From an uncultured Bermanella sp. (GTDB lineage: Bacteria; Pseudomonadota; Gammaproteobacteria; Pseudomonadales; Oceanobacteraceae): a DNA stretch of 64,000 nucleotides. The translations under genes and the position numbers were made by a program. The stretch's first letter is position 1; the number at the start of each line of letters is the position of its first letter. Where the stretch lies: contig CAJXRF010000001.1 of NCBI GenBank assembly GCA_913058575.1, forward strand, positions 39,056-103,055, read 5' to 3'. Below are positions 1 through 64,000 of this stretch, piece by piece. The notes beneath the pieces were generated by a model. It saw only the letters and a list, made by a program, of their open reading frames with translations, searched no databases and had not been told where the DNA came from.

Positions 1-1419
1 GGAAGTTAACCTTAACCTCAAGAGAACCACAGGTAAGTAAGTATTTAGAAATCCCCATATCCACATCGCAATGCCTCTCTCTTCTTAAGCCCATACCGAA
101 ATTATTTCAGAGTTTTATAAGCTAAAAATGTAAGGCCCTCATCATAGGTAATCAACATCAATGATTGAAACTGGATCAAAATTAAAACTATCTGGCAAGA
201 ATTAATAGCTGCTGATGATTTAAGTTTCTATTGGCTCATGGCGTTCCGCAAAGGTGCCTATTATGTGTTTAGGTCTTTGTATCATTAAGCACGGAAACCC
301 TAGCGTCGGCACAAAATATTTGTCCCGCCTTTTAAGCCCGACCGTTAGCAAGTAACTAAAATATTAGTAACAACGCAAATATTGAAGTTGTTGTGACGTA
401 GATGCTGGTTGCTCAAATTTATATTGGGTTTAGGCAGGGTGTATAATGAGACAGTGGCTGTTATGCCGACAAAAAAGAATATTTCATTGAGGGAGTGTTT
501 ACACTGAGCTCAATCAATAATAATCACATGGTTTTGAAATTGAAGGGTTGTGGTAAGGGAGGTGGTTTAGAGGAGCCTCATGAAGGTCTATTCTGCATTA
601 ACGTCCAGTCATATTAATCCATTTAAAGTTAGAGTATTTAAAAAGCCGGTTTTTTGTTGTTAATATATTCTATGCCTGCACTTTTCTGGGTGTCTCGAAA
701 TTTAATTTATGGAAAGCTGACTCATAGTGATGCATGTTTTTTTAAATTAAATTATGAGTGACAGGTTGTGGTGCAATAATCTAGAACTCTAAATGTTTTT
801 ACGAATCTCTTATCGAGTTAATATTCCTCTTTTGTTTATGTTAAAGAAACCTCGTGACACGTTGACCAAGTGAATTTGATTAACTCCTAAATATGGCTGG
901 TAGTTTGGTTGTGGTTGCCGATCTATTGGGTGTTAGGGTTTTTATAGGAATTCAATATTTGTATTTTTATAAGTAATAAAACTTATCATTTTTGTTGGGA
1001 ATGTTGGTGTGATTTAAATTTAATAATCGCTCATTAAAAAAATTAATAATGTTTTTTTAAGATATGTTGATGTGAAAACTAATATGAAAGTAGTGTTTGG
1101 ATTAAAGAATGAGAATTATAAATTAAAAATAAAGTTCAAATAAAATAATAATTGTTTACATTTGTAAATTGCGGGTTTAAGTTTTAGTCAGATTTTAAAT
1201 TGCTAGGTTATTTAAAAATTATTTAAGTTTTATTTTGTGTGATATTTAAATAATTCACACTTAAATAAGTGATGTGAAAGTCGTACTAGTTAAGTGCTAA
1301 ATAGCCGTGTTACTCAATATCCTTGGCGTGTGACATATTTATCATCTACTTATTTGATAGTTGGTTTTCATTGCTTGGTGGTGTTTGTATAAATTCTAAA
1401 ATATAAAGGATTATTATCT

Positions 1420-2061
1420 GTGAATAAAAAATCAATCTCTTTTATTGCTATCGCTTCTTGCTCTATTGGTTATTTTGCTTATCTTTTAAATGCAAGCGAC
1501 AGGGATATAGGTGAGGTAGTTAGTGCAGAAATTACGCAATCAAAAAACCAAGTATCCGTAGTTGAGCCCATACAAGCTTCGGTGCAGCCGAGGAAAATAA
1601 TAGTTACGACTCCTATACAACCGCATTTTATCGACAAGAAAGAAGCAGTGCATGTTGATGAGGTTATGTTTACGGCATCTCAAAAGGCTGAAGAGTTTTT
1701 AAAGGCATCTGGTAAATTGCGGCCCGACCTGACGGGTGAAACTTATTTAGAGTTTAATGCAGCTCAATTATTTAGATTATCTAAGGGGGATACTTTTCAA
1801 CTAGATATACCAGATTTACAAATCCTTCACGAAATCGAAGTGAAAGAGGCCTATAGCGATCAATTTGGCAATAAAACCATCGAAGCACACCTGCCAAATC
1901 AAGATGTGGTATACGGATCTGTATTTACGATTAATGAGCGTGCTATCTATGCAAATGTATCTACACCTAATGGCATTTATGTAATACAAGGTAATGGTCA
2001 ATATGCTTGGATAGCTGAAACGAATGACCTAAGCAAGGAGGCAGTCATGGACCCAATGTGA
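1420..2061 (+). CDS. Membrane-anchored/exported protein; candidate chaperone or free-standing prodomain (CpaB-like) of the downstream metallopeptidase
   Basis: N-terminal hydrophobic anchor, low-complexity linker, C-terminal beta-rich domain (YANVSTPNGIYVIQGNGQYAWI) resembling prodomains of bacterial reprolysin-like peptidases; directly upstream of the peptidase. Confidence 0.5.
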   Translation: MNKKSISFIAIASCSIGYFAYLLNASDRDIGEVVSAEITQSKNQVSVVEPIQASVQPRKIIVTTPIQPHFIDKKEAVHVDEVMFTASQKAEEFLKASGKLRPDLTGETYLEFNAAQLFRLSKGDTFQLDIPDLQILHEIEVKEAYSDQFGNKTIEAHLPNQDVVYGSVFTINERAIYANVSTPNGIYVIQGNGQYAWIAETNDLSKEAVMDPM

Positions 2062-2205
2062 AATTAAACAACCGTGAAATTAAATAATCGTAAAGAAGCC
2101 ATCAATAAAAAGGTGCAGTAATCAACAGTGGTTTATTCCCTAGCAATAGGGTGGCACTTCGTGATTTCCTTTAATTTTTAATTACTACCTTTCAATTAAC
2201 TTTGA

Positions 2206-3021
2206 TTGAAAAAGCAATGTAACAATAAGGAAAATACCATGTTAAATGTGATACCCAAAAAAAACTTGTTAGGTTTAACGCTTTCTGCATTAATAAGTAC
2301 ACAAGCTTTGGCAGTAGATGTGATGATTGATGTCTATTATACGCCTGAAGCGGAAAAAAGAAGTTTTGATATTAAAACCGAAATATCAAATATGATTTCT
2401 ACATCTAACCAATATTATGCAAATAACGGATTGGAAATAGAATTAAAATTAGTCGCCGAACCTTATGGTTTATCAACTAACTATATAGCATCGGATTTAA
2501 GCGTTGATCGCTCTGCTTATGGCATCGAAAGTGTTTATAAAAATAGATCCATCCGCAACTGGAGGGATGAATACAAGGCTGATTTTGTTACAGTACTTGG
2601 ATCACGTGCCCCGTACCCTGGTGGTGGTTATATTTGTGGCATTGCAGGCGATATATATGGTATGGGAATTAATCCTACTGACTATAAAAGATATCAAAGC
2701 TATGCCTATAACATAACAGCAACTGACTGCGGAAATGCAACCATGACATTTGTTCACGAGCTTGGGCACAACATGGGGTTAGGTCACTCTGTTAAGCAAG
2801 GCGCTGTTGGCGGTGTTTATGACTACGGCGTTGGTTACGGTGTAGATTACGAGTTTTCAACCATCATGGGGTACCCTCATGAGTTTAATACAACTAATCA
2901 ATTAGCTGTCTTTTCAAACCCTGACCGTACTTGTGAGTCGAATTATGCATGTGGCCGAAGTGATGCCGATGCTCAAAAAGCACTAAAGTTAGTAACTGAA
3001 AAAATTGCCGCATTTAGATAA
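2206..3021 (+). CDS. Secreted metzincin zinc metallopeptidase (reprolysin-like, M12B-type); likely start 2239
   Basis: HELGHNMGLGH = HExxHxxGxxH zinc motif, Met-turn (FSTIMGY), signal peptide ending ALA, Cys residues typical of the family. Confidence 0.85.
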   Translation: MKKQCNNKENTMLNVIPKKNLLGLTLSALISTQALAVDVMIDVYYTPEAEKRSFDIKTEISNMISTSNQYYANNGLEIELKLVAEPYGLSTNYIASDLSVDRSAYGIESVYKNRSIRNWRDEYKADFVTVLGSRAPYPGGGYICGIAGDIYGMGINPTDYKRYQSYAYNITATDCGNATMTFVHELGHNMGLGHSVKQGAVGGVYDYGVGYGVDYEFSTIMGYPHEFNTTNQLAVFSNPDRTCESNYACGRSDADAQKALKLVTEKIAAFR

Positions 3022-3042
3022 TCGGTAGATTATTTATTTAAT

Positions 3043-3070
3043 AAGGGTCTTAATATAAAGGCCCTTGTTT
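3043..3070 (+). terminator. Probable intrinsic terminator after the peptidase
   Basis: aagggtctt-loop-aaggccctt stem followed by gtttacatttttt. Confidence 0.4.
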
Positions 3071-3816
3071 ACATTTTTTAATACTTTTCTCCGTTCCGCA
3101 CAGTAAAAAATGCTATTTTTTTACTTAATCTATCGAGCAAGTTATCAAGTTGGCATATATATAAATGGCATGGTCTCTTTGATCGAGTGAAAGTACGGTA
3201 TCTGTGGATACTTTGAAAAAGAGCAAGATTTCGAAGCTTATGCTATGGGTTAATAGCTTGGTCTCATTCTGCCTGTAGTCCGCTTGACTAGAAAAAACAT
3301 ATCGTTACTTTAAAACCATAACCAGTTCGTTGCATGGTTAAGAAACTCTTGTAGGTTCTCAAAAAGATATTTACTTAGCCTAAATCGACGCGAGTTTTCT
3401 ATACATTCTGTAGCTTCACAAGATGGCGAGCTTTTATCAAGAAATTTAATGACGATGACCACAGCCATATTATTAATAACTGCGATAGCTCATTGGGCTT
3501 GCCCGTCTAATTAATACAGGAAAGATCGTAAGCGCTTAGAGTAGCTCCTAGGATTAGACATTAATACTCACCTGTAGCTTAAAGAGAAATTCAAATGTAT
3601 TGATTGCTTTAGGCTGAGTGGTGCCTGCTGCGTTACTAGCTGGGTTAAAGGTTGTTCAGTTTTGGGGTTATTGAGACCCTTTGGATACTGCTTTATCCAG
3701 TTTACGTAGGTTTATAATGTATTTCGCCGGCGATGTCAGAAATGGATATCATTGCGAGCTTTGTTTAAATTTTGGGCAGTTGGTTAAGGGGGCAGTATAT
3801 GGTTATACCACCATGA

Positions 3817-3990
3817 ATTAGCAGACCCCAAAAGTTAAATGAGGCCTCTAAACTGCGAGGTGAGGTGATCCATCGGGCAGTTACAGACAAGCAAGGCGGC
3901 CATCCTGTAAAGAAAGATAATCTACAAAAGTGTATTCGTTTCCTTAATTCGCTTACAAATACAATGGATTCTCAATTAGAAAGGGTTTAA
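3817..3990 (+). pseudogene. Start-less fragment resembling the C-terminus of a HEPN-family protein
   Basis: Stop-to-stop frame reads KLNEASKLRGEVIHRA...VKKDNLQKCIRFLNSLTNTMDSQL, with an R-x4-H motif; upstream frames are broken by stops. Confidence 0.35.
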
Positions 3991-4087
3991 ATAGAATACT
4001 TAGAATGGCTAGAATAACTAGCAGTGCTACTATAATGTGGCCAGTGCGGCCATTGTATGCGAGCAGGAACACGCATGAGATCTGAGA

Positions 4088-4139
4088 AAAGATGGTCTCC
4101 CCACCAGGACTCGAACCTGGAGCAGCCGCTTAGGAGGCG
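4088..4139. repeat. Left att core: 52-bp direct repeat, 3' part of tRNA-Arg(CCT)
   Basis: aaagatggtctccccaccaggactcgaacctggagcagccgcttaggaggcg is identical at 4088-4139 and 38896-38947. Confidence 0.97.
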
Positions 4140-4185
4140 TCTTGTAAAGTGGCTGAATAGCCCGTAAATACAGGGCTATTGTGTT

Positions 4186-4887
4186 TTAAGGTTCAAATGT
4201 GACACTATTTGTGACACTTTTGGGGTCTTTCGCCTCTTTTGGGTCTGCACTGTGCTTTGTTGCTTCATTTTTCTTGATAGCCATGGCTTGCGCACTTCTT
4301 TCTAAGTTACTGGGCACAATTGATATTAATCCCCTAGGCATTACCAGATCTTTTTCGCCTATCAACTTAACGGCCAAGTTGACTGAAAAGTAAGTGACAA
4401 AAATGAAAATAGGGATTTGAAAAGCTCTAACCAATGTTAAATTTATCTTATGCTTAATATCAGTATTTTTTTTGTAGGCATCCATCTCCATATCTTTTCT
4501 TATTTCATTATTACTTTCTAGTACAGATTTTTTAAATACATCCACACTGCCAATTGTAGTTTTATGCGATATGTAAACTTTAGATAATGATTGTAGACCA
4601 TCACTTACAATGTTTAGTTTTTTAGAAATTTTTTCGCAATCTTTTATAAATACACCAGGGTCGTGATTTACTTCTTGCTGTAGATTCAATATAAAAGTTT
4701 TTGTTTGATTGCATGTTTGTATTGATTCATGAATTAGTTTTAAATTATCTAAAATTTCATTATGTATTCTTACAGTGTCATCCTGATATTTAAGCTTGTC
4801 ATAAAGATTAACAAAACCCAGTTGTACTCTTCTAGTTAGTTGTACAAAGGGTGATGCGTTATAGTTATCCATTTTTATTTCCCTCAA
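4186..4887 (-). CDS. Hypothetical accessory protein (coiled coil plus C-terminal TM segment); likely start at MDNYN
   Basis: 233-aa AT-rich ORF; hydrophobic stretch QIPIFIFVTYFSVNLAVKLI; its 3' end runs through the arm repeats. Confidence 0.6.
   Translation of the reverse strand: MREIKMDNYNASPFVQLTRRVQLGFVNLYDKLKYQDDTVRIHNEILDNLKLIHESIQTCNQTKTFILNLQQEVNHDPGVFIKDCEKISKKLNIVSDGLQSLSKVYISHKTTIGSVDVFKKSVLESNNEIRKDMEMDAYKKNTDIKHKINLTLVRAFQIPIFIFVTYFSVNLAVKLIGEKDLVMPRGLISIVPSNLERSAQAMAIKKNEATKHSADPKEAKDPKSVTNSVTFEP
4198..4218 (+). promoter_or_regulatory. Two TGTGACACT direct repeats; candidate integrase arm-binding sites
   Basis: Copies at 4198 and 4210, about 60 bp inside the left att core; the same 9-mer occurs four times inside the right att. 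Confidence 0.75.
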
Positions 4888-4943
4888 TAAATAAACAGCA
4901 TTTTTTGGCTGGATTGTTTTGTATCAAAATATTTCTTAGTAGT
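4888..4943 (-). repeat. Degenerate copy of the integrase 3' end
   Basis: 49/57 aligned positions identical to 6158-6214, including an identical 19-mer tggctggattgttttgtat (4906-4924 = 6177-6195). Reads TTKKYFDTKQSSQK versus int TTMKYFNTKQSSQK. Confidence 0.9.
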
Positions 4944-4969
4944 TTTACATTTGACTAATTACTATAGAT

Positions 4970-6097
4970 TTAAACGTCAGTAGGCTCTAAAGATTTAGTT
5001 TCGGCTGAGTAAGATTTTTTATTTGCGTAAATACCACCGACTATTCTAGGCTCTATAAATATAACTTTTCTTTTTTCAGCCCCTGGTCCATAAGGCTGCA
5101 TTCTGAAATGACCTTTTCTCCAGTGAGCTTTTTTTGGGCTACTTTTATGGCTATGCGCAATTTCATTGACTGAAGAGTACACGACGTTATCTTCAGGTTT
5201 GATTATTACTCTGTTATAAGTTCTTCGAAGTTTCTTTTCATATTTTTTTAACTTACCTGGGCTTTTCAAGGATTTGATCTTTTTCTCAATTTCACTTCTT
5301 TCATTGAATGCTGTATCTCTATATTGCTTACTATTAATAAAAAGTAGAACTTTAGCCATGTGGTTGAGAGCTTTTGATAAGTATGGTAGATCATTTGCGA
5401 AATCAGAGTCTGAGCCGTATTGTTCCTCAATAAATTTTAGTTGACTATTTATGGTGGTGTTATCTTGATGAATCATAAGGCTTTGTACCCTAAGAGAGTC
5501 ATCACTGTTGGAACTTTTTCCCAAAGGTGAGCCGGTAAACATGAGGTCTAGGACACGGAGTTCTTTAGATTGGTCAACAATTGGGTGTAGACTGTAAGCA
5601 TTCATCTCTTCTGTATCTGGATGTATTACAGTTTCAGAAATATAAACACCTTCTAATATATGATCACCACTTTCTTCGTTATACATATGTAAAGAAGAAC
5701 ATCTTTCTTCTGTAAACTCTATGTAACAACTTTTAAATGGGGGCCTGAGATAGGATAGTGGTATATCGTCACCAATGTCGGTGGCTTCCAATAGTTTATC
5801 AATCTCGTTTGAGGTGGTAAGAATATTACCCTTCATAGACCTGTATTTATATGGGTGTAATAGTGATGATATTAATGTTCCTGCTTCATGGCGAGTCATT
5901 TCACTACTGGTATAGGTTTTTACAAAATCTTCATTATTTTCTTCTATCAGAGCGTACAAATAGTCAATCGTACACTTGGTTATATCAATATCTTCAAAAA
6001 TTGAATCAAAAAATTTATATAGATTCATTAAATATTTTTCTTTAACCTCTTCACATATGGATCTAATTGGGTGAGGTAATTTATATGTAATATCCAT
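4970..6097 (-). CDS. Hypothetical accessory protein with C-terminal HWRKGHFRxQxYGPG motif
   Basis: 375-aa ORF; the basic C-terminal motif is one I recognise from uncharacterised mobile-element proteins; no function assignable. Confidence 0.75.
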   Translation of the reverse strand: MDITYKLPHPIRSICEEVKEKYLMNLYKFFDSIFEDIDITKCTIDYLYALIEENNEDFVKTYTSSEMTRHEAGTLISSLLHPYKYRSMKGNILTTSNEIDKLLEATDIGDDIPLSYLRPPFKSCYIEFTEERCSSLHMYNEESGDHILEGVYISETVIHPDTEEMNAYSLHPIVDQSKELRVLDLMFTGSPLGKSSNSDDSLRVQSLMIHQDNTTINSQLKFIEEQYGSDSDFANDLPYLSKALNHMAKVLLFINSKQYRDTAFNERSEIEKKIKSLKSPGKLKKYEKKLRRTYNRVIIKPEDNVVYSSVNEIAHSHKSSPKKAHWRKGHFRMQPYGPGAEKRKVIFIEPRIVGGIYANKKSYSAETKSLEPTDV

Positions 6098-6148
6098 TAT
6101 TAATGTAATCCTTTTAATGTTAGCTAAAGTATTTGTTAGGAATGCAAG

Positions 6149-7333
6149 TCACCCTAGTAAATCCACAGCGCTTTTCTGGCTGGATTGTTTTGTATTAAAA
6201 TATTTCATTGTAGTGGCTAGGTCCGAGTGGTCGGCTAGGTGTTGAACTTGTACTGGTGGCACGCCTTCATTTAAAAGCCAGGTAATATAAGTGGCTCTAA
6301 TTCCCCAGTGAAAAGGCTTCACGCTTTTTGATAGTCCTAGTTCATTACAGGCTGCGCGCATGGGTTTTGATAAGTTTGCGCTGGTAGAATGCCAAGGTTT
6401 GCCGTTTCCCTTGTCTAAAAAATAACGTTCGCTTGCATCTCTGTTGGCCAAGTCTTCTTTTAGGAAATTCATTAGGGTTTTATTAATGGGTTTATTTGGC
6501 CACTTCATCCCCTTGGGCTTCCAGCCTAATTCTTCGTTCTCTTTTATGTGAACAAAGCCTTTCTCTAAATCTATGTTTTCAAGCTTTAATGCCCAAATGT
6601 GCCCAACGCGTACCAATGTATGACGGGCCAGCATGAATGCTCTGAATAAGTTTTTATTCTGGCGTGTAATGCGAGGGTCATTTTTTTCGTTGAATTTTTC
6701 TTCAAGGTACTTGGCCAAAGAATCCACTTCATCCTGGGTGAATGTTTCCATTTCCTTTTGCGGTACTTTAGACTTTTTAAGATGAAAGCGTTTTTCTAGA
6801 TATTCATTGTCATACGCCCAGTTTAAAAAGTTCTGCAATTGGCGCATGTGTTGGTTTTGTGTGGCTGGCCCAATGACTTCTTTGGTGCGCTTGTTTTTGT
6901 GTTTGGTTAGCGCGGTAAAAAAAGAAATGTTTTTGTCTCGGTCAAAGTCACTTAGGCGGTGATTTTTAACGGTGTCTAAATATAAATCAATGGTGAATTT
7001 ATAAGTTTTGTGAGTCTTGGGGCTTTGGGTTGATTTAATTTCTTCTAACCAAATATTAGAGGCTTCATTAAAGGTGGCGGTGCGGCGTTTACGTTTTACG
7101 CCATCCACGGTTTGGCGTGTTTTTAAAAGCCCTTGTCTTAGTTCTAGTTCCTTATCTGTATAGAGCTTATTTAGGTGTCTTAGCCTTTCATCTTCAGGGA
7201 TTAATTGTAAATCAGATTTTTTACACAGTACGCGACGAATACCACGGCGACCAGGTACATGCCCACGCTCGAAGTCATCAGGATAGACCCCCAATATAGA
7301 ATCACCACGATAAATATAATTTTTACGGGACAT
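6149..7333 (-). CDS. int: Tyrosine recombinase (phage integrase)
   Basis: Catalytic residues in order: R (LVRVGHI), H-x-x-x-R variant (HWGIRAT), H (LADHS), Y (TMKYF); N-terminal SAM-like core-binding region. Confidence 0.95.
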   Translation of the reverse strand: MSRKNYIYRGDSILGVYPDDFERGHVPGRRGIRRVLCKKSDLQLIPEDERLRHLNKLYTDKELELRQGLLKTRQTVDGVKRKRRTATFNEASNIWLEEIKSTQSPKTHKTYKFTIDLYLDTVKNHRLSDFDRDKNISFFTALTKHKNKRTKEVIGPATQNQHMRQLQNFLNWAYDNEYLEKRFHLKKSKVPQKEMETFTQDEVDSLAKYLEEKFNEKNDPRITRQNKNLFRAFMLARHTLVRVGHIWALKLENIDLEKGFVHIKENEELGWKPKGMKWPNKPINKTLMNFLKEDLANRDASERYFLDKGNGKPWHSTSANLSKPMRAACNELGLSKSVKPFHWGIRATYITWLLNEGVPPVQVQHLADHSDLATTMKYFNTKQSSQKSAVDLLG

Positions 7334-7364
7334 TTATAAGCTCCTGGTAGGACTTAGATTGATC

Positions 7365-8492
7365 TCATTCATCTGGTGATCCTTCTTCCCTATACAATTT
7401 TTGTAGGTGCTTTAGCATCATTCTTTCTTTATTAGATAGAGATTTTTCTTCTTTATCCTCCAGTTCTTTCATATAAACAGTAATTACTGTTTCCTCATTC
7501 CCATTTGAAATATTTTTCCGTCTTTCTTGTTCTTTTACTGATTCCCAAATCAATGTTTTGAAATCTGTTGTTGATGTCAAATAAATGAGATTATTTGGAA
7601 TTGTGATTCTTATATGGCCTCTTTCACCAATTAATTTTATTCTGGTTGAGGTTCCAACACCCGTAAATAAAATAGTGGCATTTTTAATTAGGCATGTATT
7701 GGCGTTGCATATAGATTCGCTTGATAGTTTTTGTTCATAGTGGAAGTCTAATTCAGTCTTTAAGTGTTTTTTAGAGACAGTGATGTCTGAGTTTAACTGG
7801 CGAATACTCATAATCTCAAATGTTTTCTCTGTAATTCCAGAGCTTAACTGTCCCAATAAAAGAGGTATGAGGTAGATTAATATGAAAAAAAGTAATTTTA
7901 TAAAGTTCACATTTTTAGAATTTGAGTGACTGCCTTTCAAGTGGTTTAGCCATTTATCATTTACGAATGTAGCTGAGAATATATTTGTTAGTAGTAGTAG
8001 AGATGCAATAGCGGAGAAGTTTATAAGTATAGTAACTGGTGAATAGTCTTCTATTGCTATAAAAAGAAGAAATACGATATTGGATAGGATGCCAGTCTGG
8101 ATTATGTAGTGCTGAATTTTCAGTTTTGGAACGTGGTAACCATTACTTCCTGATGTAGTTATTTTGTTAGTGACCCAGTGAATCAACCAGTTAAAAAAGG
8201 CTAACCAAGTAATCGCTGCTGTGAAGAAACCAAATGAAACAAAACTATAAAATAATGTAAATATAATACAGACGGAAATAAAAAATAGTGTATCTGATAG
8301 TGTTAATCCTGAAGGGTAGAAGCCTATGGATATACAGTAAATCATAACCAAAAGTATCCCTACACTAGCAAATACGAGGTAAGGCAATTTGGGGTGTCTT
8401 TTAATAATTGAGCCGAGATACTGCTCAAAACTCTCTTCTGGCTGAGCGTTTGACGCCGCACCACCGTTTAGAATAATATTTTTGGGTTCCAT
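7365..8492 (-). CDS. Multi-pass membrane protein, unknown function (lysogenic-transcript accessory gene)
   Basis: About 6-7 hydrophobic segments in the first 220 aa, then a soluble C-terminal region; AT-rich; lies between cI and int. Confidence 0.75.
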   Translation of the reverse strand: MEPKNIILNGGAASNAQPEESFEQYLGSIIKRHPKLPYLVFASVGILLVMIYCISIGFYPSGLTLSDTLFFISVCIIFTLFYSFVSFGFFTAAITWLAFFNWLIHWVTNKITTSGSNGYHVPKLKIQHYIIQTGILSNIVFLLFIAIEDYSPVTILINFSAIASLLLLTNIFSATFVNDKWLNHLKGSHSNSKNVNFIKLLFFILIYLIPLLLGQLSSGITEKTFEIMSIRQLNSDITVSKKHLKTELDFHYEQKLSSESICNANTCLIKNATILFTGVGTSTRIKLIGERGHIRITIPNNLIYLTSTTDFKTLIWESVKEQERRKNISNGNEETVITVYMKELEDKEEKSLSNKERMMLKHLQKLYREEGSPDE

Positions 8493-8504
8493 GATTGTAA
8501 TCCC

Positions 8505-9023
8505 TTAACTAGCTTTAGCTTTATTTCTTGCGTTATTCTCACGCATTAACTTACGCCATTCCTTGACGGTCATTACCTCGCCTGTTTCAGTTCTGGTTAT
8601 AGAGTCGTTAATAATTCTGTCTATTCTAAATTCACGTGAGTCTTCGCGTTCTTCACACCAGCCTTTGATATTTCCAGTAATGCCTGTTGAAACTTGAACT
8701 GTGTAGAAACCTTGAATTCCTTCACCAGTTCGGTATTCAAAATTAATGGTGTCCATAGATTGACGTGAGTGGGCAGGGCGTTTTGGCTTATAAGTGCTGG
8801 TGCTGGTGCTGGTGCTGGTGCTGGTGCTGGTGCTGGTGCTGGTGCTGGTGCTAGGTGTGTTTTTATTTTTTTCTTTGTGTTGATCCCATAGCATTTGAAG
8901 GCCAACTAAAAAGAATGCTATTCCAATGCCTATAGCCCATCCAGTGCCGCCAAATATTCCAGCTATGAGAGCAAAGAAAAGTGATCCACCTAGTATAAAT
9001 TTGAATGTAAATTCATTATTCAT
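8505..9023 (-). CDS. Membrane-anchored protein with Ser-Thr linker and WYL-like C-terminal domain
   Basis: Two N-terminal TM helices, (ST)10 linker, then INFEY...IKGWCEEREDSREFRIDRI matching the WYL pattern (xYCxxRxxxRxFRxDRI). Confidence 0.7.
   Translation of the reverse strand: MNNEFTFKFILGGSLFFALIAGIFGGTGWAIGIGIAFFLVGLQMLWDQHKEKNKNTPSTSTSTSTSTSTSTSTSTSTYKPKRPAHSRQSMDTINFEYRTGEGIQGFYTVQVSTGITGNIKGWCEEREDSREFRIDRIINDSITRTETGEVMTVKEWRKLMRENNARNKAKAS
8794..8852. repeat. Hexamer tandem repeat (GTGCTG)x9.8, in frame, encoding Ser-Thr
   Basis: Nine perfect copies plus GTGCT, counted directly. Confidence 0.97.
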
Positions 9024-9080
9024 GATAAAAGTCCTTTTTTATTTAAATGTTTAACAGTTAAAGCTGATTGTTAGTCGAAG

Positions 9081-9713
9081 TTATGATTGGCCACCTTGCC
9101 AAACAACCTCACCAATAATTTTAAGCTCACTAAATTGTTCAGCTGTAAGGTTTTGAGTAACTTCATTATCCATAGTGATGGATACGGTGTTATCCATGTT
9201 TACTAAGGCATCAATGATTCTTTTTGTGCCATTGGTTTCTACTAAAATCAGTCCGCCACCTGATAAATTGCGTGTATCCAGTAAAACTGTATAGCCGCGC
9301 TCAAGTCCTTTTAAGTTGGCTTTGTAATCAATTTTCCAGATTCGGCATTCTTCAACTTTTACATCTAGTTCCTTCTCTAGAAAGTCAGGTTCAAACGACA
9401 TGTTGATCTTTTGGGATTCATCAAGTGGGGTAATTTCTTTAAAGGTGTTGGTGTATTCCCATAGCTCGTCATTAACCATCATTGGGCCCTGCCCTAGAGC
9501 TATCCACTTCAATTCAAACCCTGTAGCAATGGCAATTTCCGCTGCATTTTCCAGAGTCGTAGAGGCCATCTGTCTTGATAGTCTGCTTACTTGGGCGGGG
9601 CCAATGCTAGTGTGTTTTGCCACATATGAAGGGCCTTTGGTCTTTATTGCATAGGCTAGGCGGCCCTTCAAAGTTTCTAAATCTAAGCCATCCATGTTGC
9701 TTGATCTTCCCAT
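9081..9713 (-). CDS. cI: CI-like immunity repressor (N-terminal HTH, S24-like C-terminal domain)
   Basis: HTH ending in KWIALGQGPM, C-terminal KIIGEVVW; divergent from the AlpA/Cox-like gene. Confidence 0.85.
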   Translation of the reverse strand: MGRSSNMDGLDLETLKGRLAYAIKTKGPSYVAKHTSIGPAQVSRLSRQMASTTLENAAEIAIATGFELKWIALGQGPMMVNDELWEYTNTFKEITPLDESQKINMSFEPDFLEKELDVKVEECRIWKIDYKANLKGLERGYTVLLDTRNLSGGGLILVETNGTKRIIDALVNMDNTVSITMDNEVTQNLTAEQFSELKIIGEVVWQGGQS

Positions 9714-9736
9714 GTTTTTTTCCTAAACGATGTCTA

Positions 9737-9786
9737 TCCCTGTTGACAGGGACTTATATGATGTATAAATTGCAATCCTATAGGAT
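9737..9786. promoter_or_regulatory. Lysis-lysogeny switch: two palindromes and a TTGACA -35 box
   Basis: TCCCTGT-TG-ACAGGGA (9737-9752) containing TTGACA (9743-9748); ATCCTATAGGAT (9775-9786). Confidence 0.6.
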
Positions 9787-9879
9787 GCTTTAACCAGTCA
9801 TAGAGGGTCACAGACAGGTTTAAGCAAGAGTATGCCGCTCTATACGACGTATAACAACCACTTAAGGGTAGTAAGCAAT

Positions 9880-10197
9880 ATGGAATCAGTAACCTCTCAC
9901 ACAGCCGAATCGATCAATAACGATGTAATGTGCCTCGTAAACGTCGCACTTAAGAGACGTTCTTTGTATCTATCCCTTAAAGGGGTCTGTGAAAAGCTTA
10001 GTTTTTCTGAGTCGGCCATCAAAAAATGGGTGAAAAACAAGACCTTTCCCCAGCCTGTAATTATCTACAAGCATCCACGCTGGGTGGAGTCCGAAGTAGA
10101 TACCTGGATAGAGCAGCAAAATCCAGAGCGATTGGGGGTAAGGCATCAAGCAACCCAGTTAGAAAAAGACGGTGCCGATATTCTGGCCCAGCTTTAA
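9880..10197 (+). CDS. AlpA/Cox/Apl-like DNA-binding protein (excisionase/regulator)
   Basis: LSLKGVCEKLSFSESAIKKWVKNKTFPQPV...RWVESEVDTWI is the AlpA winged-helix pattern; track start is 9832, start uncertain. Confidence 0.85.
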   Translation: MESVTSHTAESINNDVMCLVNVALKRRSLYLSLKGVCEKLSFSESAIKKWVKNKTFPQPVIIYKHPRWVESEVDTWIEQQNPERLGVRHQATQLEKDGADILAQL

Positions 10198-10230
10198 TAC
10201 TTCAAAAAATCTATTAAGGAATGATTAATC

Positions 10231-10536
10231 ATGATGCAAGCACAAATTCAAACTGAAAATACCAACAATGCGGTTAGCGCTTTTGGTGCCATCCCTTCTT
10301 TTGAGCACCCCATAGAAATTCGCTTGGCTTTGCAAATGGGCAGACGGGCTTTGATGTTTAAAGAGGCGCGGGTGTTATCCGACAGGCTCAAGTATGGCCG
10401 TGATTTAAAAACCTTTATTGAATCTTTCAGAATTGCTTTAGGGGCGTCTCATAAATTTAGTGGAGAGTTCACGACTTATGTAGACGAATTAAAGGCTGAA
10501 GTGGCAACGGCCTTTGCTTCAAGGGTGGTGATCTGA
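10231..10536 (+). CDS. Hypothetical early protein
   Basis: 101-aa ORF with aagga RBS, translationally coupled to the next gene. Confidence 0.6.
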   Translation: MMQAQIQTENTNNAVSAFGAIPSFEHPIEIRLALQMGRRALMFKEARVLSDRLKYGRDLKTFIESFRIALGASHKFSGEFTTYVDELKAEVATAFASRVVI

Positions 10537-10781
10537 TGGCGACTCAAAAAGAGCTTTATGAAAGTGCTCGTACATTAATTGAAACAAGGGTGATTAATGC
10601 AAGACGGTGTGAGAGTGAAGGACAAAATAGGTCTGCCGTGATGTATGAAGATGAAGCCCGTGGGGTGTTTCTGTTGTGGCTGAAGATGGCAACGGGCAAA
10701 AATATTGAAAAATACTCTAAAACTTTACAGCACTTGATACACCCAGAGGTGGAACAGGAAGGGCTAGATGCTAGCGATTAA
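10536..10781 (+). CDS. Hypothetical early protein, paralogue 1 of 3
   Basis: Shares AxGVxxLWxxMA...KYSKTL with the next ORF. Confidence 0.7.
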   Translation: MATQKELYESARTLIETRVINARRCESEGQNRSAVMYEDEARGVFLLWLKMATGKNIEKYSKTLQHLIHPEVEQEGLDASD

Positions 10782-11010
10782 GGAAGATCAAACAGATTTT
10801 GGTGAGGCGGTTTTTAATAAAACCCAAATGCTTATTGCTCGCTATATGGGTGCCGCCATGGATTCAAGGAATAAAGGCAATAACCATTTGTGTTTTGTAA
10901 ATGAAGCCAAGGCCGAAGGGGTTTATAGGTTGTGGATTGAGATGGCCAGCCCTGAAGACTATGGAAAATACAGTAAAACTTTATTGGTGGCGATGGGGCG
11001 TGAACTATGA
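10768..11010 (+). CDS. Hypothetical early protein, paralogue 2 of 3
   Basis: AEGVYRLWIEMAS...KYSKTL. Confidence 0.7.
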   Translation: MLAIKEDQTDFGEAVFNKTQMLIARYMGAAMDSRNKGNNHLCFVNEAKAEGVYRLWIEMASPEDYGKYSKTLLVAMGREL

Positions 11011-11387
11011 GTGATTCCATTCAAGAAACGGCTTTAGAGAAATTAAAGGAAGTTATCAATGCTGGCCTTTCTAGGGCCAGTAATTCAGACCGTCTAGCAA
11101 ATGAGGCGCAAAGTAATATTGAGGCTTCAAGAAATCGAATAACGGAAATTGAAAAGCAGGTTAAAAAAAACCCAAAATTAAAAGAAAGCTTACTTAATGA
11201 ATACAAGTTGGAGAGAAAAAAGGCGCAAGCCGAAGAAGTTAGGCAAAGCAGTCATTGCAGTTTCTCAGCCATTCATAGGGAAAACGCCATAGGGGCATAT
11301 TCTTATTGGGCGGCGATTACGCCTGAAGAGTTTATGAAAATCCATCAAGAAGAAATTTTAGATCTGGTCTACAAATATGCTGCCTAA
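11007..11387 (+). CDS. Hypothetical early protein, paralogue 3 of 3, with coiled-coil insertion
   Basis: AIGAYSYWAAIT motif; overlaps neighbouring genes. Confidence 0.65.
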   Translation: MSDSIQETALEKLKEVINAGLSRASNSDRLANEAQSNIEASRNRITEIEKQVKKNPKLKESLLNEYKLERKKAQAEEVRQSSHCSFSAIHRENAIGAYSYWAAITPEEFMKIHQEEILDLVYKYAA

Positions 11388-13104
11388 TTCATTTATTAAT
11401 CAAGAAAAAGACAGGGTTTTCGATATTACCCGCCACCAAGGTGTTCTTAGTGAAGACCTTTTTTTAGGTTGGGAAAGAACGGTTAAGGCCCATAAGAACA
11501 ATTCTGTCAAAGAAGCCAATGAGCGTTTAAGAAATATGGTGGATCGCCTTAAATGGGGTGATTTTAATTTGTCGTGTATGGATAGTGAAAAAATTTGTGA
11601 TTACTGCGATGCCATTGCAGGTCGTGTATTGCGGGTTATGCCTAAATTTCCCGATAAGGTTTCTATTTCGGAATTGGGAGCGCTTGAGGAGAGAATTAAC
11701 GAAGCAGGGCGTTTAGATGTGCATGGTTTAAAGATTGATGTGCCAGAGGATGAAGCTAAGCGCCTTAAGGTTTTACGCGGGGCGTATGTGCGCATTTGTG
11801 ATCCAGTGTGGTGGCGTAGAAAATTAAAGCGCAGGCAAAGACGGGCGGTAGAGGGGGTAGCCCGTGATTTAGGTATGGTTCAGGCAAGGGTTGGGGGGTA
11901 TTGCTCAAATTTATCTCTGTTTAATTTACGTAAGCAAAACGAAAAAAATAATAAGATTCTTGATTCAATGGTGGCTGAAAACGAAGCGGGTGATACTTTT
12001 TACCTTTCCGAGCTACAAGAAAAATCTATTTCAAATCCAGAAATACGAAGGGCCGAATTAATGACGCGCATTCGCGGTTTTGAAATTCTGGCTGAGAAGC
12101 AAAATTACGATGCAGTTTTTTGGACGTTAACTTGTCCGTCACAATTTCATGCGTATTACGCAATAGGTGGAAAAAATGGAAAGTATAAAGGCGGTTCGGT
12201 TCTGGATGCTCAAGAATACCTTGTTCACGTGTGGGCTAATTTTCGCACTTGGCTTAACCGTAATGGAATTGACGGATTCGGTTTTCGTGTGGCTGAACCT
12301 CATCATGACGGTTGCCCTCATTGGCACATTTTATACTTTGGAAATAAAGCCGACCTTGAAAAAGCGACCATTGAACTTAAAAAAAGAAATCTTGAATTAG
12401 ATGGCCATGAAGACGGTGCTCAGGAAAAGCGATTTACAGCTAAGTGGTTAGAAAAAGGGGTAGATGAAAGGGGGCGTAAGTTATCGGCAGCAGGCTACAT
12501 TGCTAAATATATAGCGAAATCGATTGATGGTTTTCAGGTGGGCAAGGATAAGGAAACGGGTTTAGATACAACGGTATCAAGTGAGCGGGTTGTGGGTTGG
12601 GCGAGGGTGTGGGGTATTCGTCAGTTCCAGCAAATTGGTGGTGCACCTGTCGGTTTGTGGCGAGAAATGCGCAGGCTAAAAGGTGAGGAGCGAACAGAGA
12701 CAGACAATGATTTTATTAAAGAGGCTGAAAACGAAATTTTTAATTTACACGAAGCCCTAGAAGGGTATGAAGATCAGGCCGAAGCCTGGGCCGTATTTAA
12801 CATGATGGTGGGCAGTGGCCGCAATACGCTTTATAAATTATGGAAAACAGATGAGCCAGGCCTTTCTCAAATCACACAGTTTATGGAAGTGGATCATGAA
12901 ACGGGTGAGGTGTTGTGTACTGACGGGGTGAAAAAGCGAAACCAATATGGGGAGGTGGTAACGGTAGTTAAAGGTTTATTGGTGGATGTATTGGGCAGTA
13001 TGCAAAAAGTGAAAACTCGTTTTCATGAATGGTCTTTAAAGCGTTGTGATGTTGCGCGTGAGCGTGCTGTGTCTTTGGAAGGGGCGCAGCCACTTTTGCT
13101 TTAG
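11377..13104 (+). CDS. A: Rolling-circle replication endonuclease, P2 gpA family
   Basis: FWTLTCPSQFH, RVAEPHHDGCPHWH (HUH), GYIAKYIAK (two catalytic Tyr), WARVWGIRQFQQIG. Confidence 0.95.
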   Translation: MLPNSFINQEKDRVFDITRHQGVLSEDLFLGWERTVKAHKNNSVKEANERLRNMVDRLKWGDFNLSCMDSEKICDYCDAIAGRVLRVMPKFPDKVSISELGALEERINEAGRLDVHGLKIDVPEDEAKRLKVLRGAYVRICDPVWWRRKLKRRQRRAVEGVARDLGMVQARVGGYCSNLSLFNLRKQNEKNNKILDSMVAENEAGDTFYLSELQEKSISNPEIRRAELMTRIRGFEILAEKQNYDAVFWTLTCPSQFHAYYAIGGKNGKYKGGSVLDAQEYLVHVWANFRTWLNRNGIDGFGFRVAEPHHDGCPHWHILYFGNKADLEKATIELKKRNLELDGHEDGAQEKRFTAKWLEKGVDERGRKLSAAGYIAKYIAKSIDGFQVGKDKETGLDTTVSSERVVGWARVWGIRQFQQIGGAPVGLWREMRRLKGEERTETDNDFIKEAENEIFNLHEALEGYEDQAEAWAVFNMMVGSGRNTLYKLWKTDEPGLSQITQFMEVDHETGEVLCTDGVKKRNQYGEVVTVVKGLLVDVLGSMQKVKTRFHEWSLKRCDVARERAVSLEGAQPLLL

Positions 13105-13117
13105 GCTTTTGATTTTA

Positions 13118-13144
13118 CTTGGACTTGTGTCAATAACTGTACGG
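13118..13144 (+). promoter_or_regulatory. Putative P2-type replication origin (gpA nick region)
   Basis: CTTGGACTTGTGTCAATAACTGTACGG resembles the P2-family ori as I recall it (G^GAGTCCTGTCAATAACTG); in the gpA frame it reads WTCVNNCT. Confidence 0.7.
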
Positions 13145-13164
13145 TTTGAAAAACGGGAAAAATT

Positions 13165-14157
13165 ATGGGCTTAAATTTTAAAGGTTTGATACATGAAAGC
13201 CGCCTAGTTCTGGCGGTGGGGATTGCTTTGGCGTTGGTGTCTATGGTGGCTGAGGTTCAGCTTTTTATGGATTACGCCCAAAAGCCAAATGATAAAGGGT
13301 TAGCTGCGCTAACGGCATTGGCTTTGGTGGCTTGCCAGTTTTTATTTGTGGGGCTAGCCATTGAAATGTGGCGAAAAAAGCATTTTGGCCTAGCGGCCAT
13401 GCTTTTTTTGGTGCTGTTGTTATTGGTGTTAATCAGCGTCACGGGCACAGCGGCATTTTTTGAAAGTCGCTTTGCCAGTACAAGCCAGCAAAGCACAGTA
13501 AAAAGTGATCAATACAAAATGCAATTGGTGTTGATTAGCGACCTAGAGCAGCAAAGGCAAGATTTTAGAAAAAGTGCCACTGATCTTTCTTTGTCGGGAA
13601 ATCCTTTGAATGCCGCCAGAAAAATGGCCAAGGCTGAAAAAGCCCTTGAAGACAAAACGGCGGCCATTGAAAAACTGGCCGCCATTAAAAGTGCGCCTGC
13701 CAGTTCGGGTTCTGCCTTGGTGGGCTTAGTGGGGAATTACCGCTGGATGGTTTGGTACACATTGGCCGCCTTAGTAGATGTTTGCGCGTTGTTGTGTTTT
13801 GCGGTGTTGGCTGTTTCTAAAAACAAACAGGTGTTGCAAACACAATTAGCAACAAACACACAAACACAAACAGCCAAACAAACACTAGGCCAAACAGAGG
13901 CGGAACCAACAAACGAACAAACATCCACGGAAGTGACGGCCACTAAAAAGAGCGAACAGGCCACAGAAGTTAAGCGCCAAATTTTAAGCGGTGCGTTTGG
14001 TGATGAACCAAGGGTGCGAAGGGTGATGGATCATTTCCAGATTAAAACCCATTCGGTGGTGGCGGGCATCTTTGACGATCTGGCCAGATCGGGTGATGTT
14101 AAGCGCCATGAAAATGGCAGAACCTGGCTTTTGGTTCAAAAGCAATTGATTGCTTAA
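13165..14157 (+). CDS. Membrane protein: TM helices, coiled coil, TM, Q/T-rich linker, probable C-terminal winged helix
   Basis: Three N-terminal hydrophobic helices, a fourth near aa 195-215, C-terminal PRVRRVMDHFQIKTHSVVAGIFDDLARSGDVKRHENGRTWLL. Confidence 0.7.
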   Translation: MGLNFKGLIHESRLVLAVGIALALVSMVAEVQLFMDYAQKPNDKGLAALTALALVACQFLFVGLAIEMWRKKHFGLAAMLFLVLLLLVLISVTGTAAFFESRFASTSQQSTVKSDQYKMQLVLISDLEQQRQDFRKSATDLSLSGNPLNAARKMAKAEKALEDKTAAIEKLAAIKSAPASSGSALVGLVGNYRWMVWYTLAALVDVCALLCFAVLAVSKNKQVLQTQLATNTQTQTAKQTLGQTEAEPTNEQTSTEVTATKKSEQATEVKRQILSGAFGDEPRVRRVMDHFQIKTHSVVAGIFDDLARSGDVKRHENGRTWLLVQKQLIA

Positions 14158-14197
14158 TGGCTATAGTTAGAAGAGTTAATGTCGATTAGGAGTTAAA

Positions 14198-14416
14198 ATG
14201 TTTATACAGCTAACCTCAGTTGAGGCTAATAATGAAGATGATGGAAACCCTTTCGGCTATGATAGTAATTCATACAATGAAATAATTGTTAATACAGATC
14301 ATATTATTAGAATCGAATTTAGTGAGGAAAATTTAACAGAATTAACTTTTATTGATAGTAGGGTAATCTATATAAACGAATCTCTTGAGGATGTTTGGAA
14401 TAAACTGGAAACCTAA
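14198..14416 (+). CDS. Small acidic protein, FlbD/SwrD-like pattern
   Basis: MFIQLT...IVNTDHIIRIE...TELTFIDSRVIYINESLEDV; aggag RBS. Confidence 0.55.
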   Translation: MFIQLTSVEANNEDDGNPFGYDSNSYNEIIVNTDHIIRIEFSEENLTELTFIDSRVIYINESLEDVWNKLET

Positions 14417-14452
14417 AACTACTATTTGACTATTTGACTGTTTGACCTAATG

Positions 14453-14476
14453 AAACCGCCCCAGTGGCGGTTTTTT
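14453..14476. terminator. Intrinsic terminator ending the early operon
   Basis: aaaccgcc-ccagt-ggcggttt plus T-run, between convergent genes. Confidence 0.8.
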
Positions 14477-14477
14477 A

Positions 14478-14804
14478 TTATCTGCCTTGCTTCTGTATTA
14501 ACTCCATTAAATCCAATCGTTCTTTAGGTGACAAATTAACCGATAGATATTCAAACAATTCTCTTATTCCTTGCTCGTATTCTTTGTGGTTTTTGCCTTC
14601 TAGTATCCAATCATAGTGTGAATGAAAATAATTCTTAATGGCCACCACTTCCACGTCGTGTAGCTTTTCTTTGTGCCTTAGTATGCGTGTCCATCGAGAT
14701 TTTTGAATGCCCAGTTTCCTGCCCACTTCGCCACGATTATCCCAGCCAACAAGTGCAGCCACTAGGTAAATAAGGCGTGTATTAATGTCTGTTTTACTGA
14801 GCAT
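14478..14804 (-). CDS. XRE/CI-like HTH protein
   Basis: RGEVGRKLGIQKSRWTRILR helix-turn-helix followed by DWILEGK. Confidence 0.65.
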   Translation of the reverse strand: MLSKTDINTRLIYLVAALVGWDNRGEVGRKLGIQKSRWTRILRHKEKLHDVEVVAIKNYFHSHYDWILEGKNHKEYEQGIRELFEYLSVNLSPKERLDLMELIQKQGR

Positions 14805-14931
14805 ATATGTATTTTAGCCCTAATTATTGATGTGGACAAATTGTGTCATTATCGGCCTTCGTTTCATATATGAAATGAGCTATCGGCAATACCCTACAGA
14901 CAAGTCCTTTTCCATGTGGCTAAATTCCGCC

Positions 14932-14949
14932 TTATACCGATCAGTATAA
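14932..14949. promoter_or_regulatory. Candidate TetR operator
   Basis: TTATACCGATCAGTATAA, 16/18 palindromic, 13 bp before the tetR ATG. Confidence 0.65.
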
Positions 14950-14962
14950 ATGGGGGTAGGGT

Positions 14963-15526
14963 ATGAAGGATAAACAGGTTGATATTTTAGAGGCAGCAAC
15001 CAAGCTGTTTTCTAGGTATGGATACCATGCTGTTGGCGTGGATAGGATTATTGCTGATTCAGGTGTGGCAAAAATGACTTTCTATAAGTACTTTCCATCT
15101 AAGGAAAACCTAATAGAAAGTGTTTTAGAGCGACGTGATAAACATATAAGAGACACTATTAATATCGGTGTAGCTAAACGAAGAACGCCAAATACAAAAA
15201 TAAAGGCCATTTTTGAGTGGTATGAAAATTGGTTTGAAACTAAAGATTTTTATGGCTGCATGTTTATAAAGGCATCTGAAGAGTCACCAGATATTGCTTC
15301 AAAGATAATGGCTATTTCAAAAGGTCATAAGCTTTGGCTAAAAGACCTTATTTCACACCTGTTGGAAGATTGTTCTATTAAATCACATGAGCAAATGGCC
15401 ATTCATGTTCTTGCTATTCTGGATGGCCTAACAGTGCGTGAGAACCTATTTAAAGAGGGGGTTAAAAATGAAATGAAATTTGCATGGCGATATGTTGAAG
15501 AGACGATAAACAGAAAAATAGATTAA
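14963..15526 (+). CDS. TetR/AcrR-family transcriptional regulator (moron)
   Basis: ILEAATKLFSRYGYHAVGVDRIIADSGVAKMTFYKYFPSKENL is the TetR HTH signature. Confidence 0.93.
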   Translation: MKDKQVDILEAATKLFSRYGYHAVGVDRIIADSGVAKMTFYKYFPSKENLIESVLERRDKHIRDTINIGVAKRRTPNTKIKAIFEWYENWFETKDFYGCMFIKASEESPDIASKIMAISKGHKLWLKDLISHLLEDCSIKSHEQMAIHVLAILDGLTVRENLFKEGVKNEMKFAWRYVEETINRKID

Positions 15527-15565
15527 TTAGATGTATAAAAAAATGGATTTAAACAAGGAGTTTAT

Positions 15566-15751
15566 ATGGTATCGGTAGTTTCGAGTAATGACTGGCAAGA
15601 GGTTAGGGAGCAAGCGATGTGCAAATTGAGTTTTCTTTCAAGTATGTTTTCGCAGGCTGGAGATATTGTGCTAAATGATCAAGACAAAATTGGCTTGGTG
15701 GTGATTCTAGATGATATTAGGCAGGTATATGAGCCTGGGGAGGCGGCCTGA
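15566..15751 (+). CDS. Small hypothetical protein
   Basis: 61 aa, aaggag RBS, followed by a terminator. Confidence 0.6.
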   Translation: MVSVVSSNDWQEVREQAMCKLSFLSSMFSQAGDIVLNDQDKIGLVVILDDIRQVYEPGEAA

Positions 15752-15765
15752 AAAGAACATTAAGA

Positions 15766-15791
15766 AAAATCCCGAAATACTTCGGGATTTT
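15766..15791. terminator. Bidirectional intrinsic terminator
   Basis: aaaatcccgaa-atac-ttcgggatttt perfect 11-bp stem between convergent units. Confidence 0.85.
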
Positions 15792-15809
15792 AAAACTCTG
15801 ATTGCATGT

Positions 15810-16154
15810 TTATTTTTTAAAGTTATCTATGACAGTCTTTTGCTGATCCATAGGCAGTGACTCTATAAAGGTCATGGCAATTTGAGCTTGATCTTTCTCT
15901 CTTAATTCATTCATGAGTTCTTTTTTATCTTTATCTGAAATGCTGCTGAGTAAGGATCTTATATTTTCTATAACTGAAGAGGTATCAGGTTTGTATACAT
16001 AATGTGATAAGGATTCGGACATTACGAACTGGGCACCGCAATTAGGTTGATTAGAGCAAGTAAAATAACGCTTGGTTAGAATATCAACTTCAGTAATGGT
16101 GCTAATACAATATGCAGTTAAACCACAAATTGGACACTTTTGCTTCCTAGCCAT
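15810..16154 (-). CDS. ogr: Ogr/Delta-like zinc-finger late-gene activator
   Basis: CPICG...YFTCSNQPNCGAQFV C4 motif; track start is 16220, MARKQ start preferred. Confidence 0.9.
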   Translation of the reverse strand: MARKQKCPICGLTAYCISTITEVDILTKRYFTCSNQPNCGAQFVMSESLSHYVYKPDTSSVIENIRSLLSSISDKDKKELMNELREKDQAQIAMTFIESLPMDQQKTVIDNFKK

Positions 16155-16209
16155 AATATCACCATTTGGTAAGTTATTTTTGCGTTCCATTTTACAGTAT
16201 TGCCTTTTC

Positions 16210-17223
16210 TTATTCTTCAAAAATTGATGTTTTTGGCTTGTTAAAACTTAAATGGGCGGTTTTTGGTAAATACTTATTTATTTGTTGCATGTGTTGAAAA
16301 ACTGGGATTATTTCTAGTTCTGTATACGCCTTAACTGCCTTGATAATATCGCCAGAATTGCCATTTTCAGAACGGCTTGATGATAGCGCTTCAGGAATGC
16401 GCCACGCGCCTAATACATTCTCTTTACTGACCCGTTGCGCTTCTGCTAAATCATCACTTGAGCCCACTTCACCCACTGGAATTAATTTTAGAGGTTCTTT
16501 AGCCGTACTATTGGGGATGTTTACAAACATACTGGAAAAGTTACCTACACCTTTTGAAGATTTTAACTTTTGAGTTAATTCTTCTTCAACAGCTTCGTCC
16601 ATGTCAGGGTCTTGAGAGAATAAAATAAAGCCCATGTGCGCGCCATTTTTGTAATAGCGGCGTTTAAATAGAATAGCGTCTTCACCCAGTAGAATTGACT
16701 GAAAGGCCCCTAAGTATTCAGGTGTGCCATAGATGGTTTGATTTAAGTCATAGCGTTTACTGTGGATGACTTCATCTTTTTTAAAGCGAATTAAATTTCC
16801 ATTAGGTAAAACCTTGATGAATTTTCCTTTGGTGGTTGCTACACGCATGGACACAGCGGGCAAGTGTCTAACTCCAATCCACTTGTTAAATCGGTTGTAA
16901 ATATTCTGTAAAAAATATTCGCCAAAAACATTCCAGTCCATGGCCATCTTGAAAAAGGTTTCAAAATCTATGTGTGGGTTAGCCTTAAAAAAACGCGCTA
17001 TTAAATTGGTTTTTAGGTTGGCCATGCTTTCGTGGGTGCCATTGGCCCTTAACAACTTTGCAATGCCTTCTTTTTCAATGGGTGGCTCGTAAAATCCTTG
17101 GCTGTCGTCTTCAAAGCTGCCTAATTCATCTAAGGCATTGCCTACGACGCTTTCAGGGTCACCAAATGAAAAGAGTATGGGCTTTGTATTTTGATTGGCT
17201 TCTTGATTGATTGCTTGTGTCAT
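16210..17223 (-). CDS. Q: Portal protein (PBSX family, P2 gpQ)
   Basis: FSFGDPESV, YDLNQTIYGTPEYLGA, RRYYKNGAHMGFI; track start is 17238. Confidence 0.95.
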   Translation of the reverse strand: MTQAINQEANQNTKPILFSFGDPESVVGNALDELGSFEDDSQGFYEPPIEKEGIAKLLRANGTHESMANLKTNLIARFFKANPHIDFETFFKMAMDWNVFGEYFLQNIYNRFNKWIGVRHLPAVSMRVATTKGKFIKVLPNGNLIRFKKDEVIHSKRYDLNQTIYGTPEYLGAFQSILLGEDAILFKRRYYKNGAHMGFILFSQDPDMDEAVEEELTQKLKSSKGVGNFSSMFVNIPNSTAKEPLKLIPVGEVGSSDDLAEAQRVSKENVLGAWRIPEALSSSRSENGNSGDIIKAVKAYTELEIIPVFQHMQQINKYLPKTAHLSFNKPKTSIFEE

Positions 17224-19007
17224 GCGGCAGTGGCCCAAGTAGATTTGCGGGTTTTTTTGCGGTTTAGTTTGTTCTTGTCTATTGCATGCATAATTGCCCA
17301 GCTAATATCAGCATGGCCGTTGGCATTGTTGCGGGTAGCCTTGTAAGTAGTTTGGCCGCCCCCTGTGACATCTTGCTTAATCATCAAGAATGATTGGCTT
17401 ATGTCGAGCCATTCGGCGGGCCAGATAAGATCACCTGAATCAATTAGGTCTTTGGCTTTCAATACCATGTCGGTTTTCTTTTCAGGCGTGTAGGTTATAG
17501 GTGCGGCTTTTGAGTAAAAGTCTTTCACAATGTCGTAAACACCACGGCCTTGGCCAGATACATCAATGCCTATGTGGGCCACGTTGTAACGATCTTTAAC
17601 CAGTTTCTTTATTTCATTGGCTTGCCATACATAACTTTTATCTAACCAGGTGAAGCGCTCTATTATTTTGTGTGTCACTTCAGGGATTAATGGCGGCAGT
17701 ACTACCACCACCACAGAGTTATCACGGGTACGGGCTGGGTCATATCCTAGCCATACCTCGCGTAAACCTGCGGGCCTGTCGTCTTTTAGGTTTATATTGG
17801 CATCTTCATACAAAGAATCATTGGCGCATTGTTGAAGTTTATTCAGTTTAAATGCACTTACTTTGTCATCCACAAAATGGCACATGAATAAGTTATTAAA
17901 TTCATCTTCACTGTATTCATCACGCAGTTCGTCCACGTCAAACAGATCACAACCGTCATTGGCGGCGTCTTCAATGGTAACCACGTTTCGCCATATATTA
18001 TCAGGGCAAAGTTGCCCGCCACCTCTTAACTCTTTATTGGTCGGGAATATAATGTCTTGGCGTTTTTTACTGCGCCCTTTCCATTCGTCGCCATTCCAAA
18101 ATGGGTAGGCTTCATGGTTGATGGCGGAAGGCGTAGAAAAATAGGTTCTACGCCATTTTTTATGGGTAGCAATGCCCGATGAAACCTTTTTAAGTTTCTT
18201 AAAGCCTGGTATCCAGTGGTATTCATCCACATAAATATGGCCATGGTAGCCGTTGGCTGAATTACTGTTGGTAGAGAGGGGGATTAACTGCGCACCGTTT
18301 GAAAGGTTTATGGGTGAGCCTTTTAATTCAATACCAAACCAATCAAGGGCAAAGGCTTTTATGTATGAAATAAATATTTCAGCTTGTGCGCGGCTGGCCG
18401 ATAGGAAAATTTGGTTGTCAGCATTAATACACGCATCTTCAAAGGCTTCTGCTGAAAAATAGTATGTGGCTCCAATTTGGCGGCTTTTTAGAATTTGTCG
18501 GGTGCGTTTGGTTAATGGGTCGTTTTTAGCATCACGCCATCTTTGTTGGTATGGGTACAGCATGTTTGCAAACTTTTCGTCAAAGTCTGCTTGTGTTAAA
18601 TGGCTTATGTCATTTTTGGTGCTGCTTTTTTTCTTATTGGTTTTCTTGCCAGTGTTGCTAGTACGCTCTTTTGCTTCTTCTCTTTCTTCGTCAACTCGCT
18701 TTTTACTGTCGGTGCCGTTAATCCATTGCACCTTGTCGAGCTTTTCCATTTGCTTCATTAAGCAATCAATTTCTTTGAAATCGGTATCACACTTGTTTGG
18801 CTTTTCTATTAGTTGATTAAAACGCCTTGCCACTACTACGCGGGGGTCTAGGTGTTTTATTTGGTCGTACCAATTGCCTTTCTCTGCCCACTGATACACC
18901 ACCCGAACATTATTAATTTCAGGCAGTTCTATCAGTATTTGTGGCGGCTTTACACCCTTAATAAAAAGGATCTTTGCGGCGGTTTTAATTTCATCACTGT
19001 ATCTCAT
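17220..19007 (-). CDS. P: Terminase ATPase subunit (P2 gpP)
   Basis: ILKSRQIGATYYF (Walker A), IYVDEYHW (Walker B), GYDPAR nuclease motif, GHADISWA. Confidence 0.96.
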   Translation of the reverse strand: MRYSDEIKTAAKILFIKGVKPPQILIELPEINNVRVVYQWAEKGNWYDQIKHLDPRVVVARRFNQLIEKPNKCDTDFKEIDCLMKQMEKLDKVQWINGTDSKKRVDEEREEAKERTSNTGKKTNKKKSSTKNDISHLTQADFDEKFANMLYPYQQRWRDAKNDPLTKRTRQILKSRQIGATYYFSAEAFEDACINADNQIFLSASRAQAEIFISYIKAFALDWFGIELKGSPINLSNGAQLIPLSTNSNSANGYHGHIYVDEYHWIPGFKKLKKVSSGIATHKKWRRTYFSTPSAINHEAYPFWNGDEWKGRSKKRQDIIFPTNKELRGGGQLCPDNIWRNVVTIEDAANDGCDLFDVDELRDEYSEDEFNNLFMCHFVDDKVSAFKLNKLQQCANDSLYEDANINLKDDRPAGLREVWLGYDPARTRDNSVVVVVLPPLIPEVTHKIIERFTWLDKSYVWQANEIKKLVKDRYNVAHIGIDVSGQGRGVYDIVKDFYSKAAPITYTPEKKTDMVLKAKDLIDSGDLIWPAEWLDISQSFLMIKQDVTGGGQTTYKATRNNANGHADISWAIMHAIDKNKLNRKKTRKSTWATAA

Positions 19008-19051
19008 GCCGTCAATTTAAATAAAAAATGATAGGAATTCATAAAAACTAA

Positions 19052-19093
19052 TCCAGTTGTTTCCAGTTCTTCTAAATCTGGAAGGTTCTGGAA
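19052..19093. promoter_or_regulatory. Dyad of 10-bp-spaced TCCAG/CTGGA repeats in the divergent P/O late promoter region
   Basis: TCCAG at 19052 and 19062, CTGGA at 19078 and 19088. Confidence 0.55.
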
Positions 19094-19182
19094 GTTAGGC
19101 GCTTTAATCGTTTAAAAATAGTGAATAAAGTGAAGGCCACTTAAATGAATTTGAATTGATTAACACTTTTTGAGGACTGGCC

Positions 19183-20052
19183 ATGCCAACCGGATTGAGA
19201 ACTAAATGGTATCGAGTAGCGGTTTCCGGTGACTCAATTGATGGTCGAGACATTACCGACAATGAAATAAATGAACTAGCTGAAACCTACAATCCAAAAT
19301 TCTATACAGCGCTTTTGTGGATAGATCACATTCGAGATTTTGGTAATTACGGGAAGGTGATTGCGCTTAAAGCAGAAACCATAAGTGATGAATCAGATCC
19401 GCTTAATGGCAAGGTGGCTCTTTACGCGATTTTAGCTCCCAATCAATATTTAATTAATTTAAATAAGCAGGGGCAAAAGCTTTTTTCCTCAATTGAAATC
19501 TGGCCGGATTTTGCAAAAAGTCAAAAAGTTTATTTGGCGGGTATGGCCATTGTTGATCAACCTGGTTCGGTTGGTGTTGAGGTGATGAAGTTTAAGCAAA
19601 AAACAGATGACGCTTGCATTCTTTCGGAGCCTAAGAATTTTGGATTGACCAGTATCTTGAATTCGATGGGTGAAGTTCCCGCCAATGCCTTTGCTCAAAT
19701 CCCACTGAAAACCCCCAAACCGGAAGATGAAGAAATGAACAAAGAACAATTTGACCAATTTATTGCACAACAAGCCACGCAGCATGAAGCCACCATGGAA
19801 GCCATGAAAGCTTTTATTGCCAAGCCTGCTGAAACACCTAAACCAAAAGATGATGACGGTGATGGATCTGGTGGTGATGACTCTGGTTCTGGTGGTGAAA
19901 CACCAAGCAAAAACTTTGCGTCAAAAACTGATATGGAAACTTTAACCCAAGCAGTCACCAAATTAAGTGAAGATTTTAAAGCGGCCATGGGTGAAGAACA
20001 CGGGGGCACTGATGCTGATGGAGAAGGTGAACAAGGTTTTCAAGCCTGCTAA
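19183..20052 (+). CDS. O: Capsid scaffolding protein/protease (P2 gpO)
   Basis: WYRVAVSGDSIDGRDI, KLFSSIEI, YLAGMAIVDQPGSVG. Confidence 0.93.
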   Translation: MPTGLRTKWYRVAVSGDSIDGRDITDNEINELAETYNPKFYTALLWIDHIRDFGNYGKVIALKAETISDESDPLNGKVALYAILAPNQYLINLNKQGQKLFSSIEIWPDFAKSQKVYLAGMAIVDQPGSVGVEVMKFKQKTDDACILSEPKNFGLTSILNSMGEVPANAFAQIPLKTPKPEDEEMNKEQFDQFIAQQATQHEATMEAMKAFIAKPAETPKPKDDDGDGSGGDDSGSGGETPSKNFASKTDMETLTQAVTKLSEDFKAAMGEEHGGTDADGEGEQGFQAC

Positions 20053-20111
20053 AAGGCATGCAATAAACCCAGTTGTTTCATTTTTCATTCGTAAAATAGG
20101 AAATTATTCAC

Positions 20112-21158
20112 ATGAATAACAATACACGCAAAGCATTATCAAATTGGATTGTACAGCTAGGCAAGGCTTATGGTGTTTCGCCTACTGTGATTGAGCAGGC
20201 CAAGCAATTTGCGGCAACTCCACAAGTTGAGCAGATTCTTAAAAAAGCCATTGTGGAAAAGTCTACCTTGCTGAAACGCATTAACGTGCGCCAAGTAAGT
20301 CAAATATCAGGTAAGAAGCTAGGTATGTTAACCACGCAACCAATTGCCAGTAATACTGACACTTCAGGTTCAGGTGTGCGCACTCCGGTTAATGTCTTTG
20401 GTATGTCTGAAGATGAATACAAGTGTGAAAAAACAAATTATGACACCGCCATTACTTATGAAAATTTGGATGAATGGTCCGAATTTAAAAACTTCAAACA
20501 ACTTTTACAAGATGCCATCAATGAAACCATAGCCAATAACAAGGCAATGATTGCTTGGTACGGTGAAGCCTATGCCAAAGACTCTGACCTTGTTTCAAAT
20601 CCATTAATGCAAGATGTTGGTATTGGTTGGTTTCAGCAAGTCCGAAACAACAAGCCCAGCCAACTACTTACAGAGGGTGGCACGACTAATGAAATACGTT
20701 TTGGTACTGGTGGTGATTATGAAAATATTGATCATGCCGTGGAAGAAATTAAAACCGGAATTCCGGCACATAAACGAAATGACCCATCACTAGTAGTGCT
20801 TGTGGGTAGTGACTTGTTAGCCCAGCAACGCATTGACCTTTATAAAAATCAAGGCGGCACACCAAGTGAAAAAGAGCGTGTGGAAACCCCACAAGTTACT
20901 AGCACATTTGGCAACTTACCGCTTGCACAGGAAGTTTTCTTCCCTGGTCGAGGCTTGGCCATTACCTCCATGAAAAACCTATCTATCTACACACAGAAAG
21001 GCAGTGTGCGCCGTAGCATTGTTGACAATGCCAGCAAAGACCAGATTGAAAATTATCTGTCTATGCGTGACGCCTTTGTTGTTGAAGACTATGACTCTTT
21101 TGCAGCCCTTGAATTCAAAAATGTGAAGTTACCAGACGGTGCAGGTGGCTGGGCGTAG
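20112..21158 (+). CDS. N: Major capsid protein (P2 gpN family)
   Basis: FAATPQVEQIL, CEKTNYDTAITYENLDEWS, NPLMQDVGIGWFQ, NYLSMRDAFVVEDY. Confidence 0.96.
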   Translation: MNNNTRKALSNWIVQLGKAYGVSPTVIEQAKQFAATPQVEQILKKAIVEKSTLLKRINVRQVSQISGKKLGMLTTQPIASNTDTSGSGVRTPVNVFGMSEDEYKCEKTNYDTAITYENLDEWSEFKNFKQLLQDAINETIANNKAMIAWYGEAYAKDSDLVSNPLMQDVGIGWFQQVRNNKPSQLLTEGGTTNEIRFGTGGDYENIDHAVEEIKTGIPAHKRNDPSLVVLVGSDLLAQQRIDLYKNQGGTPSEKERVETPQVTSTFGNLPLAQEVFFPGRGLAITSMKNLSIYTQKGSVRRSIVDNASKDQIENYLSMRDAFVVEDYDSFAALEFKNVKLPDGAGGWA

Positions 21159-21228
21159 TCATTAATAGAAAAGCGTTTTAACCAAAACGGGCCTTTCTAT
21201 TGTTGAAAGGCCCAACACTAAAACCTCC

Positions 21229-21960
21229 ATGGGGATGGAAAAAATGAACTTGATGCAAAAACACCAAAAGAAGTGTGCCGATTGTGCGCCCACTGCACAG
21301 CCTAAAAAAGTAATGGGCACTAGCAAGCAAGACATGAAAGGTTTGGGGCTGGCCACTGAATTAGAGCGCCAAACCAAGTTGATTCAAACCGATGCCTTAC
21401 TTTTAAAATCAATTATGAGTCATGAACAGCGTGATAAAGAAAAAGCGTTGTTGATTCCAAAATATGAATCTTATTTGGATTCGTATTTGTCCCAAGAAAA
21501 ACGCCATAAAAACCCTGTGTTGGTTCAAGTAATGGTTTGGGCATTTGACAGTAAGCAAATTGACCTAGCTTTGAATCTAGCCAAATACGCGCTGGACATT
21601 AATGACGATTTACCAGAAGGCTATAAATCCAATATTCAAGAATGGGTGTTGGATACTTTGCATGATTACCTTGAAGAAGAATACAAGGCGGGCCGTACTT
21701 CAGAACCTTACCTATCAGACACAATACAGTTTTTAGTTGACCTGGATACATTTGACCAGATCAAGTCAAAGTTTCACAAGTTAGCGGGCCACTATGCCTA
21801 TGACAGTGAAGAGTGGCAAAAGACAGTTGATCACTATCTTTTAGCTGAAAAGTTTAGTTCCAAAGCACAAGTAAAAACCAAGCGTGAACACGCTGAAAAA
21901 CAATTGGAAAAATTAGCGGAAGCTAACGAAGCCAAAACGAATGAGGCGGGCGCCTCATAA
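21229..21960 (+). CDS. M: Terminase endonuclease subunit (P2 gpM)
   Basis: LLIPKYESYL, VQVMVWAFD, KSKFHKLAG; position after the capsid gene. Confidence 0.85.
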   Translation: MGMEKMNLMQKHQKKCADCAPTAQPKKVMGTSKQDMKGLGLATELERQTKLIQTDALLLKSIMSHEQRDKEKALLIPKYESYLDSYLSQEKRHKNPVLVQVMVWAFDSKQIDLALNLAKYALDINDDLPEGYKSNIQEWVLDTLHDYLEEEYKAGRTSEPYLSDTIQFLVDLDTFDQIKSKFHKLAGHYAYDSEEWQKTVDHYLLAEKFSSKAQVKTKREHAEKQLEKLAEANEAKTNEAGAS

Positions 21961-21975
21961 GGCTCCAACCCCACC

Positions 21976-22038
21976 GTTGGGCTTCTGGTGGAAGTATAGG
22001 CACTTGTGCTTTGTATATTTTAAACCAGTACGCCCAAC
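21976..22038 (+). other. Long imperfect hairpin in the M-L intergenic region
   Basis: gttgggc...gcccaac, ctggt...accag and cac-tt-gtg nested pairings. Confidence 0.55.
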
Positions 22039-22075
22039 ACCCCATCTAATTTTAAGAAAGTAACCAGGTAAAGAA

Positions 22076-22531
22076 ATGTCTAGTTTTGGTCTTAATCCAG
22101 TAAACGAAAGTACAGACAGTTTGGCCAGTGATGGTTTCTTTCCTGAAATAGAAATTGGTGATTTTCAAAAGGTATTCCATGAAGTGAATGGAGTGGATTT
22201 TGAAAAGATTAAATTTCAATTGTTGTTGGCCATGGCCTATGTAAATACGCGGCTTGAGTCAGTAAAGGAAAATACCACGGTGAACACCTTAGCCGAAACC
22301 AATACCAATACAGTGGGTGGTCTGTCAGTGACAGAGCTTCACTATCAAACAGCGGTGTTTGCTCATGCTAAGGCAGAACTCTTGCCCGTGGCCATTGATG
22401 TGGTAAGCCGTGAAAAGGCCAGTGACTTGGAAAGTAACCGTGAACAGTTAACGCGAGATTTTCGCACCACACGCAATCAAGCCATTAGAACTTTGCTGGG
22501 CAAAAATTCCGCCACTGTTGAACTGATTTAA
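22076..22531 (+). CDS. L: Head completion/stabilisation protein (P2 gpL)
   Basis: DGFFPEI, HYQTAVFAHAKAELL, AIRTLLG...VELI. Confidence 0.88.
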   Translation: MSSFGLNPVNESTDSLASDGFFPEIEIGDFQKVFHEVNGVDFEKIKFQLLLAMAYVNTRLESVKENTTVNTLAETNTNTVGGLSVTELHYQTAVFAHAKAELLPVAIDVVSREKASDLESNREQLTRDFRTTRNQAIRTLLGKNSATVELI

Positions 22532-22540
22532 GGGTGCTCC

Positions 22541-22984
22541 ATGGATAAGTTTGAAGCCTTACAGGAATACTTAAAAAATAAAAAGCTGGTTTCAATTGGT
22601 AAATTTGACGCTTGGGTTGAATCCATGGAAATGCAAAAGGTGGGGAAAGACACGCCTAGTGGGCATCACCTGTTTAATGTTCAGTATCAAGCCATGTTTA
22701 CTTTTGAAGAATGCCAGCAAGCGGCCATGTTGATTCCTGCCTTAGTTCAGGGTTGGTTGTCAGACCATGACGGTGGCAGGCGTGAAGAGATAGAGGGAAA
22801 AATAAAGTTAAACGTTACTTTGGTTAAGTCGGGCGTGTATCACGTTGATGTGCAAATTACGTTTAAAGAAGAAGTGTTCATTCACGAAAGCGCAACGGGT
22901 GCCATTGAATACAAAGGCAAAAAATGGACAGGGGGCAAAGCAGAACAAAGCGTTGCTAAAGCCATTGAGGTTATTAACGAATGA
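22541..22984 (+). CDS. Tail completion protein (gpR-like)
   Basis: MDKFEALQEYL start, HP1-like position. Confidence 0.7.
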   Translation: MDKFEALQEYLKNKKLVSIGKFDAWVESMEMQKVGKDTPSGHHLFNVQYQAMFTFEECQQAAMLIPALVQGWLSDHDGGRREEIEGKIKLNVTLVKSGVYHVDVQITFKEEVFIHESATGAIEYKGKKWTGGKAEQSVAKAIEVINE

Positions 22985-23616
22985 TTAAGCTTCAAGTAGA
23001 CATAGATGATTTGCTTGATGCTAAAGCCAGAAAAAAGCTTTTGCAATTGAACACAGGGCAACGCAAACGATTAAACCGAAAGCTAGGTCGGTATGCCATT
23101 AATCAAAGCCGTGAACGTTTAAGAAATCAAAACGATGTACGCGGCGGTAAATTGGCCAAAAGTAAAACCGGAAAAAAGGTTTTGGCTAAACAGGGTAATG
23201 GCATGGTGGTGTATGCCAGTGCAGATAAAGCCACCATTACTTGGAAAAATGATTTAACGGGGTCTATTGCGTTTCAACATCATTACGGAATTGCAGAACG
23301 TTGGACAGCATCGAAAGCCAAGCGGTTATTTGGACAGCCTGATTACAAGGCTCCTGCCACTAGGGAACAAGCCAGATCATTATTGGCAGTGGGTTTTAAG
23401 ATTAAAGCTAAGAAGGGCACCAAGCGCCCCAGTCAAAAATGGATCATGGATAACATGACCATTGGTGTGGCGGGGGCAGCTATTAAAAAATTAAGAAAAG
23501 CACCCACGGTGAAAAGTTGGATTGTTCCCATTAAGAAAAGACAGTTTTTAGGGGCAACACAAAACGATGTGATGGCCATGGTTGAAATGATTACAAAAAC
23601 CGTAATGAAAAAATGA
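22981..23616 (+). CDS. Virion morphogenesis protein (gpS-like)
   Basis: Basic protein with IAFQHHYG, PATREQARSL, RQFLG motifs. Confidence 0.8.
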   Translation: MIKLQVDIDDLLDAKARKKLLQLNTGQRKRLNRKLGRYAINQSRERLRNQNDVRGGKLAKSKTGKKVLAKQGNGMVVYASADKATITWKNDLTGSIAFQHHYGIAERWTASKAKRLFGQPDYKAPATREQARSLLAVGFKIKAKKGTKRPSQKWIMDNMTIGVAGAAIKKLRKAPTVKSWIVPIKKRQFLGATQNDVMAMVEMITKTVMKK

Positions 23617-23627
23617 GGCTTTAAATT

Positions 23628-24734
23628 ATGGCAATACCACAGGTAAAAACGCAGGCCCTTAATTTAGGCCAAGGCAGCACACCAGAAATTGAGCGCAAGG
23701 TGTTGTTCATTGGTGTAGCCGATGGCAGCGCGTTAGCGGGTGCGGTGTTTCTTTCTTCAGATTCTGATTTAGATGATTTGATGGGGGAATCTGATAGCGA
23801 ATTAAAAACCCATGTTGAGGCGGCTATCTTGTCAGCGGGCACAGGCTTTGAAGCGGCCTATATTGAGATTTCCAACTTTGCAGAATGGCCAGCGGCTTTA
23901 GAAGTGGCTATGGAAACCTTTTCTCCTGAACTGGTGGCCGTGTGTACGCCTATAACCGATAAAAGTGATTTAAGTGATGCACAGGTGACGGCAGTTGAAC
24001 AAACCAACACCCTAGAGCGTTTGGTGACGGTGTGCATGACTTCCCCTGGTATTACCAATTTACAAAGCTGGCCTGACTATGTAACAGCACAAGCTTTATT
24101 TACAGACAGTCTTGCTTGCGATCGTGTGGTGGTGGTGCCTGATTTATGTGGTAACAATCTTGGGGCCTTAGTGGGCCGCCTTGCAAAAAAAGAAGTGAGC
24201 ATTGCTGATAGCCCTATTCGTAAACAAACAGGGCCTGACATTGCACTGGCAGCATTCCCCGTTGATAAAGATGGCAAGTCCTTAACTTTGGCCACGTTAA
24301 CCGCTTTGCATAATACCGCGCGCTTAACCGTGCCATTTTGGTTTACCGATGTTCAAGGCATTTTTTGGACAGACTGCTTAACCCTTGATGCAGTGGGTGG
24401 TGATTTTCAATTAGTGCAGCATCGGCGCGTAGTCGATAAGGCATCACGGGCCATCCGTTTATTAACCATTAATGAAATTGGTAACCGCCAATTTAATCAA
24501 ACAGAAACCTCAATAAAACTTTACCAAGGTATTTTTGAAAAGCCGCTACGTGACATGTCTAAAAGTGTGACGGTGAACGGTAAAGCTATACCAGGGGAAA
24601 TTAAACTACCAAACGATGCGGTCACTATCCAATGGGTAGACGCCGACACGGTAAAAATTTACTACAAATTAACGCCGTACAAATCGGTCACTGAAATCAT
24701 CAATAATGTTTTCTTAGATTTATCTAACGCCTAG
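23628..24734 (+). CDS. Tail sheath protein (DUF2586, HP1-type)
   Basis: NLGQGSTPEIERKVLFIG, VSIADSPIR, DAVGGDFQ...RVVDKASR. Confidence 0.88.
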   Translation: MAIPQVKTQALNLGQGSTPEIERKVLFIGVADGSALAGAVFLSSDSDLDDLMGESDSELKTHVEAAILSAGTGFEAAYIEISNFAEWPAALEVAMETFSPELVAVCTPITDKSDLSDAQVTAVEQTNTLERLVTVCMTSPGITNLQSWPDYVTAQALFTDSLACDRVVVVPDLCGNNLGALVGRLAKKEVSIADSPIRKQTGPDIALAAFPVDKDGKSLTLATLTALHNTARLTVPFWFTDVQGIFWTDCLTLDAVGGDFQLVQHRRVVDKASRAIRLLTINEIGNRQFNQTETSIKLYQGIFEKPLRDMSKSVTVNGKAIPGEIKLPNDAVTIQWVDADTVKIYYKLTPYKSVTEIINNVFLDLSNA

Positions 24735-24741
24735 CAGGGGA

Positions 24742-25188
24742 ATGAACATGAGTGAACACATAACCGGACAAAGTTGGGAATTCTTTCTTGATGCGCTCTT
24801 GATCACAGTAGAAAACGCAACCCTTAACATTACAGATGAAAGTGATGTGAAATACAGCAAGGGACGCCCTAATGGATTTATGCGCGGCAAATCCAGTGCA
24901 GAAGGTGAACTAGAGCTAGATGCTGAAAACATGACTTTACTAACCACCATTGCGGCTACTAAAGGCAGTTGGCAGGGATTAGTTGATATTGATTTGCGTG
25001 GTTTAGCCATTGTGAACGGTAACGCTCAAACAGTGGAAGCTTTTGGCTGCATGATTCAATTGAAAGACATTTTGAACGCGAACCCTAATGGCAACGAAGC
25101 GGCCACTTGTAAATTGTCTTTCAAGGTAGCAGGTGATGACTTTGTGAAATTCAACGGCGTTTCCTATTTACCGGATAGCTTATTTTAA
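24742..25188 (+). CDS. Tail tube protein (DUF2597, HP1-type)
   Basis: KGRPNGFMRGKSSAEGELELD, DDFVKFNGVSYL. Confidence 0.85.
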   Translation: MNMSEHITGQSWEFFLDALLITVENATLNITDESDVKYSKGRPNGFMRGKSSAEGELELDAENMTLLTTIAATKGSWQGLVDIDLRGLAIVNGNAQTVEAFGCMIQLKDILNANPNGNEAATCKLSFKVAGDDFVKFNGVSYLPDSLF

Positions 25189-25190
25189 TT

Positions 25191-25385
25191 ATGGATGAAT
25201 TTGATAGAGCGTCACAGGTTGAAGAGAAGCATAGGCAGTCATGCATTCAAGCGGTACTGAAACACGCCAGACAAAAAAGCCGTGAAGAATGTTTGGACTG
25301 TGACCAATCCATTCCACAAAAACGCCGTGATGTGGGTGGCATCGTTCGATGTATTAAATGCCAAGAAATTGAGGAAGGGAAATGA
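25191..25385 (+). CDS. TraR/DksA C4 zinc-finger protein
   Basis: MDEFDRA...CLDC...IPQKRR...RCIKCQ. Confidence 0.9.
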   Translation: MDEFDRASQVEEKHRQSCIQAVLKHARQKSREECLDCDQSIPQKRRDVGGIVRCIKCQEIEEGK

Positions 25386-25993
25386 AAAAGTTAACTGCAA
25401 AAATTGTCATGGATGCCATGAAGAAGCTGGGACATAAGGTTTTTTCAACGGGTGACTATAACCTAAACCTAATTGGTGTTCGTAGCCAAGACAAAGAAAA
25501 CAACACGTTTAATGATGTGATGTGTTGCTTGTTTAAAGATGCGGGTCAATGGGTGTTGCTGCAATTTTCTTGCACCACTGATCCAGGTCTTTTCTATTTG
25601 AAAGAGCCTTTGAATGTTTCGGGGTGTGCCATTGTGAAGCCGGGTCAATACCCTGGCATGTGGAAACTGGGCTTGCACCGCAACACTTACAGGGCGCTTG
25701 TGCAACGGGGCAAGGTAGCGGTTTACCGTGATAACAATGGTGACGGTGTATTGGATTTTGAAAATGAAGAAACGGGCTTATTTGGCATTAATTTGCATCG
25801 CGCCACACAAAAGGGTGAAAGCCAGCGTGTTCATAAATGGTCGGCAGGATGCCAGGTCACCGCCAGTTCATTTGATTACCACATTCTTATGGCCCTATGT
25901 GAGAAAAGCGCTCAAGAGTACGGGGATTCATTCACTTACACTTTAATCACTGAAGCCGATTTAAAAGATAAAGACTTAAAGGAGAAATCATGA
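25382..25993 (+). CDS. YkuD/L,D-transpeptidase-fold protein in the endolysin position
   Basis: GINLH-x14-SAGCQV matches the H-x14-17-[ST]-x-G-C catalytic motif; no signal peptide; DNNGDGVLD EF-hand-like loop. Confidence 0.7.
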   Translation: MKKLTAKIVMDAMKKLGHKVFSTGDYNLNLIGVRSQDKENNTFNDVMCCLFKDAGQWVLLQFSCTTDPGLFYLKEPLNVSGCAIVKPGQYPGMWKLGLHRNTYRALVQRGKVAVYRDNNGDGVLDFENEETGLFGINLHRATQKGESQRVHKWSAGCQVTASSFDYHILMALCEKSAQEYGDSFTYTLITEADLKDKDLKEKS

Positions 25994-26256
25994 AACTTAA
26001 CCTAACTAAAAAATGGAAAGTGCGGCTGTTAATCTCTGCTACCACTTTGGTCTTGAGTGCCATTGGTTTTGAATTAAGCCCACAACAACAAAGTGCTTTG
26101 AAACCTGTTGCACAGGCTTTGGTTGAGTCGGTCACTTATGACGAGCAAGAAGCCCAACAAGAAAATGATATAGCGCAACCGCCCTTTATTGAACCTGACC
26201 CAATACCACCTGAATTAATAGAGGTGGTGGCTGATGGTGTGTTGTCTTTGTTTTAA
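25990..26256 (+). CDS. Small membrane protein in the lysis cassette (holin or spanin-like candidate)
   Basis: Basic N-terminus, one TM, acidic Pro-rich tail. Confidence 0.55.
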   Translation: MKLNLTKKWKVRLLISATTLVLSAIGFELSPQQQSALKPVAQALVESVTYDEQEAQQENDIAQPPFIEPDPIPPELIEVVADGVLSLF

Positions 26257-26282
26257 CGATATTAAGAGTAAAGGGATTCAGC

Positions 26283-26525
26283 ATGTTTGAGTTATCGCCA
26301 CAAGTATTAAGCTTTTTATTGGTTATAGCTGAAGCCTTGTCAGCGGGGTTGGTGTTTGCGTTACGTTCTTTGTATTCACAACACAAACAAACCCGTGAAG
26401 AATTTTTAGCATACAAACTGGAAGTGGCCGAGAAGTACGCCACCAAAGATTTTATAAGTGACAATTTTGATCGCCTTAATCTTAGGCTTGATAAGTTGTT
26501 TGATGAAGTACACAAAAAACATTGA
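26283..26525 (+). CDS. Single-TM coiled-coil protein (holin-like)
   Basis: N-terminal TM then FLAYKLEVAEKYATK...RLDKL, a pattern common in lysis cassettes. Confidence 0.6.
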   Translation: MFELSPQVLSFLLVIAEALSAGLVFALRSLYSQHKQTREEFLAYKLEVAEKYATKDFISDNFDRLNLRLDKLFDEVHKKH

Positions 26526-26535
26526 AGGTGAAAAC

Positions 26536-26838
26536 ATGAAGAAGCAAACGATTGAATTGGCTGTTGCGGGTGTTGATGTTGAGTTTAAGGTAGACATCAT
26601 CAAATACAACGCCTTTTTGAATTCAGGTTCTGGCAAAAATAAAGTGCAAGCGGTTAACAACTTTTTGATTAGCTGTTGTGAAGAAAGCCAAAAAGAGTTT
26701 TTACGTGACCAGTTTGGTAATGAGCCTGGCACACCTACCGCATTGCTTGAAGTCATTTTGGAAGAATACGCACCTGATGTGAGTGTGATTGTAAAAAAAT
26801 CCAAGACAGAGCCGAGCAACTCAGGCGAGACGGCCTAG
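26536..26838 (+). CDS. Tail assembly chaperone
   Basis: YNAFLN...KVQAVNNFL...ILEEYAPDVSVIVKK; immediately upstream of the tape measure gene. Confidence 0.85.
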   Translation: MKKQTIELAVAGVDVEFKVDIIKYNAFLNSGSGKNKVQAVNNFLISCCEESQKEFLRDQFGNEPGTPTALLEVILEEYAPDVSVIVKKSKTEPSNSGETA

Positions 26839-26990
26839 GTTTTTCGATTCTGTTATTGAAAAAATGGTTTCCTGATAGAGCTGTAAGTGAAGACGCCTTA
26901 GTTGATGCATGGGCGTTAGAGCAAGACTACTGGGAAAATCAAGAGGCGGTGACCAGAACGGCCATTGTGAAAGCGTGGAAGGGTAACTAG
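26793..26990 (+). CDS. -1 frameshift extension of the tail assembly chaperone
   Basis: A-AAA-AAA at 26793-26799; the -1 frame is open to TAG at 26988-26990 (KIQDRAEQLRRDGLGFSILLLKKWFP...WALEQDYWENQ...AIVKAWKGN). Not in the ORF track. Confidence 0.8.
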   Translation, partial: KKIQDRAEQLRRDGLGFSILLLKKWFPDRAVSEDALVDAWALEQDYWENQEAVTRTAIVKAWKGN

Positions 26991-26992
26991 GC

Positions 26993-28876
26993 ATGAGCAG
27001 AGTTCAAAAGTTATTTTTTAGAATGGATCTGATAGATCGTCTAACCCAACCCGCTAATCGCGCTTTTGGTAAGTTGCACAGGTTAGTGGATAAAACTAAA
27101 ACCAAAATCAGTGGTATGGCCCAATCTGCACAAAATGGCTTTCGCAATATTGCTTTTGGTGCATTGGGCTTAGTGGGTGCGGGTCATGCCATTGCGGGGG
27201 CCATGGCTCCGGCTTTGGAAATGAATCGCGCAATGGGTGAAGTGGCTTCTTTGGGGGTACATGAATCTGAATTAAACAATCTAAAAAACACCGCCATGAA
27301 CTTTGCAGAACAGTACGGCGAAAGTGCCTCTGAATTTGTTTCAGCCTCATACGACATACAAAGCGCCATTGGTGGATTAGCCAATGGTGAGTTAGCGGCG
27401 TTTACAAAAGCCAGTGGTGTATTGGCAGTGGCCACCAAAAGTGATGCAAGCGTAATAACGGATTACGTGGGCACCATGTATGGAATTTTTCAAACTCAAG
27501 CGGACGCCATGGGCAAAGCAGCTTGGGTGAATAAGTTGGCAGGGCAAACAGCCAGCGCGGTACAAATGTTTAAAACCACAGGCTCTGAAATGGCGGGGGC
27601 GTTTAGTTCGCTTGGTGCAGGTGCTAACACTGCGGGTATTGCCATGACAGAGCAGATGGCGGTTTTAGGGACGTTACAGGCCACCATGAGTGGCAGTGAA
27701 GCGGGCACCAAGTACAGAGCATTTTTAAAAGGGGTAGGAAAGGCCCAAGACAAGCTAGGGATGCAATTCACAGACAGTGCGGGCCGTATGCTGCCCATGG
27801 TGCAGATTTTAGAAAAGCTGAAGGGTAAGTTCGGTGCCATGGATAAAACGGCTGATTCTGTGGCGTTACAGGAAGCCTTTGGCAGTAGCCAAGCAGTGGG
27901 CTTGATTCAGTTGTTGTCGTCAAAAGTAGGCGGGCTTAATTCAAGTATTGCTGAGTTAGGCAATCAAAAGGGCATGGAGAAGGCTGAAGAAATGGCAAGG
28001 GCCATAGTAGATCCTTGGGATCAGTTCGCAGCATCTGTGCGTAACCTGCGCATTGCTATGGGTGATTTATTGTTACCGGTTCTTAACCCATTAATTGAAA
28101 AAATGTCTGGTGGTATTCAAACCCTTAGAAAGTGGTCGGTGATGTTTCCTAATTTATCAAAGGCCGTGGGAGCGCTGGCGTTGGTGGTACTGGGCTTTGT
28201 GGGTGTAATGGCCTTATTGAGTTTAGGCGCTGGCATAGCCCAAGTGGCTTGGGGCGGCATGATGATCATGTGGGCCGCTATGACGCCCTTAATTTGGTTG
28301 AAAAATGCGGCATTAGTGGCACTGAGTACAAGCTGGTTTTTAGTGAATGTAGTGGCGGCGGCTTTCCCTGGCTTCTGGTTAGTGGCGGCACTGGTGGCCG
28401 TAGTGGCGGGCATTTATTTATTGGTGAAATACTGGGATGACTTGAAAGCAGCACTGGGTGAACAGGAATGGTTCAAAGCCATTGTGAGCATGGTAGATAC
28501 GGTTTCTAACAAGTTAACCGAGCTGGGCAATAGCAAGTGGTTTGAAGGGCTCACAAAAGCATTTGTGTTTGTTAAAAACCAATTTATGGATTTGGTTAAA
28601 TTCATTGCCGAAAATAATCCCATTCAATTAGTGGCTGATGGCATTGGAACATTGGTAGACAAGTTGGGCTTGGGTGAAGACATAAGCATTGATGAAACCA
28701 AAAAGTCTGTAAGGGAATCGGTTTCTAATGTGAGTGTGGCAGGCATGGGCGGCGGTGGCATTCAACAAGACATTGCCAATATTTCTAACAAAGGAAATCA
28801 CATTGAAAATATGACCGTGGTGAGTCCTTCGGCGGTGAATGGCGCTTCCCTTAAAGATGAATTCGAGATGATCTGA
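26993..28876 (+). CDS. Tail tape measure protein (TP901 family core)
   Basis: Ala/Gly-rich helical protein; LGTLQATMSGSEAGTKYRAFL, GRMLPMVQILEKL; central hydrophobic region. Confidence 0.93.
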   Translation: MSRVQKLFFRMDLIDRLTQPANRAFGKLHRLVDKTKTKISGMAQSAQNGFRNIAFGALGLVGAGHAIAGAMAPALEMNRAMGEVASLGVHESELNNLKNTAMNFAEQYGESASEFVSASYDIQSAIGGLANGELAAFTKASGVLAVATKSDASVITDYVGTMYGIFQTQADAMGKAAWVNKLAGQTASAVQMFKTTGSEMAGAFSSLGAGANTAGIAMTEQMAVLGTLQATMSGSEAGTKYRAFLKGVGKAQDKLGMQFTDSAGRMLPMVQILEKLKGKFGAMDKTADSVALQEAFGSSQAVGLIQLLSSKVGGLNSSIAELGNQKGMEKAEEMARAIVDPWDQFAASVRNLRIAMGDLLLPVLNPLIEKMSGGIQTLRKWSVMFPNLSKAVGALALVVLGFVGVMALLSLGAGIAQVAWGGMMIMWAAMTPLIWLKNAALVALSTSWFLVNVVAAAFPGFWLVAALVAVVAGIYLLVKYWDDLKAALGEQEWFKAIVSMVDTVSNKLTELGNSKWFEGLTKAFVFVKNQFMDLVKFIAENNPIQLVADGIGTLVDKLGLGEDISIDETKKSVRESVSNVSVAGMGGGGIQQDIANISNKGNHIENMTVVSPSAVNGASLKDEFEMI

Positions 28877-29199
28877 TGAATACTGATTTGGTGTTAGTGG
28901 ATGGTGATTTATTGATTGACGGTAACGGTGACCCCATTTTTTTTAATGGGAAGCAAGTCATTGAGCAGTCATTAAGAAACCGAATTTTTGAGCATAATTT
29001 CATGGTAGACATGATTGGTGATAGAAGCCCCACTAATCGCCAAGCGGTTTATCAAGCCATTAAACGTGAAGTGGAAACAGACGAACGAATTGTGCCAGGC
29101 ACGTGCACGGTAGCTGAAGAAAATAACAGCCTAAGCATTTACACCAAAAGTGTTGATGGTGATGAACTTAATTTATTTTATAACTTAGATGATTTCTAA
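28876..29199 (+). CDS. Baseplate wedge protein (DUF2590-like)
   Basis: DLLIDGNGDP, VETDERIVPGT. Confidence 0.78.
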   Translation: MNTDLVLVDGDLLIDGNGDPIFFNGKQVIEQSLRNRIFEHNFMVDMIGDRSPTNRQAVYQAIKREVETDERIVPGTCTVAEENNSLSIYTKSVDGDELNLFYNLDDF

Positions 29200-29220
29200 G
29201 TATCAAATTTAAAAAGACAG

Positions 29221-30420
29221 GTGACTTTAGTGAGTGACGATCTACAAAAGTTTAAAGCCAGTGTTAAAACCATGATGGCGGAAACCATGCCAACCGATGA
29301 AACGGGCCTAAAAGCAAAATGGCAGTTGGTAGGTGATGAAAATGGCGTGGATGTGAAAGCTGAAGACAGCTTCAACCCGTTTTGGCGTATGTTAAGTGCA
29401 CTTACTAGCACACCTGTTTTGTGGTTGATTGATTTCATGAGCGAAAAGGTAATGCCTAACCAGTATCTAAAGTATGCAAGTGGTGATGCTCTGCAAGATA
29501 TAGCTTGGGGCATGGACGTTGAAAAGAAGACTGAAAAGAAATGTCAGGTGATGATTACCTTCACCCGTGTGGAAATAGATGGCACTTTGGATGTGCCTGT
29601 TGATACATGGATACATTCCCCTGAAATAAATGGCGTGATTTATAAATTAAGAACTCTTGCCCTCGCGCAGTTTGCCATTGGCGAATTGGAAATTGATATT
29701 TTGTGTGAAGCAGAACAAGCAGGTGAAGCCTACAACTTAGGAACGGGTTATTACCATGTATTGCCAAAAGAGGTGAGCGGAGTGATTGCGGTGACCAATA
29801 AAGATTCATCTATTGTATCCCCTGGTCAAGATGAAGAAAGTGACGAAGATTTAAGGGCGCGCACCCGTGACAAATGGAGTACTCAATATAGTTGGCATGC
29901 CGATGTGGTGTATAGAAGCATTGTTTCTGAATTTGATGGGGTAGACAGTGACGCTATTTGGTTTGACAGGGCTACACCTAGAAGTGAAAACAGTGCTGAT
30001 ATTTTATTATTGTTTGAAGCGGGTGAACCTTCACAAACTTTCCTAGATAGCATTAATGAAGAAATTAAAAGTAACGAGCTAACAGGCTTGGGTGATGATG
30101 TACTTGTAAAAGGCATTAGCCGAATAGGGCAAGACATTGTTTGCAATTATTCAAGTGTACCAGGCTTAACGGATGATCAAGAAACCACTTTAAAAACTGA
30201 CCTCATGAATTTCATTGGTGCGGCCTTTCGTGAAAATACAGGCTCAGGTTGGAGCGTGACTAAAACACAACCTTATGATGATTTTTCGTTTGGCTTGTTA
30301 ACTCATGAAATGTTCAGCGCTTTCTCTGGAAAAATTAAAAACCTTCGTTTTGAAAATGATGATGTGGTGAGTGAATTGTGGGTGCCAAGCATTCAAACCC
30401 TAGCGGTGAATAAAATATGA
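29221..30420 (+). CDS. Baseplate J-like protein
   Basis: FNPFWRML, CEAEQAGEAYNLGTGYY, GQDEESDEDLRARTR, LTGLGDDV. Confidence 0.9.
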   Translation: MTLVSDDLQKFKASVKTMMAETMPTDETGLKAKWQLVGDENGVDVKAEDSFNPFWRMLSALTSTPVLWLIDFMSEKVMPNQYLKYASGDALQDIAWGMDVEKKTEKKCQVMITFTRVEIDGTLDVPVDTWIHSPEINGVIYKLRTLALAQFAIGELEIDILCEAEQAGEAYNLGTGYYHVLPKEVSGVIAVTNKDSSIVSPGQDEESDEDLRARTRDKWSTQYSWHADVVYRSIVSEFDGVDSDAIWFDRATPRSENSADILLLFEAGEPSQTFLDSINEEIKSNELTGLGDDVLVKGISRIGQDIVCNYSSVPGLTDDQETTLKTDLMNFIGAAFRENTGSGWSVTKTQPYDDFSFGLLTHEMFSAFSGKIKNLRFENDDVVSELWVPSIQTLAVNKI

Positions 30421-30938
30421 TTCAGTTAAAGCTACCTAATTGGGCACAAGGGCTTTTTTTAACCCGCTTAGTGGTGGCCATACAAGCATGGTTTGAGCAG
30501 GTTGAAAGCTGGGTTAACTGGCCCTTACAGCAATTAGATGTTCGAACATGCCACCCTGATTTATTAGAGGCAATCGCTTATCAAAGATACGTTAGACCCA
30601 TTAAAGGTGAATCAATTGATTTGTACCGATTGCGTATTCATACCGCATTTTTGAACGCACAAGATGCAGGCACCACCAGCGGCCTAAAACGTATTTTAGA
30701 GCGCTTGGGAATAGAGGTGGTTGGTGTGAGTGAAAAGATACCAGGAAGACATTGGGCGATTGTGGAAATAGAAATTTCTGACGCTTCATTTTCTCAGCAT
30801 GGGAGCGTCCTTCAAGAAATAATGTCTGCTTATGGGCGACTATGCCGAACCTATGAAATGAAAGTAAATAGTCAATTAAAAATGAATGTGCGTGTGGGTG
30901 CCGCGCGTTTTATTTCAAGAACCGTGATTGCTAAATAG
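30417..30938 (+). CDS. Tail/baseplate protein I-like
   Basis: LKLPNW, LEAIAYQR, AQDAGTTSGLKRILERLG, YGRLCRTY. Confidence 0.85.
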   Translation: MIQLKLPNWAQGLFLTRLVVAIQAWFEQVESWVNWPLQQLDVRTCHPDLLEAIAYQRYVRPIKGESIDLYRLRIHTAFLNAQDAGTTSGLKRILERLGIEVVGVSEKIPGRHWAIVEIEISDASFSQHGSVLQEIMSAYGRLCRTYEMKVNSQLKMNVRVGAARFISRTVIAK

Positions 30939-30949
30939 GATTATTAAAC

Positions 30950-33628
30950 ATGTCAACGTTAACAACAGCAGGCGAAAACTATTTAGCGGCTAAAAACGCA
31001 GCACAACAAGTGCCCGTGGTTACTTCGTTTGTGTATGCCAATATTAGTGGGCTGGATACTAGTGTGGTTCCCCCTAAATCAGAATTGATGCCTGTCGCTG
31101 AAAGTATTGTTGATGAGCAACCTGTGACCAGTGTTGGCCGTGTAAATGATAATCAGGTGGTGCATTCAAATATTTTGCCTAATACGTTGGGCGGGTATGA
31201 CTATAACTGGGTTGGCCTTAAAACAGATGACGGAACTTTATTGTCTGTGCTGTATACGCCGTTACAGAAAAAACATAAGCGAGATGAAACACAAATTGGT
31301 GACAATCAAAATTGGAATTTCATCACGGAATACAATGGATTGGCAGAACTGGCCCAAATTGATATTGCGGCTGAAAGTTGGCAGTTGGACACCACCACCC
31401 GCTTGGAAAAAATGGACAGTTACTCCACGTCTAGTTTGTTGGATTTGTTTGGTAATGAAGCCTTTATTGAAGATGGTTTTCAGGTTTACCAGAGTGGCGC
31501 AAATCATAAGGTTAGGGCGGGTGTGGCTTATGTTAAGGGTTTGCGCGTTGAGCTTGGTGCTGAGTTACCTTTGATTGCGGGAAGTTTGCCTGGTGTGGTT
31601 TTCATAGATTCATATTATGAATATGTGGGGCTTGAGCGGGTTATAAAGTTTGATGTTAGAAATGAAAGTGACTTACCTGGCGAATATACGGATGCACTTG
31701 GTAACGAACATAAAATCGTACACATTGCAGATATTGATATTTATGGTTTGGTTAATGATGTAAGAAAAATAATTGGTGCAAACTCTGCTTCTGAAATTCC
31801 CTATAAAATTTACCAAACATTAGATGAAGCTGTGCAGGATAAATACTTGCGCGTTAAGCAACCCGTTAAAGTTATTGTGAATGGAACGAATTATGTAGTG
31901 GTTGAAACGGGCACGGGTGTTGCTGATGGCACTGGTTTTTTTGTTGACCTGGACAACGGAAAACAACTGGCTGTCATTAGAAAAAATGTGGCTAGAAATA
32001 TTGCAGAGCTTAGGGCGTTTAATCCTGAATATGATGGCCAAGAAATAATGCTATTAGGCCATACCAAAGCGGGTAAGGGTGGCGGGGCGTGGTTTTTTGA
32101 TATGGGTGACACTGAAAGTCCAGATAACAACGGAACGTGTCTGATGAACCCATTTGGTAAACGCTTAAAACGTAAGATTAATGGTGTGCCTGATCTTTTC
32201 ATGTTTGGTTGTTTGGGTGATGGTAGTGATGACAGTGTGGGCTTTCAAAATGCAGCCACTGCGGGGGATTTTTATATTCCTAAATGTGATGTGCATTTTT
32301 TAGTGGGTGACATAGTCGTACCTGCGGGCCGAATTATTACGGGTGAAAGCTCTTATATATATACGGCCTTTAATGCCGAGGATGTGGAAGGGTTGGGCGC
32401 GGTGGTTTATGACGTTAATAAGGATACGTTCATTTCTTGGGGGATGAATTGTGAAATCAGCCAGTGCACGTTTCATGGTGTGGATAGGTCACGGCCTTTT
32501 CAAGAAGGCAATGACGGCGGTTTAAAATTATTTAAGGTGGCCGTTTTTCGCTGTGAAGTGGGGTTTGGTCGAACCAACCACTACACAATGGGTAACTGTC
32601 GTTTATTGATGTGCCACTTCTCGGGAAATACGCGGGGTATTGCTGGCTTGGTGGATTCTCATGTAGTCGTAGGGGAGGTCAATGCGAATGAAACTTGTGG
32701 AGTGAGAATTTCCGCAGGTTGTAATGATACCGTTTACATGGATATTAAAAACGAGTGGAACAATACAAGCGCCTATGAAGTTTACGGGGGACAATCATCT
32801 GTACAAATTAGTGGAGGGATTGCAGATCGGAGCGGGGAGTCAGCGTTTTCAGTAACTAATAATGCTGGGCTGCGGGTGACTAATGTGACGATGCGCAGAA
32901 GTGGCAGGCTATCACAATCAAATGAAGAACAAGATTGTCATATAGCTTTGCGTGGTGGCAGCGCTAAAAAAGTGAAATTTATTGATTGTGATACAGCGAC
33001 AGGCGGAGATGATGGTGGAGGCGGTTATGTTTCGCCAGCACGGGCGATTGTTGCAAGTAACACAAATTCTATTGTAGGGCTGGTGAGTGGTTGTGATTTG
33101 ACGGGGGTGACCACGGAAATATTTAAGCAAAGAAACGGCGGCTCATTAACGATTAATTCATTTGTGGCCAATGACGTTGATGGCGTTGCTTATGGCAGTA
33201 GTGTGACCATGCTGAATGCCGAAGGTAATAATGGAATGCCTGATATACAAACCATTGCCGACTATGGCTCTATGATTTATCGGGGCGGTACAGATAACAT
33301 TACACAGGCGACAGATGTTCTATTGAGCGACCTGACCTCTGTTGATTTATATAATCGTTATGCCTACGACATTAATATAATTGCCAGAGACCCTGCTGAC
33401 GATACTTTTACCATTACGCAAGACTTAAAATTGATTGTGCAAAGGGGTAGTGGTAATGCGTCTTTACAATTGGAAAGCCGATACGACTCACATAGTTTAC
33501 TGGTTGTCTCAGCTAATATTGAAGTCATTAATGAGGCGGGCGATAAAGATGGATCGATCATAACCCTTACTGTGACGCCTAGCCGAGAGTTGCAGGTGGA
33601 GTCGTTAACAGTGCGAGTGGCTTATTGA
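30950..33628 (+). CDS. Tail fibre/tailspike hybrid receptor-binding protein
   Basis: P2-type baseplate-binding N-terminus (LTTAGENY, GGYDYNWVGL, AAESWQLD), tailspike neck (NIAELRA...GKGGGAWF), FGCLGDGSDDSVGFQNA beta-helix entry motif, Gly/Asn/Cys-rich beta-helix, C-terminal beta-sandwich. Confidence 0.88.
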   Translation: MSTLTTAGENYLAAKNAAQQVPVVTSFVYANISGLDTSVVPPKSELMPVAESIVDEQPVTSVGRVNDNQVVHSNILPNTLGGYDYNWVGLKTDDGTLLSVLYTPLQKKHKRDETQIGDNQNWNFITEYNGLAELAQIDIAAESWQLDTTTRLEKMDSYSTSSLLDLFGNEAFIEDGFQVYQSGANHKVRAGVAYVKGLRVELGAELPLIAGSLPGVVFIDSYYEYVGLERVIKFDVRNESDLPGEYTDALGNEHKIVHIADIDIYGLVNDVRKIIGANSASEIPYKIYQTLDEAVQDKYLRVKQPVKVIVNGTNYVVVETGTGVADGTGFFVDLDNGKQLAVIRKNVARNIAELRAFNPEYDGQEIMLLGHTKAGKGGGAWFFDMGDTESPDNNGTCLMNPFGKRLKRKINGVPDLFMFGCLGDGSDDSVGFQNAATAGDFYIPKCDVHFLVGDIVVPAGRIITGESSYIYTAFNAEDVEGLGAVVYDVNKDTFISWGMNCEISQCTFHGVDRSRPFQEGNDGGLKLFKVAVFRCEVGFGRTNHYTMGNCRLLMCHFSGNTRGIAGLVDSHVVVGEVNANETCGVRISAGCNDTVYMDIKNEWNNTSAYEVYGGQSSVQISGGIADRSGESAFSVTNNAGLRVTNVTMRRSGRLSQSNEEQDCHIALRGGSAKKVKFIDCDTATGGDDGGGGYVSPARAIVASNTNSIVGLVSGCDLTGVTTEIFKQRNGGSLTINSFVANDVDGVAYGSSVTMLNAEGNNGMPDIQTIADYGSMIYRGGTDNITQATDVLLSDLTSVDLYNRYAYDINIIARDPADDTFTITQDLKLIVQRGSGNASLQLESRYDSHSLLVVSANIEVINEAGDKDGSIITLTVTPSRELQVESLTVRVAY

Positions 33629-33692
33629 ATTACTAAGAAGATTTTTAAAATAATATTGAAATTTGTATTGGTTAAATCAGAGGGTATTAGGC

Positions 33693-34556
33693 ATGGCATG
33701 GCAAAGCATTAACCCAGCTTTACCCGCCGCTATTGGCGACACACACACAAGCATTGCCAGTGTGTGTGGTGCCATATCGGCAACGGTATCAAGCCAAAAG
33801 ACACTTATTGATTCTATTGCCCTTTCACCTGTAAACGGCGGCCTTGCTGTAGATGCTGGGGCGTTGGATTTTACTGACTTTCAACGTTTGTTAAGGGGTG
33901 AATATTGGAGCGCTATCATTCACTCTTTCCAGGAGGGCATTGGCCAAGGGCAGATTAAAAAAACTTTATCGGCACCTAACGCAGTAAAAGCTCTAGCTAA
34001 AAAATTAGTAGATGGTGAGTTTGAACAAGATTCACAAGCTTGTGTGTTGGTGATGTTAACCGCTAATAATTATTCTGTGTTGCAACAAGCCTGTGAAGAA
34101 ATGGGGCAGTGGTTGTGCTGGCCTGAACTGATTAGCACGGCGCATAGGGCGCGGGATTTGTTGCGCTCTGTTGAATATGAAAACTCACAGGTGTTGGCCC
34201 CGTTTGTTAATTCTTTTGTGGGTATCAATGAAAAAAACATATTGGGTGATTTGCCTAGCTTGATGGCTCTTGCAGAAGGCCACCAGGAACAAAGCCCTAA
34301 TGATGAGTTAAGCGCTTTGCTAGATGAAAAAGAAGCATTGGCCAGCACCTATGCCGATGTACTCACCAGTATTACAGATTTAGTGCCCACACTAAGTGTG
34401 AACGTAAATTACACCACGGCGGACAATCTAGAGGGGCTAGCCAGTAACTTAAATAGTCTTGATGAATTGGGTCATGAAAATAGTCACTGTGTGTTGATGG
34501 CTTTGGGCGGCACGGTGGACAACTTGCAACACTGGCGCGAGGTGTTTGGATTATGA
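33693..34556 (+). CDS. Conserved HP1-like tail-region protein
   Basis: LSAPNAVKALAKKLVDG; position between the fibre and hub genes; track start is 33663. Confidence 0.65.
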   Translation: MAWQSINPALPAAIGDTHTSIASVCGAISATVSSQKTLIDSIALSPVNGGLAVDAGALDFTDFQRLLRGEYWSAIIHSFQEGIGQGQIKKTLSAPNAVKALAKKLVDGEFEQDSQACVLVMLTANNYSVLQQACEEMGQWLCWPELISTAHRARDLLRSVEYENSQVLAPFVNSFVGINEKNILGDLPSLMALAEGHQEQSPNDELSALLDEKEALASTYADVLTSITDLVPTLSVNVNYTTADNLEGLASNLNSLDELGHENSHCVLMALGGTVDNLQHWREVFGL

Positions 34557-34566
34557 GTGTTTTATC

Positions 34567-35103
34567 ATGAGAATAGGTGAATACGATATACCCACAGATG
34601 AAATGCAATTGTCTTGTGATTTGGGTATTAATGAAAGTTCTATGGGGGGGAATTCATCTAGTACATCAAGCAGCCACAAAGGATTTGAAGCCAAGGTTTT
34701 AAACGTGTCATTAATTATTAGTTTTGATGAAAGACTAGTTGTTGCTGACATTGTTGGTTTGGCTCAATCATTGGAAGACGATGGCAGCCAAACGGTTTAC
34801 ACCATTGTTAATGACACTGCCGAAGTCATGGGGATTCAAAAGGTTAGATTTTCAAGCAAGTTTTCTTTACGAGAATTGGGCAACCACAAACAAGGGTGGC
34901 GTTTATCGTTTACCTTGCGCGAGCATGAAAGTGTGGCAGAACGTAAAGCCGAAAAACTAACAACAGATGCACCCACTACGTCAGCACCATCACCAGGGGC
35001 AGCAGCCAGCCCAACGGAAAGTGAAGAAACAAAAGAGCAATTAACCAGTATTGAAAAAGTGATGCAAAAAGTAGACGGGGTAATTGCTGAATGGAACAGC
35101 TGA
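34567..35103 (+). CDS. Baseplate complex protein
   Basis: SHKGFEAKVLNVSL, YTIVNDTAE, WRLSFTLREHESVAERK; track start is 34546. Confidence 0.72.
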   Translation: MRIGEYDIPTDEMQLSCDLGINESSMGGNSSSTSSSHKGFEAKVLNVSLIISFDERLVVADIVGLAQSLEDDGSQTVYTIVNDTAEVMGIQKVRFSSKFSLRELGNHKQGWRLSFTLREHESVAERKAEKLTTDAPTTSAPSPGAAASPTESEETKEQLTSIEKVMQKVDGVIAEWNS

Positions 35104-35780
35104 ATTTCATTCAAACTATCACCATAGGTGATGACGCGTTTAAGGTGATTGACAGTGATGTGCTGTTAACCTTAAACCGTTTTGGCCGTGGTCGTTTTCT
35201 AATTGAGGCACAGGAGAAACCATCACAAGGCTTGGTGAAATTTGTGAGTGGTTACAAGGGCAGAAATTCAACTCAGTGGTTAACAGGATTTATTGAGTCG
35301 GTGGTGGAAGTTGAGCAAAACCAATGGCGGGTTTTTTGTCGTGAATTAAGTGCGGTTTATTATTCTATCTGCCCAATTGCACTGCGTAATGTGAGCCTAA
35401 CAGAAGTAACCAAAGCATTATTTGATTTAAAGTCGGTGGGGTTCTCTGCCCCTGATATGCCTTATTCGAAAACTAAAGCGGCTTGTTTTAATTCATGGGA
35501 CCGTGGCTTGGATGCCATAGAGCAATTAGGGCGGGTGTTTTCTATAGATGACTTTGTGTGGTATTTGCAAGATGACCAATCTATTTTTGTAGGCAGCCAT
35601 AAAGACTCTATTTTTAATGGCCATGATTTCCCCATTGCCAGAAGTGCCTTTAAACAGCTAACCAGCATGGATGGCATATTGGGTTTGGTGCCCGGCTTGC
35701 GCCCTGGCTTTTCTGTTAACCAAAAGCGTATTCAGCAGGTGCGCATTAAAAATGAAAACATGGTGTTGGAATGGTTTTAA
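35091..35780 (+). CDS. Baseplate hub/tail protein (gpD-like)
   Basis: GRGRFLI, RVFCRELS, FVWYLQDDQSIFVGSHKDS, VPGLRPG. Confidence 0.75.
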   Translation: MEQLNFIQTITIGDDAFKVIDSDVLLTLNRFGRGRFLIEAQEKPSQGLVKFVSGYKGRNSTQWLTGFIESVVEVEQNQWRVFCRELSAVYYSICPIALRNVSLTEVTKALFDLKSVGFSAPDMPYSKTKAACFNSWDRGLDAIEQLGRVFSIDDFVWYLQDDQSIFVGSHKDSIFNGHDFPIARSAFKQLTSMDGILGLVPGLRPGFSVNQKRIQQVRIKNENMVLEWF

Positions 35781-36748
35781 AGCAGATTAGAAGAATCATT
35801 AAAGATTCATTGCCTGGTATTCATGCCGATATATTAGCGCCCCGTGAAGGGGTGGTGGTGAATGTTGGCCGTGCATCTAAAGAGGCGGTTTTGTCTGATG
35901 AATTCATGCCCGTGTATGCGGTGGATGTTCAACTTTTAAATGCAGCAGGTGAGCCAGATGAATTAATACCGGTTCTTCAATCGTTACCCTTGCCACTAAA
36001 TAACGGCGGCGGTGAATCGGGCTTCTATGGCGCACCACAAGAAGGAATGAAAGTGGTGGTGTCATTTATTTATGGGCTGCCTAATAAGCCCTACATTCAA
36101 ACGGTATTACCTAGCAACGCCAGTGTGCCAGGCATAAAGCGTGGGGATATGATCTGGACACAAGGTGAAGGCATAAGCCAAAGCATAGATCGTGCGGGCA
36201 ACTGGAAGCGCGAGACAAACAAAACCATAACCGATACCTGCGACACCATGACCACCAACGCCCGTGAACAAAATGAAAATATTGGCATCCGTAATACAAA
36301 AGTGAAAGGCCATTGGCTAGTGAAGTGCTTTGGCTTCTTCAAGGTGAAAGCCTTTGGCTCTGTTAGTATTTTGTCGGGGGCGCGTATGAACTTATCAGCG
36401 GCGGAAACATTAAACCTAACCAGCGTGAATGATTTGAATATAAACACCGCGCAAAAGCTAACGGCCAAAGCCAAAAAGGAAATTGATGTTTCAACGGATG
36501 ATGCACTGTCAATGGAAGCTGTAAAAGACTTGAGTTTAAAAACAGGGGCCAAATGTTACCTTGGTAATGATCAAGTGAACCTAGTGAAAGCGGTTTCTGA
36601 CTTGGCTGAGCAAGTGGGTAAGATTGCAACTTTCACAGGTGCCCAATTATATGGTGGTGTTGGTTCGGCGGCTATACCAGGTAACCCAGCGGAATTGGCT
36701 GGGCCCTTGGTGACTGAAATTAAGACTGGGGTTGATGGGTTGTTGTAG
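35771..36748 (+). CDS. Baseplate spike protein (gpV-like)
   Basis: YAVDVQLL, GGGESGFYGAPQEG...VVSFIYGLPNKPYIQTVL OB-fold region, followed by beta-helical repeats. Confidence 0.8.
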   Translation: MVLKQIRRIIKDSLPGIHADILAPREGVVVNVGRASKEAVLSDEFMPVYAVDVQLLNAAGEPDELIPVLQSLPLPLNNGGGESGFYGAPQEGMKVVVSFIYGLPNKPYIQTVLPSNASVPGIKRGDMIWTQGEGISQSIDRAGNWKRETNKTITDTCDTMTTNAREQNENIGIRNTKVKGHWLVKCFGFFKVKAFGSVSILSGARMNLSAAETLNLTSVNDLNINTAQKLTAKAKKEIDVSTDDALSMEAVKDLSLKTGAKCYLGNDQVNLVKAVSDLAEQVGKIATFTGAQLYGGVGSAAIPGNPAELAGPLVTEIKTGVDGLL

Positions 36749-37550
36749 TTTTTTTCGGTTTTTTATTTAGCCTTAATATGGGTTCTAAGAGTGTATGTAC
36801 TTTTGACATTTCTCTAAATCGATCATTGTTGTTGTCAATAACAGGCTCGCCCAAAGAGTGTAGTGATATAATTGTTCTGGATATAATGTGGTGACGGTAG
36901 TAGGTTGATAAATGTGGCCGTTCTGAAACTACTTCACTAATAGAATTTGCAAAGAGTGTCGCTTGGTCAATCATAGCCATGTAAATAAGATTGGCTATTC
37001 CAGCTCTGTCATTTGCATCAAAGACCACTCTAATAATATCTTCGCTTGGAACAATGAAGTGACGTTGGCTATAAAAAGATTCAATGCAGCTTCTCAAGCT
37101 ATGTTTATTGGTATGTTGATCGTATATATCCTCAATTGAAATCATCTCTTGAAATTGTTTTGTGGCCATATCAATTATTTCTAAATCTAATTTTAGCATG
37201 TTATTTTTTGAATTAAGTAAAATGGCTTGGTTAGCCTTTGCAAGCTCTTCAGTCGAGTTCTTTAATTCGTTACTATTTATATTTATTATTTTTCTGTTTT
37301 GTATGATGGTATATAACAGAAATAATACGGTGATAAATGTTAGAAATGGATTCATTATCCCACCCATGAAATCCCCAAATCCTGCATAGTAGCTATGTAT
37401 ATCATTGTTATCTTGATGTGGTATGTATGTATAGACGGAATATAATCCTGTACCAATTGCTCCATAACATAATAAAATTAATAGGGCCATGAGTAAGAAA
37501 GATACGGATGTCTTATTGGTTTCGTCAGATTTAATTTTATCAGCGCTCAT
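36720..37550 (-). CDS. Membrane-anchored moron protein with the N-terminus seen in putative abortive-infection (AbiC-like) proteins
   Basis: TM, then GFGDFMGGIMNPFLTFITVLFLLYTI and ELKNSTEEL; AT-rich; convergent on the tail operon with a 29-bp overlap. Confidence 0.65.
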   Translation of the reverse strand: MSADKIKSDETNKTSVSFLLMALLILLCYGAIGTGLYSVYTYIPHQDNNDIHSYYAGFGDFMGGIMNPFLTFITVLFLLYTIIQNRKIININSNELKNSTEELAKANQAILLNSKNNMLKLDLEIIDMATKQFQEMISIEDIYDQHTNKHSLRSCIESFYSQRHFIVPSEDIIRVVFDANDRAGIANLIYMAMIDQATLFANSISEVVSERPHLSTYYRHHIISRTIISLHSLGEPVIDNNNDRFREMSKVHTLLEPILRLNKKPKKTTTTHQPQS

Positions 37551-37623
37551 TGTTTATATCTTAGTTTTTAGTGTGAATGATTAATGCTAATGCATCGTTA
37601 TGTATTGTTTGAATCAGGGATTT

Positions 37624-37938
37624 CTAGCCGCAAGAAGGGAGTACAAAAGAAAGAATTAACTCACTTTCACAATATTCAAAAACAGGGTTGGGAGTATCTA
37701 GCAATTGCTGAATGAAATACTTGTCTGTTAGTTCCTGTATTTCGCTGGCAGTAGTCAGGCTGTTAAATTCTGCTCGATGTTCAAATAAAGTCATAGCTTG
37801 AACTTCCAAATTCCATTTCTCATGCTGTAGCATTAAGTCCATTTCAGTTATTGACCACCACATGGCAGGGTAGACGCCAATAACAAATCCTAATATGTAA
37901 GGTGTGATTCGATCCCTCTTCACAACTTTGATAGTCAT
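37624..37938 (-). CDS. Hypothetical moron protein with one TM
   Basis: 104 aa, aaagga RBS. Confidence 0.55.
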   Translation of the reverse strand: MTIKVVKRDRITPYILGFVIGVYPAMWWSITEMDLMLQHEKWNLEVQAMTLFEHRAEFNSLTTASEIQELTDKYFIQQLLDTPNPVFEYCESELILSFVLPSCG

Positions 37939-38071
37939 GTAACATCCTTTTCGTTTTATCCATAAATCGAGTTATTTATTTAACCACATTACTCAGCGCC
38001 CGCCGAGTTTTAACCAGATAATCAGGTAGCTTCTGAAAATTCCCACTAGAAAAAAATTTTGCCAGAAAAAG

Positions 38072-38090
38072 TACTCATCCCCCCCACGCC
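38072..38090 (-). other. Candidate cos (cohesive end) site
   Basis: Minus strand GGCGTGGGGGGGATGAGTA matches 12 of the first 13 nt of the phage 186 cos as I recall it (GGCGTGGCGGGGAAAGCAT); sits between tail genes and att, as in HP1. Confidence 0.55.
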
Positions 38091-38481
38091 TGCGGTGCTT
38101 TTCGTTCACTTTTGTGAAACTTGGGGTGTGATGAAACAAGGGGTCTAGGCCCCATAGATACTGGGGGTTGTGGCCTAATGTGCATTTGCACAGTGTGAAG
38201 ACTATTGAAATATGATGAAGGGGTAGTGAAATAGTTTTTTAGTCTGTCTGAAGGCTTACAGGCTACGCAAATCGTGGGTTTGACCATGATTTTGTTTTTT
38301 GGGGTAGGTAAATTTAACTGATATTGCTTTAGGGCTGTAATTTAATGCGCCCCTTTTGTTTGCTGGAGTTAGCTATGTTCTTGGTAGTTTCACAGAAGTT
38401 GAATGATGGGTGACGGCTTAAGAGTGGCTAAAGTCATATTTTTGAGATTTTATTTTTATTCGTGTACAAAAAACGTTCAAA

Positions 38482-38844
38482 TTAGTGGGCTTTGGTTCTG
38501 GTGCAGATGTATCTTCGATTGAGTCCTCTTTCAAAAAGTCTGGCGTCTCTTTGGCAAAGTTTGAATGGGTGGCTAACGAGTTCGTTTTCTCGGTAGGTGC
38601 CAACTTGATTGCCTTCACTCGGTGGGTATACATATAACCAAGCCTTAACGTTCACCTCGTACTTTGCTTCTATCTTTTTTGGTGGCTGCTCAGTTTTAGG
38701 GTTGACTAGCACGGCAGAAAATATGCCTATTGTGAATGAGATAAGTAAGAGAGTGCTTAGGATGTTGTTCAAAATGATCTCAAAAAGGCTGATCGATGTG
38801 ACACTAAATGTGACACTTTTAGGGTCTGTGACACTGTGTGACAC
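38482..38844 (-). CDS. Hypothetical protein with one TM; start uncertain
   Basis: 120-aa ORF whose annotated start lies inside the arm repeats. Confidence 0.35.
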   Translation of the reverse strand: MSHSVTDPKSVTFSVTSISLFEIILNNILSTLLLISFTIGIFSAVLVNPKTEQPPKKIEAKYEVNVKAWLYVYPPSEGNQVGTYRENELVSHPFKLCQRDARLFERGLNRRYICTRTKAH

Positions 38845-38845
38845 T
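38797..38845 (+). promoter_or_regulatory. Four TGTGACACT direct repeats; candidate integrase arm-binding sites
   Basis: Copies at 38797, 38809, 38827 and 38837; the first pair has the same 12-bp spacing and trailing ttt(a/g)gggtct as the left pair. Confidence 0.78.
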
Positions 38846-38895
38846 ACTTTTAAGAGAGTCTTTTATTGGCTTGAAACCCGCATGAGTACTAGGTT

Positions 38896-38947
38896 AAAGA
38901 TGGTCTCCCCACCAGGACTCGAACCTGGAGCAGCCGCTTAGGAGGCG
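38896..38947. repeat. Right att core (52 bp), overlapping the intact tRNA
   Basis: Identical to 4088-4139. Confidence 0.97.
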
Positions 38948-38976
38948 GCAGTTTTATCCGGTTAAACTATGGAGAG
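38901..38976 (-). tRNA. tRNA-Arg, anticodon CCT
   Basis: CTCTCCA TA GTTT AACCGGATA AAAC T GCCGC CTCCTAA GCGGC TGCT CCAGG TTCGAGT CCTGG TGGGGAG A CCA folds as a 76-nt cloverleaf. Confidence 0.97.
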
Positions 38977-39099
38977 ATGGCCGCATCATACCTAAAAAAT
39001 TCAATAAAGTCATGAACTTGCACTTGTTGCATGGGTCTTAGCTCGCTAAGGTTAAGCAAGTTACGGGCAATGTCCCATATTCAATGTGAGTTCTGATTT

Positions 39100-40056
39100 A
39101 TGCTCGATACCAAACCGCTATTAATTGCCCGCGAATTTCCCCCGTTAAAACGTGCTGATTTACAGGTATTGCAGGTTAATTTGGGCTATTTATGCAACTT
39201 ATCTTGCACTCATTGCCACGTTAACGCAGGCCCGAAACGTACCGAGTTAATGGATAAAGCCACCGTAGACATGGTGCTCGAAGTGATTAGGTGCCGAAAT
39301 GTAAAAACGTTGGATTTAACCGGTGGCGCCCCTGAAATGAATCCGCATTTTCGGTATTTGGTAAGCGCCGCGCGAAAATTAGGAGTAGAAGTGATTGATC
39401 GCTGTAATCTTACTATTCTAAACGAGCCTGATTTTGAAGATTTAGCGCAATTTTTAGCCAATGAAAAGGTCACCGTGGCGGCCTCATTACCTTGTTACAC
39501 TCAGGATAATGTTGATAAGCAGCGTGGCAAGGGCGTGTTTGACGGCAGTATTGAAGGTTTGTTTAAACTCAATAAGTTAGGGTATGGAAAGCCAGGCACT
39601 GAGCTTAGTTTGGATCTCGTATATAACCCAGGTGGTGCGTCGTTGCCGCCGGCCCAAGCCTCGTTACAGCAAGATTATAAAAAGCGTTTAATGGATGATT
39701 GGGGCATAGAGTTTAATGAGCTGCATACCATTACCAATATGCCTATCTCACGTTTTGGCAGTATGCTTATTTCCAAAGGTGAGTTCCATAATTACATGCA
39801 GCTATTGATTGATAATTACCAGTCTCAGAATTTAAAAACCGTCATGTGTCGTACCACCGTCAGTGTGGATTATTTAGGCAATCTTTATGATTGTGATTTT
39901 AATCAAATGTTAGAGATGCACATTGAAAAAGACCAACAACCTCGCCATATTTCAGATTTGCTTGAATCTGATTTAAAAGGTGATGATATTGTGGTGGCGG
40001 GTCATTGTTTTGGTTGTACCGCAGGGCAGGGCAGTTCTTGTGGTGGTGCATTATAA
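39100..40056 (+). CDS. arsS: Radical SAM protein, ArsS-like (arsenosugar-associated family)
   Basis: CNLSCTHC (CxxxCxxC), DLTGGAPEMNP, YDCDFNQML, C-terminal HCFGCTAGQGSSCGG. Confidence 0.88.
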   Translation: MLDTKPLLIAREFPPLKRADLQVLQVNLGYLCNLSCTHCHVNAGPKRTELMDKATVDMVLEVIRCRNVKTLDLTGGAPEMNPHFRYLVSAARKLGVEVIDRCNLTILNEPDFEDLAQFLANEKVTVAASLPCYTQDNVDKQRGKGVFDGSIEGLFKLNKLGYGKPGTELSLDLVYNPGGASLPPAQASLQQDYKKRLMDDWGIEFNELHTITNMPISRFGSMLISKGEFHNYMQLLIDNYQSQNLKTVMCRTTVSVDYLGNLYDCDFNQMLEMHIEKDQQPRHISDLLESDLKGDDIVVAGHCFGCTAGQGSSCGGAL

Positions 40057-40100
40057 TTGTATTTACAGTTTGTTAAATTTTAGAAATAGGTGGCAATTAA

Positions 40101-40784
40101 ATGGGTGCGTTTAATATCTCAATCATTGTGCCTATTTACAATGAAGCGGCGCAAGTAGATCGCTTAGCCAATCGTTTACGCTTATTAAAAGACGACTGGG
40201 TAAAAGAGATTATTATTGTTGATGGTGGCAGCACCGATGGTTGTACAGAACTACTAAAAAAAGAATTTACAGTCTTGCAAGGGCCAAAAGGCCGTGCGGC
40301 TCAAATGAATTTTGGGGCTCAGCAGGCGAGTGGAAGTTGGTTGTTGTTTTTACATGCCGACACCCATTTAGACAGCCACCATATTAAGCACGCCATGGGA
40401 GAAGGGGCGTTGTATCAGTGGGGGCGTTTTAATGTACGCCTAAGCGGTCAGCACCTTATGTTTCGAGTGATAGAGTGGTTTATTAACTGGCGCTCTCGTA
40501 TTACCAGTGTGGCCACGGGTGATCAGTGTTTGTTTATTCGTAAGAAATTATTTAGTGAAATAAGTGGTTTTGCCAATATTCCATTAATGGAAGATGTTGA
40601 AATTTGTAAGCGTATGCGAAAACGTCATAAGCCTAAGAACATCTTAACGCCTGTAACCACCTCTAGTCGCAGGTGGCACCATGGGGGCATTTTTAAAACT
40701 GTTTTTCTCATGTGGAAGATTCGTTTTTTATATTGGCGAGGCGTTTCCCCTGAAAAATTATTGGTTTTATATAAAAGCAACTAA
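40101..40784 (+). CDS. GT2 glycosyltransferase, TIGR04283-like
   Basis: IIVDGGSTD, GRAAQMNFGA, FLHADT, ATGDQCLF, PLMEDVE, TSSRRW. Confidence 0.9.
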   Translation: MGAFNISIIVPIYNEAAQVDRLANRLRLLKDDWVKEIIIVDGGSTDGCTELLKKEFTVLQGPKGRAAQMNFGAQQASGSWLLFLHADTHLDSHHIKHAMGEGALYQWGRFNVRLSGQHLMFRVIEWFINWRSRITSVATGDQCLFIRKKLFSEISGFANIPLMEDVEICKRMRKRHKPKNILTPVTTSSRRWHHGGIFKTVFLMWKIRFLYWRGVSPEKLLVLYKSN

Positions 40785-40842
40785 ATTACTATATATTGTG
40801 AGTTTGGTGCTTAATCATTCTGCTGGATAAAAAATAAGCGTT

Positions 40843-41463
40843 ATGAAATTAGATTGCATTGTTATTCAGTTTGCTAAATTCCCTCGTGTTGGCGGCGTTA
40901 AAACTCGTTTAAAACCCCTTTTAGGCGATGACGGTTGTTATCAGTTACATCAACAGCTTGTTAAGCGCGTAAATGAAAACCTATCTGAAAGTGATTTTTT
41001 TAATGTGTTAGCGGTTGATCAACTGGGTGATCAACCGCTCATTAATGAGTTGGCCAAATCAAGCTGTTTATTATTACAAGAGGGTGAAGACCTTGGTGAA
41101 CGCATGAAAAACGCCATGTACTGGGGGTTAAAACGGGCTGAAAAAGTCATTATTGTTGGCAGTGATTGCCCGCTTATCAATACATCTCATTTGAATTTGG
41201 TAGCAGAAAAGTTAAATGATAATAGCCATGTTTTTATTCCAGCTGAGGATGGTGGTTACGTGTTGATTGCTTGTACGAATGTGGTACCTGAAATTTATCA
41301 AGGCGTTTCATGGGGGACAGAAAAGGTCATGCAGCAAACTCGCGAAAAATTAGAACAGGCTAAGCAAGAAACGTATTATTGTGAATCATTATGGGATGTA
41401 GATAGACCAGAGGATTATAAGAGACTTATGGAGGTGTTTACCCATTGGCCAAATGACGAATAA
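40843..41463 (+). CDS. TIGR04282-like glycosyltransferase/nucleotidyltransferase (DUF2064)
   Basis: FAKFPRVGGVKTRL, QEGEDLGERM, GSDCP, PAEDGGYVLI, WDVDRPEDY. Confidence 0.9.
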   Translation: MKLDCIVIQFAKFPRVGGVKTRLKPLLGDDGCYQLHQQLVKRVNENLSESDFFNVLAVDQLGDQPLINELAKSSCLLLQEGEDLGERMKNAMYWGLKRAEKVIIVGSDCPLINTSHLNLVAEKLNDNSHVFIPAEDGGYVLIACTNVVPEIYQGVSWGTEKVMQQTREKLEQAKQETYYCESLWDVDRPEDYKRLMEVFTHWPNDE

Positions 41464-41497
41464 AAGCTAGCAGCCTTTTGACTGGTCAATATCAGCT

Positions 41498-42304
41498 TCA
41501 CTCTTGGTCTTGTGTTTGATCTTGCGTTATATCGGGTTCAGACTTTTTTTGAAGGTTTGCTCTTTTTTTATCCTCTAAATCTTTAGCGGCTATTTGTTTT
41601 CTTTGTTCTTCAAATTGAAGAGTGTTCACTAGTTGCTCTACATATCTTTGTTTCATGCCAGTAAGAGGGTGAAATGAAAAGCCACAAATGGTTTGATTCT
41701 TTTCTTCGTTAAAAAAGGCATGCTTGGCATCTAACCCGCAATCCATAGATTCATCGCCTACGTGTAACGTGCTTTCATCAAAAATTTCAATGTCCTTTAG
41801 TTCTTTACGAATATCGCCTTTAAAATAGGCCTTAAAGCCACTGCCAGAAATATCTTGTAAGCGCCCTTTAAAAACTGCTTCAGAAGTGCTTGACCTGAAG
41901 ACGGTGTGTACTGAATAGGTTCTGGGCACCATGGCTCGATAAGCATCACGGCGTTGTAAATACAAAAGCTTAGAAGGGAATTTACAAATGTATTCTTGGT
42001 TTTGCTCACGGTATTTGAGCTTCCCCTCAATATGAAAGCGCACTAATATGCCACGGAAGTCGGCAATGAGTTCCAGTTTTTTACCTTGGCGTAATATGGT
42101 GTTGCCATTATCGGGGATAAGCTTGTCGAAAGCGAAGGCCCTAGATTTTAAATCTACTTTTGTAATGGCGGTCGCGAAGGCCTGATCGTCTATGCCATCA
42201 AATCGGGCAGTAAGCCTTGGGGCATAACGAATAAGACGTTGAATAGCCCTGTATATTTCTTCTGGGCTTTCTAGGTAGTTTTCTTCTTGATTGACTTCTT
42301 CCAT
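41498..42304 (-). CDS. ycgR: Flagellar brake protein (YcgR-N plus PilZ)
   Basis: QRRDAYR (RxxxR) and DISGSG (DxSxxG) c-di-GMP motifs. Confidence 0.88.
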   Translation of the reverse strand: MEEVNQEENYLESPEEIYRAIQRLIRYAPRLTARFDGIDDQAFATAITKVDLKSRAFAFDKLIPDNGNTILRQGKKLELIADFRGILVRFHIEGKLKYREQNQEYICKFPSKLLYLQRRDAYRAMVPRTYSVHTVFRSSTSEAVFKGRLQDISGSGFKAYFKGDIRKELKDIEIFDESTLHVGDESMDCGLDAKHAFFNEEKNQTICGFSFHPLTGMKQRYVEQLVNTLQFEEQRKQIAAKDLEDKKRANLQKKSEPDITQDQTQDQE

Positions 42305-42369
42305 ATACCAATCTAATTTTCTGGCGTAGATTAATTACAGCATTATTAAACTCATTCTAGTTAAGACAC

Positions 42370-42855
42370 CTAAGCTTCACCGATGGTCTTAGAGTTTAAG
42401 TGTCCCTGTGCTGCACCGCTTTCATTATATAAGTTTGGCTGATTTTTATTGCCATGCAAGATATTCAGTAAATTACGGTTTCTGAGTTGGCTGTGATGGA
42501 TGATTAGGCCGTTTCGTTCGTTTTCACGAAGAAGGATTTGAAAGTCTTCTTTAAGCTTTTGCCACTGCTGGGTAAGTGGTTCCTGATGATCATCGGGTAG
42601 GCTTGATAGTAATAGAGTCAAACCCTGTTCGGACGCTTCTTGTTTTTGCGTGGACAGAAAACGCAACCGAGTATTCACTTGTTTCGAAAAGGTATTAAGT
42701 AACCTTTTTTTATGCGATGCACTGCTTTCAATGGTTTTAATGTCATGATGGCTTAAGGCCACGGATTCTTGTTTCAGAACCTGCTTTAACTGATCGACCG
42801 TAGATTGCTCTTGGCTTAGTATTTCAGCCAACTTAGCGACCAATGTATCAGACAT
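42370..42855 (-). CDS. flgN: Flagellar export chaperone FlgN
   Basis: NERNGLII...LLNILHG...LYNESG; downstream of flgM; track start is 42885. Confidence 0.88.
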   Translation of the reverse strand: MSDTLVAKLAEILSQEQSTVDQLKQVLKQESVALSHHDIKTIESSASHKKRLLNTFSKQVNTRLRFLSTQKQEASEQGLTLLLSSLPDDHQEPLTQQWQKLKEDFQILLRENERNGLIIHHSQLRNRNLLNILHGNKNQPNLYNESGAAQGHLNSKTIGEA

Positions 42856-42868
42856 AAAAAATCCTTTT

Positions 42869-43168
42869 TTAGTTGAGCAGCCCATCGTATTTGATCATTT
42901 TGCCAGCTAGGCGTTCATAATCAATTTTGTATTCGTTATTCGCCAGTGCACCCTTAATGCGCTCAACTGCGGCATCGTCTATATCTGGTAATTTGGCCAC
43001 TTCGGCTTCAATTTGCCTAATGGATTTACTCTGGTGACTGATTTTAACATCAGAGCTATTGGTGCTTTCTGCTTTAGGGGTGGGCCCAGAGCCTGCACCA
43101 GATACCTTGTCGGTATTACGGGCTTGCCCGCCACCACCGATACCGGTAGTGATTTTGTTTATGTTCAT
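42869..43168 (-). CDS. flgM: Anti-sigma-28 factor FlgM
   Basis: DVKISHQS, PDIDDAAVERIKGALANNEYKIDYERLAGKM. Confidence 0.92.
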   Translation of the reverse strand: MNINKITTGIGGGGQARNTDKVSGAGSGPTPKAESTNSSDVKISHQSKSIRQIEAEVAKLPDIDDAAVERIKGALANNEYKIDYERLAGKMIKYDGLLN

Positions 43169-43209
43169 TTTAGTTACCTTCCACGCAAATTAGACTTCCT
43201 CGTAGACCT

Positions 43210-43236
43210 ATAACGGCAGAGCTTCACCAGTCTTGA
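43210..43236 (-). promoter_or_regulatory. Sigma-28 promoter for flgM
   Basis: Minus strand TCAAG-N14-GCCGTTAT. Confidence 0.72.
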
Positions 43237-43287
43237 GGTTTTTTCGTCATTTTTTTCATATTATTTCAAAATTAGGCTAAATAAGCC

Positions 43288-43995
43288 CTAAAACTGCACT
43301 TCCACAAGGCCTACCGCCACGACGGTGGCTTTAATAATTCGCTGCGACCGATTGTTCTTAACTCGTATCTGGCGCCCTTCGCGGCCATCGTTTAAGGCTT
43401 CTCCGGGCATTTTGACGCTCATGGCCCCCTTTGAGGCGCTAATAATCACTTCATCTCCTTTGCGAATCATAAGCGCGGGTAAAATGATGTGGCTATTGAG
43501 CACGGTTAACCCCTGTAAAGAACGTTTAGTTTGTTTGCCAATGACTTGCTCTTTCTTTAAGTAATAACCATTGCGTAAACCTGCCAGATTTTGCATCTGA
43601 TAATCAAGGTGGCTTTCTTTTAAAGACAGACCCTTAGGAATCGGTTGGTTTAATACCACCACCTGAGTCATTAGGTTGATATCTACTGGAACATTTAGTG
43701 CCCATTGCTTGCCGGTTTTGCAGGCCACTTTGACATGATTACGGCCAAGTTTAAGTGGTTGTGGTGGCGTTAACGTTAAGGGCTCTGAACAGAGAGAAAG
43801 GTTGAGTCTAGAATCGAGGTAACTGATATTAATATGGGGTTGAAAGTCCAGTAGGTTCATATTTTGGGCCATTAACTCCACTTCTTGGCCCAGTTGAGTT
43901 TGAAGCGTCTCTTGCAATTGTTCGTGCCAGCTTTGTGCGTGACTAAAGCTAGAAGCTTGTAAAATGAGTAAAACGATAAAAACTCTGTTAATCAC
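43288..43995 (-). CDS. flgA: P-ring formation chaperone FlgA
   Basis: LDSRLNLSLC, IRKGDEVII, PGEALNDGREGRQIRVKNNRSQRII. Confidence 0.93.
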   Translation of the reverse strand: MINRVFIVLLILQASSFSHAQSWHEQLQETLQTQLGQEVELMAQNMNLLDFQPHINISYLDSRLNLSLCSEPLTLTPPQPLKLGRNHVKVACKTGKQWALNVPVDINLMTQVVVLNQPIPKGLSLKESHLDYQMQNLAGLRNGYYLKKEQVIGKQTKRSLQGLTVLNSHIILPALMIRKGDEVIISASKGAMSVKMPGEALNDGREGRQIRVKNNRSQRIIKATVVAVGLVEVQF

Positions 43996-44095
43996 TTAAA
44001 TTTGTCCTATTCTCAATTAGAGAAATAACTAATTTTCAGATGCGATGCCATGAAAATGGCGATTTTGTTCGTGTCTTTGAGCTTTAATACACACT

Positions 44096-44111
44096 TGCAA
44101 AGGGTATGCCG
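44096..44111 (-). promoter_or_regulatory. Sigma-54 promoter for flgA
   Basis: Minus strand CGGCAT-ACCCT-TTGCA (-24/-12). Confidence 0.65.
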
Positions 44112-44193
44112 TAAGTGTTGGTAGCTGTTTGAATTTGGGCAATCCAAAATGGATTAATATTTTCTTTAAATGCCTAAGTAATGGAGTGGTTGT

Positions 44194-45129
44194 ATGGCAG
44201 GGTTAATGGAGACCGTTGACCAACGAACGCAGTTGGTGGGTGAAAACCGACTCGAACTTTTGCTGTTTCGTTTGAATGGTCCGCAGGTGTACGGCATTAA
44301 TGTGTTTAAAGTAAAAGAAGTTTTACAGTGCCCACAGTTAACAATATTTCCTAAAAGCCATCATGTGGTGGTAGGTGTGGCACATATTCGAACAGGTACT
44401 ATTCCTATTATGGATATGGGGCTGGCCACCGGTAGCATTCCTGTGGGAGAACCGAAAGAATGCTTTGTTATCATTACTGAATACAACATGGCCACTCAGG
44501 GCTTTTTAGTTACTGGAGTGGAACGTATTGTGAATATGAATTGGGAAGAAATTCATCCGCCACCAAAGGGCACGGGGCGTGAACACTATTTAACGGCTGT
44601 CACCGAGGTGGAAGGCAGTTTAGTGGAAATTATTGATGTTGAGAAAATTCTAGCGGAAGTGTCTCCTAGTAAAGAAGATATTTCTGAGGATATTTTAGAA
44701 ACTGCACGGGCCGATGCTCCTGATGAAAAACCTAAAGTGCTTATCGCAGACGATTCTAAAATTGCCCGCAAGCAAGTGGCTAAATGCTTAGAGGCATTGG
44801 GCGTTGAAGTGACAGCCATGTGCGATGGTCGCGAAGCGCTAGAGCACCTACAGGAAATGGCCAGTTCAGGAACGAACCCTTCTGAGTATTACGCCATGAT
44901 GATTTCAGATATTGAAATGCCTGAAATGGACGGCTATACCCTAACCACCACCGTGCGCTCTGACCCAAATCTTAGGGGAATGCATATTATTTTACACACT
45001 TCACTAAGCGGGGTGTTTAATCAAAATATGGTTCAAAAAGTTGGGGCAGATGACTTTATTGCAAAATTTAACCCTGATGTTTTGGCCTCTAAAGTGGCTG
45101 AGAGAATTCAAGTTGTAAAAACGCAGTAA
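44194..45129 (+). CDS. cheV: Chemotaxis protein CheV
   Basis: ENRLELLLFRL, YGINVFKVKEV (CheW domain) plus receiver domain (DDS, SDIEMPEMDG, FIAKF). Confidence 0.96.
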   Translation: MAGLMETVDQRTQLVGENRLELLLFRLNGPQVYGINVFKVKEVLQCPQLTIFPKSHHVVVGVAHIRTGTIPIMDMGLATGSIPVGEPKECFVIITEYNMATQGFLVTGVERIVNMNWEEIHPPPKGTGREHYLTAVTEVEGSLVEIIDVEKILAEVSPSKEDISEDILETARADAPDEKPKVLIADDSKIARKQVAKCLEALGVEVTAMCDGREALEHLQEMASSGTNPSEYYAMMISDIEMPEMDGYTLTTTVRSDPNLRGMHIILHTSLSGVFNQNMVQKVGADDFIAKFNPDVLASKVAERIQVVKTQ

Positions 45130-45222
45130 CCTTCATTGTTTAGAAAACGTAAAGTATTTGCTTTTCAAAGGGTATGCCGACCCTTTTTTATTAATGAAAA
45201 ATAGAATGTAAGGTGTGGTTGA

Positions 45223-46035
45223 ATGGATATCAGTAAGTCAGACTTTACGTTGTTTCGAGAATTTTTAGAGCGAGTTTGCGGAATACTGTTAGGAGACAAT
45301 AAAGAGTACCTTGTGGCCAGCCGCTTGCGGGGGATCATGAAGGATAAAAATTTACCCACCATCACCGAGTTAGTTAAGAAGATAGAAGTTGATACGAAGC
45401 TGTGTGAAGAGGTGGTAGATGCCATGACCACCAATGAAACCCTGTGGTTTAGAGATGCCCACCCTTTTAAAATACTTCAAAACAAATTACTACCCGAAAT
45501 ATGCGCTAAACAAAAAAGTGTAGATATTTGGTGTGCAGCCTCTTCCACGGGGCAAGAACCTTATTCGATAAGTATGATTATTGAGGAATTTAAACGCGGT
45601 AACCCTGGAAAATTAACGTCTGAAAAAGTCATGGCCACCGATATTTCAAGTTCTGTTTTAGATGCAGCTCGAAAGGGAGAGTATGATCAACTGGCGCTAG
45701 GGCGAGGCATGCCAGAAGATTTATTAAGTCGCTATTTTGGTAAAAGTGAAAATGGCTGGAAGGTAAATTCTAATGTGGCTACCCGAGTGCAATTTAGAAT
45801 GCTAAATCTGCTTCATTCTTATTCGTTGTTAGGGCGTTACGACATTGTATTTTGCCGTAATGTTCTTATTTATTTTTCAAGTGATCTTAAAAAAGACATT
45901 CTTACTCGCATTCATGGGGCATTAAAGCCCGGCGGGTATTTGTTTTTAGGAGCCAGTGAAGCACTAAGTGGCCTGTCAGATAAATTTGAAATGGTGCAAT
46001 GCTCCCCTGGCATAATATACCGCAGAAAAGATTAA
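45223..46035 (+). CDS. cheR: Chemotaxis methyltransferase CheR
   Basis: AMTTNETLWFRD, IWCAASSTGQEPYS, DIVFCRNVLIYF. Confidence 0.97.
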   Translation: MDISKSDFTLFREFLERVCGILLGDNKEYLVASRLRGIMKDKNLPTITELVKKIEVDTKLCEEVVDAMTTNETLWFRDAHPFKILQNKLLPEICAKQKSVDIWCAASSTGQEPYSISMIIEEFKRGNPGKLTSEKVMATDISSSVLDAARKGEYDQLALGRGMPEDLLSRYFGKSENGWKVNSNVATRVQFRMLNLLHSYSLLGRYDIVFCRNVLIYFSSDLKKDILTRIHGALKPGGYLFLGASEALSGLSDKFEMVQCSPGIIYRRKD

Positions 46036-46350
46036 CCCTTATAAATTAAGGGGGAAGCCCCAGCACACATTGTGGGCGCTGCACTGTATGCTTGGGGTCA
46101 CGCAGAGAAAGTAATCAATTAATAGAGATTTCCTTAGGCCTTCTTTAATTATAAGGCTTAGTTTATCATTTTTTTGTTAGCGAAATGTCTGTGCAAAAAT
46201 CCCCTCTCTTTTGTTTCATTTTAATAAGCCTTTAACACTTCTAATGAAGCATTGAAGTATCACCCGCTTTTTGTCCTTAACGGCAATGATTGCCGCTATT
46301 TTTCTGGTCTACCTTCTTGTAACTCTTTGAATTGTATGGAAATACTGTTT

Positions 46351-46366
46351 TGGCATGGGCGTTGCT
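46351..46366 (+). promoter_or_regulatory. Sigma-54 promoter for the flgB operon
   Basis: TGGCAT-GGGCG-TTGCT. Confidence 0.75.
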
Positions 46367-46415
46367 CTATTAATATCAATTGTAATTTAATAGAAATCGA
46401 AGCACAGGTGGCAAC

Positions 46416-46808
46416 ATGTCAGCATTGGGATTCAAAAATTCATTGGGCATTCATGAAAATACTCTGCAGCTAAGGGCCGCTCGTGCTGAGGTGTTGGCTA
46501 ATAACCTTGCTAATTCCGACACCCCTCATTTTAAAGCGCGTGATTTTGATTTTAATTCGGTACTTGAAGGTGAGAGCAAGCGTTCCCTTGCCATGAATGT
46601 GACCAATGAAAGTCATCAACATGGCAATGTAAATACCGAAACAGAGCTTCAATTTCGTAACCCTTACCAGCCCGCTATTGATGGCAATACTGTAGACAGT
46701 CAAATGGAACAATCTTTTTATACCGAAAATGCTTTGCGTTACAACGCATCTTTCCAGTTTTTAACCGGAAAATTTAAAGGCTTAACCGGTGCTATCAAAG
46801 GTCAGTAA
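46416..46808 (+). CDS. flgB: Basal-body rod protein FlgB
   Basis: RAEVLANNLANSDTPHFKARD, IDGNTVD. Confidence 0.96.
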   Translation: MSALGFKNSLGIHENTLQLRAARAEVLANNLANSDTPHFKARDFDFNSVLEGESKRSLAMNVTNESHQHGNVNTETELQFRNPYQPAIDGNTVDSQMEQSFYTENALRYNASFQFLTGKFKGLTGAIKGQ

Positions 46809-46840
46809 TAAATTTACTCATTGAGTCGTTGGAGAATGAT

Positions 46841-47287
46841 ATGTCACTTACGAATGTATTTAATATTGCCGGTACTGGCATGAATGCCCAGTCTATTCGA
46901 CTTAACACGACCGCCAGTAATATTGCCAATGCCGAAACCGTGGGGTCCAGCGAAGGAGACACTTATAAAGCACGTAAGCCTTGGTTCAGCGTTTTAGAAA
47001 AACAGTGGAATGACGTGGATCGTTTAAATCGTAAACTAGATGTGCGTAGCCAAATGGGAGACGGTGTCAAAATAGATGGCATTGTTGAAAGTGAAGCCCC
47101 TCTTAAAAAGCGTTTTGAACCTAATCACCCCATGGCTGATGAAGAAGGTTATGTTTTATACCCCAATGTAAATATAGTGGAAGAAATGACCGACATGATG
47201 TCTTCATCACGAAGCTATCAAATGAATGTAGAAGTCATGAAAACCGCCAAACAAATGCTGCAACGTACTCTTACATTAGGGCAGTAA
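46841..47287 (+). CDS. flgC: Basal-body rod protein FlgC
   Basis: AQSIRLNTTASNIANAET, HPMADEEGYVLYPNVN, RSYQMN; track start is 46829. Confidence 0.96.
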   Translation: MSLTNVFNIAGTGMNAQSIRLNTTASNIANAETVGSSEGDTYKARKPWFSVLEKQWNDVDRLNRKLDVRSQMGDGVKIDGIVESEAPLKKRFEPNHPMADEEGYVLYPNVNIVEEMTDMMSSSRSYQMNVEVMKTAKQMLQRTLTLGQ

Positions 47288-47345
47288 GTCATTATGTTAA
47301 AAGAATGTATTTATAAAAATAGAAGTATAAAACGAGGGGGCCATC

Positions 47346-48134
47346 ATGGCTGAAGTCAATAATGTTGGCACTGCACAAACAGCACTGGGTCAATATTCGT
47401 CCGATAACCTTGCTGTAGAAAAAGACAACGAGCTGGGTAAAAACGAGTTCATGGAACTGCTGGTTGCACAAATGAACAACCAGAATCCTTTAGAGCCACA
47501 AGACAACACCGAATTTATTGCTCAGTTAGCTCAGTTCAGTCAGGTAGAGGGCACTGAGAATTTAAATTCAACCGTCAGTGATATGGCCGGGGATTTACGC
47601 TCCAGCCAAGCCTTACAAGCATCTTCCATGGTGGGGCAATCTGTCATCGTACCCGGCAATGAAGCGGGCTATTTACAAACGGGTGATTTAATCGCAGGGT
47701 TTGCTGAGTTGCCAGTGACCACTACAAATTTATCGGTGCAAATTCAAACCGCTTCAGGACAATCTTTAGAAACCATTCATTTAGGGCATCATGGACAAGG
47801 GCCTGTTTCATTAAGATGGGATGGCGCCAATTTAGAAATGGACGGTGAAATTATTGAATTAGATCGCAGTCTTTTGAATCGAAAAGATTACTTAGTGGAT
47901 GAAGAAGGAGAAGTATTAACAGACAGTGCGGGCAATCCGGTGCCATCGCCATATCCCCCAGGTGGATACAAATTTGTCATGAGCGCTTCTATTGATGGAA
48001 AAAATGAAACGCTCGATACAGCCATGAGTGGCAAGGTGGATAGCGTCACTATAGGAAGTAATTCTTCCGTGACTTTAAACTTGGCCGGTGGAACAAAAGC
48101 CGCACTAAGTGAAGTGAAACAAATTTTAGATTAA
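47346..48134 (+). CDS. flgD: Hook capping protein FlgD
   Basis: LGKNEFMELLVAQMNNQNPLEP, FIAQLAQFS. Confidence 0.95.
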   Translation: MAEVNNVGTAQTALGQYSSDNLAVEKDNELGKNEFMELLVAQMNNQNPLEPQDNTEFIAQLAQFSQVEGTENLNSTVSDMAGDLRSSQALQASSMVGQSVIVPGNEAGYLQTGDLIAGFAELPVTTTNLSVQIQTASGQSLETIHLGHHGQGPVSLRWDGANLEMDGEIIELDRSLLNRKDYLVDEEGEVLTDSAGNPVPSPYPPGGYKFVMSASIDGKNETLDTAMSGKVDSVTIGSNSSVTLNLAGGTKAALSEVKQILD

Positions 48135-48233
48135 TTTTAATTACCCTAGTAACGGGTTGAACACACTAAACATGAATGCCATTAAAAATTTAACCTAATT
48201 ACAGTTACTTTTTTAAGGCGTGAGGAGCAGGAA

Positions 48234-51200
48234 ATGGCGTTTAATATTGGCTTAAGTGGTATTCGTGCTGCTGCAACGGATTTGGAAGTAACTGGTAATA
48301 ATGTGGCCAATGCCAGTACCACGGGTTTCAAACAAAGCCGAGCAGAATTTGCTGATGTATTTACCACCACCATTTTAGGAACAGGCACCACCCCTGTGGG
48401 TAGTGGCGTGTTAGTGGATAATGTTCGTCAAGAATTTAGCCAAGGCAATATAAGTGGAACCGGCAATGCGTTAGACATGGCCGTTGATGGCACAGGTTTT
48501 TTTATTTTAAATGATCAGGGTACCGAATCTTACACTCGCGCTGGTGTATTTGGTTTAGATAAAGATGGCTTCGTGGTGGCCAATAGTGGTGCCCGTGTTC
48601 AAGGATATGAAGCCAATGATACCGGCGTGGTTAATGGGGTATTAGGGGATTTGCAAATTGTTATTGGGAACCAACCCCCTGCGTTAACCTCCAGAGTGTC
48701 TTCAATTTTAAATCTGGATGCTTCTGAATTAGTGAAGCAAGAATTGGGTCAGCGTTTAGTGTCAAATGGCTTAGCCATAGCCAATCCTGATTCCGGCATC
48801 GCCGCTGATACCAGCTCTACTTTTGCCACAGTGAACCAGCCTACAACGGCTGGTACCCGAACCGACCATACCTTTGACGGAGTGGGTTCCATCGATTGGG
48901 GAACCGATGCTCAATTCACCACCCCCAATGCTACACTGGCCATGGGCATAGATTTAGACCCACTTGATGGCACCGGTATCCAAACCATTGCCATTCCAGC
49001 AGTGGCAGCTGCTGCCAGTCAAACTCAAATGATTACAGATGTATTAAGTGCCATACAATTAGAGCTTGATACTGCTTTTGGAATTAATGAATTTGAAGCC
49101 ACGACAGATCCTGTTGACTATGCCAACGCATTACCTGGAACTGTGTCCTTTTCATTGGAAAGAGTGGGCTTTGATGCAACAGCAGGTATAGGTTTTGGTA
49201 TTTCAAGTCCCACCGGTGATTGGACTAATGTCATTGGTACACTTGCCTCTGCTACTGTCACCACCGCAGCGGCGGGTGCCAATTTATTTGTAGGTTCCAA
49301 CCCGTTAACGGCTGACTTAAGAAGTATTCCTGGTACTCCTACCACCACTCGAACGGTGGCGACTCCACCATTGTCCATGACTGACTTCATAGCAGGTGGC
49401 GCAGCTGTATTAACCGGTACAGCAGCAGGACCTTTTGATTTAAGTGGCGCGAATACCATTACAGTGCAAGTACAAGTGACCGATAATTTGGGCACCACCA
49501 GTACCACGAATGTCGTGTTGGATAACACCACAGGCGGTACAGCCGCCGCGACAACATTAGCCGAAGTAGAGGCCGCTTTTACCGCAGCATTAGGGGCGGA
49601 TGTGGTCGCCACTCAACCACCTTTAACTTTCACCGGCACAGGGGGCAATGAGAATGGCGGTACCATTGCGTTAGTGCCCACAGTAGAAACCGGCATCACA
49701 TTATCTACACTGGGTTTTAGTAGCAGTAATCGCCTTAACATCGGCACGGCAGATATCACGCCTAATAATATTTTCAACATTCAAGTGACGGGCCCTACAA
49801 CAGCGGATGATTCTGCTGCTTGGAATATTACAGTTCCTGCAAACAGCTATGCCACTCTTGATGATTTGGCAGCGGCTGTACAAACTGAAATAGATTTATT
49901 AATTGGTGCAACCGGCATTGCCGGTAGAGTTCAAGTGGAAGGCGTAGGGGGTCAACTTTTATTTACTAACACTGAAGTAGGTGCTGGCTACGCCACTGTA
50001 TTAACGCAGCACTCTACTTATTTGCCGACGGCCGATGCTGCTTCATCCTATTCATCGTTGGGCTTTAATAATATGTTTAGCATCACAGGGACCGACGACA
50101 TAGACAAAACCAATTCATTTAGAATTAACTTAACGGTGCCAGCACCAGATACCGATGGTCGGTCTGGCACCACCACCATTACTTTAGATGAAGATTTTAG
50201 ATCAGTGCAGCAAGTGGCAGCTTCTATTAACCGCCAAATAAGTTCATTAGATTCAGAAGCTTTTATTGGTGTACGCGCAGAGGCTATCGAGATTGAGCCT
50301 AATGTGGTCCCCCCTGAATACAAGCTACAGTTTGTGGCAACCGAAAGCGGTGAAGCCAGCATTATTACCATCACTGAATTTATCGCATCAGGAGCCGACG
50401 TAACGGTAGATGAATTGTATGGCCTTATTCAAGTAGATGAAGATGATAATAGCTTACTGACTTTGGGCATTGAAGGGGTAACCAATGAGTACCCTGAAAC
50501 ACAAGTAACTTTAACCGATCCCGACGGAATTGAAACAGTATTAACCATTCCTGAAGACAGCGAGGCTAATGCCACGGCCAGCATTTTTAATCGCCAGCCA
50601 GGTATAACGGCGTCGGCCTCGACCACCGCTACAGTTACCCAATCTGGTTACAACAGCCCGGGTAACAATTTAAAGTTAACGGTAAATGGTCAAGCACTCA
50701 CGTCTACTAGTTTGGAGGACCTGGCAGAAGAAATTAATAGCTATTTTTCTACCACCCTTCCAGGCTTTGATGCGCAAATAGATGACGGTGGTGATCTGGT
50801 TATTAATAACACCATAGGTCGAGATATATTAATTGAAATCACCTCACCTACCGTAACCGATAGCATTGTGGTTACCGGTTCAGCTAACGCTGGCCCTGTG
50901 GTATTAGGGGGCACAGCAACCGCGGATTCAGCCGTGGCAGTGGGGGGTACAATAGAATTTATTTTAAATGAAGATTACTCCCTTTCTAGCCCCGTGCCTG
51001 CTATATCGGGCATTTTTGGCGCTTTAAGCGCCGATGAATTCGAAGATTTTGTTATCAATAGTTTTGATCCTGATAACCAAGACACTTACAACCATGCCAC
51101 GTCTACCACTATCTATGATAGCTTAGGCAACAGTCATATCATGACGCAATTCTTCGTAAAAGAGCCTTCTGATCCTACTCGCCCAACGGAAGAAAATATT

Positions 51201-51896
51201 TGGGCAATGTATGTGCGAATTGATGGGCAAGATGTGGGGGACCCTGATTCAACTTTAACCTTTCCTGAAAACTTAGCACCCACTTCGGCACGTTTTGAAT
51301 TATTTTTTAATTCCGATGGCTCATTAGATGAACTTACCAGTGGCGAGTTTTATGTGACTAACTGGGATCCCATAGATGAAAGTGGTGAAGCCACAGGGTC
51401 TTTAAGCTCGGTAAATATTTTAGAAGGGGGCTTGCCGTTAACAGAACCTGCCACCAGTTCAAACTTTCAAATATTTCTGGACGGCTCCACGCAATTTGCC
51501 AGTGCCTTTAGTGTTACCGAGGTGTCTCAGAACGGGTTTACCACAGGGCGGTTAACAGGTTTAGAAATTGATAGCGATGGACTCATGTTTGCCCGATTTA
51601 CCAATGGGCAAGCGCAAGTACTGGGTCAGGTAGCCCTGGCCAGTTTTAAAAACCCAGAAGGGTTAAACCCATTAGGGGCTACTTCTTGGGGGGAAACGTT
51701 TGAATCTGGTGGGGCAACGGTGGGTTCGCCGCGAACGGGTACCTTTGGCAATTTAAGATCATCAGCGCTTGAAGATTCCAATGTAGATTTATCTGAAGAG
51801 TTGGTGGGGCTTATTATTGCTCAGCGAAATTTCCAAGCCAGCGCCAAAACCATAGAAACATCCGACACCGTAACCCAGACCATTATCCAGCTTTAA
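48234..51896 (+). CDS. flgE: Flagellar hook protein FlgE, unusually long (1220 aa)
   Basis: Canonical ends (VTGNNVANASTTGFK; YTRAG; IYDSLGNSH; ALEDSNVDLSEELVGLIIAQRNFQASAKTI) around a ~780-aa insertion. Confidence 0.95.
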   Translation: MAFNIGLSGIRAAATDLEVTGNNVANASTTGFKQSRAEFADVFTTTILGTGTTPVGSGVLVDNVRQEFSQGNISGTGNALDMAVDGTGFFILNDQGTESYTRAGVFGLDKDGFVVANSGARVQGYEANDTGVVNGVLGDLQIVIGNQPPALTSRVSSILNLDASELVKQELGQRLVSNGLAIANPDSGIAADTSSTFATVNQPTTAGTRTDHTFDGVGSIDWGTDAQFTTPNATLAMGIDLDPLDGTGIQTIAIPAVAAAASQTQMITDVLSAIQLELDTAFGINEFEATTDPVDYANALPGTVSFSLERVGFDATAGIGFGISSPTGDWTNVIGTLASATVTTAAAGANLFVGSNPLTADLRSIPGTPTTTRTVATPPLSMTDFIAGGAAVLTGTAAGPFDLSGANTITVQVQVTDNLGTTSTTNVVLDNTTGGTAAATTLAEVEAAFTAALGADVVATQPPLTFTGTGGNENGGTIALVPTVETGITLSTLGFSSSNRLNIGTADITPNNIFNIQVTGPTTADDSAAWNITVPANSYATLDDLAAAVQTEIDLLIGATGIAGRVQVEGVGGQLLFTNTEVGAGYATVLTQHSTYLPTADAASSYSSLGFNNMFSITGTDDIDKTNSFRINLTVPAPDTDGRSGTTTITLDEDFRSVQQVAASINRQISSLDSEAFIGVRAEAIEIEPNVVPPEYKLQFVATESGEASIITITEFIASGADVTVDELYGLIQVDEDDNSLLTLGIEGVTNEYPETQVTLTDPDGIETVLTIPEDSEANATASIFNRQPGITASASTTATVTQSGYNSPGNNLKLTVNGQALTSTSLEDLAEEINSYFSTTLPGFDAQIDDGGDLVINNTIGRDILIEITSPTVTDSIVVTGSANAGPVVLGGTATADSAVAVGGTIEFILNEDYSLSSPVPAISGIFGALSADEFEDFVINSFDPDNQDTYNHATSTTIYDSLGNSHIMTQFFVKEPSDPTRPTEENIWAMYVRIDGQDVGDPDSTLTFPENLAPTSARFELFFNSDGSLDELTSGEFYVTNWDPIDESGEATGSLSSVNILEGGLPLTEPATSSNFQIFLDGSTQFASAFSVTEVSQNGFTTGRLTGLEIDSDGLMFARFTNGQAQVLGQVALASFKNPEGLNPLGATSWGETFESGGATVGSPRTGTFGNLRSSALEDSNVDLSEELVGLIIAQRNFQASAKTIETSDTVTQTIIQL

Positions 51897-51913
51897 TAAA
51901 AAGCATGTTTAAT

Positions 51914-51957
51914 GTAAATAAAGCGGCAAGCATGGTAAAGCTTGCCGCTTTATTTAC
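51914..51957. terminator. Perfect 18-bp inverted repeat after flgE (terminator and/or enhancer site)
   Basis: gtaaataaagcggcaagc-8 nt-gcttgccgctttatttac. Confidence 0.75.
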
Positions 51958-52044
51958 GCTTATTTTTATGTTCTTTGTTCTTATTGGCCGTAAGCCACCT
52001 AACGAATATAAATACTTGTTCATTTCCTTTGTTTAATGCCCATT

Positions 52045-52060
52045 TGGCACTCACCTTGCA
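52045..52060 (+). promoter_or_regulatory. Sigma-54 promoter for flgF
   Basis: TGGCAC-TCACC-TTGCA, a consensus match. Confidence 0.85.
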
Positions 52061-52107
52061 ACTTTGTAAATAGATCAAATTAAGTTTATTAAGCCAAGGA
52101 GTCTTTC

Positions 52108-52857
52108 ATGGATCATGCACTGTATATCGCCATGTCGGGTGCCAAACACAATGCATTGGGTGTTGCAGCCTCATCAAACAACCTTGCCAATGTGAGTACC
52201 ACCGGTTTTCGTCAAGATTTTGAACAAGCGCGCTCCATGCCGGTGTTTGGTGATTTTTATCCTACCCGTGCTTATGCAATGGAAGAGCGCCCAGCCAGTG
52301 ACTTTAATCCAGGCACATTAATTCATACCGATCGTGATTTAGATTTAGCCATTGAGAATGAAGGCTGGTTTGCTGTGCAGGACGACAGTGGTGAAGAAGC
52401 TTATACCCGTCGGGGGGATTTACGAGTAGACAGTGTCGGACGTCTTTTAAATGGTGAAGGTAAACAACTTATTGGCAATGGTGGCCCGATTGTTTTACCG
52501 CCATTTGAAAAAATAGAGATTGCAAAAGACGGAACGGTTTCAGTGGTGGCTTTAGGAGAAGAGCCAGCTGTAGTTGCCAACGTGAGCCAATTAAAACTGG
52601 TGAAACCAGATTTATCTGAAATGGAAAAAGGCGTTGATGGGTTATTTCATATGCGCGGTGCTCAACCTGGGGATGTCCAGCCATTTGATGCGGGTGTGGT
52701 ATTAGAAGTGGGGCATTTAGAGCACAGTAACGTGAATTCTGTTCAAGCCCTTACCGATATGTTGTCTTTACAAAGACAGTATGAGATGCAAGTGAAAATG
52801 ATGAAAACCGTTGATGAAAATGCTCAAACTACGTCCTCTATTTTAGATATTCAGTAG
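52108..52857 (+). CDS. flgF: Basal-body rod protein FlgF
   Basis: MDHALYIAMSGA, NNLANVSTTGFR, EEAYTRRGD. Confidence 0.96.
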   Translation: MDHALYIAMSGAKHNALGVAASSNNLANVSTTGFRQDFEQARSMPVFGDFYPTRAYAMEERPASDFNPGTLIHTDRDLDLAIENEGWFAVQDDSGEEAYTRRGDLRVDSVGRLLNGEGKQLIGNGGPIVLPPFEKIEIAKDGTVSVVALGEEPAVVANVSQLKLVKPDLSEMEKGVDGLFHMRGAQPGDVQPFDAGVVLEVGHLEHSNVNSVQALTDMLSLQRQYEMQVKMMKTVDENAQTTSSILDIQ

Positions 52858-52896
52858 TGATGAATAAATTTCAACTTATTAAAGGCAGTTAATATT

Positions 52897-53682
52897 ATGA
52901 TGAATGCATTGTGGGTAAGTAAAACAGGCTTGAATGCCCAAGATCATGGCTTATCTGTTATTTCAAATAACTTAGCAAACGTAGCCACCACGGGTTTTAA
53001 AAAAGACCGTGCTGTTTTTGAAGATTTAATTTATCAAATTCAACGCCAACCCGGCGCATTGTCTAGTCAGGACAGTCGGTTACCTTCAGGTTTACAAATA
53101 GGTACCGGTGTAAAAGTGGCAGGTACTCAAAAGATTTTCACAACAGGAGGACTGCAAGAAACCTCGCAACCACTTGATTTAGCCATTAATGGGCGAGGCT
53201 TTTTTCAAATAGCTATGCCTGATGGCACTGTGTCTTACACTCGTGATGGGACATTTCACATGGATGCCGAAGGACAGTTGGTCAATGCTACCGGTTTTTT
53301 ACTGGAGCCCGCCATTACCATTCCCGATCAAACTAATACGCTTACCATTAGCCGTGACGGCATTGTCAGCACCACTATTTTTGGCGAAACCGAACCCACT
53401 GAAATTGGCCAAATTGATGTGGTGGATTTTATAAATCCAGCAGGTTTGCAGGCAATAGGGGGAAATTTATTTTTAGAAACAGCTTCAAGTGGTGCACCAC
53501 AAGTTGGAGTGGCAGGAGAAGGGGGTTATGGGGCAATGGAGCAAGGGTTTTTAGAAAACTCTAACGTCAATGTTGTAGAGGAAATGGTGCAAATGATCAC
53601 GGTACAGCGAGCTTATGAAATGAATTCGAAAGTGGTTTCTTCGGCCGATCAAATGCTGCAGTACTTAGCACAGAACACCTAA
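52897..53682 (+). CDS. flgG: Distal rod protein FlgG
   Basis: ALWVSKTGL, GLQIGTGVK, YTRDGTF, AYEMNSKVVS. Confidence 0.97.
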   Translation: MMNALWVSKTGLNAQDHGLSVISNNLANVATTGFKKDRAVFEDLIYQIQRQPGALSSQDSRLPSGLQIGTGVKVAGTQKIFTTGGLQETSQPLDLAINGRGFFQIAMPDGTVSYTRDGTFHMDAEGQLVNATGFLLEPAITIPDQTNTLTISRDGIVSTTIFGETEPTEIGQIDVVDFINPAGLQAIGGNLFLETASSGAPQVGVAGEGGYGAMEQGFLENSNVNVVEEMVQMITVQRAYEMNSKVVSSADQMLQYLAQNT

Positions 53683-53721
53683 TAAAAAGTAAAGTAACAG
53701 TTAAGTTTTACAGGGGGAAGT

Positions 53722-54393
53722 ATGAAAGTCATCAGCATCAGTTTATTAATATTATTACTTAATGCTTGCAGTTCGATTATGCCCATGGCCGAAAAACCCG
53801 ATGACCCTAAGTATGCCCCCGTGCCTGCACAATCATTAAAGCCGCCACCAGTAACGAATGGGTCGCTCTTTCAAGATCATTATGCCATTTCACTTTATAG
53901 TGACCAAAGGGCTAGACGTATAGGTGATGTGATTACGGTGGTATTGCAAGAGCAAACCAATGCGCAAAAATCCAATTCTACTAATACTCAAAAAGACACT
54001 GAAATCACCATGGGAGCAGGGCCCACGTCTCTATTCGGCTCAAATGTTTCTTTTTTACAAGCAGGTGTTGTAGATGAACGATCTTTTACTGGCAAAGGAG
54101 ATAGCGGGCAGAGTAACAGTTTACAAGGGCAAATAACCGTGACCATTAGTGATGTCTTACCCAATGGTATATTAGAAGTACGAGGTGAAAAATGGTTGAG
54201 TTTAAATGAAGGTGATGAATTTATTCGCGTGCAAGGGTTAATACGCCCACAGGATATTAGTGCCGATAATACGGTTCAATCCACTAAACTTGCCGATGCA
54301 CGCATCAGTTATGGTGGCACGGGATCAGTGGCAAATGCCAGTAAACCTGGTTGGATGAGTAACTTTTTTAGCAGTCCTTGGTGGCCATTTTAA
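53722..54393 (+). CDS. flgH: L-ring lipoprotein FlgH
   Basis: Lipobox LNAC, DQRARRIGDVITV, LPNGILEVRGEK. Confidence 0.96.
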   Translation: MKVISISLLILLLNACSSIMPMAEKPDDPKYAPVPAQSLKPPPVTNGSLFQDHYAISLYSDQRARRIGDVITVVLQEQTNAQKSNSTNTQKDTEITMGAGPTSLFGSNVSFLQAGVVDERSFTGKGDSGQSNSLQGQITVTISDVLPNGILEVRGEKWLSLNEGDEFIRVQGLIRPQDISADNTVQSTKLADARISYGGTGSVANASKPGWMSNFFSSPWWPF

Positions 54394-54473
54394 ACTTATA
54401 GCAATACTTGCTTGAGTGATATAGCCAATCGTTTCTTTACAGGGTGAATGAATATGTTCATAAAGAGATTATC

Positions 54474-55565
54474 ATGAAGTATATACGGTTTATGTTTACA
54501 TTTTTATTGGTGATCTCTCAGTTGAGCTATGCTCAACGCATAAAGGACATTACCACGGTGGCAGGGGTGCGCTCTAATCAATTAGTGGGGTACGGCCTTG
54601 TGGTGGGTTTAGATGGCACTGGCGATAAAGCCCCTTTCACCAATCAGACTTTCATAAACATGATGAATGAATTTGGTATTACCATTCCCCCAGGTACAGA
54701 CCCCAAACTCAAAAATGTGGCGGCCGTGTCTTTAACCGCCAAACTCCCTCCGTTTGCAAAACCGGGTCAGCATATTGATGTGACCACTTCTTCTATTGGT
54801 AATGCAAAAAGTTTGCGAGGAGGAACATTATTATTTGCTCCCTTGCGTGGAGCCGATGGACAGATTTATGCCGTGGCTCAAGGAAACTTGGTGGTAGGAG
54901 GCTTTGGTGCTGAAGGGGCGGATGGCTCTAAGATTACCGTCAATGTACCAAGCGTAGGGCGAATTCCAAATGGCGCTACAGTAGAGCGAGCAGTAGCCAA
55001 TGCCTTTTCCCGCGGAGACAGCTTAACGCTTAATTTAAACAGTCCAGACTTTACCACTGCCAAACGATTATCCGACAGAATTAATGGTTTGCTTGGGCCA
55101 GAAACCGCTTATTCTGTGGATGCAACATCGGTCAGAGTGAGCGCCCCAAGAGACCCCAATCAACGAGTGGCCTTTTTGTCTTTAATAGAAAATCTAGTGA
55201 TTACCCCAGGAGAAGCCACCGCTAAAGTCATCATTAATAGCCGCACTGGCACCATTGTTATAGGGAAACATGTGGTCATTGATGCGGTGGCCGTGACGCA
55301 TGGCAGTCTGACAGTCACTGTGAAGGAAAACCTTGAAGTGAATCAACCAGGGGCTTTTGCAAATGGGGAAACTGCCATTGTGCCTAAAACAGAAGTAAAT
55401 ATAGATGAGGAGAATAATCGCATGTTTGTGTTTGCACCAGGCGTGTCTCTTGATGAAATAGTAAAAGCCGTTAATGAAGTAGGCGCGGCACCAGGGGATT
55501 TAATGGCCATACTAGAAGCGTTAAAACAGGCTGGTGCGTTAAATGCTGAATTGATCGTGATTTAG
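54474..55565 (+). CDS. flgI: P-ring protein FlgI
   Basis: [34 protein letters not shown]; track start is 54444. Confidence 0.97.
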
Positions 55566-55577
55566 AGTGTTCGTATA

Positions 55578-55904
55578 ATGACTATTCAGGAAAATAAGCA
55601 AAAATTTTTTAAAACAATAGAGCAATACAATGATGCAATTACCACATGCATCGATCAGGATAATATCTCGGCATTACAAGATACCTATAAAATAAGGGAT
55701 AAGCTTATTCATGATTTTTTCAATGAATTCTCCTCAATATTGACCGATGACGACCAAGCTTTTTTCGAAAAATTAAAGGCGTTTGACTCTGATGTCACGA
55801 AGACCATGAAAGGCGTAAAGAATTCCATTGTGGATGAGGTTTCATTTAGAAAAAAATCTCGCTCTGGCATAAATAATTATCAACAAATCTCTAAAGAAAA
55901 ATAA
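55578..55904 (+). CDS. Small helical protein, FliT-like pattern
   Basis: All-helical 108 aa with RDKLI and terminal KSRSGINNY, reminiscent of FliT chaperones. Confidence 0.5.
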   Translation: MTIQENKQKFFKTIEQYNDAITTCIDQDNISALQDTYKIRDKLIHDFFNEFSSILTDDDQAFFEKLKAFDSDVTKTMKGVKNSIVDEVSFRKKSRSGINNYQQISKEK

Positions 55905-55994
55905 CGGCCGATCCCCCCCAATTTGTTTCACCTAGCGGCTAAATATAGCCGCCTCCTTTGTTCTAACCCTTTGTTTTATAAGAAAAAATAACAT

Positions 55995-56010
55995 TGGCAT
56001 GAGACATGCT
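55995..56010 (+). promoter_or_regulatory. Sigma-54-like promoter for flgJ
   Basis: TGGCAT-GAGAC-ATGCT. Confidence 0.6.
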
Positions 56011-56037
56011 TTTCTTTAAGTAGAAAAAGGAAAAGCC

Positions 56038-57135
56038 ATGAACAGCATCGACAGCGCTTACAACTACAATGATTTATCGGGTTTAAATGCCATTACCAAG
56101 CAGGGAGAAACTGATAAGTCAGGGGCCCTTAAAGAAGTGGCTCGTCAGTATGAATCTATGTTTGTTGGCATGATGCTAAAAAGCATGCGCGAAGCAAACG
56201 CAGCATTTGAAGAAGACAACCCTTTGTTCAGTAATGAGTCTAAATTCTATCGTGATATGTTTGATGACCAATTAGTGCTTTCATTAAGCAAAGGAAAAGG
56301 AATGGGGTTAGCAGATACTCTGTTTCGCCAATTAAAAGAACAATTTGATAAGAAAGAATCTAGCGATTCTTCAGAAGCAGAAACACAGGAGAAGGTATAT
56401 ACATTAAGTGATATGGCGCGGGAAAATCCCTTTACGCTAGAGCCCAATATTAATAATAAAGTACGCTCTCAAATAGAAAATAATCTCAGTTCTGCTGTCA
56501 TCAATAAAACTATTGATAATGAAAAAGTGATCAATCAATCAATGCCTATTCAGACTGAGGGGCAGGTTATTGAAGTCAAAAAATCCACGATGGATAAAGT
56601 CTCTGTGGAAAAAGAACAAAAGGGAGGAGTGATCAAGAACTCTGGCTTTAATAGCCCTCAAGACTTTGTGAATACACTATGGCCCATTGCGAAAAAAGTG
56701 GGTGACCAGATGGGCGTAGAGCCTAAAGCCATTCTTGCACAAGCAGCGTTAGAAACCGGTTGGGGAAAATATATTATTCACCAATCTAATGGTGAAAACA
56801 GTCATAACCTTTTTGGTATTAAAGCAGATACTCGCTGGAGTGGTGAAATTGCGAAAGTAAGCACACTAGAATATCGAAATGGTTTGGCTAAAAAAGAAGT
56901 GGCTCCTTTTAGGGTTTACGACTCTTACGAATCCAGCTTAAAAGATTACAGTCAATTCGTGAAAGGCAGTGAACGATATAAAAATGCCGTAAGCAATGGC
57001 GATAGTGTTAAAGGTTACAGTGAAGGCTTACAAGCTGGAGGCTATGCCACGGATCCAAATTACGCTAAAAAAATACAACGCATTGCCGATGGTGACATTT
57101 TAAATCATGTTATTAACGACATTAAGCGAGGCTAA
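56038..57135 (+). CDS. flgJ: Rod assembly protein/peptidoglycan hydrolase FlgJ
   Basis: VARQYESMFVGMMLKSMR, AQAALETGWG, NLFGIKAD, GYATDPNYAKK. Confidence 0.97.
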   Translation: MNSIDSAYNYNDLSGLNAITKQGETDKSGALKEVARQYESMFVGMMLKSMREANAAFEEDNPLFSNESKFYRDMFDDQLVLSLSKGKGMGLADTLFRQLKEQFDKKESSDSSEAETQEKVYTLSDMARENPFTLEPNINNKVRSQIENNLSSAVINKTIDNEKVINQSMPIQTEGQVIEVKKSTMDKVSVEKEQKGGVIKNSGFNSPQDFVNTLWPIAKKVGDQMGVEPKAILAQAALETGWGKYIIHQSNGENSHNLFGIKADTRWSGEIAKVSTLEYRNGLAKKEVAPFRVYDSYESSLKDYSQFVKGSERYKNAVSNGDSVKGYSEGLQAGGYATDPNYAKKIQRIADGDILNHVINDIKRG

Positions 57136-57137
57136 CA

Positions 57138-60134
57138 ATGGCTGATTTACTTGGCATTGGTATTTCCGGCTTAAAGGTTCATCAAACTGCCTTGGCTGTA
57201 ACGGGTAATAATATCACCAATGTGAATACCGAAGGTTACTCGCGCCAAGAAATTGATGTGGTTTCAAATACGCCTCAGTTTATTGGTGGAATTTGGGTTG
57301 GCAGTGGGGCCAGTATAGATGATGTGCAGAGAGTGTATGATCAATTCCTTGTAGATCAATTACGAATAGACAGCTCCAATTTTAGTCAGCTAGATTCTCT
57401 GCAGCTTAACGCCGGGCAGATTGACAGTTTAATGGCAGACCCTGGTACTGGGTTACAACCAGGACTAGAACGCTTCTTTGGATCATTACAGGCTGCGATA
57501 GACGATCCTAGTTCCATTCCTGCTCGTCAAGTTGTTATCAGTGAATCCCAAGGCCTCGTCGACCGTTTTCAAACTATTGATAAACGGTTAACTGATCATA
57601 ACATGACGCTCAACGGTCAAATGGAAGCCATTGTGGGAAATATTAATGCATTAGGTGAAGCCATAGCCGAGTTAAATGAACAGATTTTATTTGCCTCTTC
57701 CTCGGCCCAAGGTAGTAAGCCTAATGAGTTGTTGGATAAAAGAGATTTAGCGCTTAAAGAGTTGTCTGAATTAGTGGGTACCACAGTAGTTGAACAAGAC
57801 GGTAATTCAATAAATGTTTCCATAGGTAATGGTCAGTCTCTAGTAGTGGGTACCACTATTCAAAAGATTGAAGTGGCTAACGGTAGTGGTGACCCCCAGC
57901 GAAAAAGCATTGTATTAACACAAAATGGTGTGGAGTTAGATATTACCAGAGAGATTAGTGGCGGCCAGTTAAGTGGGTTATTAGAATTTAGAGAAGAGGT
58001 ACTGGACCCAGCTATAAATCAACTAGGAAGAATTTCCATAGGGCTTCAAGAATTTATAAATGATCAACACCAAAAAGGCATTGATATTGACGGGCAACCG
58101 GGTGAAATTTTTTTTGAAGATTATAACGCAGCAGACATAGCCCAAAGAAGAACGGTAGGTAATATCGATAATGCAAAGCCTGATGACAGGCAGCTAGCGG
58201 TTTATATTACGGATGCAGCATCATTAACTGACAGTGACTATCGGGTGGAATTTACTGGACCTAATGATGTAACGTTTAAAGTCATTCGTATAGATGATGG
58301 CGCCGAGGTTTTAAAAACATCTATTTCAACGGACTTCCCTGATACATTTGAAATAGATGGCTTTTCATTGAGTTTTGAAGCGGGTACTTATAAAGCGGGT
58401 GACGAGTACTACCTTATGCCCACACGCAGTGGGGCGACGGATATTGAGCTAAATTTGGAGCTACCCCAGCAGCTTGCATTAGCAGTGCCTGTCATGACCA
58501 ATGCATCTGTGGGAAACAGGGGCTCGGGTGAGATATCAAGCGGAGAAGTGTTTGATATCAATACCTCTGCATTTGAAGTGCCTGGGGAACTTCAGCCACC
58601 CTTGTTGATAAAGTTTACAAGCGCTACCAGTTATGATGTCTTGGATAATTCAGATCCTGCACACCCCATCCCTCTTTTTCCTTCTTTAATGAATCAACAG
58701 TATATCCCTGGCATCACGAACAACTTATTGCCAACGGATAGCACTGTTTCTGCGGTGACCAGTCTTGGTGGCTTTGTGCCTCAAGCAGCCACTTATCAAG
58801 ATTGGCGTTTGGCTCCTGTTACCGTGGGCAATGGATTATTTCCAGGCAGAGTCACCATCAGTGAGCCTGACCCTGTTACAGGAAATACAATTAATCGCCC
58901 CGAGATCTACATTCCTGCTGATACGCCTGCCATTGAAACGGCCAGGCTTCTGTCTTTGGAAAATGGCATTAATGCCACAGCAAGAACCACTGTAGAGTTG
59001 AAAGATTTTGTAGCAGGAGTTTACCTGACTAATTCCCCCTTTCTTGACGAGTCAGTAACACTAACTTTAAATGGAATTGAGCTAACCGATGTATTACCTC
59101 TAGATCAACTTAAATACGATATACCTTACCCTGATGTGGTGCCTGAACCGTTAACCCCTGATTTTATCGCTGACCGAATTAACGCGAATTTTGATTTTCG
59201 TGATCAGGGTATTATGGCCAGAAGTGATGGTGAAAGTGTGGAAATAATTGCCATTAATGGAGAAGATTTGGCCTTTGAAATAGATGGAGAACTTGGTGAT
59301 GGTTTTAAATACTCAAACGGCGATGATATTTACTTAAAGCCTACGGGAGAGTCCTTTCCAACACCTTTGTCAGAGTTTGATGGCTACGACTTTTCAGTTG
59401 GGGGTCCATTCAATTTTGATTTTGAAATTCCTGGTCAAGGTACTTTTTCAATTCAGTTAACCGGTACCCATGCTACGGGTGCTGATGTTTTGGATGAAAT
59501 TGTAACCAAGATAGAAGAGACGACTTATTCATTTAACGGTGATTTGGATGTAGCAATTGATGCGAAGGGAAATATAACTTTCCAGCCTAGGGTAGATGTT
59601 TTTGGTAATGGGGATTGGGGCAGTTATAAAGTAACGATGGGGGGGGAAGTAAAAGTTATTTTAGATGAAGGTCTTACCCTGTCTTCTGCACCAAATTTAA
59701 GTAATTTGTTTGATGAAGAGCCCAGTCATGAGCCTGTGTATTTAGGCTACGAAATTACCATGACAGGCATTCCTGATGAAGGAGATGAATATCAAGTTAA
59801 TTTTAATAGCAATGCAGTGTCTGACAATCGCAATGGTAACTTATTGTCTAATATACAAAACTTAGAAATCATCGAAGACGATATGACCCTTAGTGAAGGG
59901 TATGGACGCTTGGTGGAGGAAGTGGGTTCCATTACTGCGCGGGCACAAATTAATGCTGAAAGCGCTAAGACGCTATTAGATTTTAGTGAGGCTAGTGTGC
60001 AATCGGTAAGTGGGGTAAACCTAGATGAAGAAGCGGCAAAGCTTATTCAATATGAACTTGGCTATAACGCAGCTGCACAGGTTATTACTGTGGCAAGAGA
60101 TATATTTTCAACCTTAATTGGCATCTTTAGATAA
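57138..60134 (+). CDS. flgK: Hook-associated protein FlgK, unusually long (998 aa)
   Basis: TGNNITNVNTEGYSRQ; SVSGVNLDEEAAKLIQYELGYNAAAQVI. Confidence 0.95.
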   Translation: MADLLGIGISGLKVHQTALAVTGNNITNVNTEGYSRQEIDVVSNTPQFIGGIWVGSGASIDDVQRVYDQFLVDQLRIDSSNFSQLDSLQLNAGQIDSLMADPGTGLQPGLERFFGSLQAAIDDPSSIPARQVVISESQGLVDRFQTIDKRLTDHNMTLNGQMEAIVGNINALGEAIAELNEQILFASSSAQGSKPNELLDKRDLALKELSELVGTTVVEQDGNSINVSIGNGQSLVVGTTIQKIEVANGSGDPQRKSIVLTQNGVELDITREISGGQLSGLLEFREEVLDPAINQLGRISIGLQEFINDQHQKGIDIDGQPGEIFFEDYNAADIAQRRTVGNIDNAKPDDRQLAVYITDAASLTDSDYRVEFTGPNDVTFKVIRIDDGAEVLKTSISTDFPDTFEIDGFSLSFEAGTYKAGDEYYLMPTRSGATDIELNLELPQQLALAVPVMTNASVGNRGSGEISSGEVFDINTSAFEVPGELQPPLLIKFTSATSYDVLDNSDPAHPIPLFPSLMNQQYIPGITNNLLPTDSTVSAVTSLGGFVPQAATYQDWRLAPVTVGNGLFPGRVTISEPDPVTGNTINRPEIYIPADTPAIETARLLSLENGINATARTTVELKDFVAGVYLTNSPFLDESVTLTLNGIELTDVLPLDQLKYDIPYPDVVPEPLTPDFIADRINANFDFRDQGIMARSDGESVEIIAINGEDLAFEIDGELGDGFKYSNGDDIYLKPTGESFPTPLSEFDGYDFSVGGPFNFDFEIPGQGTFSIQLTGTHATGADVLDEIVTKIEETTYSFNGDLDVAIDAKGNITFQPRVDVFGNGDWGSYKVTMGGEVKVILDEGLTLSSAPNLSNLFDEEPSHEPVYLGYEITMTGIPDEGDEYQVNFNSNAVSDNRNGNLLSNIQNLEIIEDDMTLSEGYGRLVEEVGSITARAQINAESAKTLLDFSEASVQSVSGVNLDEEAAKLIQYELGYNAAAQVITVARDIFSTLIGIFR

Positions 60135-60154
60135 CCAGTGAGATAGGAGTGGGT

Positions 60155-61393
60155 ATGCGTATTTCCAGTATGCAACAGTTTCAATCGGGTGTTAATGGCA
60201 TATTAAATAATCAGGAAATAGTGAATAGGTCACAGCAACAAATTTCCAGTGGTAAAAGTATATTAACACCAGCCGATGACCCCATTGCCTCCACGCGCAT
60301 CTTACAGTTGCAACAGGATATCGCTCTACGCGAACAATATGCAGATAATTTAATCGCAGCCAAGAATCACCAAAATCACGAGGAAGTGGCATTGGAAGCG
60401 GTGATTGAAAACTTGCAAAAAATTAGAACGCTGACCATTCAAGCGGGTAATGGTGCTACCACCAAAGATGACAGAGGGTTTATAGCCGCAGAAATCGAGG
60501 AGCGTCTTAAAAGCGTTGTAGATTTATTAAACACTAGAGATGCTAGCAATATCTATATTTTTTCTGGTTTTAAAGGTGAAGAAAAACCTTTTGTTGAAAG
60601 AACTGGTGGCGGTTACAGTTTCGATGGTGATCAAGGGCAGAGGGAATTACAAATTAGTGCTAATGCAACTGTGAAAGTGAATGATTCTGGCGAGGACTTA
60701 TTTGTCAATATCCCTTCTATAAACAATACATTTTTTACATTGGACAATCCTGAAAACAAAGGTACTGGTGTAATTAACGTAGGTTTCATACGCGATCAGG
60801 ATGAATTAGACAGCGTGTATCCAGAGGACTTTTATATTGAATTTAATTCGAATGACGCTCTATCACCTCCTCAAGAAAACTATACCGTAAGAAGGGCATC
60901 TGATCATCGTGCAGTTGATGGTCAGAGTATCGTTCCATTTACACCAGGTACAGATATTACCTTTTCTGGTGTGAGCGTTAAGGTTTCTGGGCAGCCTGAA
61001 TCAGGAGATACATTTTTCATTAATAGCAGTGAAAAGCAATCTATTACAGACACAATTCAAATGCTAACGGAAGGGTTAAGGTCCTTTGATGATACTGTTT
61101 CAGGAGGGGCCCAAATAGATGAACTGGTTTCAACTACACTCACTAATATAGACAGTACCATTACTAAAATATCCACCACTAGAAGCGAAATTGGTGCTCG
61201 ATTAAACTCTATTGAAAGCGTCGATAACTTTCAGCAAGACCTTGAACTAGTTAGCCAAGAGGCCTTGTCGACTTTACAAGATTTAGATTTTGCGGAAGCG
61301 GTGAGTCGCTTATCTCTTGAAAGCTTTTTATTAGAAGCCTCCCAACAAAGTTATTCAAAAATCAGCGGATTGAGTTTGTTTAATCATATTTAA
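60155..61393 (+). CDS. flgL: Hook-associated protein FlgL
   Basis: MRISS, QQISSGKSILTPADDP, YIFSGFKG, RSEIGARLN; track start is 60149. Confidence 0.95.
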   Translation: MRISSMQQFQSGVNGILNNQEIVNRSQQQISSGKSILTPADDPIASTRILQLQQDIALREQYADNLIAAKNHQNHEEVALEAVIENLQKIRTLTIQAGNGATTKDDRGFIAAEIEERLKSVVDLLNTRDASNIYIFSGFKGEEKPFVERTGGGYSFDGDQGQRELQISANATVKVNDSGEDLFVNIPSINNTFFTLDNPENKGTGVINVGFIRDQDELDSVYPEDFYIEFNSNDALSPPQENYTVRRASDHRAVDGQSIVPFTPGTDITFSGVSVKVSGQPESGDTFFINSSEKQSITDTIQMLTEGLRSFDDTVSGGAQIDELVSTTLTNIDSTITKISTTRSEIGARLNSIESVDNFQQDLELVSQEALSTLQDLDFAEAVSRLSLESFLLEASQQSYSKISGLSLFNHI

Positions 61394-61485
61394 TATTATA
61401 AATATCAAGGTGATTTAAGCTAGGTAGCTGGTCTGTTAATTGCTCTGAATATGAAAAGTCGGAAATATTGACGATGAGGATATAA

Positions 61486-63611
<2,126 letters not shown>

Positions 63612-63614
63612 ATA

Positions 63615-64000
63615 ATGGAAAACACTTGTATCGGAATAGTTGATTACGACGCAGGTAATATCCAATCTGTTATAAATGCCTTGGATCATATAGGTGTCAA
63701 TAATCGATTAGTATCCAATCCTGAGCACCTAGTAGAATTTGATGGATTAATTATACCCGGTGTAGGGGCATTTGATGACGCGATGTACTCATTAGCTAAA
63801 AAGGGATTGATTGATGGTTTAAATGCAATTAAGGGTACAAAACCTGTGTTAGGTATTTGTCTGGGAATGCAGGTTTTATGTGAATCTTCAGATGAAGGAA
63901 GTCAAGCGGGATTAGGTTGGATAAATGCTAAGGTAAAAAAAATTGAAGCCAGCAACTCCAAAATAAAAGTTCCGCACATGGGATGGAATCAAGTTAATAA
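63615..64000 (+). CDS. HisH-like glutamine amidotransferase, truncated by the window edge
   Basis: IVDYDAGNIQSV, IPGVGAF, GICLGMQ, VPHMGWN; inside a glycan cluster. Confidence 0.88.
   Translation, partial: MENTCIGIVDYDAGNIQSVINALDHIGVNNRLVSNPEHLVEFDGLIIPGVGAFDDAMYSLAKKGLIDGLNAIKGTKPVLGICLGMQVLCESSDEGSQAGLGWINAKVKKIEASNSKIKVPHMGWNQVN

Follow-up and report, generated by a model that had tools for sequence, protein, structure and literature searches.

A second integrase 3' end beside an AcrVA2-like gene in a marine P2-like prophage: a probable scar of recombination between related phages

In the window (the whole stretch of DNA analyzed here, 64,000 nt from an uncultured Bermanella sp.), the integrase gene (int) of a prophage is followed by a single gene and then by a second, damaged copy of its own last codons. 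The question raised by this arrangement is how an integrase 3' end came to be duplicated around another gene. The initial annotation had proposed a cassette that inserts or excises at this site, a scar left by a related phage through recombination, or an expandable array in which genes are collected behind int.

Anatomy of the duplicated int 3' end

All features of the locus given below lie on the minus strand. The locus belongs to a prophage of ~35 kb integrated in tRNA-Arg, with a P2-like backbone in which the portal and large terminase genes are divergent from those for scaffold, capsid and small terminase, and with genes for a tail sheath, tape measure, baseplate and gpA-type replication nickase; PF05840 was found in relatives. 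The left att core and prophage boundary (4088..4139) is a 52-nt copy of the tRNA-Arg 3' half, and the identical 52-mer at 38896-38947, the right core, forms the other boundary together with the tRNA-Arg(CCT) gene (38901-38976; whole feature 38896..38976). The left core is also present downstream of int in relatives, and int homologues with 52-80% identity adjoin the same tRNA-Arg att. A motif count gave 7 occurrences of AGTGTCACA in the window, where 0.43 were expected, with 6 copies flanking both att cores in one orientation: two direct repeats on one attP arm (4198..4218), in the last codons of the gene here termed Z, and four on the other arm (38797..38845). The motif lies ~55 nt from the core and is conserved in all family members, and its copies are putative arm-type Int-binding sites.

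The tyrosine integrase (394 aa, 6149..7333; PF00589, E = 4.9e-20) carries the intact copy of the repeat in its last ~19 codons (6158-6214). Gapped alignment of this segment with 4888-4943 returned 49/57 identical positions and one 1-nt gap, including an identical run of 19 nt (TGGCTGGATTGTTTTGTAT), and a repeat search returned an ungapped 43-nt direct repeat (4901-4943 and 6172-6214, 91% identical) at a spacing of 1271; the coordinates, identity, 19-mer and gap reported in the initial annotation were reproduced by these two procedures. Beyond the core, weaker homology reaches the position of the int stop codon (~4880-4946 against ~6149-6216). The downstream copy, referred to here as the relic (4880..4946, core 4888-4943), lacks 1 nt and no longer has a stop codon. 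The repeat pair is beyond chance, because the relic, used as a query against the complete 5.72-Mb assembly, matched nothing except its own position and the 3' end of int (E = 1.7e-11). An exact search of viral contigs with a shared 18-mer gave no match.

Exactly one ORF lies between the two copies, as had been claimed (4970-6097, 375 aa). It is separated from the int stop by a 51-nt spacer (6098..6148) containing AAAGGA, a likely ribosome-binding site, and from the relic by a seam of ~23-26 nt (4947..4969) in which a motif search found neither att nor arm motif; this seam would be the illegitimate junction. The relic was also correctly described as adjoining the next gene: Z (4186..4872), initially annotated as a 233-aa ORF, has its likely start at ATG 4872-4870, which gives 228 aa, and its Shine-Dalgarno sequence (GAGGGA) sits inside the relic and derives from the relic's last codons. 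The identical arrangement was found at 99.9-100% identity in contigs assembled from several other samples, and all of these contigs were in the filled state. Unusual termini on some short contigs of other samples were considered as possible variant junctions and rejected, since they are Illumina and Nextera adapters. Recombination between the two copies would delete the intervening gene, as had been foreseen, but the expectation of a nearly intact int needs a qualifier: because the relic has a 1-nt deletion, the predicted product ends in SSQKMLFIY followed by a stop and loses the invariant A389 and L393.

The bracketed cargo (4970..6097) was assigned to the AcrVA2/FinQ family (PF26125) by precomputed Pfam matches (E <= 1e-5) on the window's own 375-aa product and all 40 homologues; a local Pfam copy, possibly lacking the newer PF26125 model, returned no match for the 375-aa product. 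AcrVA2 activity needs the C-terminal residues H286, R288 and H291 (bioRxiv 10.1101/2022.11.29.518452). H325, R327 and H330 of the AcrVA2-like protein are spaced in the same way, an equivalence drawn from spacing and conservation and not from alignment to AcrVA2, and across 17 homologues R327 and H330 are invariant and H325 nearly so. The protein resembles the family in its Pfam match, in this C-terminal H-x-R-x-x-H and in its location on a mobile element, as in most homologues, and departs from it in a diverged N-terminal target-recognition part. Its target may be something other than Cas12a; a search for Cas12a (TIGR04330) gave no match in the window's own genome, with control genomes silent too, so that the search had no working positive control. 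The predicted structure (pLDDT 76, pTM 0.76) gave only uncharacterized phage proteins as fold matches in BFVD, jumbo phages included, and the PDB returned no match by sequence, profile or fold (fold E <= 0.001). Elsewhere, AcrVA2-like genes are single orphan genes in Shewanella, Pseudomonas and Aeromonas chromosomes, in another phage and beside an unrelated integrase. The idea that the gene brings its own duplication mechanism was rejected on the basis of five other contexts (L014-L018, L040), which have neither a bracketing repeat nor shared flanks. In Aeromonas, a duplication of the uvrD 3' end lies beside the AcrVA2-like gene and does not bracket it.

The Z protein has a variable N-terminal part and a conserved C-terminal hydrophobic segment, which is probably membrane-spanning. 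No family match was found in Pfam, PHROGs, NCBIfam, PADLOC or the PDB. Homologues are rare (only 23 clusters at E <= 1e-10 among 1.84 billion representative proteins), and a homologue search of viral contigs and 401 genomes of the order returned already known loci only. The 3' end of Z overlaps the attP arm-type repeats, which encode its C-terminal KSVTNSVT. In every locus its Shine-Dalgarno sequence falls within the last Gly codon and stop region of int, and an int 3' end lies directly upstream of Z in 6/6 loci with visible upstream sequence. Because the ribosome-binding site of Z is in the last codons of int and its 3' end is in the arm repeats, no gene can be added between int and Z, with both kept working, without duplicating sequence.

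Both accessory genes deviate in composition: GC is 0.34 in the AcrVA2-like gene and 0.32 in Z, whereas int has 0.41 and the phage body 0.42. Together with int they are probably co-read on the lysogenic cI-int transcript, since the three genes have the same direction and no minus-strand terminator-like site was found between int and att except at 4091-4105, inside the att core.

The int-att slot in related prophages

Closer relatives came solely from metagenome protein and contig searches. Representative genomes in GTDB contained one relative only, a Bermanella sp. MAG with an int of 59% identity; a distant blastn search of GenBank phages with 4090-10200 gave no match, and a search of viral contigs for the arm-repeat pattern returned mostly unrelated phages. 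Across 10 related prophages the int-att interval is hypervariable and holds 0 to 7 genes of unrelated content, empty sites included. In L037 it is empty, with the int stop followed by ~20 nt, the arm repeats and the core. Homologues of Z are the att-proximal gene in L021, L023, L026, L050 and L065. In two of these the open int frame itself stands upstream of Z, with the ATG 7 nt past the stop in L023 and 10 nt past it in L065, so that the slot between int and Z is empty, as the initial annotation had suggested might be seen in relatives.

In 4/6 loci an int-3' relic stands upstream of Z instead, behind different cargo in each, and the alternative alleles that had been looked for are therefore also present. 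The relic is ~50 nt in L021 (6890-6945), behind a 279-aa and a 336-aa gene; ~60-64 nt at the window locus; 92 nt in L026 (10378-10470, 83/90 identical to its own int), behind a 327-aa gene; and ~140 nt in L050 (~700-837, frameshifted), behind other sequence. The relic 5' ends differ between loci, and the conserved boundaries expected of a cassette are not seen. Cargo in L021 and L026 is distantly homologous (30% identity), for which reason these two loci may share one older event. The L026 relic is 92% identical to its own int and 82-84% to other ints. The window and L026 relics are identical at 41/67 positions, and no derived changes are common among relics.

The clearest junction was obtained by comparison of L026 with L027. 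Over int and the 327-aa gene, as far as L026 position 10377, the two are collinear and 93% identical. There the L026 sequence passes straight into the int relic and Z, and it matches L027 again at the arm and core. L027 itself carries this cargo but lacks both relic and Z. The comparison, made with L026 as the recombinant and not with the window locus, gives one illegitimate and one homologous junction. The int gene is itself a mosaic within the family: the 5' 400 nt of the window copy are like the L021/L026/L027 group and the remainder like L020/L030, which indicates that these phages recombine in the int region. The cI-int interval is also variable in this marine family, and no relic-type direct repeat was found in it. 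A conserved palindrome of ~45 nt between cargo genes of relatives was considered as an attC-like site and rejected, being REP-like and scattered through genomes of the host genus (G001 has 9 copies, G013 has 5). The window has no copy, and elsewhere in its genome there is a single weak match (E = 7e-4).

Origin of the relic

The repeat is probably the scar left in the int-attP cargo slot when two related phages recombined out of register. This was the second of the proposals in the initial annotation, and it fits best with the variable breakpoints, the L026/L027 junctions and the mosaic int. In the simplest family form, int is followed by ~20 nt, the arm-type repeats and the att core, and in one sub-lineage Z is wedged exactly into the space between int and arm, with no free base on either side. 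The parents would have been a phage with int followed by the AcrVA2-like gene and a phage with int followed by Z. One crossover would have used homology, either within the phage body or at the attP arm and core. The other would have been illegitimate, linking DNA just past the AcrVA2-like stop to a point in the int of the other phage ~64 nt short of its end, as in unequal crossing-over or homology-facilitated illegitimate recombination. The product would have carried int, the AcrVA2-like gene, ~60 nt of int relic, Z and attP; later decay of the relic would then have brought the 1-nt deletion and the loss of the stop, while its end still serves as the translation start region of Z. The anatomy, the variability of the slot, the repeated finding of relics with unlike breakpoints and the precise L026/L027 junction are observed; the order of events, which gene (the AcrVA2-like gene or Z) arrived second, and co-transcription are what we infer. 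In this family we found no candidate donor whose int leads straight into an AcrVA2-like gene, and the event at the window locus is accordingly reconstructed by analogy with L026/L027.

Sequence comparison of the relic is consistent with such a cross. It differs from its own int at 8/57 positions, with several changes synonymous or conservative, and over the longer alignment it is identical to its own int at 52/67 positions and to the L030 int at 53/67. Being no closer to its own int than to that of L030, it fits an origin from a different int allele. Other points also run counter to the recombination scar, among them the possible single older event behind L021 and L026. The proximity of the L026 relic to its own int fits in-situ duplication or gene conversion about equally, and for purely random illegitimate events it is a lot that three or four junctions should all lie within 50-140 nt of the end of int. 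Such clustering could reflect survivorship, in that shorter relics would lose the start signals of Z and longer ones would be unstable.

An unlikely alternative is an in-situ duplicative insertion, in which an int-Z phage acquired its AcrVA2-like gene in one replication error from an unrelated source, such as the host chromosome, a plasmid or another mobile element, the polymerase switching template into foreign DNA and re-entering ~64 nt upstream of its exit, with the target duplicated on both sides. The occurrence of AcrVA2-like genes as orphan singles in many unrelated contexts would suit this, as would the similarity of the L026 relic to its own int and a lineage-specific stretch (ACAAAACAATCCAGCCA) that is common to both copies in the window. 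It would, however, require two non-homologous joins in one event; the window relic is equally near the L030 int, with differences of the kind found between two functional alleles, and L027 is a related phage that already has int followed by the cargo of L026.

It has also been considered that the relic was retained for function, the last >=50 nt of int (at least 50 nt) being a promoter or control element for Z and the int 3' end plus Z a self-contained expression module that would move and persist together. Z was never found without an int 3' end ahead of it, the shortest relic (~50 nt) is about the size of a promoter and leader, and two differences of the window relic from int create a weak sigma-70-like site (TTGATA-16 nt-AAAAAT, 4927-4900). 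This promoter match in the window relic is 9/12, at the level of the shuffled background (20 found, 18.9 expected). The need for a Shine-Dalgarno sequence alone accounts for keeping about the last 20 nt. A functional relic, which we regard as rather unlikely, is compatible with the recombination scar and is not a true alternative to it. Similarly doubtful is an extension of this idea, in which the relics are more than passive scars: the final 50-140 nt of int would make up a portable module with Z (promoter/leader or homology arms), by which genes are reversibly stacked and shed behind int on the lysogenic transcript; if true, the module would be a recombinase-independent cassette array made from a piece of the integrase gene.

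A single ancient duplication (int, cargo, relic, Z), after which the repeats acted as homology arms for cargo swaps, is decidedly improbable. Gene conversion would then keep each relic like its own int, and int-Z phages would arise by deletion between the repeats; this is a form of the expandable array or cassette of the initial annotation, working by flanking homology. Relics in 4/6 Z-bearing loci, each like the int of its own lineage, the varying cargo between the repeats and the distantly related cargo at the same place in L021 and L026 could all be read in this way. Against it stand the different relic 5' ends (~50, 60, 92 and 140 nt), the absence of common derived changes among relics and the presence of the L026 cargo in L027, where both the relic and Z are missing. 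For RecA to recombine efficiently in E. coli, roughly 23-27 bp are needed, and the identical run of 19 nt in the window falls below this.

A site-specific, non-autonomous one-gene cassette, with a recombinase acting on a shared core and int restored as tRNA genes are by phages, is very improbable: although a direct repeat brackets exactly one gene and both empty and differently filled alleles occur, the breakpoints vary between occurrences, the unit has no recombinase gene, attC-like inverted repeat, att or arm motif, the two copies of the repeat, at 86% identity, fall short of near-identity, AcrVA2-like genes occur elsewhere without these flanks, contigs from other samples are all filled, and the integrase is not of the integron type (39.5 bits against a 265-bit cut-off for TIGR02249 integrase_gron, and 16 against 435 for NF011946). 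The first proposal of the initial annotation accordingly finds no support. Its third, the expandable array, holds insofar as the slot collects same-strand genes after int, but there is no sign of a dedicated mechanism.

Known systems and meaning for the family

Hotspots for accessory (defence or anti-defence) genes are carried by P2-like prophages (Rousset et al. 2022, PMC9122126; NAR 2026, PMC13586616). The int-att hotspot holds 3% of P2 defence systems, and small intergenic remnants were ascribed to intense recombination (NAR 2026, PMC13586616); the same P2/P4 survey listed homologous recombination, transposons and illegitimate recombination as routes and chose none. The present slot shares with P2 hotspots the conserved flanks (int and attP arm/core) and a rapid turnover of unrelated low-GC genes. 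It differs in that the int-att interval, minor in P2, appears to be a main hotspot in this marine family, in that the host is of Oceanospirillales type and not an enterobacterium and the cargo is almost all unannotated, and in that the scars are legible enough to show gene addition, not only swapping, via an out-of-register junction.

The AcrVA2-like gene resembles a Hendrix-type moron in being a single foreign gene of deviant composition, probably expressed from the prophage, between genes that are adjacent in relatives (int and Z in L023 and L065). A classic moron comes with a promoter and a terminator of its own, whereas here promoter-like matches are at background and the terminator-like site lies only in the att core; the insertion here also duplicated ~60 nt of the gene upstream of it. 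De Vries and Wackernagel reportedly described homology-facilitated illegitimate recombination in natural transformation. Like unequal crossing-over, it has one homologous junction and another with no or few matching bases, and it leaves an added segment plus a duplication or deletion at the illegitimate end, which is precisely the pattern of the L026/L027 comparison; here it would have operated in phage-phage or phage-prophage crosses and not in transformation.

With integron cassettes the unit has in common that it is a promoterless, same-strand, one-gene unit downstream of a tyrosine recombinase gene and that slot contents differ in relatives. It differs in having neither attC nor attI, a non-IntI-type integrase, variable boundaries and a repeat that is integrase coding sequence; no attC-like inverted repeat was found at the unit boundaries, where the seam has only ~23-26 nt. 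Elements that restore gene 3' ends (tRNA/tmRNA phages and islands) likewise bracket their insert with a direct repeat of the gene 3' end and leave the gene intact. The host prophage itself restores tRNA-Arg with a perfect 52-nt repeat, whereas the int-relic pair is imperfect, its relic length varies among relatives, and no recombinase is bracketed and no core or arm sites occur at the unit ends.

For the gain and swapping of defence and anti-defence genes in prophage hotspots, this family gives readable footprints of one route, in which a homologous and an illegitimate junction between related phages would add a gene instead of replacing one. A cause for the scars is also suggested: the int stop, the start signals of the next gene and the attP arm sites overlap, with the consequence that viable additions duplicate sequence. 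The cargo is of interest in its own right, as an AcrVA2/FinQ-family gene placed for predicted prophage expression in a host whose Cas12a search, like its control, was silent. The relics show how the slot grows and very probably do not mark a mobile cassette, and related phages have the same type of scar around other genes. Such relics could serve as markers for ordering the acquisition of cargo in these phages.

The attachment side of the prophage as a cargo hotspot

The prophage in the window is ~35 kb long and has a P2-like backbone, in which the portal and large terminase genes are transcribed divergently from those for scaffold, major capsid and small terminase; tail sheath, tape measure, baseplate, gpA-type nickase and CI-type repressor genes are also present. 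The 52 nt at 4088-4139 are repeated without change at 38896-38947, the 3' half of tRNA-Arg(CCT) (38901-38976), the only tRNA in the window. Outward from the left att site, all on the minus strand, lie the att core, gene Z (4186-4872), a partial copy of the 3' end of the integrase gene int (the relic), a 375-aa gene, int itself (6149-7333), a further 375-aa ORF, a WYL-like gene and cI. Seven copies of the motif AGTGTCACA were found in the window versus 0.43 expected; two at 4198-4218 and four at 38797-38845, in one orientation and about 50-60 nt from the att cores, are arranged as arm-type integrase-binding sites of attP would be and are predicted to serve as such. The two left repeats encode KSVTNSVT, the C-terminus of the Z product (4186-4218), and this tail is also kept in Z homologues, apparently because of the underlying DNA sites; the 3' end of Z would apparently double as predicted integrase arm sites.

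Homologues of int (52-80% identity) were found in metagenome contigs, viral contigs and one Bermanella MAG. All relatives reaching the att side have the same tRNA-Arg core with the same arm repeats ~55 nt from it, and the content between the int stop codon and the arm repeats varies completely among them. Among these related prophage loci, the interval is empty (about 20 nt) in L037, holds Z only in L023, a 327-aa gene followed by Z in L026 and L036, 279-aa and 336-aa genes followed by Z in L021, a 327-aa gene and one opposite-strand gene in L027, and, in L013, L020/L028, L030 and L031, a set of five to seven other genes, most of which lie on the opposite strand. Almost all of this cargo in the relatives is unannotated. 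Such variability identifies the int-att interval as a cargo hotspot, and the same interval is a minor hotspot of enterobacterial P2-like phages according to a recent survey (NAR 2026, PMC13586616).

A second variable slot was observed between cI and int (window 7365-9023; L020 6020-6997; L023 6112-6978). It contains the 172-aa WYL-like gene and the second 375-aa ORF, which has no family match, in the window, a homologue of the WYL-like gene alone (37%) in L023 and a homologue of the ORF alone (33%) in L020; cI abuts int in most relatives, and relic-type repeats were not found in this interval. Inside the WYL-like gene, a perfect GGTGCT hexanucleotide run of about 10 copies (8782-8870) encodes (Ser-Thr)n in frame, so a change in copy number would alter a linker and not switch the gene off.

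The repeat and the genes that adjoin it

As the initial annotation had stated, the end of int recurs upstream of Z (4888-4943 vs 6158-6214), with 49/57 positions identical, one 1-nt gap and a shared 19-nt identical run. The ungapped 43-nt core (4901-4943 / 6172-6214) is a direct repeat of 91% identity at a spacing of 1271 nt, and fainter similarity reaches the position of the int stop codon (about 4880-4946 vs 6149-6216). Used as a query against the whole 5.72-Mb assembly, the relic had, apart from itself, a single match, the int 3' end (E = 1.7e-11). In the int frame the relic translates as TTKKYFDTKQSSQK, followed by a 1-nt deletion, and the int stop codon is gone. Two further statements were borne out: a single ORF lies between the copies (4970-6097, minus strand, 375 aa), and the relic adjoins the next gene. 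The Shine-Dalgarno of Z (GAGGGA) is inside the relic, upstream of the likely start ATG 4872. The 1-nt deletion also makes a mini-ORF of five codons (MLFIY and a stop; 4882-4899, minus strand), the stop of which overlaps this Shine-Dalgarno 10 nt ahead of the ATG; the mini-ORF may have arisen by chance or may serve for coupling. In several other samples the contigs all show the filled state, at 99.9-100% identity, and the odd ends of these contigs proved to be sequencing adapters.

The bracketed gene is a member of the AcrVA2-like family. Its product and all 40 homologues found are matched by Pfam PF26125 (precomputed), and H325, R327 and H330, invariant or nearly so in 17 homologues, have the same spacing as H286, R288 and H291, which are functionally required in AcrVA2. 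No match to the protein was obtained in a local Pfam copy, NCBIfam or the PDB (sequence, profile and fold), and structural matches to its AlphaFold model (pLDDT 76) were uncharacterised phage proteins only. AcrVA2 is reported to bind the nascent Cas12a N-terminus, triggering loss of Cas12a mRNA, and its homologues, including the plasmid fertility inhibitor FinQ, to occur widely on mobile elements of bacteria that lack Cas12a (bioRxiv 10.1101/2022.11.29.518452). A search of the host genome for Cas12a, run without a working control, gave no hit.

Flanks of this kind are absent from the AcrVA2-like genes of Shewanella, Pseudomonas, Aeromonas and another phage, and from one beside an unrelated integrase. 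The closest homologue (63%; L040 101-3094) lies 550 nt downstream of an unrelated 438-aa integrase, without a repeat, and several others are single orphan genes in chromosomes, after gcvP (Shewanella) or near uvrD (Aeromonas). At L017 (Aeromonas caviae; 9171-9285 vs 9813-9927), and likewise at L018, uvrD has its last ~115 nt in two copies of 95-98% identity; these copies adjoin the AcrVA2-like gene but bracket a 49-nt tandem-repeat array, not the gene. This is a further case in which a gene's 3' end is duplicated where DNA has inserted.

The product of gene Z (228 aa) varies in its N-terminal part and has a hydrophobic C-terminal segment (QIPIFIFVTYFSV...DLVIPRGLISIVPS) that is conserved and probably membrane-spanning. 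The protein matches no described family, and its own family is very small (23 clusters at E <= 1e-10 among 1.84 billion representative proteins); of 401 genomes searched in the order, only that of the window has Z. The GC content of both cargo genes is 0.32-0.34 vs 0.42 for the phage. Between int, the AcrVA2-like gene and Z, no terminator-like site was found on the shared strand except 4091-4105 in the att core, and the cI-int transcript of the lysogen probably serves to express all three genes.

Integrase ends upstream of gene Z in relatives

Wherever upstream sequence is visible, an int 3' end directly precedes Z (six informative loci, a small sample). This is the open int frame in L023 and in the short contig L065 (71 codons visible), with the Z ATG 7 nt and 10 nt past the int stop, respectively. 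A relic precedes Z at the other loci: about 60 nt in the window, about 92 nt in L026 (10378-10470; 83/90 identical to its own int), about 50 nt and degenerate in L021 (6890-6945), and about 140 nt and frameshifted in L050 (about 700-837). Both the cargo preceding the relic and the relic 5' end differ at each relic-bearing locus, and the relics each resemble int genes of their own sub-lineage and not one another. Because the L021 and L026 cargo genes are 30% identical, these two loci perhaps represent one older event, which gives at least three, and probably four, independent junctions.

Identity between L026 and L027 is 93% from a point far upstream, across int and the 327-aa gene, up to L026 10377, about 60 nt beyond the stop of that gene. 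There L026 goes straight into the int relic and then Z, L027 goes into unrelated DNA, and similarity returns at the arm repeats and att core. From this pattern, L026 resembles a phage of the L027 type to which a piece of an int-Z phage (the last 92 nt of int, Z and attP) has been joined; similarity amounts to a few bases at most at one junction, and the second lies within homologous sequence.

An imperfect palindrome of ~45 nt (GGCGCGGGGTC...TTTGTGCGTTTAAGGCAAAAG...GAC) is conserved between cargo genes in several relatives (L020 9902-9945, 10634-10681 and 11740-11778; L030 4833-4863 and 7394-7432; L021 5766-5806; L026 10315-10366; L027 4396-4447), and the L026 copy nearest the illegitimate junction is 11 nt away from it. 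The palindrome was rejected as a cassette site and is REP-like, since copies are scattered through host genomes of this genus (9 in G001, 5 in G013); the window has none, and the window's genome has a single weak match elsewhere. The palindrome might promote breaks or template switches.

Proposed origin of the repeat

The repeat is real and is best read as a scar of recombination in a prophage cargo hotspot of a known type. We propose that the genomes of two related phages, or of a phage and a resident prophage, would have recombined out of register, one parent having the order int, AcrVA2-like gene and the other the order int, Z, with the illegitimate junction at 4944-4969. This proposal draws on three features: the relic is not closer to its own int than to that of L030 (52/67 vs 53/67) and near the stop better matches the latter (90% over 52 nt); several relic/int differences are of the synonymous or conservative kind expected between two functional alleles; and int (6149-7333) is a mosaic, its first ~400 nt being nearer to L021/L026/L027 (64-77% per 100 nt) and the remainder to L020/L030 (79-95%), which indicates recombination inside int within the family. 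No donor with int followed by an AcrVA2-like gene was found in the family.

A site-specific cassette, as the initial annotation had considered, is unlikely: empty sites and alternative-cargo alleles do exist among relatives, but their boundaries vary, as the relic 5' ends differ, the unit has no recombinase, attC-like palindrome, att motif or arm motif, and the integrase scores far under the integron-integrase cut-off. Recombination between the copies had also been expected to leave int nearly intact; a crossover in the 19-nt identical block is predicted to give an integrase ending ...SSQKMLFIY*, without the family-invariant A389 and L393, and this deletion product might therefore fall short of full function.

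The arrangement of signals around Z may explain why sequence is duplicated. In int-Z phages the Shine-Dalgarno of Z is the last Gly codon and stop region of int, and the last codons of Z are the two arm repeats, with zero free bases at either end. Because int, the Z signals and attP overlap, adding a gene between int and Z with all of them kept working requires the overlap twice. Very long duplications would be unstable and costly in packaging space, leaving short relics as survivors, and the junctions would cluster within the final 50-140 nt of int because of selection and stability. What is modestly new is the recurrence of such scars before one gene family, together with their explanation by overlapping signals.

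Follow-up and report, generated by a model that had tools for sequence, protein, structure and literature searches.

In phage lambda, the cI operon also holds rexA and rexB, which encode a nucleic-acid-related sensor and then a polytopic membrane protein, expressed in the lysogen. Superinfection-exclusion genes located between the repressor and the integrase are also known, examples being lactococcal Sie2009, S. thermophilus Ltp and Vibrio K139 Glo, which are small, envelope-associated proteins made by the lysogen and acting from the outer membrane face or the periplasm. Among membrane-anchored effectors that sense a ligand, Cam1 joins a transmembrane (TM) segment to a CARF domain and Cap15 joins two TM helices to a beta-barrel. 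Solved WYL domains are ssDNA-sensing switches on transcription factors. The ssDNA that solved WYL regulators sense comes from DNA damage (PMC11662680). In K139-like P2-related prophages, the cI-int slot has been reported as a defence hotspot (Rousset et al. 2022, PMC9122126). In the 64,000-nucleotide stretch of DNA from an uncultured Bermanella sp. analysed here (the window), the same slot of a P2-related prophage holds two genes, which we term A and B and which our first-pass annotation had taken for a membrane-tethered nucleic-acid sensor coupled to a membrane effector.

The prophage is P2-like and about 34.8 kb long, with GPA, cI, int and the attachment sites as its defining marks; its GPA shares less than 40% identity with cultured phages, so the phage is only distantly related to those. 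Its ends are an exact, unstranded 52-bp direct repeat, the left copy of which (4088..4139) duplicates the 3' part of tRNA-Arg(CCT), while the right copy (38896..38947) is within that tRNA gene (38901-38976). The lysogenic operon opens with a cI-type immunity repressor of 210 aa (9081..9713, minus strand), which matches phrog_4, transcriptional repressor, at E=1.1e-7 and Pfam Phage_CI_repr at E=3.6e-4 (21.3 bits, slightly below the 22-bit cut-off); an AlpA/Cox-like gene (9832-10197) is divergent from it. The string ends with a tyrosine integrase of 394 aa (6149..7333, minus strand; Pfam Phage_integrase E=4.9e-20, phrog_1 E=4.3e-32). Between these two genes, where the first-pass annotation had placed them, gene A (8505-9023, 172 aa) and gene B (7365-8492, 375 aa) lie 12 bp apart on the strand common to cI and int, each preceded by a plausible ribosome-binding site. 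No terminator-like site was found on the minus strand from cI to int; cI-A-B-int is an apparent operon, and A and B are probably co-transcribed with cI in the lysogen. The description of both genes as AT-rich applies to gene B, at 33.2% GC, and not to gene A, whose 41.2% is that of cI (41.5%), int (40.8%) and the prophage as a whole (41.0%).

Gene A encodes a TM hairpin (residues 4-54, with AF2 helices predicted at 4-23 and 29-54), a disordered leash (55-90), a WYL barrel (92-152) and a C-terminal helix (153-171). The leash contains an (ST)10 run, for which the DNA is a hexamer (AGCACC on the coding strand) repeated in tandem 10.5 times (8794..8857, minus strand; TRF). Its length is polymorphic, as the same prophage in another assembly (L010) has an additional ST unit, all else being 100% identical, and the linkers of gene A homologues are unrelated to it. 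The window's own protein matches Pfam WYL (PF13280) at E=0.019, its 15.4 bits lying below the gathering cut-off of 21.8 bits, and the PADLOC WYL model at E=1.3e-5; PF13280 is matched at E<=0.01 by 39 of the 40 aligned family members, with a best value of E=3.4e-8. Residues F95, Y97, G121, R130, F132, R133, D135, R136 and I137 are invariant in the family, and the basic and aromatic WYL signature, with its GxC/WYL position and the conserved motif RxFRxDRI, is represented by G121, C123, R126, R130, F132, R133, D135, R136 and I137, all invariant or nearly so. The clade to which the window belongs deviates at two nearly invariant positions (R107 to Y and T131 to E), and ligand binding could therefore differ in it. 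In the AF2 model the five strands (92-98, 104-114, 118-123, 128-133 and 141-144; pLDDT about 95 over the barrel) fit an Sm/SH3-like five-stranded beta-barrel. The first 16 Foldseek matches in the PDB are WYL proteins (BrxR, PafBC, CapW), with DriD lower down, and many of the WYL matches superimpose at about 2 A rmsd across about 62 columns.

Gene A is thus a true WYL domain protein without an HTH, much as the first-pass annotation had read it (two TM helices, an (ST)10 run and a WYL-like domain); profiles, motif and AF2/PDB matches agree. The wHTH-WYL-WCX regulators BrxR, CapW, PafBC and DriD have in common with it the barrel and the RxFRxDRI motif, and they too occur with phage-defence loci. 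In contrast to these regulators, gene A matched no HTH family when compared with Pfam, PHROGs, PADLOC and NCBIfam. Nor did it match WCX (PF25583) in Pfam, a single 19-residue helix being all that follows the barrel, and its N-terminus is a membrane anchor followed by a disordered leash. With this architecture, a role as a DNA-binding transcription factor is out of the question. Over the 15 residues past the last TM helix the net charge averages +2.4 across the family, from which the WYL head is predicted to face the cytoplasm at the inner membrane. We found no described membrane-anchored WYL protein in the literature searched.

The gene A family is large and unstudied. We collected 48 distinct relatives, and 61 IMG/VR contigs, mostly of 30-36 kb, carry one. 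A TM helix is present in 45 of the 48 proteins; the helices vary in number from one to three and are poorly conserved in sequence. Most relatives are a single gene directly behind the repressor of a P2-family prophage. Neighbours were labelled by ORF size counts together with Pfam on a sample: an ORF of repressor size lies directly upstream on the same strand in 42 of the 48 distinct loci and one of integrase size directly downstream in 22, and among the neighbours sampled all five upstream were CI or HTH_3 repressors and three of five downstream were integrases. No ORF with at least four TM helices was found within two genes of any family locus, and no synthase of a nucleotide second messenger was linked to the family, the neighbours being repressors and integrases. 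The closest homologue outside a prophage (P0005, 67% identity) adjoins Cap4-nuclease, AAA_23 and UvrD-like genes. Among cultured phages the full TM-WYL architecture was seen only in Yersinia phage vB_YenM_201.16, where the order is cI, gene A homologue, int; phage 186 had been considered as a carrier and was rejected.

Gene B consists of about five membrane helices within residues 35-213, then a small beta domain (232-299) and finally a charged helical tail (306-375) that is lineage-specific. Five or six of its helices are hydrophobic and precede a soluble part of roughly 150 aa. The AF2 model (pLDDT 68) renders residues 65-112 as a single continuous helix, and therefore five crossings are likelier than the six or seven first proposed; the soluble tail stands. 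A word-indexed search had returned only gene B itself, which suggested an orphan; that was set aside when a full phmmer scan gave 120 distant relatives, which are about 290-310 aa long and span gene B residues ~40-305. A profile search of the word-indexed database with the gene B alignment gave at least four proteins. Neither gene B nor these relatives matched Pfam, PHROGs, NCBIfam or PADLOC, fold searches against the PDB and BFVD gave nothing below E=0.001, and no relative was found in IMG/VR. A scan of 400 genomes from the same class gave no further matches, and the 150 relatives searched for gene B gave matches in three genomes of one other genus, whose context was not shared. We regard the family as one of rare, undescribed, predicted inner-membrane proteins with roughly five TM helices. 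Three relatives bear OmpA-like extensions and the loop charges fit an N-in, C-out topology; from these hints we tentatively place the C-terminal beta domain as probably periplasmic, a weak call in view of the small charge bias and of a Cys pair whose conservation is limited to the close subfamily. The conserved motif YC..I..YP.GLT..D.LFF lies where TM1 and TM2 are predicted to reach the periplasm, and the invariant residues of the family are mostly Gly, Pro, Tyr and Phe. Family members neighbour PD-Lambda-5_A, a type II methylase with a GIY-YIG enzyme, HEPN/Toprim_N, an nSTAND NTPase and IS3. Some homologues lie among housekeeping genes, for example aconitase and a cytochrome.

The two genes do not travel together. 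In about 100 gene A loci a gene B family member occurs only twice (L010 and L011), and these are the same prophage at 100% identity; none of the 15 gene B loci has a gene A family member, and HMM cross-searches of each set of loci for the other gene were negative both ways. A related prophage (L009) has cI-A-int with the 12-bp gap and no gene B, and the identities to the window of its A, cI and int are 58%, 52% and 60%. The closest relative prophage (L118) has no gene A and carries a gene B homologue, B', at 32% identity, between a cI at 72% and an int at 80%. The divergence of gene A thus matches that of its flanking genes and the divergence of gene B does not. On GC and divergence, gene A appears to be part of the resident lysogeny module and not swappable cargo, whereas gene B looks like recently acquired AT-rich cargo. 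Genes A and B are inherited independently and are not a two-gene system. The first-pass annotation had proposed co-occurrence in other genomes as a check on the coupled sensor-effector and had held that genes which never co-occur would speak against it; outside this one prophage lineage they never do. The original reading is therefore partly supported: its WYL call stands, as does the setting of defence or exclusion, and the sensor-effector pairing falls. For the discovery of defence systems, this means that tight spacing in one genome is insufficient for a two-gene call, since cross-genome co-occurrence refutes the A-B pairing here. The 12-bp spacing and shared operon are nevertheless compatible with an interaction between A and B in this phage, despite their absence as a pair elsewhere.

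The setting in which the annotation had seen a candidate antiphage or exclusion system corresponds to the published hotspot in K139-like P2-related prophages (PMC9122126): the slot is the same and its content varies among close relatives, with A and B in the window, A in L009 and B' in L118. The likeness is incomplete, as gene A has the behaviour of a module resident, unlike swappable cargo. Neither gene is present among the systems of Table S6 of PMC9122126, and no recognised defence system was found in the slot, where the one PADLOC match was the WYL accessory model for A, B having none. These observations support the cI-int position as a cargo slot, presumably expressed in the lysogen, within a hotspot setting, and in three phages it presents a resident A, a B', or a resident A beside a foreign, fast-turning-over B. 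The position of A and B in the lysogeny module is also that of Sie2009, Ltp and Glo, although there is no homology to either gene and the conserved domain of gene A is predicted to be cytoplasmic. Judging from genomic context, both genes probably protect the lysogen.

Our favoured explanation, held with moderate confidence, is that two unrelated genes behind cI, likely co-transcribed, each act alone, A as a putative binder of single-stranded nucleic acid and B in exclusion or defence. The TM helices and the variable, flexible leash of gene A would tether a well-conserved WYL barrel, with no HTH, to the inner membrane on its cytoplasmic side. If solved WYL proteins are a guide, this barrel would most likely bind single-stranded nucleic acid, and its target could be single-stranded ends or intermediates of DNA crossing the membrane. 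Such binding may exclude or hamper incoming phages or other mobile DNA. Gene B, which lies in a published hotspot and has relatives beside defence genes, would most likely be a stand-alone exclusion or defence membrane protein.

An extension of this explanation that we offer only tentatively is that TM-WYL proteins without an HTH form a widespread, hitherto unrecognised class of single-polypeptide prophage immunity proteins, in which a leashed head captures single-stranded nucleic acid and excludes invaders without an enzyme. They would be made alongside the repressor in P2-family lysogens, and candidate targets are the cohesive ends that injected phage DNA carries, the ssDNA of filamentous phages and the ssDNA transferred in conjugation. 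In this phage the newly acquired polytopic gene B might also be recruited as a partner. A large family in which the WYL sensor is membrane-bound, lacks an output domain and is encoded beside the repressor of P2-family prophages would indicate a use of the fold different from a switch on a transcription factor, and that use could be enzyme-free exclusion.

Temperate phages often place polytopic envelope-modification genes beside int, and gene B may be a gene for lysogenic conversion or envelope modification, or other fitness cargo, and have no part in defence. The predicted periplasmic position of the conserved motif and the homologues found among housekeeping genes fit this alternative. We nevertheless consider it doubtful, as gene B resembles no acyltransferase, glycosyltransferase, Wzy or Gtr family, its invariant residues suggest a structural more than a catalytic role, and many homologues adjoin defence or mobile genes.

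Another alternative makes gene A a self-contained sensor-effector, in which a ligand on the WYL head would drive oligomerisation of the TM helices, collapse of the membrane potential and abortive infection. The plan is that of Cam1 and Cap15, N-terminal TM helices and a linker leading to a small C-terminal ligand-binding domain with no other domain; the gene stands alone in most loci, and the TM hairpin of the window's clade is glycine-rich (GxxxG-like). However, the fold differs from theirs, neither a cyclic-nucleotide synthase nor any other signal generator accompanies the gene, and the unconserved TM segments vary freely in number and sequence, as those of a simple anchor would. A pore-former triggered by ssDNA and made constitutively with the repressor could moreover endanger the lysogen, and we consider this mechanism rather unlikely.

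Gene A might instead serve the prophage's own lysogeny switch, sensing ssDNA or DNA damage from its membrane tether and tuning repressor activity, induction or integration. Its near-fixed place directly downstream of the repressor, often ahead of int, its module-like GC and its divergence in step with cI and int in L009 also fit such a role, as does the sensing of ssDNA from DNA damage by the solved regulators covered in PMC11662680. Against this, gene A has no HTH or other domain able to contact the repressor, a membrane tether is hard to rationalise in a transcription regulator, the closest relative prophage does without the gene, and a close homologue (P0005) lies outside a prophage beside defence genes. 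We therefore judge this role improbable.

Least probable of all is a Rex-like system in which A, a membrane sensor of nucleic acid, opens B as the effector and thereby causes depolarisation, abortive infection or a block of injection: the repressor-sensor-polytopic layout of cI-rexA-rexB does recur in cI-A-B, with A and B 12 bp apart on one strand of an apparent operon, A offering a ligand-binding domain but no domain for output and B being polytopic, but no sequence similarity of RexA or RexB to A or B was detected (Pfam, PHROGs, PADLOC), A is itself membrane-anchored, the combination is known from one prophage lineage, other A loci have neither B nor another ORF with at least four TM helices nearby and B loci have no A, close relatives hold one or the other alone in the same slot, the two genes differ in GC and evolutionary tempo, the predicted location of the WYL head is the cytoplasm and that of the soluble domain of B is probably the periplasm, and the TM helices of A, unconserved in sequence and number, are unlike a specific partner interface.

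Gene B is not the only AT-rich gene near int. Two cargo genes lie inside the attachment repeats, from int to the left one (4186..6097, minus strand), and encode a 375-aa AcrVA2-like protein (4970-6097, minus strand; 34.0% GC) and a 233-aa protein (4186-4887, minus strand; 31.6% GC). Our Pfam scan of the pair gave no match, and a precomputed PF26125 AcrVA2-like match is on record for a protein identical to the product of 4970-6097. The pair also contains a match to phrog_6160 (E=6e-10).

The two genes considered here lie in a P2-like prophage of ~34.8 kb, bounded on each side by one copy of a 52-bp direct repeat, identical at 4088-4139 and 38896-38947. The repeat copies the 3′ part of tRNA-Arg(CCT), and its right copy overlaps the tRNA gene (38901-38976). 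The replication protein GPA is less than 40% identical to every phage record, which leaves the prophage without a close cultured relative. Four consecutive minus-strand ORFs encode a cI-like repressor (9081-9713, 210 aa), gene A (8505-9023, 172 aa), gene B (7365-8492, 375 aa) and a tyrosine integrase, int (6149-7333, 394 aa), with gaps of 57, 12 and 31 bp. A plausible RBS precedes each of them and no terminator-like site was seen on this strand from cI to int; the simplest reading of the predicted layout is that cI-A-B-int would form a single lysogenic operon. Divergent from it, on the plus strand, are an AlpA/Cox-like gene and then the GPA gene.

The first-pass annotation had proposed that A and B form a two-gene antiphage or exclusion system in which a membrane-tethered WYL sensor is coupled to a membrane effector. 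The ORF coordinates bear out their placement on the cI-int strand, 12 bp apart, but the coupling is not supported. When co-occurrence of the pair was sought, a B HMM run over about 100 A-family loci matched only two, L010 and L011, which are the window's prophage again at 100% identity, and an A HMM matched none of 15 B-family loci. No ORF with at least four TM helices lies within two genes of any of the 48 distinct A-family proteins that we collected. Judged by gene content, two related prophages are decisive against an A-B system. In L009 (cI 52%, int 60% identical) the order is cI-A-int, with A 58% identical, an A/int gap of 12 bp and B absent, and in L118, the nearest relative (cI 72%, int 80%, GPA 65%), it is cI-B′-int (L118:5292-8142), with the B homologue B′ 32% identical and A absent. 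Both genes had also been called AT-rich, which holds for B (33.2% GC, like both cargo genes beyond int) but not for A, whose 41.2% GC resembles that of the flanking lysogeny genes. The divergence of A matches that of these flanks whereas B diverges far faster; A thus has the behaviour of a gene resident in the repressor module, and B that of cargo open to exchange. A Rex-like pair, which the adjacency of the genes might recall, is highly improbable given their separate occurrence in L009 and L118.

Taken singly, gene A gives a sub-threshold match to Pfam WYL (E=0.019) and matches the PADLOC WYL model at E=1.3e-5; close relatives are 67%, 58% and 62% identical. The doubtful score was settled by a family alignment of 40 sequences, drawn from such relatives and some 60 IMG/VR contigs (30-36 kb in most cases); 39 of the 40 match PF13280 at E<=0.01. 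F95, Y97, G121, R130, F132, R133, D135, R136 and I137 are invariant. The AF2 model made from this alignment has N-terminal helices (4-23 and 29-54), a disordered stretch (55-90) and a beta-barrel (92-152, pLDDT about 95) followed by a C-terminal helix. Its first 16 Foldseek matches in the PDB are the WYL proteins BrxR, PafBC and CapW, with DriD lower down, and many superimpose at ~2 Å rmsd across ~62 columns. HTH and WCX domains are both absent, the former as originally described. Sequence and model together thus identify A as a genuine WYL protein with a membrane anchor. In the window's clade residue 107 is Tyr (Arg in >90% of the family) and residue 131, within the RTFRxDRI motif, is Glu (Thr in the family); these replacements explain the weak Pfam score and may alter ligand specificity.

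The (ST)10 leash of gene A is encoded by 10.5 copies of a hexamer repeat. Since a second assembly contains this prophage with one extra unit and the linkers of homologues are unrelated, the repeat is a slippage-prone spacer rather than a functional motif. The family has 1, 2 or 3 TM helices of unconserved sequence, and the net charge of the 15 residues following the last helix averages +2.4, from which the WYL head is predicted to be cytoplasmic.

At least one TM helix is present in 45/48 of the A-family proteins. A repressor-size ORF lies immediately upstream on the same strand in 42 of the 48 and an integrase-size ORF immediately downstream in 22; in a Pfam sample of neighbours, all five upstream genes were repressors (186-type CI or HTH_3) and three of five downstream genes integrases. 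Yersinia phage vB_YenM_201.16 (Peduoviridae) has the order cI, A-family gene (annotated hypothetical), int. This near-constant position next to the repressor could make A a component of the prophage's own switch, a reading that is quite unlikely in view of the missing HTH and of P0005, the nearest homologue outside a prophage (67% identity; L003-L008, gene at L003:4382-4903). P0005 is present on >20 metagenome contigs, where its gene stands alone; downstream are genes for a 282-aa and a UvrD-like 744-aa protein and then a Cap4-nuclease/187-aa/AAA_23 trio, whose predicted products resemble a Lamassu-type system. That A is a self-contained pore-forming sensor would suit a membrane anchor found without a polytopic partner, and is unlikely with TM helices so variable in number and sequence.

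We consider that A is probably a membrane-held single-strand binder, a reading drawn from its fold, its position and BRCT-carrying variants: the leash-held, cytoplasm-facing head would interfere with incoming DNA by binding nucleic acid in single-stranded form at the membrane. Solved WYL regulators sense ssDNA (PMC11662680). One member (L096:6062-6793) joins a TM anchor and WYL domain to a C-terminal BRCT (Pfam E=5.7e-10), a fusion that gives a hint of DNA ends or nicks as targets and probably accounts for the weak 'DNA ligase' PHROG match of gene A (phrog_2561). Makarova et al. 2014 (PMC4012209) list BRCT, nucleases and helicases as fusion partners of WYL; a term search of their paper found no membrane-anchored form, and a literature search found no paper describing TM-WYL proteins. 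The object of interest is this TM-WYL family itself, rather than the A-B pair.

Gene B represents a separate, new and rare membrane family. A word-indexed search returned B only, and phmmer against 1.84 billion representatives returned 120 proteins (32 at E<=1e-10), mostly of 280-310 aa and aligned to B residues ~40-305. Common to these proteins are the motif YC..I..YP.GLT..D.LFF and, at the C-terminus, an ILFTGIG beta domain; the final ~70 residues of B are a charged, helical, lineage-specific tail. Pfam, PHROG, NCBIfam and PADLOC hold no family for B or its relatives, and its AF2 model (pLDDT 68) matched no fold in PDB or BFVD. The described TM protein with a soluble tail is upheld as helices followed by beta domain and tail; the count of 6-7 TM helices is not, as the model shows five (35-56, 65-112, 128-148, 152-177 and 192-213). 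Members were found in 3/150 relatives' genomes and in neither 400 genomes of the class nor the IMG/VR scan.

The neighbours of B-family genes vary: IS3 transposase, GGDEF protein, aconitase, HEPN/Toprim_N, nSTAND NTPase, and a type II methylase with a GIY-YIG enzyme. The cases at L119:7189-8904 and L125:7641-8597 comprise B-family genes adjoining a PD-Lambda-5_A homologue (E=2.7e-36) and, on a separate contig, one with a canonical HTH-WYL-WCX regulator two genes downstream of it. In K139-like, P2-related prophages of Vibrionaceae the cI-int interval is reported as a defence hotspot with PARIS, RM, Septu and numerous unknown systems, including some membrane proteins (Rousset et al. 2022, PMC9122126); A and B are both absent from the systems of that study. 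This location and these neighbours make B a probable exclusion or defence membrane protein that works by itself and would act from the inner membrane or periplasm. Three relatives (P0042, P0070 and P0093) have C-terminal OmpA-like extensions of ~150 aa with weak Pfam OmpA matches, suggesting that the C-terminal end lies on the periplasmic side, where it may touch peptidoglycan; together with loop charges they point tentatively to an N-in, C-out arrangement in which the beta domain is periplasmic. That B is instead a non-defence envelope gene is unlikely beside the many homologues with defence or mobile genes as neighbours.

Int lies at the prophage end distant from the intact tRNA, and two minus-strand cargo genes separate it from the left att repeat. 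The nearer (4970-6097, 375 aa, 34% GC) may be anti-CRISPR-like: a precomputed PF26125 AcrVA2-like match exists for an identical protein, although our own Pfam scan gave no match, and phrog_6160 (unknown function) matches at E=6e-10 and PADLOC mad2 weakly (E=0.0013). The other, a 233-aa ORF immediately inside the repeat (4186-4887, 31.6% GC), matched no family. Where the window carries the AcrVA2-like gene, L118 has a 454-aa unknown gene after int; given the cargo in its cI-int slot as well, both ends of int look like cargo sites.
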